A stretch of DNA of 40,814 nucleotides from an uncultured Methanosarcinales archaeon (lineage in GTDB: Archaea; Nanobdellota; Nanobdellia; Woesearchaeales; JAGLXL01): the NCBI GenBank assembly GCA_964472345.1, contig CAYYLB010000003.1:1-40814 (forward strand), written 5' to 3'. The translations under genes and the position numbers were made by a program. The notes beneath the pieces were generated by a model that was not told the origin of the DNA, did not search any database, and worked only from the letters and a program-made list of their open reading frames with translations. Of the stretch, positions 1 through 40,814 are shown in pieces. Position 1 is the first letter of the stretch. Every line of letters begins with the position of its first letter.

Positions 1-11
1 AAAAAGCCCCT

Positions 12-536
12 TTACGGGCATGTGATGCGGACGGAGTAATCCCCGCCGCCTGCCAAGAGCTGCACGACTGCCCGCTTCGTGGCGGAATTGACCGGACCAA
101 GCCCGGTGCAGCGTGTGCTCTGTCCCGCGGCAAGGACCCTTGCATCGCATTGCGGGTTATCATCAGGCACAACGTTGAGGCGGAACTCCATCGCTTCGAC
201 ATCCCAGTCCTTGTCGGTCGGGTTCACCACCACGACGGTAATGGTGCCATCAGCACGGCACAGGACCTGGCTCAGGACTTCCGTATCACCAGCGAATGTC
301 ACCGGAACGGCACCGGTCATCTCGTTGCCCGCGGTGATCTCTTCAGGCTCTGCTCCGCTTTCCGCGACGGTCGCACCAGCCTCTTTCTTCTCCATTGCCG
401 GCTCCGCCGCCGGCTCAGGCATTGCTTTCTCCGGCGCAGCAGGCGCTGCCGCTGGCTCCTGCAGCCGGCATCCCGCCACGATGAGCGCAACAAGCGCAAG
501 TATTCCGACCAAACCTAGTACACTCCCTGCTTTCAT
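12..536 (-). CDS. Putative lipoprotein (lipobox, Pro/Ala/Glu linker, small Cys-containing beta-rich domain)
   Basis: Hydrophobic N-terminus ending in lipobox IVAGC; GGAGGGAG ribosome-binding site upstream; follows 551-1276 on the same strand. Confidence 0.7.
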   Translation of the reverse strand: MKAGSVLGLVGILALVALIVAGCRLQEPAAAPAAPEKAMPEPAAEPAMEKKEAGATVAESGAEPEEITAGNEMTGAVPVTFAGDTEVLSQVLCRADGTITVVVVNPTDKDWDVEAMEFRLNVVPDDNPQCDARVLAAGQSTRCTGLGPVNSATKRAVVQLLAGGGDYSVRITCP

Positions 537-550
537 AGGACTCCCTCCAT

Positions 551-1276
551 CTATTCGAGCCGGTACTGGCCCGGTAGTGTCACATCTGCCTCCTTGAGGC
601 TGTTGAACGCGACCTTCGTGAACGTGTGCTTTTCGAGCACCTCGTCATCATCGCCATAGATGCGCTGCTGCAGCGGCACGCCAAAAAATGAATCGACCGA
701 TAGCTGCTCACGGTGCCCGTCCTCATTCGTGAACTGGATAATGATGGTACTGCGCTCGTCAAACCGCTCGGTGCCGATTTTCTCAGCGCTTGTGACATCT
801 TTAAGCAGGTCAAACGGTGTCAGGACGGCGTTTTCCGCCGCGAAATTAAGGGGAATCGCCTTGTCACGATGCTCTGCTGCACAGCCTGCCGCGGCGGCGC
901 AGTGGGTATATGCCGTTTTCGCTGCCCGGTCAACATACACTGTTTCATAATAGGTCTCCAGCCCGAGGCGGGTGCGGAAAATCTCCTTCTTGAGCTTGTC
1001 TCCTTTGAGCCACATGATCACCGCGCTTGGCGTTCCGTCGTCCAAGACATACTGCAGCGACGTGACGGAACGGTGCTTCTCAAGCAGCTCCTTGATGAGC
1101 GGATCGATCGCCGGCTGCTGCGGCGCTGTCGCCACCGGCTGCGATGGCTGGGCGGCGGGCTGCTGAACGGCCGGCTGCGATGCGGGGGCCACGGGGGCCG
1201 GCTGCTGCTGCGGCACACAGGCAGCTACCACCAGAAGCAACACCATCCCGATGAGGGCGCTTTTGCTCAACTCCAT
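551..1276 (-). CDS. Putative lipoprotein with a LolA-like beta-sheet domain
   Basis: Lipobox VAAC, Gln/Pro linker, C-terminal pattern (SVDSFFGVPLQ...FTKVAFNSLKEADVTLP) resembling LolA-fold proteins; start set at ATG 1276, with TTTAAATA box at 1299-1306. Confidence 0.65.
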   Translation of the reverse strand: MELSKSALIGMVLLLVVAACVPQQQPAPVAPASQPAVQQPAAQPSQPVATAPQQPAIDPLIKELLEKHRSVTSLQYVLDDGTPSAVIMWLKGDKLKKEIFRTRLGLETYYETVYVDRAAKTAYTHCAAAAGCAAEHRDKAIPLNFAAENAVLTPFDLLKDVTSAEKIGTERFDERSTIIIQFTNEDGHREQLSVDSFFGVPLQQRIYGDDDEVLEKHTFTKVAFNSLKEADVTLPGQYRLE

Positions 1277-1429
1277 AACCCCGGGGGTGTGTTGCACTTA
1301 TTTAAATTTATCGAAAGCTTGGGGTGACAAATCCATTGACCCAAGACAGGGGTTGGTACGAAACTCCCAGCCACAAAATTTATTAAGCGCCGCTGCGTGC
1401 GGAGAGCAGAAAAAGAGGGAATCATAAGC

Positions 1430-1603
1430 ATGGTTGCAATCCTGACATCACGGCCGATCCTGCTGCTGGTGGGGCTCGGCATCACCTGCCCGGGCAGGAA
1501 GCTGCGGGCCCCCAATGTCCTCGGCTTGCTTCCCGCAGGCATCGTGCTCGCGGCAGCCTTGGCGCGCTGCTCAAGCTTTTTCGTAGGGGAGGCGCAGCGA
1601 TGA
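1430..1603 (+). CDS. Possible small hydrophobic protein
   Basis: 57-codon ORF after TATA-like TTTATTAA (1379-1386); ATGA overlap with the PIN gene; no recognisable family. Confidence 0.3.
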   Translation: MVAILTSRPILLLVGLGITCPGRKLRAPNVLGLLPAGIVLAAALARCSSFFVGEAQR

Positions 1604-1974
1604 AACGCGTCCTGCTTGACACGAACATGCTCATGGCCGTCGCGCAGTTCCGCGTCGACATCTTCCGGCAGCTGCAGGAGCTGTGCGATTTTACCTATGA
1701 GGTTGCGATCCTTGACAAGACCATTGCGGAGCTGGAGCACATCAAGGCGACGCAGCGCGGCGCAGCGCATGCGGCTGCCCGCGTCGCACTGCAGCTCGTG
1801 AAGCTCAAGAGAATGCATATCATCGAGACGCCGGAAGGGAAAGGCGTTGATGCGCTGCTCGCGGAGCTGTCACACCAGGGTGCGATCGTCGCCACCCAGG
1901 ACAAGGGGCTGAAGCAGCAGCTGAAGCGGCCGTACATCACCCTGCGGCAGAAGAGGCGTCTGGTGCTGCTGTAG
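1600..1974 (+). CDS. PIN-domain ribonuclease, Fcf1/Utp23-like archaeal family
   Basis: Motifs VLLDTN, acidic E and VD residues, VATQD; basic C-terminus. Confidence 0.85.
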   Translation: MKRVLLDTNMLMAVAQFRVDIFRQLQELCDFTYEVAILDKTIAELEHIKATQRGAAHAAARVALQLVKLKRMHIIETPEGKGVDALLAELSHQGAIVATQDKGLKQQLKRPYITLRQKRRLVLL

Positions 1975-2098
1975 TGGACGGCAGTTGTTGGGCGCCATCG
2001 TGCTCTGCGTGATGCCCGACGCAAAAAACGCCGAAGCAAAAAGCTTATATATCGGTTGCTCCATTTCCTTAGCAAAAAATCGGAGGAGCGTGGTCATC

Positions 2099-2281
2099 AT
2101 GAACGAATGGTTCCTACCCACATTGGACGAGGGTGATGATTCTTTTGACGACTTTGACGACGATGAGGATGAGGACGAAGACGGCGATGACGATGAAGGC
2201 GAGGAAGGGGGCGGCGATGAAGATGAAGGGGAGGGCGATGACAAATCCGAAGAAGAGGAGGTCGACGACGAAGACTTCTGA
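2099..2281 (+). CDS. 60-aa extremely acidic low-complexity protein
   Basis: ATG after GGAG; CTTATATA box at 2044-2051; mixed GAC/GAT/GAA/GAG codons; oligo-T terminator directly after the stop. Confidence 0.6.
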   Translation: MNEWFLPTLDEGDDSFDDFDDDEDEDEDGDDDEGEEGGGDEDEGEGDDKSEEEEVDDEDF

Positions 2282-2282
2282 T

Positions 2283-2302
2283 TCTGTTTTTTCCTTTTTT
2301 TC
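2283..2302 (+). terminator. Archaeal oligo-T terminator
   Basis: Pyrimidine tract with two long T runs immediately after the stop codon of 2099-2281. Confidence 0.55.
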
Positions 2303-2346
2303 CAGTTCCACAAGCTTTATAAAAGCGGAGCATGTTGCAGCCTGCT

Positions 2347-2763
2347 ATGGGAGAGAATGATGACTGCATCTTCTGCAAGATTACGGGCAACCAGATTCCA
2401 AGCTCGAAGATCCTCGAGAACGGCAAGGTGGTTGCGTTTCTGGACATCAACCCGGTGAACAAGGGGCACGCGCTCGTCGTTCCCAAAGAGCATTTCAAAA
2501 CGCTGCTTGAGGCTCCTGACGGCACCCTGACCGAGATGATGGTCGCAGCCAAGCGCATCGCGAAGAGCATGCGGAAGGCGATCAAGGCGGACGGCATCAA
2601 CCTGGGAATGAACAACTTTCCCGCGGCAGGGCAGGAAGTCATGCACGCGCATATCCATGTCATCCCCCGCTTCGAGAATGACGGGCTGCAGCACTGGCCG
2701 GCGAAGAAGTACGACGAAGGCGAGATGGAGCAGCTCCGGGAGAAAATCTCAGCGCTGCTCTAA
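2347..2763 (+). CDS. hit: HIT family nucleotide hydrolase
   Basis: CIFC Zn motif, FLDINP, GHALVVPK, histidine triad HAHIH; TTTATAAA at 2316-2323. Confidence 0.93.
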   Translation: MGENDDCIFCKITGNQIPSSKILENGKVVAFLDINPVNKGHALVVPKEHFKTLLEAPDGTLTEMMVAAKRIAKSMRKAIKADGINLGMNNFPAAGQEVMHAHIHVIPRFENDGLQHWPAKKYDEGEMEQLREKISALL

Positions 2764-2801
2764 CAGCCCATGTGCGCGGCATGAGCAGCGCGCTTCCAAA
2801 G

Positions 2802-2901
2802 NNNNNNNNNNNNNNNNNNNNNNNNNNNNNNNNNNNNNNNNNNNNNNNNNNNNNNNNNNNNNNNNNNNNNNNNNNNNNNNNNNNNNNNNNNNNNNNNNNN
2901 N
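2802..2901. other. Scaffold gap (100 N)
   Basis: Run of N; CTTCCAAAG occurs on both sides (2793-2801 and 2902-2910). Confidence 0.95.
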
Positions 2902-2915
2902 CTTCCAAAGAAATG

Positions 2916-2923
2916 TTTATATA
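2916..2923 (+). promoter_or_regulatory. TATA box of the tRNA(CAT) gene
   Basis: TTTATATA preceded by an A-rich BRE, 25 nt upstream of the tRNA 5' end. Confidence 0.7.
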
Positions 2924-2948
2924 ACATCTTCTTCTCGCGCAGCCTGAT

Positions 2949-3075
2949 GGCGAGGTAGTTTAGCCTGGCGGAACGCCGCTCTCATAACCAGGTGGGTCAG
3001 GCGGATGTCGTGGGTTCAAATCTCTTCAGCTCCGCTGAACGGGACTGAATGGGAGTGAGAGTCCCGCCCTCGCCA
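2949..3075 (+). tRNA. tRNA-Met(CAT), probably elongator, with two introns (37/38 at 2987-2998; 59/60 at 3021-3061)
   Basis: Acceptor GGCGAGG/CCTCGCC+A, D stem GTTT/GAAC, anticodon stem CCGCT/GGCGG, T stem GTGGG/CCCGC; both inserts form BHB-like motifs (CTCA/TGGG and TTCA/TGAG helices with 3-nt bulges). Confidence 0.88.
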
Positions 3076-3794
3076 TTTTTCCGCTGCAGCAGCGCAAGGC
3101 ATTTCTCGGCAAGCTGGTGCAGGTTGACGGCGTCTTCCTCATTGTACTGCACCAGGAGCTCAAGGTATTCCTTATCACCCGAAGCAAGAAACGCTTTCCA
3201 CGCATCGGCCGCCGAGCCGCGCAGGTGCGCCGGCCGCGCGATGCCGAGCTGCCGCTCGATATCCTTCAGGCCGCCGCGAAGGCCAAGGCGCTCACACAGG
3301 GGCTTCAGGTCAAAATGGGGGATCGCGAGCCTCTTGCCGAGGAACTTCTCAAGCTTCGGGATGTCGAACGCGCTGCCGTTGTAGGTGACGAGCAGCTTGC
3401 AGCGCTGCAATTCCTGCTGCACCGCAGACTGTTCGAGCTGCATCCCCCTGACGAGCGTTGCGCTCCGGAACCGGTCGGAGAGCGTGAGCACGATGATGCT
3501 TCCGTCCGTGCCGACTTCAAGATCAAGGAAGCACGCATGCTCCCTGAATGAGAGATAGAGCCTCCACATCTCGCGCTGCAGCAGCCGCTGGGCGAAGAAC
3601 GCAAGGTCATGCTGCGCGAGCGCGCGCTCCGCGAGCTGCAGCTGACGGTTGTAGAAGAGCTTGCGCTTCGGCGAGACGCCGGCGATGGCCGCGGTGCGTA
3701 AAAAATCGTCCCACGTACGGACGCCGAGCGCTGCGAGGCGCTCTTCTGTCTTGGTGCCAACGCCTGCAAGGAATGTGAAGCAGCGGTCAAGCAT
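2997..3794 (-). CDS. YprB-like RNase H-fold (DEDD) exonuclease with N-terminal helix-hairpin-helix
   Basis: FLAGVG HhH, FLDLE, TYNGSAFD and YNEED motifs. Confidence 0.85.
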   Translation of the reverse strand: MLDRCFTFLAGVGTKTEERLAALGVRTWDDFLRTAAIAGVSPKRKLFYNRQLQLAERALAQHDLAFFAQRLLQREMWRLYLSFREHACFLDLEVGTDGSIIVLTLSDRFRSATLVRGMQLEQSAVQQELQRCKLLVTYNGSAFDIPKLEKFLGKRLAIPHFDLKPLCERLGLRGGLKDIERQLGIARPAHLRGSAADAWKAFLASGDKEYLELLVQYNEEDAVNLHQLAEKCLALLQRKNGEGGTLTPIQSRSAELKRFEPTTSA

Positions 3795-3868
3795 GGTGCG
3801 GGAAGCGGCGGTGAGAGTACGGGGAAACAAAACTGATGTGATGTCTCTTACAAGCGAGGCCCAGCGGT

Positions 3869-4123
3869 TCAAGCGCCATCATTCGTTTTCGTGAGCTTCT
3901 CCTTCAGCTCCCTGTTGATCTCGATGAGCCGCTTCGCGTGCCGGCCCATCTCCTGGCGCTTCCCTGCCTGCGTGAGCGCGCTCTTGAGCAGCAGCGCGTT
4001 CTGGGCGCGCAGCTCATCGATCATCTTTTCCTTCTCGCGCAGCAGCCCCTCGTACTGGCGGCGGACGCGCCTGAGCTCAGCGACTGAAACCCTGTTTCCC
4101 AGCAGCCATTGCAGGACTGGCAT
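3869..4123 (-). CDS. Small coiled-coil hypothetical protein
   Basis: 84-aa helical ORF; TATA-like element near 4163-4170. Confidence 0.6.
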   Translation of the reverse strand: MPVLQWLLGNRVSVAELRRVRRQYEGLLREKEKMIDELRAQNALLLKSALTQAGKRQEMGRHAKRLIEINRELKEKLTKTNDGA

Positions 4124-4301
4124 GGAACCACCCCGGATGCTGCCACTCCCGGCGCGCCGAGGTTTATATAGTTTTGCGCAGCTTTTTCTGTTTAGTCATA
4201 GAAATCAAACCGCACGCTGCCGGGCAACTGGGCGCAGCAACAATGGGACACGACAGACATTCGCTACCGCCGTTCACGAAAGGGGCGCTCAGGGAAAAAC
4301 A

Positions 4302-4871
4302 TCATCCGCTTCTTTTTTCCTCGAGATATCTGTAGATCGGCTGCTGCTCTTTCATCGAGAGCTCGCGGTTCGCGAAGCGCGCCATCACATACAGCAGATC
4401 CGAAAGCCGGTTCACATACTTCAGCACTTCCGGGTTTGTCTCCATCGTTTCCGCAAAGCGCACCAGCACGCGCTCCGCCCTGCGGCATACCGTCCGCGCG
4501 AAATGCAGGAAAACGCTCGCGCGCGTGCCGTTGGGGAGGATGAAAGCGGTCTGCTCGCTCAGCGGCAGGGAGATCTCATCAATCGCGTCCTCGAGCGCCT
4601 TGACATGGGCTGCAATCGTCTTGGGCATGGCTTTCCTGCCGCGGAAGGTCAGCGAGGCGAGCTCTGCCCCAACGGTGAAGAGGTCATTCTGCACCTGCAG
4701 CAGCAGCCTGCGGAGCCTTTCCTCCTCGACGAAGGAAAGCGCGACGCCGAGCACGGCGTTCAGCTCATCGAGCGTCCCGTAGACCTCGATGCGGAGGTCG
4801 CTCTTCCGGACGCGCTCTCCGCCATAGAAGCTCGTCTCGCCGCTGTCGCCGGTCTTGGTGTAGATCTTCAC
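4302..4871 (-). CDS. pduO: ATP:cob(I)alamin adenosyltransferase, PduO type
   Basis: KIYTKTGDSGET, YGTLDELN, ARTVCRRAER and NRLSDLLY motifs; GTG start 11 nt after the nrdJ stop. Confidence 0.93.
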   Translation of the reverse strand: MKIYTKTGDSGETSFYGGERVRKSDLRIEVYGTLDELNAVLGVALSFVEEERLRRLLLQVQNDLFTVGAELASLTFRGRKAMPKTIAAHVKALEDAIDEISLPLSEQTAFILPNGTRASVFLHFARTVCRRAERVLVRFAETMETNPEVLKYVNRLSDLLYVMARFANRELSMKEQQPIYRYLEEKRSG

Positions 4872-4882
4872 CGCGCTGCACC

Positions 4883-7800
4883 CTAGCTGCACCCGCCGGT
4901 TGAGCCGCAGGCATCGCAGATGGTGCAGACGCCGTTGCGCCGCACGAGCTTCGCGCCGCAGCTGCCGCAGGGTTCGTCGCCCATGTAGCCGGCACTTTTC
5001 ACGTCGCCGATCTGGTCGGCGTGATCGGCGGCGCTGCCTTCATTCGGGCCGCCATTGAGCTGCGCGAGAAGCGGCTGCTCGAGCACATCAGGAGGCTGCT
5101 GGGCGGGTTGCGGGGCAGGCTGCTCGGCGAGGGCGGGCTCTTCCGCCGCCGCGCCTGCTTCCGCCTCTTCCTGCTCGAGGATGCGCTTCAGCTCGGGGTG
5201 CTCCTCAAATGTGGTGTTCAGCGGCTGGGAGAGCTTGCTACCGTCGCGGTATAATGCGACCGCCTTGCTCATGTGCTGCCAGGCGAAAGAGTACGCGGCC
5301 TTGATTTCCTCGACGGTCGATTCGCGGGGCATGTTGATTGTCTTGCTGATGGCGCCCGAGATGAACGGCTGCACCGCAGTGACCATCTTCAGGTGCCCAT
5401 AAGGGTCAATGAAGCGCCGGCCGTTCGGGCCGCACTTGCTGGCGCAATCGAACACCGGCAGATGCTCCTCCTTCAGGAATGGCGCGCCCTCGACGGCCAT
5501 CATGCCGCAGACGTATGCGTTTGCCTGCGCAATCTCCTCCCCGGAGAAGCCGAGCGCCCCGAGCATGTCAAAGCCCGGATCATTGAGCTGCTCTTCAGAG
5601 AACCCAAGGTGCCTGCAGAATTCCGTGCCGAGCACCCACTGCGTGAACGCGTATCGCAGCTCGGACACATGCGGCAGCTGCTTTTCGAGCGCTGCGAGCT
5701 GCTCATCGCCGAAGCCCCTCGCGCGGAGCGCTTCGTTGCTGACGGCAAGGGAGCTGTGCAGCGCCCCGTGGCCGACGCAGTAGTCGACGATGGCCGTGAT
5801 CTGCTGTTCATCATAGCCGAGCCGCTTCAACGCCTTGGGCACGGACTGGTTGACAATCTTGAAATAGCCGCCGCCGGCGAGCTTCTTGAACTTCACCAGC
5901 GCGTAATCCGGCTCAACGCCCGTCGTGTCGCAGTCCATGACGAGGCCTATCGTCCCGGTGGGAGCGATCACCGTCACCTGTGCATTGCGGTAGCCGTGCT
6001 GCTCGCCCCAGGCAAGCGCCTTGTCCCACGCCTCCTGCGCGGCACGGAGCAGCGCCGGCGGGCAGAGCTGCTGGTCGATCGCATCCGGCGTTGCGCTGAG
6101 CATCTCATACTCATGCTGGCCGTACGCCGCGCGGCGATGGTTGCGGATCACCCGCAGCATGTGCTTCTTATTGCGCGCAAAGCCAGGGAATGGCCCGAGC
6201 GCGCGTGCGAGCTCCGCGCTGGTCGCATACGACTCGCCGCACATGATGGCAGTCAGCGCTCCGGCGATTGCGCGGCCGAGATCGCTGTCATACGGGATTC
6301 CGGTGCGCATCAGCACGCTCCCGACATTCGCATAGCCCAGCCCGAGAGTCCGGAACTCATAGCTCCTGAGCGCGACCTGCCTGCTCGGGAAATGCGCCAT
6401 GAGGACGGAAATCTCGAGAATGATCGTCCACAGGCGGATCGCGTGCTTATATCCATCGATGTCGAAGGCGCCGACGTCATCGTGGTACAGCGCGCCAAGG
6501 TTGATGCTTGCCAGGTTGCAGGCGGTGTCATCGAGGAACATATATTCGCTGCAGGGGTTGCTCGCATTGATGCGCCCGTCTTCGGGGCAGGTGTGCCATT
6601 CGTTGATGGTGGTGTCATACTGCACGCCCGGATCGGCGCTTGCCCATGCGCAGTAGCCGATGTCTTCCCAGAGCTTTTTGGCGGGAACGAGCTTCATGAC
6701 CTCTCCGCCCGTGCGGGCTTTCAGCGCCCAGAGCTCATCTTTGGCAAGCGCATCGAAAAACGCGTTCGGGATGCGGACGCTGTTGTTGCTGTTCTGCCCG
6801 CTGACCGTCAGGTACGCTTCGCGGTTGTAGTCCGTGTCAAACAGCTCAAGCTGCATCGAGCGCCCTTCCTGCGCGAGATCCATGGTGCGCACGAGATAGT
6901 TCAACGGGACACTGTCGCGAGCCGCTTCGCGCACCGCCTGCGCAAGGGCCTTGTTCTGCAGCAGGTCAGCGCCGTGCTGCGCGAGCTGCGTGATGCGGCC
7001 GAGATGCTGCTTCAGCACCGCGCTCCCGGTCACGAGCGAAGCGACTTTCTCCTCTTCGCGCACTTTCCACCAGATGAATGTCTCAATCTCAGGATGGTCA
7101 AGGTCGAGGCAGACCATCTTTGCCGCGCGCCGCGTGGTCCCGCCGGACTTGATGGAGCCTGCGGCGCGGTCAAACACCTTCAGAAAGGACATCAATCCGG
7201 AGCTCATGCCGCCGCCGGAGAGCTTTTCGCCTGCAGCACGCAGAGCTGAAAAGTTCGTTCCCGTGCCGCTGCCATACTTGAAGATGCGCGCCTCACGCGT
7301 CAGCAGGTCAAAGATGCCGCCTTCGTTCACGAGATCATCATTGAGCGCCTGGATGAAGCACGCATGGACCTGGCCGTGGGTGTACGCATCCTCTGACTGC
7401 TTCAGCTGCCTCGTTTCGGGATCAACGTAGTAATGCCCCTGCGCAGGGCCCTTGATGCCGTAGGCCCACGCCAGGCCGGTGTTGAACCACTGCGGCGAAT
7501 TCGGGGCAGCAGTCTGCGTGAGGAGCATCGAAACAACCTCATCATAGAATGCCTGCGCATCTGCCGGCGACGCAAAGTAGCCGTGCTTCTCTCCCCAGAA
7601 GCGCCAGCAGCCTGCAAGGCGGTGCACGACCTGCTTGACGCTCCTCTCCGGCCCGTAGATGGTATTGCCGCCTGCATCGCGGTAAGGGATGCCTGCCTTG
7701 CGGAAGTATTTCTGCGCGAGGATGTCCGTCGCGACCTGGGACCATGATGAGGGAACCTCGACGTCGTGCATCTCGAACACGACGCTTCCGTCGGGATTGC

Positions 7801-7927
7801 GGATGATGGAGGAGCGCTTGTCGTACGTGACGCTCAGATAGGGATCCTCTCCCTGCCGGGTGAAATGGCGCGGAATGCGCAGGCCGCGCTGGCTTCCTGA
7901 TGCCCCTGAACCGTGCATTGCTTCCAT
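4883..7927 (-). CDS. nrdJ: Class II (AdoCbl-dependent) ribonucleotide reductase, catalytically intact, no ATP cone
   Basis: APNSPQWFN, HAC(190)F, loop 2 KSGGTTRRAA, NPC(459)SE, C(470)NLAS, IAPTGT, SKTIN; C-terminal CxxC...CxxC...CS tail; GGAGGTG ribosome-binding site. Confidence 0.95.
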   Translation of the reverse strand: MEAMHGSGASGSQRGLRIPRHFTRQGEDPYLSVTYDKRSSIIRNPDGSVVFEMHDVEVPSSWSQVATDILAQKYFRKAGIPYRDAGGNTIYGPERSVKQVVHRLAGCWRFWGEKHGYFASPADAQAFYDEVVSMLLTQTAAPNSPQWFNTGLAWAYGIKGPAQGHYYVDPETRQLKQSEDAYTHGQVHACFIQALNDDLVNEGGIFDLLTREARIFKYGSGTGTNFSALRAAGEKLSGGGMSSGLMSFLKVFDRAAGSIKSGGTTRRAAKMVCLDLDHPEIETFIWWKVREEEKVASLVTGSAVLKQHLGRITQLAQHGADLLQNKALAQAVREAARDSVPLNYLVRTMDLAQEGRSMQLELFDTDYNREAYLTVSGQNSNNSVRIPNAFFDALAKDELWALKARTGGEVMKLVPAKKLWEDIGYCAWASADPGVQYDTTINEWHTCPEDGRINASNPCSEYMFLDDTACNLASINLGALYHDDVGAFDIDGYKHAIRLWTIILEISVLMAHFPSRQVALRSYEFRTLGLGYANVGSVLMRTGIPYDSDLGRAIAGALTAIMCGESYATSAELARALGPFPGFARNKKHMLRVIRNHRRAAYGQHEYEMLSATPDAIDQQLCPPALLRAAQEAWDKALAWGEQHGYRNAQVTVIAPTGTIGLVMDCDTTGVEPDYALVKFKKLAGGGYFKIVNQSVPKALKRLGYDEQQITAIVDYCVGHGALHSSLAVSNEALRARGFGDEQLAALEKQLPHVSELRYAFTQWVLGTEFCRHLGFSEEQLNDPGFDMLGALGFSGEEIAQANAYVCGMMAVEGAPFLKEEHLPVFDCASKCGPNGRRFIDPYGHLKMVTAVQPFISGAISKTINMPRESTVEEIKAAYSFAWQHMSKAVALYRDGSKLSQPLNTTFEEHPELKRILEQEEAEAGAAAEEPALAEQPAPQPAQQPPDVLEQPLLAQLNGGPNEGSAADHADQIGDVKSAGYMGDEPCGSCGAKLVRRNGVCTICDACGSTGGCS

Positions 7928-9973
7928 CTATGGCACCTCCCGTGAAACCCGCTTGCGCGATCGTTTCACACCATCCAGACGCGAGTGGATCAGCTGATCG
8001 GTGCTGCCCTCGCGGTAACTATGAACGCTCTTGCAGCCGAGCGCGTACGCCGCGGTGTAGAGCTCCTCGACCTCGCGGATCGTCGCGTGCGCCGGCAGGT
8101 TGATTGTCTTGCTGACGGCATTGTCCGTATGTTTCTGGAATGCCGCCTGCATGGCAAGGTGCTGGCCGACGCTGCAGTCATGCGCCGTGACGAAGAGCGG
8201 GCGCCACCGCTCAGGAATCTCCTTGATCTGCTGGATGCTGCCGGCGAGTGCGATGCTCTTCATGAGCGCCTCCGAATAGAAGCCTTCGCGCCGCGCGACC
8301 TGCTCGAACAGCGGGATGACCTCGAACGTCTCTGCGGTCGGCGTGCGCTTCACCGAGCTGATCGCAAAGTAGGGCTCGATGCCCTGGCTGCAGCCCGCGA
8401 TGATGCTCGCCGCGGCAGCCGCCATGATCGTCGTGCGGCTCGCGTTGCGCACTTTCTCGTTCCTCTTCGCCGAAGCGCTCTGCCGGTATGCGGCAAACGT
8501 GCCCCGCTGCTTCGCAAGCGCGCCGCTCGCTTCCCGCGCCTCGGTGCTGATGAACCTCATGAGCTTTTCGGCAAGCTTCAGCGCCTCGGGGCCCGTATAC
8601 GGGACGCCGAGCATGATGAGCGCGTCCGCCCAGCCGATGACGCCGATGCCGGCGCGCCGCGTGCGCTCCATGGATTCCTTGAATGTGCCGTTGGGGTAGG
8701 CACACAGGTCAATCGCGTTGTCGAGCATCCGGAGCGCGCTCCCCACCGCCGGCGCAAGGCGCGCCCAGTCGAACTCAGGTGCTGCGACGAAATGCGCCAC
8801 GTTGATGCTCGCGGTGAAGCAGCCCTCATACGGAAGCAGTGGGTGCTCGCCGGTGGGGATGGTCGCTTCGATCTGCAGGTCATCAAACGGGTTTGTCGGC
8901 GCCTTGTTCAGCTGGTCGAGGAAGACGACGGCGGGGTCGCCGGTGCGCCAGGAGATGGTCGCAATCATGTCGAGGACACTGCGCGCGCGCAGCTCCGTCA
9001 CCGCAGACTGCGTGTGGGGATCGATCAGCTTGTAGGTGCGGTCCTCCTCTGCCGCGCGCAGGAATTCCTTCGTGAGCAAAACGGCGGCGCCGAAGCTCTT
9101 CAGGCCGTAGCTCTCTTTTGCGGTGATGAAATCGATGATATCGGGGTGGTGCACGTTCAGGAACGCAAGGTTGCTGCTGTTCGGGTTGACCTGGTGCAGC
9201 GCACGGTCGTAGAGGCGCAGGAATGCGACGGGGCCGCAGGCGCGCACTCCCCGGCTGACGCTGCTTCCTTTCGGGCGGATGGGGGAAAACGAGATGCCAA
9301 GCCCAAAGCCGCGCTCCTGGTTCTTGTGCAATAATGCTGCCTGCGTCAGCGTCCCGAACAGGCTCGCGATGTCATCCTCGAGCGGCAGGACGTAGCCGTC
9401 GCTCAGCTGCTGCTGCCTCGTGCCTGCAGAGCGGAGGATGCTCAGGCTCGGCACGACATCCCGGTTCACCAGCAGGGTGAGAAGCCCCTCTTCCGCCGCG
9501 CGCGGATCGCCTCCGTAGGGCTTCTCGGCGCGCGCCAGCGCCCTGGCGACGCGCTCAAACATCTCGCGGGGCGTCTCGCGCGAGCCGTCTTCCTTCACCT
9601 GCAGCAGGCCGTACCTCCCGAGGATGCTCAGCGCGTCAAACGACAGCTTCAGGTCATCCACGATGCCCAGCGCGGACTTTGCCTCGCGCACAGCCTGCCG
9701 CTTCTGCCGGTAGAGGATGAATGCTCTCGCAGTCTGGCTGTGCCCCGCCTTGATCAGCACTTTCTCAAGCGTGTCCTGCACATCCTCGACCGTCGGGATC
9801 TTTTTGGTCCCGTATTCCTCGTCAAGGAGCTCCGCGACCTGCTGGGCAAGGATCGCTGCCTGCCCCTCATCGGTCCCCCCGACGGCCTGCGCCGCCCTCC
9901 ATATTGCGCTGCGGATCTTCTGCAGGTCGAAATCGACAACCCGCCCGTCCCGCTTCTCGAGTTTCTTGACCAT
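7928..9973 (-). CDS. ATP-cone-containing class II RNR paralogue lacking catalytic residues (pseudoenzyme)
   Basis: N-terminal ATP cone (KRDG...FD..KI...VEDVQD...AFILYR) and full RNR-like barrel, but SAC is SDG, NPCGE is IPTGE, APTGT is MAAAA, loop 2 is shortened and there is no C-terminal Cys tail; ORF uninterrupted. Confidence 0.85.
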   Translation of the reverse strand: MVKKLEKRDGRVVDFDLQKIRSAIWRAAQAVGGTDEGQAAILAQQVAELLDEEYGTKKIPTVEDVQDTLEKVLIKAGHSQTARAFILYRQKRQAVREAKSALGIVDDLKLSFDALSILGRYGLLQVKEDGSRETPREMFERVARALARAEKPYGGDPRAAEEGLLTLLVNRDVVPSLSILRSAGTRQQQLSDGYVLPLEDDIASLFGTLTQAALLHKNQERGFGLGISFSPIRPKGSSVSRGVRACGPVAFLRLYDRALHQVNPNSSNLAFLNVHHPDIIDFITAKESYGLKSFGAAVLLTKEFLRAAEEDRTYKLIDPHTQSAVTELRARSVLDMIATISWRTGDPAVVFLDQLNKAPTNPFDDLQIEATIPTGEHPLLPYEGCFTASINVAHFVAAPEFDWARLAPAVGSALRMLDNAIDLCAYPNGTFKESMERTRRAGIGVIGWADALIMLGVPYTGPEALKLAEKLMRFISTEAREASGALAKQRGTFAAYRQSASAKRNEKVRNASRTTIMAAAAASIIAGCSQGIEPYFAISSVKRTPTAETFEVIPLFEQVARREGFYSEALMKSIALAGSIQQIKEIPERWRPLFVTAHDCSVGQHLAMQAAFQKHTDNAVSKTINLPAHATIREVEELYTAAYALGCKSVHSYREGSTDQLIHSRLDGVKRSRKRVSREVP

Positions 9974-9974
9974 G

Positions 9975-10415
9975 TCAGTTTTTCAGCAGCGCGAGCTCCT
10001 CCTCGAACAGCTTGGGATCGGTAAATGCCTTGCAGACGCTCGCAAAGCGCAGATAGGCGACATGGTCGAGCCTGCGGAGCTCTTTCATCACCGTCTCGCC
10101 GATCACGGTGCTGGGGACTTCTGCCTTGCGGAGGCGGTAGAGCTTCCGCTCGACTTTCTCGGTGAGCTGCTCGAGCTGCTCCTGCGTGATGGGCAGCTTG
10201 TTGCACGCCTTGAGAAGGCCGCTGAGGATCTTCCCGCGCTGGAAGGGCTCCCTGCGGCCGTCTTTTTTCATGACGACAAGCTCCAGGGAGGCGATCTCGC
10301 GGGTCGTGAAGCGCTTCGCGCACTTTTCGCACTCGCGGCGGCGGCGCACCTCCTGCTCGGTCACACGGCTGTCAACCACCCGCGTATCAGCAAATGAGCA
10401 GAATGGGCAGCGCAT
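9975..10415 (-). CDS. nrdR: Transcriptional repressor NrdR
   Basis: MRCPFC...VVDSR...RRRREC..C..RFTT zinc ribbon, ATP cone KKDGRREPF, LDHVAYLRFASV; GGTGA ribosome-binding site. Confidence 0.95.
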   Translation of the reverse strand: MRCPFCSFADTRVVDSRVTEQEVRRRRECEKCAKRFTTREIASLELVVMKKDGRREPFQRGKILSGLLKACNKLPITQEQLEQLTEKVERKLYRLRKAEVPSTVIGETVMKELRRLDHVAYLRFASVCKAFTDPKLFEEELALLKN

Positions 10416-10580
10416 GTCAGTCACCCGGCGTGCGGCAGCTCAGCGGCGTCCATTGGGGAAGAGAGCTCCGTCAGCGCAGCCGCCTGCATCATGAAGCCGC
10501 GCTTCAGCCGCGCGCGCACCAGCCCCTGCCTGCCGTCGAGTTGCACGTTCCCCTCACAGATAGACACGATTCACTGATAA

Positions 10581-10596
10581 CCACAACATATTGTGT
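10581..10596. promoter_or_regulatory. NrdR box 1
   Basis: ccaCaAcATaTtGtgt matches the consensus acaCwAtATaTwGtgt. Confidence 0.8.
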
Positions 10597-10612
10597 TATT
10601 ACTCATAAATTA

Positions 10613-10628
10613 CCACAACCTCTAGTAG
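10613..10628. promoter_or_regulatory. NrdR box 2
   Basis: ccaCaAccTcTaGtag, a weaker match, starting 32 bp from box 1 (typical tandem spacing). Confidence 0.65.
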
Positions 10629-10646
10629 AAAGGAAACATGAGCGCC

Positions 10647-10660
10647 TTTTTAAGCATTTT
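10647..10660 (-). promoter_or_regulatory. Candidate BRE-TATA promoter of the nrd operon
   Basis: AAAATG-CTTAAAAA on the minus strand, similar to other promoters in the window; predicted start near 10623, inside NrdR box 2. Confidence 0.5.
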
Positions 10661-10728
10661 TGCAATTGAATATAGCAATGCGCACATAGCTATTTGATTG
10701 GGACACCACTTGAGAGTTTGAAAGAGGG

Positions 10729-11185
10729 TTACGCTCTCAGGTGGCAGGGATAGGTATGGGGGAAATCTTCGTGTGTTTCTTCAAGAGCACCGATCGTTGT
10801 GCGGGATAATCCGAGCATCCGTGCAGCATCCTCCGCCTTTTTTGCCATACGGGCGATTTTCTTCAGTTCCTCCGCCGTTTTCGCGTTCGCTGCCGTGATT
10901 GACTCGTATCCAAGCCCAAAAAGAGTATGCAGAAGCCAGCGGTGGCTATACGCAGAAACCCCCAAGTTCTTGAAAGTACTCCTGTATCGGGTGGCAATCC
11001 TGGGGAAACCGGCGGTAGCTTTCCCACTCCTCGAGCACCGAATGCTCCATTCCCTCGACCAGCACTGCTGGATCTTTGTAGCCTAATTTCCGCAGGAGCA
11101 CGGCGACAGCGCCATTTATTTCGATAGAAACAAGCCCATCAATGGAAGCGACACGAGAAGCTCCATTTGTGCCCTGAGCGCGCAT
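10729..11185 (-). pseudogene. Hypothetical gene split by a frameshift in a G5 run; paralogue of 11300-11761
   Basis: ORFs 10946-11185 and 10729-10965 join if one G is removed from the run at 10959-10963; TTTTAAAA box at 11207-11214. Confidence 0.5.
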
Positions 11186-11299
11186 GGGAATTCCGCAGGA
11201 GGCTGGTTTTAAAAACACTTCGCTGGTGGAAAGAAAGAATCACGCAAGGGGCTCGCAGCCGTGTGAATCACACCGGCGTAAATCACGTGGGGAAACAGA

Positions 11300-11761
11300 T
11301 TAATCGTAACTTGGCCCTGACCAAGCCCCGGGCCGCTGGCGCACTCGACACTCATTAACAGGAACCCCTCTCCCTTGCCAATGGTTTGTTGCATACCCAA
11401 GAAGCAGGCTCCAGAGATTGTCGGGGCTGAGCCCGGCTGCAGAATGGATCGCTTCGGAACCTTCCTTACAGAGCTTATCTAATCCATCGCACAGAAAGGG
11501 GGAAAGGTCATCGGGTTCTTCGAGAAATGAGTGCTGAGACCGTGGTGCTGCACCATCGAGGCCTAATTGGTTGAAAAGCTTACGGCCATCACCATTTGCC
11601 CCCAGCCATTGAGCATAAACTGAATAATCCGCTCCGCGCACGGATGCAGCGGCGTTGCCATAACCAAGCTTGCCAAGAATTTCTGCAATCGGCCCATTCA
11701 GCCGCATCGAGTTTCCATTCATTGCGGGGTGGGTCCCGGATGACGAATGAGGATGGGCCAT
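11300..11761 (-). CDS. Hypothetical protein (NG..A..L.KLGY motif)
   Basis: ATG 21 nt from TTTAAATA (11783-11790); shares a ~34-aa block with the downstream gene. Confidence 0.6.
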   Translation of the reverse strand: MAHPHSSSGTHPAMNGNSMRLNGPIAEILGKLGYGNAAASVRGADYSVYAQWLGANGDGRKLFNQLGLDGAAPRSQHSFLEEPDDLSPFLCDGLDKLCKEGSEAIHSAAGLSPDNLWSLLLGYATNHWQGRGVPVNECRVRQRPGAWSGPSYD

Positions 11762-11930
11762 AAACAGAAACAAATGGAGTTCCTATTTAAAAGTTTATAT
11801 TCTTTAAAATTTATATAATGTTGAGTGCCAAATCCCGAATCAAAATTTAGTGGTAACCCTAAGGTAGTAAAAGTAGAAACGTTTAAGAACTGCCAGCACC
11901 GGCGCACGGCAAAACAGCAGAAAACCGGCA

Positions 11931-13271
11931 ATGAAAATCGCAAAACGGACACGTTCGGCAATTGCGGCGTTGGCGCTCGTACCGCTTGCCTACATCGCGA
12001 CAAAAGACAACGCTCCACCCCCTTACGGCGCACCGCCGCCAGCGCACCCTCCCGGGCATGAACTCCACGTCCGAACGATTCCGGCAGGCGCTGCATGGCC
12101 GCTGCCGTGGGAAGCGCCGGAGTGCGCGGAGCGAAGAGTGATACCAGCATACCAGCACAGGCTGGAAGAGGTGCTGATGCACGAGCTGCCGACGATTGGG
12201 CTCCAGCTGCCGCTGCTCAACAGCCTCCCTGATGACGCGCGCGTGACGCTGCTTGTATGATGGCCAGGCGAAGCACAAAGGTGCATCAGGCAGGCGCTCA
12301 ACGACGGCTCGCTCATCCACGCGGCGATTGAGCTTGCGTCAACGAGAGTGCCAATCTGCAAGTGGGCGCAGGACATCGGCGAAGTCGTTGCGACGCCGCA
12401 CGGCAGCGAGCTGCTCATCCCACCCTATCACATCAGCAATGAAGAGAAGCACGTAACCGACGGCCTTGTCTCCGCGCTCCAGCTCCACGGGTTCCGCGCG
12501 CGCCAGGCAGGTGTCTACTTTGAAGGCGGAAACGTCACCTGCGACCGCTTCAACGGGGGCTCGATCCTCTTCGTCGGCGAGGGCGACTTCGTGACCGCAC
12601 GGGCACACGGCGAGCGGATGAGCGAGGATGCATGGGCCAAACGGCTCCAGCGTGAGTTCAACGTTGGGCAGGTCGAGGTGATGGCGCGGGGCCAGTCCCA
12701 CACGCCCGTGTACCATCTTGATCTTGCGTTCAGCATCATACGGCCAGGTGAGGTTGTTGTGATGGACCTCGAGGGACTCACGGAGCGCGACGTGAAGCGG
12801 ATCACGGGCGAGCTTGGCTCACGGGCACGCCTGCTCGGGAAGCGGCTGCGCGGGCTGCGCCATGACGACCCTGCACGGCGGAGCGTGGCTGATGAGTACT
12901 GGTTTCTGGTTGACCGTGCACTGGCATCGGACAGGGGGGCGCTCCAACAGACCCACGGGATCCTCCGGCAGATCCAGGAGCACTTCGCTTCACTCGGCTA
13001 CACGGTGCACCGCTTCCCTGCAGACCCGCTTCAGATGCTCTGCTATCAATCATATGCCAATACGGTTCCATTCGCGAGCCGGGAGACGGGAGCGCCGTCA
13101 ATCATTGTTCCGGTATTCCCCGCCATCGATGGGCGATACGAAGAAGGGCTGGCGCAGAACGAGAAAGCACTGCAGTTCTACCGCAAGCTCGGCTTGTGCG
13201 TGATTCCCGCCAGGAGCGGCACCGCACACCTCATGGGAAGCGTCGGCTGCTTGGTGAAACCTATCAGGTAG
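11931..13271 (+). pseudogene. Exported pentein-superfamily (agmatine/peptidylarginine deiminase-like) gene with one in-frame TGA at 12258-12260
   Basis: ORFs 11931-12260 and 12348-13271 share a frame with no other stop between them; motifs WAQD, FEGGNV, HLD and C-terminal GSVGC; N-terminal signal/anchor. Confidence 0.7.
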
Positions 13272-13293
13272 TTACTGCTCATCGGGGCCTTGG

Positions 13294-14661
13294 TTACTCC
13301 ACTCTGGCGCACGCCCGCTGCACGACCTCGGAAAGCGCGGGATGGACATGCACCGTGCGCGCGACATCGTCCACCGTCAGCCCGGCGCGCATCGCCACAA
13401 CGGCCTCGTGGATGAGCGTGCTCGCGTCAGTGCCGATGATGTGGCAGCCAAGGATCTTCCGCGTCTTTCGGTCGGCATACACCCGGACAAACCCATCATG
13501 GTCTTCCAGCGCCGCCCCCATGCCAGTGTCAATGGTTTGGTACTGGCCAATCGCGTACGAAGCCTTTCTGGCATCGAGCTGCTGCTGCGTCTCTCCCACA
13601 CCGGCAATCTGCGGCGAGGTGAAAATCGCGTGCGGCATCGCCGTATAATCGACTGCGGCTTTCCTGCGGCGCAATGCGTTCTGCACGACGTACTGAGCCT
13701 CGAGGTTGGCGCTGTGCTTGAAGAGGAACCTGCCCGCAATGTCGCCCAGCGCCCAGACGTTCTTTGCGCTTGTCTCCAGGTACTCGTTCGTCTTCACAAA
13801 GCCGTGCTCGTTTACGGCAATGCCTGCTTCCTGCACCGCAAGGACGTCCGTGTTCGGCACCAGGCCCGTGGCGACCAGCAGCTGGTCGGAAACGAGGGTT
13901 CTCTGGCGCCCCCGCCCGGCGCTTGGCGCGATGCTCGTGAGGATGGCATTCCCTTTCTTCCTCACCGAGAGCGCATGGTGGCCGAGGAACGTGCGGAAGC
14001 GCTTCTGCGCGATCCGGGTGAATGCGGCAGCGACGCGCCGGTCCTCATTGGGGATCAGCAGCGGCGCGTTCTGGATGATGCTCACCTCGGTCCCCAGGGC
14101 GCCGAAGAAATGCCCCAGCTCCGCGCCGATGTAGCCGCCGCCGATGATGGTCAGCTTCCTGGGCTGCCTGCGGAGCCGCAGCGCCTCCTTGCTCGTGAGG
14201 AAGGGAACGCGCTCAAGCCCCTCGACCTTGGGGATGCGGGGCCTCGTTCCCGCGGCGATGATGACTTTCTCTCCCCGGATCACTTTCTTCCCCACCTGGA
14301 GGGTGCGCTCGCCGACAAAGCGGGTGCGCGCCCTGAAGAGCGTGCTGTTCGGGTCGCTGCGGATGCCGCGCTCGATGCTCGCCGCGTCCGCATCGACGAT
14401 TCTGTCAACGCGCTCCACCATCCTGCGGAAGCCGATCCGCACGGCGCGGGGATGGATCCCGAACAGCGGCGCGCGCTTCAGCAGCTCCATGACATCCGCG
14501 CTGTGGATCAGCATCTTGCTCGGGATGCAGCCGCGGTTCAGGCAGGTGCCGCCCAGGGGCCCTTCCTCGACAATGGCGACCTTCAGCCCCATCCCTGCCG
14601 CTGCAGCCGAGACCGTCAGGCCGGAACCGGCGCCGATGACGATGATGTCGAAGGTTTCCAT
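13294..14661 (-). CDS. Class I pyridine nucleotide-disulfide oxidoreductase (dihydrolipoyl dehydrogenase/mycothione reductase-like)
   Basis: GAGSG, redox motif GGTCLNRGCIPSK, GGGYIG, ALGD, HPALSE. Confidence 0.9.
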   Translation of the reverse strand: METFDIIVIGAGSGLTVSAAAAGMGLKVAIVEEGPLGGTCLNRGCIPSKMLIHSADVMELLKRAPLFGIHPRAVRIGFRRMVERVDRIVDADAASIERGIRSDPNSTLFRARTRFVGERTLQVGKKVIRGEKVIIAAGTRPRIPKVEGLERVPFLTSKEALRLRRQPRKLTIIGGGYIGAELGHFFGALGTEVSIIQNAPLLIPNEDRRVAAAFTRIAQKRFRTFLGHHALSVRKKGNAILTSIAPSAGRGRQRTLVSDQLLVATGLVPNTDVLAVQEAGIAVNEHGFVKTNEYLETSAKNVWALGDIAGRFLFKHSANLEAQYVVQNALRRRKAAVDYTAMPHAIFTSPQIAGVGETQQQLDARKASYAIGQYQTIDTGMGAALEDHDGFVRVYADRKTRKILGCHIIGTDASTLIHEAVVAMRAGLTVDDVARTVHVHPALSEVVQRACARVE

Positions 14662-14708
14662 CGCAGGGAAAAGGAGGAACCGGCGATATAAAAAGGTTTG
14701 TTTTGACC

Positions 14709-14934
14709 GGCGTTATTGAAAAGTTCGCCAATGCCCTAAAATCACCGCAGTGATTTGGGTCCCAGAAGCGCACTTCTGCGGACGGCAAGTGAGCGCCGGC
14801 ATAAGCGGGACGCCTGCCAGGCTTTAGCTCGACTCGAGTCCGAAGGACAAGCGAATCGAGCGCCTCGGACTCGGTACGAGGCTCAGGAAAAGCGCACTTT
14901 TCCGCGTGGCGAACGGGAACTTTTCAATAACGCC
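14709..14934. mobile_element. MITE-like element, 226 bp
   Basis: Perfect 18-bp terminal inverted repeats GGCGTTATTGAAAAGTTC; flanking near-duplication TTTTGACC/TTTTGGCC; internal hairpins; no transposase. Confidence 0.75.
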
Positions 14935-14956
14935 TTTTGGCCTTCTCTGAAAAGAA

Positions 14957-16141
14957 TTAAACCTGGCCTTGTTCGGAACTTACCTTATCGCTGATATAGG
15001 TACCAAGGAGATGGTGAAATAACCTGTATCTCCCCCTATCGACTCGAATGATAGCCCCATCTTGAACGAGTTTAGCCAAGTTCGGTGAGAGTTCATTGTA
15101 CTCCTTGCCTAAAGATTGCGATAATTCGGCAATTGTCGATTCACCATTTTTATTCTTTGCCAGCTGGTTCAATATTTTTTTACTTTTGCGGCCCGCTTGA
15201 TCGTAAAATCGGGAAAAGAACGGTACAAGCGTCCTGCTCACAAACTCCAGATCTGCAGCCTTGAGATGCTGCTCATTCAAGCAATCCTCATGAGGGGATA
15301 GTTTCGTATACGCCAGCTCCATATAAGCTGAAAGTACGAAAGGATGCCCTTCAGTAACTTCATAAACTTTCTGTATAGTGCCGCCATCCACCTTAATCTG
15401 GCTCTTACCTAATTTTTTTTGAATAAAGGTTTGGCACTCGACCTGACTGAAGTTCTCCAGTATCGCTGGAGGGAAAGTTCTCACAAGGGGAGAAAAACCA
15501 CTGCCTGAGGGGCCTGAGATGGTCAGCTTGCCGGCAGGAATGATCATCACGGGGGTGTAGGTTACTTGTAATTGTTCCAGTACCGCTCTTAGGTATAGAA
15601 CCAGATCTGCCCTATTCTTTTCAAGGACTCTTGCCTCATCCAACAAGAACACGATTGCCCTTTTGTTGCCTTTCAGCGCATTCCAAGCCGCTTGCAATGC
15701 TGCCTGCAGATTGAGGTAGGGTTCTGTATCTTCACCCATAGACAGTTCAAGCCCCCCATCCGTCTTTATTCTTATTTTCTGAAGAATCTTGAGTATTCCA
15801 GAAGAAACCCTTTGTAAAATAACCTCCTCCCTAACCTTCTCTTGCACCCTTTTGATGAGAACTCGGGCAAGAGTTTCCCTATTAGTGATGTTATCAACCT
15901 CATTCATAGAAAAATAGATCGCTAGAGCACCAAATTCTTCTGCGATAACTTTACATTTATGCAGGAATGAAGTTTTGCCGACACCATAACCTCCCACCAC
16001 AGCCATATTCGCTAAAGAGCCGCCGGATGTTTGGTTGAGTTTTTGTCTAAAATTCTCAAGCTCGGCTATTCTTCCTACGAAATCTTGAGGGTCTACCGGC
16101 GAGCCGGGGTTAAATGGGTTTGGTGCTTTTTGCGCAGTCAT
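14957..16141 (-). CDS. Archaeal-type P-loop (STAND-like) ATPase with C-terminal winged helix
   Basis: NPF.PG...FVGR..EL, Walker A GGYGVGKT, Walker B FLLDE, GHP motif; much lower GC than its flanks. Confidence 0.85.
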   Translation of the reverse strand: MTAQKAPNPFNPGSPVDPQDFVGRIAELENFRQKLNQTSGGSLANMAVVGGYGVGKTSFLHKCKVIAEEFGALAIYFSMNEVDNITNRETLARVLIKRVQEKVREEVILQRVSSGILKILQKIRIKTDGGLELSMGEDTEPYLNLQAALQAAWNALKGNKRAIVFLLDEARVLEKNRADLVLYLRAVLEQLQVTYTPVMIIPAGKLTISGPSGSGFSPLVRTFPPAILENFSQVECQTFIQKKLGKSQIKVDGGTIQKVYEVTEGHPFVLSAYMELAYTKLSPHEDCLNEQHLKAADLEFVSRTLVPFFSRFYDQAGRKSKKILNQLAKNKNGESTIAELSQSLGKEYNELSPNLAKLVQDGAIIRVDRGRYRLFHHLLGTYISDKVSSEQGQV

Positions 16142-16308
16142 ATTCTTCCCAATAGTATTGTCAAATTATAATACTATATAAATATTTCTGTAGTATAAAA
16201 TATAACAAGTATGCGACTCATAACCTCAAATACGACGACAGGCTGTCGCGCCCGCTCACAATCGCTTTGCGTAATGACTTACTGAAATGGCCGAAGAACA
16301 GCAAGCAG

Positions 16309-16707
16309 TCACCAGTCAAACACCCACCGGGGATCCTTCTTGATCTTGTCCAGCAGGGCGTAGAGCTTCGCGTTCCGCGCTTCCTCGATGAACTGCCTGG
16401 CGATCTTCTTCACGCGGATGCCGTTGATCTCGACATCCTGGTCGTACCCCTCATAGCGGAGCAGCAGCTCGTCGAACAGCTCGATCTGCGCGCGGAGGTT
16501 CCCGCGCCTGGCGTCCTCATCCGTAAGATGCGCCGCCTCCCTGCGCAGCTCCCGCAGACTGGCGAAAAGCTTCAGCAGCGAGCCGGTGTCGTAATGCGTA
16601 TCCTTCAGGAACTGCACGATTGCGCCGATGTCCGTATCGGCGTCAGCGGCGATCTCGCGGTGCCGGAAGCCGAGCTTCTCGAGGATCCTGAGCGTGTTCA
16701 CGGCCAT
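16309..16707 (-). CDS. Hypothetical helical protein
   Basis: ORF overlapping the end of corA, host-like codon use. Confidence 0.65.
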   Translation of the reverse strand: MAVNTLRILEKLGFRHREIAADADTDIGAIVQFLKDTHYDTGSLLKLFASLRELRREAAHLTDEDARRGNLRAQIELFDELLLRYEGYDQDVEINGIRVKKIARQFIEEARNAKLYALLDKIKKDPRWVFDW

Positions 16708-17660
16708 CCGACCCACCCCTGCTTCCTGAAATAGGTATAGAGCAGCGACACGGAGACCACCATCACGCCGAGCGCGAATGGGTACCCCAGTTTCCAGGAG
16801 AGCTCGGGCATGAAGTGGAAATTCATCCCGTAGATTCCGGCGATGAGGGTAGGCACCAGCACGAATGCGGAGATGATCGTCAGCGTCTTCACGATCTTGT
16901 TGAGGTTGTTGCTCACCGAGCTCAGGTACATATCCAGGACGCTCGTCAGGACATCGCGGTAGGTCGTGACGAGGTCAATCAGCTGCGCGGTGTCGTTGTA
17001 CAGGTCGCGGAAGACGCGCAGATCCTGCTTCTGGAACTCACGGAGATATTCCTTCTCTATCGCGGTGATGACATCGCGGTTTGCGGTCAGCGCCTTGTGC
17101 GAATAGATCAGCGCGCGCTTGAGGATGAAGATCTTCTTGGTGACGAGCTTCGTCGGTTCGGTCAGGACCTGCTCTTCGATCGTGTCGAGCTCATCGCCGA
17201 CCATGTCGAGCATGGTGAAGAAATCACCGATCGCAGCATCCATGAATCGGTAGACAAAATACGGCGCTCCCCGGCGGAAAATCAGCAGGCGCTGCGCATC
17301 CGGCAGGGAGCGGAACTCGTCGAGCGCCTGAATGGGCTGCGTGTGGATGGTGATGATGTCGCGCTTGAACAGGAACACGCCGACGGGGGTGGTGAGCATG
17401 CGGTCTGCATCATGGTAGGGGGCGCGGAAGATGATTAGCGACCAGCTTTCTCCGGGAATGACATGGGGGCGCTTGAAGGGGTCGACGCTGTCCTTCAACT
17501 CCTCGATCGGGATGCCGGTCTTTTCCGCGAGCTGCGAGAATTCCCTGTCCGTCGGCTGGACGCAGTCGATCCAGCTCAGCGTCTTGCCGATCTCGTACTG
17601 CTCGAAGCTGACCGGCCGCACCTCTTTTTTGGAAGCATCCAGCTCCCAGACCGTTATCAT
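16698..17660 (-). CDS. corA: Magnesium/cobalt transporter CorA
   Basis: YGMNF signature, MPEL loop, two C-terminal transmembrane helices. Confidence 0.95.
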   Translation of the reverse strand: MITVWELDASKKEVRPVSFEQYEIGKTLSWIDCVQPTDREFSQLAEKTGIPIEELKDSVDPFKRPHVIPGESWSLIIFRAPYHDADRMLTTPVGVFLFKRDIITIHTQPIQALDEFRSLPDAQRLLIFRRGAPYFVYRFMDAAIGDFFTMLDMVGDELDTIEEQVLTEPTKLVTKKIFILKRALIYSHKALTANRDVITAIEKEYLREFQKQDLRVFRDLYNDTAQLIDLVTTYRDVLTSVLDMYLSSVSNNLNKIVKTLTIISAFVLVPTLIAGIYGMNFHFMPELSWKLGYPFALGVMVVSVSLLYTYFRKQGWVGWP

Positions 17661-17827
17661 CGCAGGAAACGATGGGCGTGAATCTTATAAAGGTTTCGCG
17701 GGGGCTGGGTTGGTGCGAACGACAGCGCTGGCGCGAATGCTGCCCCGGTACCAGGCTCCGCAGGTAAAGCGAGGTGACCTCAAAAGCTATTTAAACCATA
17801 GCGCTTTGTTCTCGGGTGAGTGGCAAA

Positions 17828-20800
17828 ATGAGGTGCAGGCAGTATCTTGTCGGCGCGGCGCTCGCTGCAGTCTTCTTGGCGATGCTCTCGGCGTCTGCGT
17901 TGCTGAACCCCCTGAAAAAGTGGCCTACGTGCCACCCCGAATGGGGCTTCCCCCGGCACGTCAGCTGTCGAGCAGGCCTTCGCTCTGTGGCTTCGGCGCT
18001 GCTCTTGCTGACAGCTACGGCCACTTTTTCAGCGGAGATCGTTGCTGCCATCGAGATCGATCCCGCGGTCCTCGAGGCGCTGGAAACGCAAAGCGATGTT
18101 CCCGTGATTGTGATGCTCGAGGAGACTCCCGTGCAGGCAGCCATCGGCGGGGCTGCACCGCATGATGCGCTTGAAGAAAAACGCGCTGCGATCCGCGGGC
18201 GGCAGGCTGCCGTGCTGGGCACGCTTGTGCTGCGCGAGCCGCGCGGGCGTGGCAGCGGCGGGGCGGGGGGCCGTGAAGATGGCAGCGGCGCGCGGGGCGC
18301 CGGAGCGCAGGCAGAAGAGGCGCAGGAGCATGACTTCGCCCTGCGCAGGCAATACACGCTCGTCAACGGCTTCGCGGGAAGGCTGACGCGCCAGGGGCTG
18401 GAGAAGCTCAGGCAGCAGGCAGTCGTGTCCATCAGGCTTGACACGCCGGTGGCTGCGGCGTTGTCCTCAAGCGTCCCGCAGATCGAGGCGCACCGCGTCT
18501 GGAACATCACCAGCAACGGCATTGCGCTCAACGGCTCGGGAGAGACGGTCTGCATCGTTGACACAGGCATTGATTACACGCATCCTGACCTCGGCGGGTG
18601 CACCAACGCCACCTTTCTCGCAGGCACCTGCGCAAAAGTCATCAGCGGCTATGACTTCTGCGGCAACAGCGGCACCTGCGGGACTGATCCGGACGACAGC
18701 GATCCCGCGGATGACAATGGGCATGGGACGCATGTCGCCGGCATCGTCGCATCGAACAACCTCACGTACCGCGGCGCCGCTCCGGACGCGAAGCTCGTCG
18801 CCCTGAAAGTGCTCAACTCGGCCGGCTCGGGGTTTTACTCCGACGTCACCTCGGGGGTTGACTGGTGCGTAAACAACGCAACCAAGTACAACATCTCCGT
18901 GATCAGCATGAGCCTTGGCTGCTCGGGGGGAAGCTGCACGCACTGGCAGACCGCGTGCGACGGGAGCTTCAGCAGCCTGGCGGCGGCAATCAACAGCGCG
19001 GTGGCGAAGAACATCTCGGTGATGGTCGCATCAGGCAATGGCGGCTGGACGGACGGCATCTCTGACCCTGCGTGCATCACCAACGCGACGCCGGTGGGGG
19101 CGGTCGATGACAGCGACGGCATCATCTACAACCGCGGCACGCTGCTGCAGATCCTTGCCCCGGGCGTCTCGGTCACCTCAACCTACCTCAACGGCGGCTT
19201 CACCTCATTGTCCGGCACGTCCATGGCAACCCCGCACGCTTCCGCAAGCGCAGCGCTGCTGCAGCAGTTCCACAAGCTCATGCACAACCGCACCATGAAC
19301 TGGACGGACATCGAGCGCGTGCTCAACGCCACGGGCAAGGCGATCGCCGACGCGTCGGGATCCGGCCTGAACTTCTCGCGCATCAACACCTATTCCGCGA
19401 TCCTGGAGATCGACACCAAGGCTCCCAACGTGAGCTTCATCGCGCCGACGCCGGCAAACGGCTCGACCGTGAATGGGACGATCACCATCAACCTCAGCTC
19501 GAGCGAGACGCTGCAGAACGCGACGCTCGAGTTTGACACCACGAATGAGACCATGAACGGCAGCGGGACAAACTTCTTCCTGAGCAAGGCGAACCTGAGC
19601 TACGGGCCCTACACCTTCCGTGTGCATGCCGTTGACCTGGCGAACAACACCAATGTGAGCGCGGACATCACCATCACCTACGACGGCACACCGAACATCA
19701 CTTTCAACCTTCCGGCCAACCTGAGCAGGCGCGAAGCAAACTTCCTGCTGAACATCACTATCCTTGACACGAACATCTCCGCAAGCTCGTACAACATCAC
19801 CAACCGCTCCGGCGCGCTGCTGCAGCAGAACAGCACCGCAGGCATCTTCGCGGCGAATTTCACGTGGACAGACACGGTGAACATCTCCAATGCGACGTTT
19901 CCGAACGGCAATTACACCATCACCGTCTTTGCAAATGACTCGCTCGGCGGCTCCGCCACGAGGGAAATCATCTTCATCGTTGACAAGGGAGCGCCGGTGG
20001 TCACCTTCGTCCGGCCGGCAAACAACTCCTACCACCGCCAAAACCTGACCACGAGCATCACGGTCGAGGACCAGGCCATTTCGGTGGTGAATTACACCGT
20101 CACCAACGCGTCGGGGAGCATCGTCCAGAAGTTCATCAACAGCTCGGTCGGCGCTGCGAACATCACCATCACTGACCTCCTCAACCTCTCGAACAGCACC
20201 TTTCCGGACGGCAATTACTCCCTTGCGGTGTTCGCGAACGATTCCATCAATAACACTATCACCACAGCGATCAATTTCACCGTTGACAAGACCGCCCCCC
20301 TCCTCTTTGCGGTGAACCGCACGCCCGAGGCGGTGAACAACAACGACAGCGCCACGGTTACGGCAAACGCGACGGACAGCACGCTCAACGCCTCTGCAGT
20401 CCTCTTCGAATCGAACTTCACCGGCAGCTGGGCGAACTTCACGATGGTGCAGGAAACCGGCGACCGGTACAATTTCACGCTGAAAGGGACGGAAAACCTC
20501 ACCAATGGCCGGATGATCTTCTACCAGCTCCATGCGCTGGATCTCGCGGGCAACCGCAACAGCTCGGGGCTCTTCAACTTCACGGTGCAGAACCGCGCTC
20601 CAACCAACATCAGCATCGTGACGCCCGCAAACCGGAGCGTGCTGGAGGTGGGAAACGCGACCGTGTTCAACGGCACCGCAGGCGATCCCGACCTTGACAC
20701 CCTCACCTATTTCTGGAATTTCAGCGACGGCAGGAACGCGACCGGGCAGAATGTCACCAAGCAGCTCAACAGCACCATCAACTTCACCGTGCTGCTCAAC

Positions 20801-22066
20801 GTTTCCGACGGCTTCAGCGACAGCAGCACGCTCATCATAGTGATAGTGAATGACACGCAGCCCCCGCTCAACCAGTCAGTCACCTATGACACGGGCGTCC
20901 ATATCCAGAGCGACGTGAACCAGAGCGTCCGTGCCATTATCCTCGACTACAGCGGCGTGTTCAATGTCAGCCTGTACTTCAACGGAACGCTGCAGGGAAG
21001 CTCATGCGCGCAGCTGGACGGAGGCAACCGATGGAACTGCAGCTGGTCATGGGACAACTTTTCCGCAACGGGGACGTACAATTTTACGGTAGAAGCGGTT
21101 GACAATTTTTCCTCACAGCATGCGGTGAACTACACGCAGGCGTTCACGGTGACGTCCTGCTCGGATGGCGCGCAGAACGGGAACGAGGGAGGCGTCGACT
21201 GCGGAGGCTCGTGCAGCGGCGCATGCGAGGTCGGGGGAGGCGGAGATGAGGGAGGCGGCGGGGGCGGAGGTGGAGGCGGGGGAGGCGGCGGCGGAGGAAT
21301 AACCGCAACGCCGCAATGCTCTGACCGCATCGACAATGACGGCGACCAGCTGGTGGACCATCCTGCCGATCCCGGCTGCGCCAGCACGCAGGATGCTGAT
21401 GAAAGTGATGTGCTCTGCACGCCTTCGTGGACGTGCACCTCATGGGGAGCGTGCACCGAGGGCATCCAGGCGCGCGCGTGCGGCGATTCGAATGCGTGCG
21501 AGGCGAAGCTGGGGGCGCGCGAGGTCGCAGGCATCAGGAGCACGCCGAGGCCGGCAGAGCAGAGAGACTGCGCTGCGGCGCTGGGGGATCTGAGCGCCCA
21601 GCAGGAAGGGACAGTGCAGCTCGGGGCCGGACAGGCAGCGTCGTTCAGCGTCGGCAACGCATCACACCAGCTCATCGTGCTTGCGGTCAGCGAAACGAAC
21701 GTGACCATCACGGTCCAGTCAGAGCCGCTCACGCTCACGCTGGTCATCGGCGAGACGGCGCAGCTCGACACGGACGGCGACGGGCTTGCGGATCTCGCGC
21801 TCACGCTGCAGGGCATCCAGGCGGGGAAAGCGGCCCTGAAGCTCGCGGCCGTCGAAGAAGTGGCAGTCCAGGCTGCGAACGTCACGGCGAACATCCCGCA
21901 GCAGGAAGAGAGGCAGCCGGAGAGGCGGCCGACGCCGATCAGCGAGTTTGTGACCATCCTTGCGGTGATCGCGCTCATCGCTGCGGTGCTGATGCTGCTT
22001 GGCAGGCACCGCGGGAGGCGCAAGCCGCACCCGCACGATGAGTTCTGGCACCGGATGAATCATTGA
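17828..22066 (+). CDS. Large membrane-anchored S8 subtilase with I9 propeptide, Ig/PKD-like repeats, Cys-rich modules and poly-Gly linker
   Basis: Catalytic triad motifs VDTGID, HGTHVAG, GTSMATPH; oxyanion ASGN; many N-x-S/T sequons; C-terminal transmembrane helix and basic tail. Confidence 0.9.
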   Translation: MRCRQYLVGAALAAVFLAMLSASALLNPLKKWPTCHPEWGFPRHVSCRAGLRSVASALLLLTATATFSAEIVAAIEIDPAVLEALETQSDVPVIVMLEETPVQAAIGGAAPHDALEEKRAAIRGRQAAVLGTLVLREPRGRGSGGAGGREDGSGARGAGAQAEEAQEHDFALRRQYTLVNGFAGRLTRQGLEKLRQQAVVSIRLDTPVAAALSSSVPQIEAHRVWNITSNGIALNGSGETVCIVDTGIDYTHPDLGGCTNATFLAGTCAKVISGYDFCGNSGTCGTDPDDSDPADDNGHGTHVAGIVASNNLTYRGAAPDAKLVALKVLNSAGSGFYSDVTSGVDWCVNNATKYNISVISMSLGCSGGSCTHWQTACDGSFSSLAAAINSAVAKNISVMVASGNGGWTDGISDPACITNATPVGAVDDSDGIIYNRGTLLQILAPGVSVTSTYLNGGFTSLSGTSMATPHASASAALLQQFHKLMHNRTMNWTDIERVLNATGKAIADASGSGLNFSRINTYSAILEIDTKAPNVSFIAPTPANGSTVNGTITINLSSSETLQNATLEFDTTNETMNGSGTNFFLSKANLSYGPYTFRVHAVDLANNTNVSADITITYDGTPNITFNLPANLSRREANFLLNITILDTNISASSYNITNRSGALLQQNSTAGIFAANFTWTDTVNISNATFPNGNYTITVFANDSLGGSATREIIFIVDKGAPVVTFVRPANNSYHRQNLTTSITVEDQAISVVNYTVTNASGSIVQKFINSSVGAANITITDLLNLSNSTFPDGNYSLAVFANDSINNTITTAINFTVDKTAPLLFAVNRTPEAVNNNDSATVTANATDSTLNASAVLFESNFTGSWANFTMVQETGDRYNFTLKGTENLTNGRMIFYQLHALDLAGNRNSSGLFNFTVQNRAPTNISIVTPANRSVLEVGNATVFNGTAGDPDLDTLTYFWNFSDGRNATGQNVTKQLNSTINFTVLLNVSDGFSDSSTLIIVIVNDTQPPLNQSVTYDTGVHIQSDVNQSVRAIILDYSGVFNVSLYFNGTLQGSSCAQLDGGNRWNCSWSWDNFSATGTYNFTVEAVDNFSSQHAVNYTQAFTVTSCSDGAQNGNEGGVDCGGSCSGACEVGGGGDEGGGGGGGGGGGGGGGGITATPQCSDRIDNDGDQLVDHPADPGCASTQDADESDVLCTPSWTCTSWGACTEGIQARACGDSNACEAKLGAREVAGIRSTPRPAEQRDCAAALGDLSAQQEGTVQLGAGQAASFSVGNASHQLIVLAVSETNVTITVQSEPLTLTLVIGETAQLDTDGDGLADLALTLQGIQAGKAALKLAAVEEVAVQAANVTANIPQQEERQPERRPTPISEFVTILAVIALIAAVLMLLGRHRGRRKPHPHDEFWHRMNH
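17905..18040. mobile_element. MITE-like insertion within the subtilase N-terminal coding region
   Basis: Perfect 14-bp inverted repeat CTGAAAAAGTGGCC (17912-17925 / 18019-18032); direct repeat CGTTGCTG at 17898-17905 and 18040-18047; internal hairpins. Confidence 0.7.
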
Positions 22067-22269
22067 GCACGGTGAGCGGCTTCGGGGAAGTCCACCAAAC
22101 GGCGCACTGCCGCCCCTCAGGTTATCATAGTAAATCGCAATAATTCTGGAACTCTGGATGCGATTTACTATGCTATCAAATCTCCCAAAGGTTCCATAAT
22201 CAAGGAGATTTGCTATCAGAGCGCTTTTTGGTGCAACGTCCCGAAGGAGTCTTTTTCCGCTCAGGCTCA
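22064..22269. ncRNA. Candidate structured RNA or ssDNA element (long bulged stem closing two hairpins)
   Basis: Six nested colinear helices plus perfect 14-bp and 9-bp hairpins; family not recognised. Confidence 0.45.
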
Positions 22270-22397
22270 TTGCCAGACATAGTTTTGAAGGGTGAATTGG
22301 TGATAAGATAACGGGAAAGCAGACGAAAATTCAGGAGAATCAGGGAGCAAAATGTCCGTAAGAAAGTATTTAAAGTAATGGGCATTTAAGGTTATAG

Positions 22398-23282
22398 ATG
22401 GTAGAAAAAGAGGCTCAAAAAGGACTGACAGTATTTCAAGGGAAACAATTTAGGAGAATATGGTATAACAATGAATGGTATTATTCTGTTATTGATATTA
22501 TTGCTTTTTTAACCGAGCAGGAAGATTTTCAAACTGCCAGAAAATATTGGAATAAGCTCAGCCAACGGCTTAGGGAAGAAGGAAGCGAAGTGGTGACAAA
22601 TTGTCACCGGTTGAAATTACTATCTCCAGATGGGAAATTAAGGGAAACTGATTGTGCCAATACTAAGTCTCTTTTTAGGATAATTCAATCTGTACCATCT
22701 AAAAAAGCAGAACCACTTAAATTGTGGCTCGCACAAGTAGGTTACGATAGAGTAAAGGAAATAGAAAATCCAGAATTAGCCCAAAAACGCATGAAGGAGC
22801 TATACACAGCTAAAGGCTACTCTGATGATTGGATAGAAAAGAGGGTTAGGGGCATAGCAATAAGAGATGAGCTTACTGATGAATGGAAGAAAAGAGGTCT
22901 GCTTGAGGAAAGAGAGTTTGCAATACTTACAGCAGAAATCAGCAAAGCCACTTTCGGCATGACTCCCAGCGAATACAAGGAATTTAAGGGATTAAAAAGA
23001 GAGAACTTGAGAGACCATATGAACGATTTGGAGCTGATTTTTACCATGCTTGGTGAAGCGTCCACGACAAGAATTGCGAAAGATAAAGATGCCCAAGGAT
23101 TTATCGAAAACGAGGAAGCGGCAAAGAAAGGCGGAATGGTTGCGGGTGTAGCAAGGAAAGAGCTTGAACAGCAAAGTGTCAGAAAGGTCTCCACTCCAGA
23201 GAACTATCTTTCTCAACCTGAAAAGAAGAAAAAGCTGGAAGAGAAGAGTAAAAAGGAACGGAACTTCCCATCTGTCGCTTGA
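22398..23282 (+). CDS. Bro-N domain (phage antirepressor-like) protein
   Basis: F....RRIW...EWYYSVIDII, ARKYWNKL, RIIQSVPSKKAEP.KLWLA, NLRDHM; AT-rich relative to the host. Confidence 0.88.
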   Translation: MVEKEAQKGLTVFQGKQFRRIWYNNEWYYSVIDIIAFLTEQEDFQTARKYWNKLSQRLREEGSEVVTNCHRLKLLSPDGKLRETDCANTKSLFRIIQSVPSKKAEPLKLWLAQVGYDRVKEIENPELAQKRMKELYTAKGYSDDWIEKRVRGIAIRDELTDEWKKRGLLEEREFAILTAEISKATFGMTPSEYKEFKGLKRENLRDHMNDLELIFTMLGEASTTRIAKDKDAQGFIENEEAAKKGGMVAGVARKELEQQSVRKVSTPENYLSQPEKKKKLEEKSKKERNFPSVA

Positions 23283-23453
23283 GCCGTTTTGCGCGAGCCG
23301 CGCGAGCGAATTACTCCGAGGTCCTCAATGGAGCACCGGAAACACAGCCTCTTCGCTTCGCAACGACCCCCGAAATGAATGGCGCTGACGGCTTTTTCTC
23401 CTGAGCCCGTACTATCACAACCCATAAATACCAGCGCCTCTCTCCCATCGGCA

Positions 23454-24743
23454 ATGGAGCCGAAAAAGTTTCTCTTCGTGTCCATCGACGGGCTGATCGG
23501 GGACATCGCATGGCAGCTCATCAAGGAAGGGCATGAGGCAAAGTACTTCATCGAGAGCGAAGAGGAGCGTGAAGTCGCTGATGGCTTCGTCCCGAAGGCC
23601 GGCGCATGGGAGCAGGAGATTGCATGGGCGGATGTCGTTGTCTTTGACGATGTGCTCGGCCAGGGGACGCACGCAAAGAAGCTGCGCGCGCAGGGAAAGG
23701 CAGTCATCGGCGGGACGCCGTACACCGACATGCTCGAGGACGACCGCGCCTTCGGCCAGGAAGAGCTGAAGAAAGCGGGAGTGCCCATCATCCCGTACCG
23801 CGACTTCACGTCCTTCGATGAGGCGATAGCGTTCATCCAGCAGAATCCCGGGCGCTACGTGCTCAAGCCGAGCGGGAAGGCGCAGAACATCAAGGGGCTG
23901 CTGTTCGTCGGGGAAGAAGAGGACGGCAAGGATGTGCTCCAGGTGCTCGATGATTACAAGCGGGCGCTCGCGGACAAGATCCCCGTCTTCCAGCTCCAGA
24001 AGCGCATCAGCGGCGTCGAGGTCGCGGTCGGCGCGTTCTTCAACGGAAAGGAATTCATCTACCCCATCAACGTGAACTTCGAGCACAAGAAGCTTTTTCC
24101 CGGCGAGCTTGGGCCTTCGACCGGGGAGATGGGCACGACGATGTTCTGGAGCGGGCCCAACAAGCTCTTCAACCAGACGCTCAAGCGCATGGAAGCCAGG
24201 CTTGCGGAAGAGGGCTACATCGGCTACATCGACATCAACTGCATCGTGAACAGCAACGGCATCTATCCGCTCGAGTGGACCGCACGGTTCGGCTATCCCA
24301 CCATCAGCATCCAGCAGGAGAGCATGCTCACTCCCGCCGGAGAATTCCTCTATGAGCTTGCGCACGGCGGCAGCCCGAAGCTCAAGGTCAGGAGCGGATT
24401 CCACCTCGGGGTGAGGATCGTGGTGCCGCCGTTCCCGTTCAAGGACAAGGAGACATTCGACGTGAAGTCGAAGGACTCCATCATCTACTTCAAGAAGCCG
24501 ACGGAGGGGGTGCATATCGAGGACGTGAAGCTCGTCAAGGGGGAGTGGCTCGTGACGGGAACCGCGGGGGTCGTGCTGATCGTCTGCGGCACCGGCGGGA
24601 CGATGCGCCAGGCGCAGAGCCAGGCGTACGGCCGCATCAGGAACATCATGATCCCGCATATGTACTACCGCACGGACATCGGCGACCGCTGGTACGAGGA
24701 CAGCGACCGGCTGCACAGCTGGGGATATCTCAGAGAGCTGTGA
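23454..24743 (+). CDS. PurD-like ATP-grasp ligase (divergent phosphoribosylamine-glycine ligase family)
   Basis: LEDDR.FG, YVLKP, EHKKLFPGELGPSTGEMG, LEWTARFGYP, YYRTDIG; lacks the canonical N-terminal GSGGREH motif. Confidence 0.75.
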   Translation: MEPKKFLFVSIDGLIGDIAWQLIKEGHEAKYFIESEEEREVADGFVPKAGAWEQEIAWADVVVFDDVLGQGTHAKKLRAQGKAVIGGTPYTDMLEDDRAFGQEELKKAGVPIIPYRDFTSFDEAIAFIQQNPGRYVLKPSGKAQNIKGLLFVGEEEDGKDVLQVLDDYKRALADKIPVFQLQKRISGVEVAVGAFFNGKEFIYPINVNFEHKKLFPGELGPSTGEMGTTMFWSGPNKLFNQTLKRMEARLAEEGYIGYIDINCIVNSNGIYPLEWTARFGYPTISIQQESMLTPAGEFLYELAHGGSPKLKVRSGFHLGVRIVVPPFPFKDKETFDVKSKDSIIYFKKPTEGVHIEDVKLVKGEWLVTGTAGVVLIVCGTGGTMRQAQSQAYGRIRNIMIPHMYYRTDIGDRWYEDSDRLHSWGYLREL

Positions 24744-24843
24744 ATGAAAGCAGTTCCCAGGGACGCCGGTTCCGGCCTGCCTGCGAACGGCGCGGGAAAG
24801 AGTGTATGGCGCCCCGCTGGATCGCCGCTGGAACTTTCCTTGA

Positions 24844-27297
24844 TCACCCGAAGAACGCGCCGAGCTTGCTCTGCCGGTGCGGGTTCACCGCTTCGATGAT
24901 GTCGACGCCGAGCACGGCGAAAATCCGGTCAACGGCGGGGATAATCTGGTTGTTGATGTAATACTCCGCATCGTACGGGCTGCCGGCCGCTTCCTCGGGC
25001 AGCCTCACGCGGTCGCGGACGAGCCCCTTTCCGCCCACCACCAGGAAGCGGATGATCGTGCCGGGCGCAGCGTCGATGCCGCGCTCCTGCATCCGCCGGG
25101 CAGCGGCGACATGCGGGCCGACGCTGTCATACGCATCGGTCGGCTTCCGCAGCTGCGTCGCGATCAGCACCTGCCCGCTCGGAACCGCATGGCTTCGGAG
25201 CTTCGCGATCGCCCCGCGCACGTAGTCGACGGCCTTCGCCGTGTCGCGCTCTTTCAGGATGATGCTGAGCACCTCTTCCTGCGCCTGCTTTGCGACGGGG
25301 CTCCAGTTCCTGCGCACGGTCTCAAACCCCTTGATGGTGATCGTGCCGCTGGGCGCGAGCAGCGCATACTTCTTCTTTGCGCCGGAGGCGCGCGCCTTGG
25401 CCGAGACGAAGACGCCTGCGGGATAAAATCCCTGGTACTCAAGCTCCATAAGCCCGGGAAGCGTGGCGTTGATCCGCTCAACGAAGCGCAGGGCATCGTC
25501 GGTGCTCTTCTCCCCGAGTGTCAGGAAGATGCTATCAGTGTCCGAGTAGATGACGGAAAAGCCATCGCGCTGCGCCTGCGCAATCACCTCCTGGATGTGG
25601 AACCTGCCCAATGCCGTGATGCTGCGCGCGCTCTCGAGATGATACCAGCGCGCAGGCGCGAACCCGAGGTAGCCGTAAAAGCTGTTTGCGAGCAGCTTCA
25701 GTGCGTCGGCGCGCGCCTCGAGCAGCGCATTCTTCCCTGGAGAGGCGCGGATCATCTCCTTGATGCGCATCCGGCGCGTGATGATCGTCTCAAGCACCGC
25801 GGGCAAAAAACCCTTGCGCTTCCTGCAGAACCAGAGCTTTTCCCCAGGGATGAGATCATGGCAGCACGAGCAGCACACGGTTCCCGGCGAAATGTTGTGG
25901 GAGGTGATGATCGTCGGGTACAGCGATCGGAAATCGAACACCACCACGCTCAGGTAAAGCCCTGGAGTCGGCTGGTACACAAACGCGCCTTCATAGGTCT
26001 GCGCGCGCCGCGCCGCGGCTTCCCGCGAGCCCGGGCGGTTGGGGATGAGCTGGTTGTACCGCAGCGCCTGAAACATGAGGTAGCCCTCCACGAGCCGTGA
26101 GAAGCTCATGCGGCTCACGTCAGACAACGGCGCGCCGACAAGCTTGGCAAGCTCTTCGATGTTGGGCAGGATCCTCTCGCAGAGCCGGTAGGTGAGGCGC
26201 GCATCGTGCAGGTTGTACTCGGCATACGGCCCGAGCTTCTCCGGCTGGGAGTCCCAGACGTGCGCGAGCTGATCAAGGTCAACGGCGTGCTTCCGCTCGC
26301 CAAGCAGCTCGTGTGCAACCGCATCCAGCGTGTGCGAATCAGTCTCGAGCGAACGGCCGAGCACCTGCCTGATGAATTTCAGCACATCAAGATGCACGAT
26401 CCCCGCGATCCTCGCCTCGGCGGCGCGCGTGTTCACGTTCAGCTCGGAATAGTCAAGCCCCAGATCAAGCCTGATGCGGTACTTCCGCGCCCGTGCGTCG
26501 AGATAGGGAAAGTCAAAGCCGTCCGAGTAATAGCCGGTGATGATGTCAGGCCTGAAGTGCTCAATGACTTCCTTGAAGCGCTGGAGCAATGCAAGCTCGC
26601 CATCGACAAATTCGATGAAGTCGTGTGCGGTGGGAAAGCGTTTCCAGGTGATCACCTTCCGGAACGGCGTGCCGGCGTCCATCCCATAGAGGGCGACCAT
26701 AAGGACGGGATCCTGCTGCGGCCGGATGCGGCGGTCGACGGTGTAGGTCTCGATGTCGATGGCAAGCAGCCGCAGATCGCTGACGCTGCCTTCCTCCACC
26801 GGCTCGAGCGCCTGCGCCTCAAAGACGGGAACCTTCACGTCCTGCCTCGGAAGGAACGCGCCGCTCACCGTAAGGCTCTGCAGCGGCACAATGCCCTTGT
26901 CGATCAGGTAGCGGCGCGCGAACAGGATATCATATTCAAAGCAGTCCTTGACATTGGGATTGTTCTGCAGCGCCGCGCGGATGATGGGGACGTGAGAGGG
27001 CAGCTTGGTGAATACCTTCAGCAGCTGCACCGGCTTGCCTGCGAGCTCGCGCTCCGCATGCTCGACAGCAGTCACTTCCGCGGTCAGGTTGCCGGACGGC
27101 ACGCGGAGCTTCTTCAGGAAATCGACGAGCTGGACGCTGCTGCCCTGAGACTGGACATAGAAGTAGGGGCGGAACGCCGGATCCGTGACGCAGATGCGCC
27201 TGCCGTCCGGTGCCTTGCAGAAGAGGTGGATGACCGCAGCCTCGTTGATGATGCGGTAGGTTACGTCCAGCGGATAGACGGTCAGCTGCTCGGTCAT
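24844..27297 (-). CDS. polB: Family B DNA polymerase
   Basis: Exonuclease motifs DIET, FDFPYL, YNLHD; polymerase motifs DFRSLYP, KLLANSFYGY, YSDTDS; C-terminal PIP box QSKLGAFF; TTTAAATA at 27320-27327; no intein. Confidence 0.95.
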   Translation of the reverse strand: MTEQLTVYPLDVTYRIINEAAVIHLFCKAPDGRRICVTDPAFRPYFYVQSQGSSVQLVDFLKKLRVPSGNLTAEVTAVEHAERELAGKPVQLLKVFTKLPSHVPIIRAALQNNPNVKDCFEYDILFARRYLIDKGIVPLQSLTVSGAFLPRQDVKVPVFEAQALEPVEEGSVSDLRLLAIDIETYTVDRRIRPQQDPVLMVALYGMDAGTPFRKVITWKRFPTAHDFIEFVDGELALLQRFKEVIEHFRPDIITGYYSDGFDFPYLDARARKYRIRLDLGLDYSELNVNTRAAEARIAGIVHLDVLKFIRQVLGRSLETDSHTLDAVAHELLGERKHAVDLDQLAHVWDSQPEKLGPYAEYNLHDARLTYRLCERILPNIEELAKLVGAPLSDVSRMSFSRLVEGYLMFQALRYNQLIPNRPGSREAAARRAQTYEGAFVYQPTPGLYLSVVVFDFRSLYPTIITSHNISPGTVCCSCCHDLIPGEKLWFCRKRKGFLPAVLETIITRRMRIKEMIRASPGKNALLEARADALKLLANSFYGYLGFAPARWYHLESARSITALGRFHIQEVIAQAQRDGFSVIYSDTDSIFLTLGEKSTDDALRFVERINATLPGLMELEYQGFYPAGVFVSAKARASGAKKKYALLAPSGTITIKGFETVRRNWSPVAKQAQEEVLSIILKERDTAKAVDYVRGAIAKLRSHAVPSGQVLIATQLRKPTDAYDSVGPHVAAARRMQERGIDAAPGTIIRFLVVGGKGLVRDRVRLPEEAAGSPYDAEYYINNQIIPAVDRIFAVLGVDIIEAVNPHRQSKLGAFFG

Positions 27298-27546
27298 GCG
27301 TTTTTCGGGGCTGGCGAGGTATTTAAAAGTGTTGCTCGGGAATGGGGGATTGGGGGTACTGCGTAATGCCCTGCTGAAGGCTGAATAGGACAGAATGCCA
27401 ATCGCGCCTCCGCCTGCGGCTCCGGCGCTGCTGGGGCGGCGGCAGAATGAAGGGCGCACTGCAACGGAGCGGCAGGGGTGCATCGCCGGACGGAGCGCGT
27501 GAGGATGGGAAAGTTTTTTATACCCTCGGAAGGTGTGCGCATGCGT

Positions 27547-27629
27547 GGGCCTGTGGTCTAACGGTATGACACCACATTGGCAAGCATCCAGACTTGTGGA
27601 GACTCCGGGTTCGATTCCCGGCGGGTCCA
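27547..27629 (+). tRNA. tRNA-Ala(GGC) with an 11-nt intron at 37/38 (27583-27593)
   Basis: Acceptor GGGCCTG/CGGGTCC with G3:U70, anticodon stem CCACA/TGTGG, T arm CCGGG-TTCGATT-CCCGG, central helix TTGG/CCAG; TATA at 27515-27522. Confidence 0.93.
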
Positions 27630-27734
27630 TAACTCCTAAGATGTGCTTCGTAATGGAAGCGTTGAGCGGTTCGGGAAGCACCGCGTGCGGCTCGTGCTTA
27701 CCAGGAACAATGCAACCCTGATTGCGGCGGGGAA

Positions 27735-27932
27735 GTGGTGGACAGAAAGCAACTCCACCAGGTGGCGGAACACTACCGGCACCTGAAGCGCTATAAGGCG
27801 AAGCTGTCGCGATGGGGCTACAGCCTGGGCGTGCGCATCCCCAAGGAGCTGGTGCAGCGCTACCGCCTGACGGAGGACAACACAGTGACGATCGTGCCGG
27901 AGAAGGGAGGGATGAAGATTGTGGCGAAGTGA
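27735..27932 (+). CDS. AbrB/MazE/SpoVT-family DNA-binding protein
   Basis: KLSRWGYSLGVRIPKE swapped-hairpin signature. Confidence 0.8.
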   Translation: MVDRKQLHQVAEHYRHLKRYKAKLSRWGYSLGVRIPKELVQRYRLTEDNTVTIVPEKGGMKIVAK

Positions 27933-28032
27933 CATGCAGCGGGTACGCCACTGACGCACCCTCACTCTCTCGTTGACTACTTCCTGCTCATCCGCAGAAA
28001 CCATTATAAACTTCCCCACCCTATGCTACCCC

Positions 28033-28218
28033 ATGGCAACGAACGACGTGCTGGCTCAGGTGGATGCTGTCCGCTACCTCGGCGAATGGGTGGTCATCTG
28101 CGAGGATCAGGTCGTTGCGCACCACCGCGACCTGACCAGGCTGCAGGATGCGATCGCCCGCTGCAGGCAGACGCCGACCATCGCGAAGATCCCGAAGGAG
28201 GACACGCTAATCTTCTGA
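28033..28218 (+). CDS. DUF5678-like small protein
   Basis: Y.GEWVVI....VVA pattern; TATA ATTATAAA at 28003-28010. Confidence 0.7.
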   Translation: MATNDVLAQVDAVRYLGEWVVICEDQVVAHHRDLTRLQDAIARCRQTPTIAKIPKEDTLIF

Positions 28219-28219
28219 G

Positions 28220-28660
28220 ATGGCCATCATCTTTCGGTATGCACATGTCCCCCGCCCTGACGGCACGCTGCGCGATGCTCCTTACATTCCCGTGCTTGTC
28301 CGCCACCGTTCCGGCCGGATGGTGCGTGTCCTTGCCCTTATCGACTCCGGCGCAGACACCACGGTCGTTCCCAAGGATCTCGCCCTCGCTCTTGGCCTCC
28401 ACGAGCGCTCTCCGCCTGAAGAGACCGGAGGGATAGGTGGGAAGGTGCCGGTACGCCGTGCGCAGCTCTCCATTCAGATCCACGGCGGGCGCGAGCGGCA
28501 TTCGCTCACTTTGCCTGTACTTGTTCTTCAGGACGAGAACGCTGACCTCCCGCTGCTTCTTGGACGGCACGGCTTCTTCGAGGAGTTCCACATCACCTTC
28601 AAGCAGGAGCAGCAGAAAATCATGCTCAAGAAGGTCACTCCGCTGAGATCGTACCGGTAG
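28220..28660 (+). CDS. Retropepsin-like single-domain aspartyl protease
   Basis: ALIDSGAD catalytic motif, GGIGG flap, LLLGR; starts 1 nt after the upstream stop. Confidence 0.85.
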   Translation: MAIIFRYAHVPRPDGTLRDAPYIPVLVRHRSGRMVRVLALIDSGADTTVVPKDLALALGLHERSPPEETGGIGGKVPVRRAQLSIQIHGGRERHSLTLPVLVLQDENADLPLLLGRHGFFEEFHITFKQEQQKIMLKKVTPLRSYR

Positions 28661-28681
28661 CCGCTGCTTCGATGGCCTCCC

Positions 28682-29701
28682 CTACCCAAAGGTAAGCCGA
28701 AGCTGCCGTTCCCGTCTGTAGCCGCCTGTGAGCAGCTCCCCCATCCCATCAGGAATGTAGGCCGCTTCAACACGGTTCCGGCCGGAATCCTTTGCAGCAT
28801 ACAGCCTTGCATCTGCGATTTTCAGTACTATGCTTGGATCGTACCGCGCAGGTTTCGTGATCGAGGAGGTGTGGACGACGCCGACGGATACCGTAACAGG
28901 TTTGGGAAGCTTTGTTTCGTCCGATGGGTCCATATCCTCCCCTGATTTTCTTTCGATATAGCTTCTGAGGTCCTCCGCGATACGTTCTGCATTCACCTTG
29001 TCGCATCCCTGCAGGACAATGACGAACTCCTCCCCTCCTGTCCGGCCGAGGCGTGAAACAATGTCTGTTCTGCGCCGGACGCACTCCCGGATGTATCCCG
29101 CGACGTGCTGCAGGACGACATCCCCGCGTGCGTGGCCATACCCATCATTATATCTCTTAAAGTAGTCTATATCCATCGCGATGACTCCCATGCCCTTCGA
29201 GCCCCCATTAAAATGCTCTTCGCGCTTCAATCTCTCAATGTCGTGGGCAAGGAGTGTCTCAAGCGTCGCCTTGTTCGTGAGCCCGGTGAGGCCATCTCGC
29301 TGGACACCCATTTCGTAACGAACCGCCCAAGGCAAAACAATGCAGGCTTTATCAAGAACATCTTGGAGCCTTGCGCGCTCACCATAAGGTAGCTCGGAAG
29401 GATTCCTCCAAAATCTTATAGTGATACTCGGGCAAATGGATAGATCAAACGCTTCAGAATATCCGCAAGAGGGCCCATAAACCTCTGGAGGCTCATCGCC
29501 CGGTGCCACGATGACCTGAACAGGGGCCTGCAGTATCACCTCCAGGACGCGCGCTAAGGCTTCTGCCTTCTCGCTGATGACAAAAGGCCCTTCTGGCACC
29601 CGCACAAGATCGGCAAAGGCACCGTTCTGGGGCAGAGCCAGGCCCGCTTCTCCGGGCATTATCCGGCGTACGCAGCCCTCCAAGGCACTATCTGTTACCA
29701 T
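28682..29701 (-). CDS. GGDEF-domain diguanylate cyclase-like protein
   Basis: DGLTGL.N, DIDYFK.YND.YGH..GD, RRTD, GGEEF, VTVSVG, AD..LYAAK..GRN; start chosen from TTTATAAA at 29724-29731. Confidence 0.88.
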   Translation of the reverse strand: MVTDSALEGCVRRIMPGEAGLALPQNGAFADLVRVPEGPFVISEKAEALARVLEVILQAPVQVIVAPGDEPPEVYGPSCGYSEAFDLSICPSITIRFWRNPSELPYGERARLQDVLDKACIVLPWAVRYEMGVQRDGLTGLTNKATLETLLAHDIERLKREEHFNGGSKGMGVIAMDIDYFKRYNDGYGHARGDVVLQHVAGYIRECVRRRTDIVSRLGRTGGEEFVIVLQGCDKVNAERIAEDLRSYIERKSGEDMDPSDETKLPKPVTVSVGVVHTSSITKPARYDPSIVLKIADARLYAAKDSGRNRVEAAYIPDGMGELLTGGYRRERQLRLTFG

Positions 29702-29803
29702 CAATAAGTCGTACCTAACTCTATTTATAAATCTTTCTTTTTTAACCACTACTAGGTAGTCATGCACATCACATTTAAATAGAAGCACTGCGTTTCGCCC
29801 ACG

Positions 29804-30283
29804 ATGGCGCGGAACATTTACGAGCGGCTGGACCCCAACACTCATCAATGGGAACAGGATGGCATTGAAACGCTGCTCCAGAAGTATTCCGGCGGCATCC
29901 TGCTGGCACAGACTGTTCCGACAGGGGGCACGCACATCACCTATATCACCCATTTTATCCGGCTGCCGGAAACGGCCGCAGAAAAGCTGTATGAGGCGAT
30001 CGCTGCGTGGCGCTGCTCATTACCACATTCCCTGGATCGTGGAACGGACTCTCCTGACCGGACGCATTCTTCTGCATCTGTCCCCCTTCCGGCAGACGGA
30101 CGCACGTACGAAGCAGTCTACACGCCACAGAGCCTGACGATTGGCGTTTCCGGCAGGGGGCGGTGCGGCGGAATCATGACATTCTCCGCTGCAGAGGCTG
30201 ATCACCTGTACCGCTTTCTCAGCAGGGCATTTCCAAGCGATGCGTTCGAGGCGGACGAAACAGAACAGGAGTCACATCGGTGA
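29804..30283 (+). CDS. Hypothetical protein
   Basis: ATG 22 nt after TTTAAATA (29774-29781); divergent from the GGDEF gene. Confidence 0.6.
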   Translation: MARNIYERLDPNTHQWEQDGIETLLQKYSGGILLAQTVPTGGTHITYITHFIRLPETAAEKLYEAIAAWRCSLPHSLDRGTDSPDRTHSSASVPLPADGRTYEAVYTPQSLTIGVSGRGRCGGIMTFSAAEADHLYRFLSRAFPSDAFEADETEQESHR

Positions 30284-30293
30284 CCGAAACGGG

Positions 30294-30914
30294 CTAAGCT
30301 TTCGCCTTCACCCGTTTCAGCCGGAAGATGTTCTCGCGCTCCAGCTCCTCGAGACGTAGCTTGATGAATTTCTTCAAGGATTCCAGCCGGGGGATGACGC
30401 TGAACTCGAGCGCATTGACGCGGCGCTTGGTCTTCTCGATTTCGGCAAGCAGGCGCTTGAGCGTCGTCTCGACCTCCGCCACCTTGATGATCTCATCGAC
30501 GAGCTGCTCGTATGCCGCAATGGCCTCGTCGATGACCGCGGTGCTTCCCGCGATGCCGAGGCGGCGCTGCTCGAGCGTTTTCTTCACGGGAGAGCTCTCG
30601 ATCTTCGGGACGCGCACGCCCATGATGTTCCTGGTCTCGAGGTCAATGCCCGGCACCTGCTGGATCGCGAAGGCGAGCGAGCGCAGGCGCACGTCGGTGG
30701 CAAGCGTCCGCGCAACCGCAAGCTTCTGCTGCGCCTGCCGGTGGCGCTGCGCGAGGCCGCTGCGGAGGCTTCTCGCGCCCTTCAGGACCTCAAAGAACTC
30801 GAGGATAAGGCCGTCCCGCTTCTTCTTGAGGAGCGAGTGGCCCGATTTCGCGAGCTTGATCTGCTTGTTGAGCCTGAGCAGCTCGGAGCGGGTTGGCTTG
30901 ACGTCGAGGCTCAT
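30294..30914 (-). CDS. atpD: A-type ATP synthase subunit D
   Basis: PTRSEL, GH.LLKKKRD, T.RRVNALE. Confidence 0.95.
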   Translation of the reverse strand: MSLDVKPTRSELLRLNKQIKLAKSGHSLLKKKRDGLILEFFEVLKGARSLRSGLAQRHRQAQQKLAVARTLATDVRLRSLAFAIQQVPGIDLETRNIMGVRVPKIESSPVKKTLEQRRLGIAGSTAVIDEAIAAYEQLVDEIIKVAEVETTLKRLLAEIEKTKRRVNALEFSVIPRLESLKKFIKLRLEELERENIFRLKRVKAKA

Positions 30915-30966
30915 AATCCATCAGCGGTGACGGGCACGGGCAGCGTCGGCTCGCGCACCCCGCATA

Positions 30967-32336
<1,370 letters not shown>

Positions 32337-32340
<4 letters not shown>

Positions 32341-34136
32341 TTCCGCTCACCCCCCTGCCTGCCCTCAGGAGCGGGCGATCCGCCCCCGGCCCCCCGCACG
32401 AGCCTCTCGAACTCGCCTTCCATCTCCTGCTGGACCTCGCCGAGCAGCCGCTCGAACTCCCTTTCGAACTTTGCCTCGCCTATCCTGTCTTTTGACTTAA
32501 TGTCGAGCAGCGGCCTGATGCGCGCCCCCTGCGCGAGGGCCTGCTCGGCAAGATCGGCGTAGCGCAGCACGGCCTTGATCATCAGGTAGCTTTTCTTTGG
32601 CGGGGAGAATGTATCAACCTCATGGAATGCGTTTTGCTGCAGCAGGAACTCCCGGATCATCCGGCTGACTTCCAGCACGAGCTGCTGTTTTTCCGGCAGC
32701 GCGTCGCTCCCCACGAGCTGCACGATCTCAAGCAGCTTCTCCTCTTCCTGCAGGTAGCCCATCAGGCGGTTGACGAGCAGGCGCCACTCGCCGGCGACGT
32801 GCTTCGCGAACCACGGCTCAAGCGCATCAAGGTAGAGCGAGTAGCTCGTGAGCCAGTTGATGCTCGGGAAGTGGCGGCGCTGCGCAAGCCTGGCGTCGAG
32901 CGCCCAAAATGTCTTTGTCACGCGGAGCGTGTTCTGCGTCACCGGTTCGGAGAAATCGCCGCCGGGAGGGGAGACGGCGCCGATGATGGTGAGCGAGCCG
33001 GCGCTGCCGTTATGGTTTGTCGTCGGGCCTGCACGCTCATAAAACTCGGCAAGGCGCGTCGCGAGATAGGCGGGATATCCCTCTTCGCCCGGCATCTCCT
33101 CGAGGCGTGAGGAGATCTCGCGCATGGCCTCAGCCCAGCGCGAGGTGCTGTCCGCCATGAGCGCAACGTTGTAGCCCATGTCACGGAAATATTCCGCAAT
33201 CGTCACGCCGGTGTAGACGCTGGCCTCGCGCGCAGCGACGGGCATGTTGCTCGTGTTCGCGATGAGCACGGTGCGGTTCATCAGCGGCAGGTCGGTGCGC
33301 GGGTCTTTCAGCTCGGGGAACTCCGTCAGGACCTCGGTCATCTCGTTGCCGCGCTCACCGCAGCCGACGTAGACGATCACGTCAGCGTCGCACCATTTGG
33401 CGAGCTGCTGCTGGGAAACGGTCTTGCCGGCGCCAAAGGGACCGGGGATGGCCGCGGTGCCGCCCTTGGCAAGCGGGAAGAGCACGTCAAACACGCGCTG
33501 TCCGGTGACAAGCGGGGTGTCGGGGGCCCGCTTTTCCTTGGCGCTGCGGGGCTTGCGCACCGGCCAGCGCTGCAGCATCGCGATCGTGCGGCCGTCGCCG
33601 AGCGTGCAGATTGTCTCTTCGACGGTAAAATCGCCTGAAGCGATGTCCCTGACGGCTCCGGACATGCCTGCGGGGACAAGGATGCGGTGGATGAAGCCCT
33701 TGGTTTCCTCGACTTCACCAAGGATGCTTCCGGCGGAAACCGGTTCGCCTTTCTTCGCCGTTGCCTTGAAATGCCATTTTTTCTTGCGGTCCAGGCCCGG
33801 TGCGTCAACGCCGCGTGAAATGAAGTCGCCCATCTGCTTGCGCAGCACGGACAGCGGGCGCTGGATGCCGTCGTAGATGGAGGTGAGCAGGCCGGGGCCG
33901 AGCTCGACCGAGAGCTGCTCGCCGGTGTTCTCCACAGGCTCTCCTGGCCTGATGCCGGACGTGTCTTCATAGACCTGGATGGTGGCCAGATCGCCGTCGA
34001 TGCGGATGACTTCGCCCATGAGGCGCTCCTTTCCGACACGGACAACGTCATACATGCGCGCGGCCATGCCCTTGGCGACGGCGGCGGGGCCTGCGACGCG
34101 GTAAATCACACCTTGACTTTTCAGGGTTATCTTCAT
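32337..34136 (-). CDS. atpA: A-type ATP synthase subunit A (no intein)
   Basis: Walker [40 protein letters not shown]. Confidence 0.97.
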
Positions 34137-34145
34137 CGGTATCAC

Positions 34146-34448
34146 CTATTGTTCATGCTCCTCCCGAAGCAGGTCCACCCCAATCGAGCGGATGATCATC
34201 CTGCGCAGCCCTTCCTGGGGCTGCTCGGACAGGACGACGACAACGGGCTTGATCGAGGTGAGCACATCCTCCTTGCGGCTCTCGCTGAGGCGGTCGAAGG
34301 CCTGCTGGCTCATGATGGCGATGCCGACGCGCTCATCACGCATCACGGTGAGCAGATCGCTCTCGCTGCGGTACGTGCGGGCATTCCGGATCCCGGCCAG
34401 GCGAAAGCCGAGGTTGAATGCATCGTCCCCGATGACGGCGAGTTCCAT
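34146..34448 (-). CDS. atpF: A-type ATP synthase subunit F
   Basis: AVIGD....GFRLAG, IGVDL. Confidence 0.92.
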   Translation of the reverse strand: MELAVIGDDAFNLGFRLAGIRNARTYRSESDLLTVMRDERVGIAIMSQQAFDRLSESRKEDVLTSIKPVVVVLSEQPQEGLRRMIIRSIGVDLLREEHEQ

Positions 34449-34559
34449 GGTTGTCCTTTCTCGTGTTTCCTTTCGTGTGGCTGCGCTTTCCTGCGCGCTT
34501 GCCCCTGTTTTCCCTGCACAGGTTTTTTCCTTTTTTCTTTCGCCGCTGCAGTCACTGCG

Positions 34560-35567
34560 TCATGCGGCGACGATCAGCTTGTGCAGCAGCGGCTCCGCGA
34601 GCCCGAGCTGCTTGCCCTTGAGCAGCACTTTCAGGTTGCGGACCTCAATCTCTTTCGCGAACAGGAAGCCGAGGATGACGTTGACCGTCAGCGGATGCTG
34701 GTGCATGAGGCGCGATTCTTTCCGCAGCAGCGCAGCATCAAGATCGATCTCGAGCTGCGTGAGCAGATCCTCCTCCGCAGCCGCCTCGTCGCCGGTGAGG
34801 GCGGTGAAGCCGCTCTTGTGCAATGCGCCGATCAGCTCCCGCGTGCCCTTGGCATTGAGGAATGCCGTGATGCGGGAAGACGGCTCGATCAGGAACCGGT
34901 TGATGCCGGATGCCGGCTGCTCGCGCCGCAGGCGCAGGATGATCCTGATGTTGAGGATGTCCTGCTCGGCGCGGAGGAACTGCTTCAGCAGCGAGCCCTG
35001 CCCCGCGAGCCGCTCTGCAAGGGCGGAAAGCCCGTTTGCATACCAGCGGTCAATGGCATTCTCGAGCGCAAAGAGGTCGCGTGTTTTTGGCAGGAGTGGG
35101 GGGAGCCCGCCGGGAAGCGCCGCAACGAGCTTGTCCGCATCGAGGCTGAGCAGATGCTCGTAATACGCCGATGAGTAATTGATGGAGGGGATGAGCAGGG
35201 GAGCGACTTCCTCGCGGGGGATGCCGCTCAGGGCGCCGCGCAGGAGCGTCTTGAAATTCTCGGCATCATAGCGCTGCACATACATTTCAAGCACACCGCG
35301 GAGCTTCTCATCAACGATGCGCCTAAGCTTGGCGAGCGTGCGGAACAGGTTGCGGTTCAGCGCGAGCTCGAGCGCGAGCAGCTCGCGCGTTTCGGGGAGC
35401 TCATCAATCTCCTGCTTGTAGGCGGTGGTGTCCTGCAGGTAGCGCAGCGCCTCGTGCGGGCCCATCTTGAGCAGGCCCTGCCACTGCACGGGCGAGAGCA
35501 GCTCGCCTTTCATGACGCTGACACGCGCATAGGCGTACGGGTACAGCCCGAGCCGCAGCTTACGCAT
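34560..35567 (-). CDS. atpC: A-type ATP synthase subunit C
   Basis: YPYAYARV..MKGELL, YD.EN.KTLLRG, KEIEVRNL; operon position. Confidence 0.9.
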   Translation of the reverse strand: MRKLRLGLYPYAYARVSVMKGELLSPVQWQGLLKMGPHEALRYLQDTTAYKQEIDELPETRELLALELALNRNLFRTLAKLRRIVDEKLRGVLEMYVQRYDAENFKTLLRGALSGIPREEVAPLLIPSINYSSAYYEHLLSLDADKLVAALPGGLPPLLPKTRDLFALENAIDRWYANGLSALAERLAGQGSLLKQFLRAEQDILNIRIILRLRREQPASGINRFLIEPSSRITAFLNAKGTRELIGALHKSGFTALTGDEAAAEEDLLTQLEIDLDAALLRKESRLMHQHPLTVNVILGFLFAKEIEVRNLKVLLKGKQLGLAEPLLHKLIVAA

Positions 35568-36180
35568 GGAACAGCACCTCGCCCAGCTGCTGCAGCTCCG
35601 CTTCCTTGATCTGGGCGAGCAGCTCATCGACGCTGAGGTTGACGCTCACGCTGCCGTCGGCGTTCTCTGCGACCACGCCGGAGGAAATGCCGTGCTCCTT
35701 GATGGTAATCCGCTTGTTTCTTGCCGCATGGCTCATAGTGTCTTTGTCTTTGAGGGCATCTCTTTGCATTCCTTTGATGGCATCGTTCACGGCAGCACGG
35801 TCGCGCGCATTGACGAGCACGCGCCTGACGTCGATCTCCTGCGCTGCGCGCGCGAGCAGCGTTGCGAGAAGCGCCCTGCGCTCTGCGGCGGGAAGGTGCT
35901 CGAGCTGCTGCTTCGCTTCCTGCACCGCGCGCTCGATCAGCGCCTTCTTGGTGTCGAGCAGCCTGCGCCTCCCCTCAAACTCCGCTGCGGCGAGCGCCTT
36001 GCGCCGCGCCGCAGCGATGAGCTGCTCGGCCTTTGCGCGGAGCTCGCGCTCATAGGAAGCAGCATCGTGCGTTGCGGCTTCAGCGATGCGCGCCGCTTCC
36101 TGCTCTGCCTCGCTGCGCAGCTCTTCGGCGCGCTGCCTGGCATCTGCGAGAATCGCCGCGGTGACGTCACGGAGTGCCAT
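35560..36180 (-). CDS. atpE: A-type ATP synthase subunit E
   Basis: Long coiled coil followed by GVVAENADGSVSVNLS; operon position. Confidence 0.88.
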   Translation of the reverse strand: MALRDVTAAILADARQRAEELRSEAEQEAARIAEAATHDAASYERELRAKAEQLIAAARRKALAAAEFEGRRRLLDTKKALIERAVQEAKQQLEHLPAAERRALLATLLARAAQEIDVRRVLVNARDRAAVNDAIKGMQRDALKDKDTMSHAARNKRITIKEHGISSGVVAENADGSVSVNLSVDELLAQIKEAELQQLGEVLFHA

Positions 36181-36237
36181 GGTTCTTTTACGTTCTTCTG
36201 CCGTTCCTCCTGCCGGCTGCCCATTCCCCCGCCATGG

Positions 36238-36465
36238 TTATCCTGCCAATCCGATGATGAGGATGGCAACGACAAGCCCGAAGATCACGATGGTTTCGGG
36301 AATGACGGTAAGGATCAGCCCCTTGCCGAACAGCTGCTCTTTCTCGGCAAATGCGCCGACGGCAGCGGTCCCGATACGCGCCTCCGCCCATGCGCTTGCA
36401 ATGGCGGCTGCGCCGATCGCGACCGCCGCGGCAAGCCCGATCAACCCTGTTTCGATTCCTGCCAT
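36238..36465 (-). CDS. atpK: A-type ATP synthase subunit K (c), single hairpin
   Basis: Two transmembrane helices; ion-binding glutamate in IPETIVIFG. Confidence 0.93.
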   Translation of the reverse strand: MAGIETGLIGLAAAVAIGAAAIASAWAEARIGTAAVGAFAEKEQLFGKGLILTVIPETIVIFGLVVAILIIGLAG

Positions 36466-36468
36466 AGA

Positions 36469-38403
36469 TTATTCACCTCCCTGTGTTGCTGGCGTCCTTG
36501 CGCCAAATGGATCATATTCCTGTCCTCCGCCGTGGAAGAACTTGGAGAAGCATTCGACGTAATGCAGCCTGATCCCGTGCAAAAACGGCCCCAGGACGCC
36601 GAGGCCGATGTTGATCAGGTGGCCGATGACCATAATAATAATCGCGATGAGGACAAAGAAGCCGCCTTTCGCAAGAAACGGCTTTGCGAGGTTCTCGTTC
36701 ACGACGACTGCCAGGCCGACGGATGCGAGGCCGACGGCACCGAGGCGCATGTAGCTGAGCATGTTGCTGAACAGCGCAGGCACCTCAATCAGGCCCTTGA
36801 CCCCTTCGCCGAGCGCAATCATGAGCAGCGCAGCTGCCGCGATGAGCGCGCCAGGCCAGACGGAAAGCGCGAGCCTGCCGATCAGCGCGAGGAGTGCGAG
36901 CGCGATGCCTGCCTGGAGGAGCAGCCAGCTGAGCTTCTCGAGCAGCGCGTGCCTGATGCCGTGCGCGCGCCAGACATTGAAAAAGCCGATGAGCAGGCCG
37001 AGGTTAAGGTGCACCGCGCCGACGAGGACGCCGATGAAGAGCACGCTCAGCAGCTCGTGGCCGGCGATGCTCACCGTGCTGTGGGTGCGCTGCAGCAGGC
37101 GCGGAAAGCTGTAGACGATCTCTTTGGTGCCATGGTGCTCGATGATCTCCTTGTTGAGGCACAAGCCGGCGCTGCCGCAAAGGGACGCGCCGGTTTCCCC
37201 GCTGACGTGCTCAAAGCCGAAGTACTCGCCGAAGAGGAAGCCGAAGGCGATGGTGACGATGGAGGCGTAGACGAGCACGTTCATGAGCTGCCTTGCCGCA
37301 GGGAATCTCTTGCGGATGAAGAGGAACAGCATGAGGGTTACGAGGCCATAGCCGGCATCGCCGAGCATGAAGCCGAAGAAGAGCGGGAAGGTGAACGCAA
37401 GCAGCAGGCTCGGGTCAAACTCGAGGTGATTCGGGAGCTCGTACAGGCGGGTGAGCACTTCGAAATTCCGCACGGGCCTGGGGTTGCTCAGCTTGACGGG
37501 AACCGCTTCGTCATGCCCGATGGGCTCTTCTTCTATGGAGACCGCCTGCACGGTGTCGCTGAGCTCCCTGCGCAGGGCATCGAGCTGCCTGCGCGGCACG
37601 TAGCCGCTCGCGATCAGCGACTGCGCGGTTGTGGCGAACTGCAGCGGGATCTCGGCCTTCCTGATCTCAGTCTCGAGGAGCGATTCTGCGGCGAGGAGGA
37701 AGGTGAGGTGCTTTTTCAGGCCGCGGACGGCGCGGGCTGCAAGCGCATGGCGCTGCCGCGCGCTGGTGATGTCCTTTTGGAGCTTTTTTGGGGAAAGGTG
37801 CTGGTAGGGCTGCAGGTCGAGGCGGGTAAAGCCTGCTTCCGCGAGTGCAGCGTCTGCGGCTGCGAAGGTGAAGAGCGCAATCAGCTGCCGGCTGCCGAGG
37901 CGCGTGTGGCGCAGCTCCGCATCCTTGAGCGCGCGGAGCGGCGCGAGGCTGCTTGCGGTGCCGACGTGCCACCGGATATGCCTGATGTTCGGCAGGAGGG
38001 CAGGGTTGAGCTTCAGCCTGGCAAGGGCGTCGAGCGTCGCCTGCAGGGAGGTGAGTTGGGCGAGCTGCTGTTCCGCTTCGCCCGCTGCTGCGAGCAGCTT
38101 CTTGGCCTGCCCGTGGAGGCGAGTGACGGCCGAAATGACCTCAGTGAGCGGCTGCCCGGGAAGATGGCCGCTTCCGTGCGCGCCGATGCCGAGCATCGCT
38201 TTCGTCGCCCGGAGCGTGAGAAGCGCCTGCGAGAGCTGCTCTGCCTGAGGAAGCGGCGCGGCGGCGTCCAGGCCGGCGTACTCGCCCTTGGCGTACTGCT
38301 TCACATGCAGGGCGCGGCTGCGGTAGAGGGTTTCGATGACCTCCGGCGCGAGCCGCTTCGGCGTGATGATGCGCACCTTGGCCATGGCATCGGGAACGAT
38401 CAT
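36469..38403 (-). CDS. atpI: A-type ATP synthase subunit I (a)
   Basis: FFGFMLGDAGYG, SY.RL with the essential Arg, RLHYVE.F.KF. Confidence 0.95.
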   Translation of the reverse strand: MIVPDAMAKVRIITPKRLAPEVIETLYRSRALHVKQYAKGEYAGLDAAAPLPQAEQLSQALLTLRATKAMLGIGAHGSGHLPGQPLTEVISAVTRLHGQAKKLLAAAGEAEQQLAQLTSLQATLDALARLKLNPALLPNIRHIRWHVGTASSLAPLRALKDAELRHTRLGSRQLIALFTFAAADAALAEAGFTRLDLQPYQHLSPKKLQKDITSARQRHALAARAVRGLKKHLTFLLAAESLLETEIRKAEIPLQFATTAQSLIASGYVPRRQLDALRRELSDTVQAVSIEEEPIGHDEAVPVKLSNPRPVRNFEVLTRLYELPNHLEFDPSLLLAFTFPLFFGFMLGDAGYGLVTLMLFLFIRKRFPAARQLMNVLVYASIVTIAFGFLFGEYFGFEHVSGETGASLCGSAGLCLNKEIIEHHGTKEIVYSFPRLLQRTHSTVSIAGHELLSVLFIGVLVGAVHLNLGLLIGFFNVWRAHGIRHALLEKLSWLLLQAGIALALLALIGRLALSVWPGALIAAAALLMIALGEGVKGLIEVPALFSNMLSYMRLGAVGLASVGLAVVVNENLAKPFLAKGGFFVLIAIIIMVIGHLINIGLGVLGPFLHGIRLHYVECFSKFFHGGGQEYDPFGARTPATQGGE

Positions 38404-38723
38404 GAGAACCCCTCGCCCGAGCGCAGCTTCCGGATGAGCATTGCGGCTGCCTTTGCGATATGTTTCTCGCCCGTCTGCGTGAAGCGTGCGGCTTCCTGCC
38501 CGTACCTCGCGAGGATGCGCTGCTTTTCCTGCCCGATCTGATCAAGCTGCTGCCGGCTTTCGCCTTCAATCCGCTGCTCGATCCCGCTTTTCATCCTGCT
38601 GAGCTGCTCGATGGCCTGCTCGCGCGCCCTCGCGATGGCTTTTGCCTTCTCGCGCTCCGCGCGCTTTGCAATCTGCTCTGCTTGTTTCTCTGCGTTCAGT
38701 ATCTCCTGAACCGCTTCTGTCAT
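38400..38723 (-). CDS. atpH: A-type ATP synthase subunit H (G), peripheral stalk
   Basis: I..AEK.AEQI...A coiled coil; first gene of the operon; ATGA overlap with atpI. Confidence 0.8.
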   Translation of the reverse strand: MTEAVQEILNAEKQAEQIAKRAEREKAKAIARAREQAIEQLSRMKSGIEQRIEGESRQQLDQIGQEKQRILARYGQEAARFTQTGEKHIAKAAAMLIRKLRSGEGFS

Positions 38724-38831
38724 GGTTTTTTCAAGAGAATCAGGTTGACGCGTTGAGCGCGACAATCAGGAGCCCCTCTTTCTGCTCCCTCTGCTTCTCT
38801 TCTCTCGTTGGGTGCTGTTGGTTGTGGTTGG

Positions 38832-38839
38832 TTTATAAA
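38832..38839 (-). promoter_or_regulatory. TATA box of the ATP synthase operon
   Basis: CGAAACC-TTTATAAA on the minus strand. Confidence 0.6.
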
Positions 38840-38984
38840 GGTTTCGGATTCCGGTTTCGCGCGGCGGCGGGTGGTAGCGACGATAAAGCAGGTTAAAACC
38901 CCGGGAAGATGCAGCATGTGTGCCGTGCAGCCGGCGATTCCCTTTTCTGCCGTCCGCGGCGCATGGTTTTTTCCAATGGTTGGG

Positions 38985-39605
38985 TTATATTGGAAACGGT
39001 AGAGGGAGTGTGCTGTCGCATTCTTCTCTTGGGTTTTTGCGCCCTTTTTGAAGCTCAATCAACTCACGTTCCTCTCTGAGCCGGGTAATTTCCATTTGTC
39101 TTTTGCTGTCCCCGACAAGCCGCTCGAGATGGTCATATGTCACTGGAACGACTTTTGGGGTAGTGCCTCGCGGTACATATATCATCTTCTGTACCCAGAA
39201 ATAAGCATCGCCAAGTTTGGCCAACGCCGGCGCAAGCCCGAAGTGGGACGGTGTGACGTCCTTTAGCCTCCCATAGTCCCCCCCGTTGATTTGGACAAAC
39301 TCCCCGATGCAGTCAAATTCATGCTGCAATAGTTTTAATACATATCCAAGTTCATCTGACGGGAGGGATACGAATGTTTGCCCACCAGTCATTGGGATTA
39401 TGATACCATCTTTGAAAACTACTTTTCTCTCGCTATAATGAACCCAAGGGTAGTGATCAAGAATCACCCCTACAGGTTCTTCCTGGTTCCTCACCACTTC
39501 TTTGACAATTCCATAATGCTGTCTTCCATCTATTAGCATAGTTACTGCTTTGCCTACAAAGTCCGCAAGATTATCTCTTGCTGGGTTTAGGTCTCCGAAT
39601 GCCAT
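38985..39605 (-). CDS. Hypothetical protein with two Sm/SH3-like repeats
   Basis: ATG ~23 nt from CTTATAAA; internal repeat FVGKAV...HYGIVKEV / CIGEFV...DYGRLKDV; lower GC. Confidence 0.6.
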   Translation of the reverse strand: MAFGDLNPARDNLADFVGKAVTMLIDGRQHYGIVKEVVRNQEEPVGVILDHYPWVHYSERKVVFKDGIIIPMTGGQTFVSLPSDELGYVLKLLQHEFDCIGEFVQINGGDYGRLKDVTPSHFGLAPALAKLGDAYFWVQKMIYVPRGTTPKVVPVTYDHLERLVGDSKRQMEITRLREERELIELQKGRKNPREECDSTLPLPFPI

Positions 39606-39706
39606 GAGGACAGGTCGTCGCTGCACATTTATAAGCCTTTCTATTATTACCACTATCAAATGGTTAAAAAACTTCATAAAGCCATCCACCCGCCATTTAA
39701 AAACAA

Positions 39707-39851
39707 GGGCTGTTGCGGAGCCTTTCCGTGCCGCTGCGGGTGCGTGCGCGAACAACGTGAGCGCTGGCTTTCAACTTCGCGGTCGGCCTCTCAGCTTCGC
39801 GTAATCCTGCGGAGTCCGTCGGCGGGGCAGCACCGGCATCCGCAACAGCCC
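39707..39851. mobile_element. MITE-like element, 145 bp
   Basis: Perfect 13-bp terminal inverted repeat GGGCTGTTGCGGA; no clear target-site duplication. Confidence 0.55.
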
Positions 39852-39869
39852 GGCAAAAGAGGGGATCCC

Positions 39870-40676
39870 ATGCAGTTCAGCATCCAGCGGAAGCAGAACG
39901 AGAACATCCACAAGTACCCTACCGATGACCTGAAGCTCGCTGATGCGTATGTCAAGAAGCTCAAGAACGAGCTCGGCGACTTCCTTGTTGCTGCGGTGCT
40001 GTTCGGCTCATCTGCGCGCGGCTCCTCGACCGCGGACTCGGACATTGACGTCCTGCTCGTGGGCGATGACATCTCGTTCCAGTTCACCGATGCGCTGGTG
40101 CAGGCCTACCGGGTGATCGTGGAGAACGTGACTGCCGCCATGTCACGGAAGCTGCACATCACAAGCATGACGCTCACGAGCTTCTGGGAATATGCCCGCG
40201 TCGGCGATCCGGTCGCAATCAACATGCTGCGGGATGGGGTCGCGCTGCTCGACACGGGCTTTTTCACGCCGCTCCAGGAACTGCTGAAGCAGGGCAGGAT
40301 CCGCCCAAGCGAGGAGAGCATCTGGCGCTACTTCGGACGCTCGCCGCGCACGCTCGTGAACAGCCGCTGGCACGTGCTGCAGGCGACGCTCGACCTGTAC
40401 TGGGCGGTCATGGACTCTGCCCATGCTGCGCTGATGAAACGCGGCGAGATCCCTCCGACGCCGGAGCATGCCGCGGATCTGCTGTACGAGAAGCTCGTCA
40501 AGACGCGCCTGCTTGAGCCGGAGCACGCGGAGACGGTGCGCAGGTTCTACCAGCTGAGCAAGATGATTACGCACCGCGAGATCAAGCACATCACCGGGGC
40601 TGAGTACGACCGCTATCTCAAGGAAGCGACCGGCTTTGTCGAGCGGATGAAGATGTTCATTGAGGAGCATCACTAG
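39870..40676 (+). CDS. Minimal nucleotidyltransferase (MNT)-HEPN fusion protein
   Basis: LFGSSARG....DSDID pol-beta motif; C-terminal HEPN-like bundle (LYWAV..SAHAALM..GEIPP.PEH). Confidence 0.85.
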   Translation: MQFSIQRKQNENIHKYPTDDLKLADAYVKKLKNELGDFLVAAVLFGSSARGSSTADSDIDVLLVGDDISFQFTDALVQAYRVIVENVTAAMSRKLHITSMTLTSFWEYARVGDPVAINMLRDGVALLDTGFFTPLQELLKQGRIRPSEESIWRYFGRSPRTLVNSRWHVLQATLDLYWAVMDSAHAALMKRGEIPPTPEHAADLLYEKLVKTRLLEPEHAETVRRFYQLSKMITHREIKHITGAEYDRYLKEATGFVERMKMFIEEHH

Positions 40677-40814
40677 GTGCTATTGTTTTTGGTTCACAAT
40701 GGCGGTGAGATCGTTCACTAAATTCCCTGCGAGATACTGCCCTCCCGGCATCCCCCTGCCATCATGCCCTCTCGTGACATCAATCCGGAAGCCGGTGAGC
40801 AGCGTCTGGCCATC

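What the first reader, a model, noticed from the sequence alone, without database searches (positions are those of the whole stretch)
4883..9973. Catalytically dead, ATP-cone-bearing class II RNR paralogue coupled to an intact cone-less NrdJ: candidate trans-acting regulatory pseudo-subunit
Seen in sequence: the 681-aa protein (7928-9973) is a full-length NrdJ-like barrel with no frameshift or stop and a well-preserved ATP cone, yet its active site is erased at several separate places. The thiyl-radical motif NPCGE reads IPTGE (I372, T374; codon 8852-8854). The redox Cys motif SACF reads SDGY (G193; 9395-9397). PNSP reads PSLS, APTGT reads MAAAA, and loop 2 (QGG.RRGAN) is reduced to NPNSSN. 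There is no C-terminal Cys tail. Structural motifs (HPDI.DFI.AK, GDP, GIGV.GWAD, GIEP, SKTINLP) and the effector-loop RPKG remain. Its stop codon abuts the ATG of a 1014-aa NrdJ that has all catalytic residues (C190, N457/C459/E461, C470, Cys tail) but no ATP cone. Established: these Cys/Asn residues are essential in RNRs, and ATP cones give ATP/dATP on-off control through oligomerisation. Inference: loss concentrated at the active site with fold and cone kept suggests a selected pseudoenzyme. It could supply activity control to the cone-less enzyme, act as a dNTP-sensing partner of NrdR (also an ATP-cone protein), or bind AdoCbl. The two proteins look like different NrdJ subtypes, so this is not a recent duplication. 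I know of no described system of this kind but cannot search to confirm.
Basis: partly seen in the sequence, partly recalled or inferred. Interest (0 to 1): 0.92.

Follow-up and report, generated by a model that had tools for sequence, protein, structure and literature searches.

The report
Conserved dead NrdJ paralogue beside live NrdJ
A small-genome archaeon keeps, under strong selection, a full-length copy of its B12-dependent DNA-precursor enzyme that has lost its catalytic residues but kept its ATP/dATP-sensing domain, always encoded directly in front of a working copy that lacks that sensor, so it probably acts as a regulatory partner.

Summary
The 681-aa protein (7928-9973, minus strand) is a confidently folding NrdJ with an intact ATP cone. 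It lacks the thiyl Cys, the Asn, the first redox Cys, four residues of loop 2, the phosphate-binding APTG motif and the C-terminal Cys tail.

It is not decay. At least 22 protein clusters down to 50% identity share the same substitutions. They form one clade with 100/100 support, nested among canonical ATP-cone NrdJs of the same archaeal family. dN/dS is 0.064 and 0.077, as low as for the neighbouring live enzyme.

In 16 of 16 loci with downstream DNA, the dead gene is followed directly by a cone-less long NrdJ, preceded by a GGAGGTG ribosome-binding site, and then by pduO. nrdR with NrdR boxes usually lies upstream. In the window's genome, NrdR and the dead protein carry the only ATP cones, and the live NrdJ is the only canonical RNR.

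The function is inferred: most likely a nucleotide-sensing regulatory pseudo-subunit of the live NrdJ (about 45%). Binding could not be tested because the complex job never ran. My literature searches found no description of such a protein.

The parts
10581..10596 (-). NrdR-box-like palindrome ACACAATATGTTGTGG (proximal box)
   Evidence: It has 2 mismatches to the recalled bacterial NrdR-box consensus and is the only site in the window. Chance expectation is 0.18. Similar boxes lie upstream of nrdR in most related loci, several as pairs 32 bp apart.
10613..10628 (-). Weaker distal NrdR-box-like site, 32 bp upstream of the proximal one. A TATA-like ATTTAT (10605-10610) lies between them.
   Evidence: Read from the sequence. 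It has 6 mismatches, so it is weak on its own. The 32-bp spacing matches pairs in L081, L085 and L090. The promoter reading is an inference.
9975..10424 (-). nrdR (Zn-ribbon plus ATP cone). The likely true start is the ATG at 10415.
   Evidence: Pfam Zn_ribbon_NrdR plus ATP-cone, and TIGR00244 at 157.7 bits, over its cut-off.
7928..9973 (-). Catalytically dead, ATP-cone-bearing NrdJ paralogue (681 aa)
   Evidence: AF2 model: pLDDT 89, pTM 0.85. Best structural match is T. maritima NrdJ, TM 0.75/0.81.
9695..9958 (-). ATP-cone domain of the dead paralogue (aa 6-93)
   Evidence: Pfam 73 bits and genome scan. It aligns end to end with the cones of 5olk, 8p23 and 5im3. The cone positions conserved in canonical relatives are kept: K7, R8, F15, K19, E63, Q66, D67, E70, I86-R89, R92.
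9395..9397 (-). Codon of G193, in place of the first redox Cys (Tm C134)
   Evidence: Clade: G 11, A 6, S 5 of 22. Relatives: C in 93 of 94.
9170..9187 (-). Shortened loop 2 (aa 263-268, NPNSSN; 4 residues deleted)
   Evidence: The deletion is present in 22 of 22 clade members and in none of the 12 other sequences of that alignment.
8846..8860 (-). Finger-loop motif IPTGE (aa 372-376) in place of NPCGE
   Evidence: Clade: T 20, S 2 of 22 at the thiyl position. Relatives: C in 94 of 94.
7934..7940 (-). GGAGGTG Shine-Dalgarno-like site for the live gene, inside the last codons of the dead gene
   Evidence: The motif lies shortly upstream of the live ATG (3-10 nt in the printed junctions) in all loci where the junction is present. 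It is coding ('EV') in most loci and intergenic in L007, L009, L088 and L089.
4883..7927 (-). Live, cone-less long NrdJ (1014 aa) with a Zn-finger Cys tail
   Evidence: NF005736 1520 bits, NF005122 1002 bits. All catalytic residues are invariant. It is canonical at 383 of 389 conserved columns.
4302..4892 (-). PduO-type cob(I)alamin adenosyltransferase. The start is uncertain; the Pfam match begins at aa 10.
   Evidence: Pfam Cob_adeno_trans at 199 bits and TIGR00636. It lies downstream of the live gene in 11 of 11 loci that reach that far.

Best explanation
The 681-aa protein is a pseudoenzyme. It is the resident archaeal ATP-cone NrdJ of an NrdR-controlled operon, and it lost ribonucleotide-reducing chemistry once, in the ancestor of a small group of genera. 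That group also carries a cone-less long NrdJ and pduO directly downstream. Since then it has been kept under purifying selection.

Shown:
- loss of the catalytic residues;
- an intact fold;
- a conserved cone, loop 1 and helices A/B;
- strict adjacency and a shared ribosome-binding arrangement with the live gene;
- strong purifying selection.

Inferred: it is made together with the live NrdJ and binds it, either as an alpha/alpha' heterodimer through helices A/B or as a higher oligomer. In that complex its ATP cone, the only RNR-linked cone in the cell, would sense the ATP/dATP ratio and switch the live enzyme on or off. Its retained loop 1 may also still bind dNTP effectors. This would give in trans the overall activity control that the catalytic subunit lacks in cis.
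For: 1. Catalytic residues are replaced in 22 of 22 clade members but present in 93-94 of 94 relatives.
2. There was a single origin. The clade has 100/100 support and a stem of 0.52 substitutions per site. It is sister (71/95) to the canonical NrdJs of genera of the same family.
3. Selection is purifying. dN/dS is 0.064 (dS 0.62) and 0.077 (dS 0.12), against 0.060 and 0.121 for the live gene in the same pairs. Of 200 columns conserved in relatives, 117 are kept. A further 41 positions are newly fixed in the clade.
4. The kept parts are those needed for sensing and pairing. All cone positions are kept. Of loop 1, G222, G224, G226, S228-S230 and R233 are kept. Helices A and B are more conserved than the protein's average (0.79 and 0.83 against 0.72).
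5. The lost parts serve only the protein's own catalysis: loop 2, APTG, PNSP, the Cys residues and the tail.
6. Gene linkage: dead is followed by live in 16 of 16 loci with downstream DNA. These are about 11 distinct sequences besides the window. The GGAGGTG site lies shortly upstream of the live ATG in all of them.
7. Co-occurrence in the family: 5 of 9 genomes have the dead gene and the same 5 have the long NrdJ. The other 4 have neither.
8. In the window's genome, a 100%-complete estimate, the only ATP cones are in NrdR and the dead protein. There is no class III RNR, and the third RNR-like gene is itself degenerate.
9. Cone-bearing, tail-less, degenerate NrdJs next to cone-less NrdJs with a Cys tail also occur in other families of the order.
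10. Natural tandem fusions of two NrdJ barrels exist, so two unlike NrdJ barrels can work in one assembly.
11. [quoted passage not shown]
Against: - No physical or functional data exist. The one complex prediction available was never accepted by the queue.
- The live enzyme shows no complementary loss. Only 6 of 389 conserved columns are changed, and its own loops 1 and 2 and dimer helices are intact. It should therefore work as an ordinary homodimer, as its 57-68%-identical relatives in other archaea and bacteria presumably do.
- The two barrels share only 22-28% identity, so compatibility at the canonical interface is not given.
- The former active site is remodelled and then frozen (F223, N263-P264, T374, F386, S649, H651 and others). 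This fits a new ligand site as well as a plugged cavity.
- No dead-live fusion protein was found.
- nrdR is missing directly upstream in one sublineage (L087-L089).
- Gene adjacency alone is weak evidence for binding.
Confidence: 0.45

Rival explanations
1. Nucleotide-sensing partner of NrdR rather than of the enzyme. The dead protein's ATP cone would pair with the cone of NrdR, since cone-cone contacts drive NrdR oligomers. This would tune repression of the operon. The disordered basic C-terminal tail might help DNA contact.
For: nrdR is the adjacent upstream gene in most loci, with NrdR boxes in front. The two proteins hold the only two ATP cones of the genome. The tail (aa 659-681) is disordered and rich in K/R in all members. 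This holds even in this high-GC genome, where it is coded by CGN/AAG codons. NrdR acts through nucleotide-dependent oligomers (PMC9110341, abstract seen in the listing).
Against: nrdR is not directly upstream in L087, L088 and L089, yet the dead-live pair persists there. A 580-aa barrel with conserved loop 1 and helices A/B is far more than a cone donor needs. Sister genera have nrdR next to a canonical NrdJ, so adjacency to nrdR is ancestral and not specific to the dead form. Part of the tail's conservation is the ribosome-binding site of the next gene.
Confidence: 0.15
2. Neofunctionalised binding protein or enzyme. The remodelled cavity would bind a ligand. One option is adenosylcobalamin, so that the protein stores or hands over the cofactor between PduO and NrdJ. 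Another is a nucleotide that it buffers or senses, without needing a stable complex with the live enzyme.
For: 41 clade-specific positions are conserved at 90% or more. Many lie in former active-site elements: finger loop TPTGE, CFTAS, INPxGTN, CSQGIEP, and KSxH on the last strand. pduO is in the operon in 11 of 11 loci that reach it. The substitution at the thiyl position is Thr/Ser in 22 of 22 members, and Thr also appears there in third-paralogue copies of G116 and G154. This suggests a preferred residue rather than random replacement.
Against: pduO also follows NrdJ pairs elsewhere, so it may simply serve the live enzyme. The motifs that bind substrate phosphate (APTG, PNSP) and loop 2 are gone. 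Several replacements are bulky hydrophobics (F223, F386, L259), which is the usual way to fill an unused cavity. No AdoCbl-binding residues could be assessed with these tools.
Confidence: 0.15
3. Retained scaffold with a role unrelated to dNTP supply (moonlighting), kept in the operon for historical reasons.
For: Dead RNR large-subunit homologues with unrelated roles are known in some herpesviruses (recalled, not checked here). The third RNR-like paralogue of this lineage also persists as an intact ORF while losing catalytic residues in different ways.
Against: Strict adjacency and the shared ribosome-binding arrangement with the live NrdJ hold over all loci. So does perfect co-occurrence within the family. 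The nucleotide-sensing parts are conserved.
Confidence: 0.1
4. Decaying pseudogene or assembly artefact with no function.
For: Redundancy arose once a second NrdJ was present. In the same genomes the third paralogue shows lineage-specific, non-uniform degeneration.
Against: The ORF is intact in all full-length copies fetched (17 CDS rows). dN/dS is 0.06-0.08. The substitutions are identical across 22 clusters down to 50% identity. The fold is predicted with confidence. The stretch is present in several independent groundwater data sets.
Confidence: 0.02

Closest known systems
Dimeric class II ribonucleotide reductase with N-terminal ATP cone (archaeal NrdJ; structural reference T. maritima NrdJ, PDB 1xje/3o0o)
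   Same: Same domain order (cone, all-alpha domain, 10-stranded barrel) and the same fold (TM 0.75/0.81). It is 44-48% identical to canonical relatives, and 117 of 200 conserved columns are kept.
   Different: The thiyl Cys, Asn, first redox Cys, loop 2, APTG, PNSP and the C-terminal Cys pair are all replaced or deleted. It cannot be a reductase by the known mechanism.
Yeast Rnr4, the non-catalytic paralogue of the RNR small subunit that pairs with Rnr2 (recalled; only titles seen)
   Same: An RNR-family paralogue that lost its chemistry and is kept as a partner of the active paralogue. This is the nearest precedent for a pseudo-subunit within RNRs.
   Different: Rnr4 is a beta (radical-generating) subunit of a eukaryotic class I enzyme and has no nucleotide sensor. 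Here the dead copy is an alpha-type barrel of class II, carries the ATP cone, and binding is not shown.
ATP cone placed on another polypeptide than the catalytic one (Leeuwenhoekiella blandensis NrdB, PDB 5olk)
   Same: The cone sits on a different chain from the active site and controls activity through oligomerisation. The dead protein's cone is most similar to this one among solved structures (E 2e-12).
   Different: In 5olk the carrier is an active radical-generating subunit. Here the carrier would be a catalytically dead copy of the catalytic subunit itself.
NrdR, the ATP-cone transcriptional repressor of nrd genes
   Same: A non-enzymatic ATP-cone protein dedicated to dNTP homeostasis. 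It is encoded in the same operon.
   Different: NrdR is a 150-aa Zn-ribbon plus cone DNA binder. The dead NrdJ has no Zn ribbon and keeps a 580-aa RNR body.
Dead-paralogue activators of enzymes (for example the trypanosome AdoMetDC prozyme, PMC5201418, abstract seen in the listing)
   Same: A catalytically dead paralogue that regulates its active counterpart by heteromer formation.
   Different: Different fold and pathway. There the active enzyme depends on the partner. Here the live enzyme looks self-sufficient.
Split class II RNR NrdJa+NrdJb of Pseudomonas aeruginosa (PMC4520616, listing; PMC5704485, passage)
   Same: A class II RNR system encoded by two adjacent genes.
   Different: There one enzyme is cut into a catalytic part and a Cys-rich tail. 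Here there are two complete barrels of different subtypes, one of them dead.

Membership tests
Class II RNR (NrdJ) as an active reductase | Ten-stranded alpha/beta barrel with finger loop | tested here: met
   Pfam barrel at 296 bits. AF2 pLDDT 89. Foldseek top hits are T. maritima NrdJ.
Class II RNR (NrdJ) as an active reductase | Thiyl-radical Cys at the tip of the finger loop (Tm C322) | tested here: not met
   T374. Clade: T 20, S 2 of 22. Relatives: C in 94 of 94.
Class II RNR (NrdJ) as an active reductase | Active-site Asn and Glu (Tm N320, E324) | tested here: not met
   The Asn is I372 here (clade: T 14, I 3, S 3, A 1, V 1). The Glu is kept as E376 (20 of 22).
Class II RNR (NrdJ) as an active reductase | Redox-active Cys pair (Tm C134, C333) | tested here: not met
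   The first Cys is G193 (G/A/S in 22 of 22). The second is kept as C385 in 18 of 22.
Class II RNR (NrdJ) as an active reductase | C-terminal Cys pair or Zn-finger tail for re-reduction | tested here: not met
   The tail is K/R-rich and has no Cys in any of the 22 members. Canonical relatives end in GGCxxCxL.
Class II RNR (NrdJ) as an active reductase | Loop 2 linking the specificity site to the active site, and the phosphate-binding APTG motif | tested here: not met
   Loop 2 is 4 residues shorter in 22 of 22 members. APTG is replaced by variable residues.
Class II RNR (NrdJ) as an active reductase | Adenosylcobalamin binding | not testable with these tools
   No residue-level criterion was available. 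The last-strand motif KGxT is changed to KSxH in 22 of 22. What that means for binding is unknown.
ATP-cone domain (PF03477) | Profile match over the curated cut-off across the full domain | tested here: met
   73.2 bits against a cut-off of 25.8, profile positions 4-87 of 88.
ATP-cone domain (PF03477) | Conserved nucleotide-contact motifs (KRDG start, VE.VQD helix, YR..R end) as in characterised cones | tested here: met
   Full-length alignment to 5olk, 8p23 and 5im3. Every cone column conserved in 94 relatives is kept in the clade. Which of these residues contact the nucleotide is recalled, not computed.
ATP-cone domain (PF03477) | Binds ATP and dATP | not testable with these tools
   Needs a binding assay.
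Regulatory pseudo-subunit (dead paralogue bound to its active counterpart) | Catalytically dead paralogue under purifying selection | tested here: met
Regulatory pseudo-subunit (dead paralogue bound to its active counterpart) | Constant co-occurrence and co-expression signals with the active enzyme | tested here: met
   16 of 16 loci are adjacent. In the family, the 5 of 9 genomes with the dead gene are the same 5 that have the long NrdJ. The ribosome-binding site is shared. Expression itself is not shown.
Regulatory pseudo-subunit (dead paralogue bound to its active counterpart) | Physical complex with the active enzyme and an effect on its activity | not tested
   The complex-prediction job was never accepted because the queue was full. 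An experiment is needed.
NrdR regulon | NrdR gene plus tandem NrdR boxes at the promoter | tested here: met
   NrdR scores 157.7 bits against a cut-off of 124.65. The proximal box has 2 mismatches and a chance expectation of 0.18. The distal box is weak. Boxes recur in related loci. The consensus used was recalled from memory.

The most novel reading that the evidence does not exclude
Class II RNR in these archaea works as a two-paralogue machine with divided labour. A cone-less catalytic NrdJ is switched by a catalytically dead, ATP-cone-bearing NrdJ paralogue that acts as an allosteric alpha' subunit. This would be the first RNR activity control delivered in trans by a dead copy of the catalytic subunit. 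The solution may have arisen more than once. Other degenerate, tail-less, cone-bearing NrdJ clades sit beside cone-less NrdJs elsewhere in the same order: the TDPCGD clade, the P0051 type and the G094 pair.
Probability: 0.4. Interest if true: 0.88.

Novelty: new variant of a known kind. Interest (0 to 1): 0.78.

Why it matters
Overall activity control of ribonucleotide reductases has so far been tied to an ATP cone on the enzyme itself or on its radical-generating subunit. Most class II enzymes lack one (PMC4390871).

This operon is a natural case in which the only RNR-linked cone sits on a dead copy of the catalytic subunit that selection has kept for a long time. If it regulates the live enzyme, it adds a new way of controlling dNTP supply. 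It would also be a clean prokaryotic example of how a displaced enzyme is recycled into a regulator. And it would give a separable sensor and catalyst pair for studying cone-driven allostery.

Even if the function proves different, the case shows that 'NrdJ' annotations in small-genome archaea include non-catalytic proteins. That matters for metabolic reconstructions of these organisms.

The system is directly testable with two recombinant proteins.

Tried and rejected
- **Complex prediction.** The job was live aa 46-527 with alignment A4 plus dead aa 1-440 with A3. I handed it in unchanged many times. The full queue never accepted it, so there is no result of any kind.
- **Expression.** No RNA holder is listed for the operon. 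Only groundwater, soil and hot-spring DNA data sets hold it or parts of it.
- **Read-through fusion of dead and live.** The stop abuts an in-frame ATG in the window. I rejected this idea because the spacing and frame differ among loci (0, 1, 3, 5 and more nt). No dead-live fusion protein appeared either in the whole-library profile search or in the search among longer proteins (13 hits, all 49% identity or less). The two high-scoring long hits, P0244 and P0245, are tandem fusions of two NrdJ barrels that both keep the catalytic Cys, Asn and Glu, not dead-clade members.
- **C-terminal 'KxEV' as a docking peptide.** Rejected. The codons are the GGAGGTG ribosome-binding site of the next gene, and the motif is intergenic where the ORF ends earlier.
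- **Complementary degeneration of the live enzyme.** Looked for and not found.
- **Recent bacterial origin of the live gene.** Not supported as stated. The long cone-less type is common in related archaea as well as in bacteria.
- **Literature.** Eight searches and passages of four RNR papers gave no description of a dead NrdJ paralogue. A fifth paper, PMC12662201, had matched only on the word 'transparent' and was of no use. Subscription journals and the RNRdb database were not searchable.
- **Identity correlation.** Dead and live pairwise identities correlate across 45 pairs (r = 0.97). I do not count this as evidence of co-evolution, since both follow the species tree.
- **The repeat finder** on the promoter failed on a strand argument and was not repeated.

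Full report
**What is in the window**

Four genes lie head to tail on the minus strand. They are nrdR (9975-10424), a 681-aa RNR-like gene (7928-9973), a 1014-aa NrdJ (4883-7927) and a PduO-type adenosyltransferase (4302-4892). The gaps between them are 1 nt, 0 nt and a short overlap.

The 681-aa protein has an ATP cone, the RNR all-alpha domain and the barrel. The 1014-aa protein has the class II N-terminal domain and the barrel, but no cone. It ends in a Cys-rich Zn-finger tail.

**The active site of the 681-aa protein is erased**

- The first redox Cys (Tm C134) is Gly193.
- The Asn and the thiyl Cys of NPCGE (Tm N320, C322) are Ile372 and Thr374. The Glu is kept.
- The second redox Cys is kept as C385, but the Asn next to it is Phe.
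- Loop 2 lacks four residues.
- APTG reads MAAA and PNSP reads PSLS.
- The tail has no Cys.

The live protein has all the catalytic residues, and they are invariant among 66 long NrdJs. The catalytic roles of these residues are established knowledge of RNRs, not computed here.

**It is a conserved clade, not a decaying copy**

A search of 5.8 billion proteins gave 21 further clusters at 97-50% identity, then a gap to canonical relatives at 48% or less. All 22 proteins, the window's included, share the substitutions and the loop 2 deletion. In the same 34-row alignment, 11 rows are canonical and one (P0051) is a different oddity.

I then compared the 22 with 94 relatives. Rows longer than 800 aa, which carry inteins, and P0051 had been dropped from the relatives.
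- The thiyl position is C in 94 of 94 relatives, and T in 20 and S in 2 of the clade.
- The first Cys is C in 93 of 94 relatives, and G, A or S in 22 of 22.
- Of 200 columns conserved at 95% or more in relatives, 117 are kept and 54 are changed.
- 41 positions are newly conserved only in the clade. Many sit in former active-site elements.

The clade has 100/100 support with a stem of 0.52 substitutions per site. It is sister, with 71/95 support, to a group holding the canonical NrdJs of two genomes of the same family (quick tree).

Nei-Gojobori dN/dS could only be read in pairs that are not saturated.
- 0.064 (dS 0.62) and 0.077 (dS 0.12) for the dead gene.
- 0.060 and 0.121 for the live gene in the same pairs.
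- 0.20-0.24 at dS near 1.
- One pair had too few changes to count.

At 50% clustering of 15 billion proteins, one representative stands for the clade, so the clade is small. The AF2 model is confident (pLDDT 89, pTM 0.85) apart from the tail, aa 659-681. It matches T. maritima NrdJ best.

**Gene context is constant**

I fetched 19 loci of the clade from genomes and metagenomes. Several are near-duplicates, leaving about 11 distinct sequences besides the window.
- All 16 loci with DNA downstream have the long NrdJ directly after the dead gene.
- All 11 that reach further have pduO next.
- nrdR is directly upstream in most, but not in L087, L088 and L089. L009 has no upstream DNA.
- A GGAGGTG ribosome-binding site lies shortly upstream of the live ATG (3-10 nt in the printed junctions) in all junctions. 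It usually encodes the last residues of the dead protein, which explains the apparent 'EV' tail motif.
- Inteins interrupt only the live gene in several relatives, at its catalytic Cys sites.
- An NrdR-box-like palindrome lies about 180 nt upstream of nrdR. It is the only such site in the window, with a chance expectation of 0.18. A weaker box lies 32 bp further up, with a TATA-like element between them. Similar boxes recur in related loci. The consensus used was recalled from memory.

**Evolutionary history**

The genome is 1.26 Mb and estimated to be complete. Relatives carry Woesearchaeota or Nanoarchaeia names in their record titles.

In a sample of 151 genomes of the order, only the window's genome and one other of its family have a clade-level match. 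The next best hit has 45% identity.

The family sample holds 9 genomes.
- 5 have the dead gene, and the same 5 have the long NrdJ.
- The other 4 have only a 43-47%-identical NrdJ. One of the 4, G155, is flagged unpublished and partial. I did not inspect it further.
- Three of those four were checked. They are fully canonical, with cone and C-terminal Cys pair. In two of them nrdR sits directly upstream.

So the ancestral state was nrdR followed by an ATP-cone nrdJ. In one sublineage a long cone-less nrdJ and pduO lie downstream, and the resident copy lost catalysis once. The long type is common in related archaea and in bacteria (57-68% identity), so its source is open.

**What the kept and lost parts suggest**

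The kept parts are:
- every conserved cone position, in a cone that aligns end to end with characterised cones;
- most of loop 1;
- helices A and B, which form the RNR dimer interface and effector site (passages of PMC4390871 and PMC9669993) and are the best-conserved stretches of the dead protein.

The lost parts all serve only the protein's own turnover.

In this genome the only ATP cones are in NrdR and the dead protein. No class III RNR was found. The third RNR-like gene, on another contig, is itself degenerate. The sole catalytic RNR therefore has no cone in cis.

From this I infer a nucleotide-sensing regulatory pseudo-subunit of the live NrdJ. I give it about 45%.

**Results against that reading**

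The live enzyme shows no complementary loss: 6 of 389 conserved columns are changed. That comparison set was defined by 70% or more identity to the window's enzyme. Adjacency was verified only where loci or matching contig lengths were available.

The two barrels share 22-28% identity. No fused form exists in the searches made. The frozen remodelling of the old active site could mean a new ligand site. Binding was not tested, because the complex job never ran.

The rivals are:
- a partner of NrdR;
- a cofactor or nucleotide carrier;
- an unrelated moonlighting role;
- neutral decay, which refute.

**Wider pattern**

Other families of the order hold further cone-bearing, tail-less, degenerate NrdJs.
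- A clade with TDPCGD in place of TNPCGE lacks both redox Cys in eight of its nine genomes; the ninth (G077) keeps the first Cys and lacks only the second. In at least two of these genomes it sits next to a cone-less NrdJ with a Zn-finger tail.
- G094 has a milder pair.
- P0051 is another type.
- Tandem arrays of three NrdJ genes occur.
- Natural fusions of two barrels occur.

These observations raise the prior for heteromeric NrdJ assemblies. They were not analysed in depth.

**Comparison and novelty**

The nearest precedents are:
- yeast Rnr4, a dead beta paralogue (recalled);
- the cone-bearing NrdB of L. blandensis (5olk);
- NrdR;
- dead-paralogue regulators such as the trypanosome prozyme (listing).

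None of them is a dead catalytic-subunit paralogue that carries the sensor. Eight full-text searches and passages of four RNR papers gave no description of one. Subscription journals and RNRdb could not be searched.

I rate it a new variant of a known kind, with high interest and an untested mechanism.

Noticed in passing
G000 contig C1:24666-26177 (L002:1132-3024, + strand); orthologues in L186, L188, L190: A third, cone-less NrdJ-like gene (630 aa, Zn-finger tail). It is fully canonical in G151 but degenerate in different ways elsewhere. In the window's genome Cys1 is Tyr, NPCGE reads SPCGE and loop 2 is altered. G116 has CPTGE and G154 has SPTGE with Cys2 lost. It was found only in genomes that also have the dead-live pair.
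   Followed up: partly
L204-L209, L211-L213 (genomes G067, G332, G393, G294, G242, G177, G167, G077, G045): A second, independent clade of ATP-cone-bearing, tail-less NrdJ-like proteins. The motif is TDPCGD (Asn to Asp, Glu to Asp, thiyl Cys kept), both redox Cys are lost in eight of the nine genomes (G077 keeps the first), and loop 2 is altered. In G067 and G393 it sits next to a cone-less NrdJ. This could be another pseudo-subunit or a different chemistry.
   Followed up: partly
P0051 (724 aa): Another cone-bearing NrdJ variant. Cys1 is Ile, NPCGE reads SPCGE, Cys2 is Val, and there is no Cys tail.
   Followed up: no
P0244 (1600 aa) and P0245 (1351 aa): Natural single-chain fusions of two NrdJ barrels followed by a Cys-rich tail. 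Both halves keep the catalytic Cys, Asn and Glu. The second half has CGGALI in place of PNSP and a different loop 2. They look like covalently linked hetero-pairs of NrdJ paralogues.
   Followed up: no
L197 (G148:C1) and L198 (G020:C60); L200 (G094:C2): Arrays of three NrdJ genes (cone-bearing, cone-less, cone-bearing) occur in two genomes. G094 has an nrdR / cone-less NrdJ / cone-bearing tail-less NrdJ / pduO operon.
   Followed up: partly
L009, L085, L086, L088, L089 (live NrdJ genes): Inteins with LAGLIDADG domains interrupt the live NrdJ at the NPC site. In L089 a second one lies near the first redox Cys. None was seen in any dead gene.
   Followed up: partly
window 27547-27629 (+): Rfam finds a tRNA of 83 nt (55.9 bits) that ARAGORN does not report. 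It may carry an intron or an unusual structure.
   Followed up: no
window 10425-10580 (-): A G+C-rich stretch of about 150 nt lies between the NrdR boxes and the nrdR start. It may be a long leader and contains a 23-codon ORF that ends at the nrdR start.
   Followed up: no
window 13294-14661 (-) and 2997-3872 (-): Neighbouring genes are a pyridine-nucleotide disulphide oxidoreductase and an RNase_H_2 superfamily protein. No link to the operon was seen.
   Followed up: no
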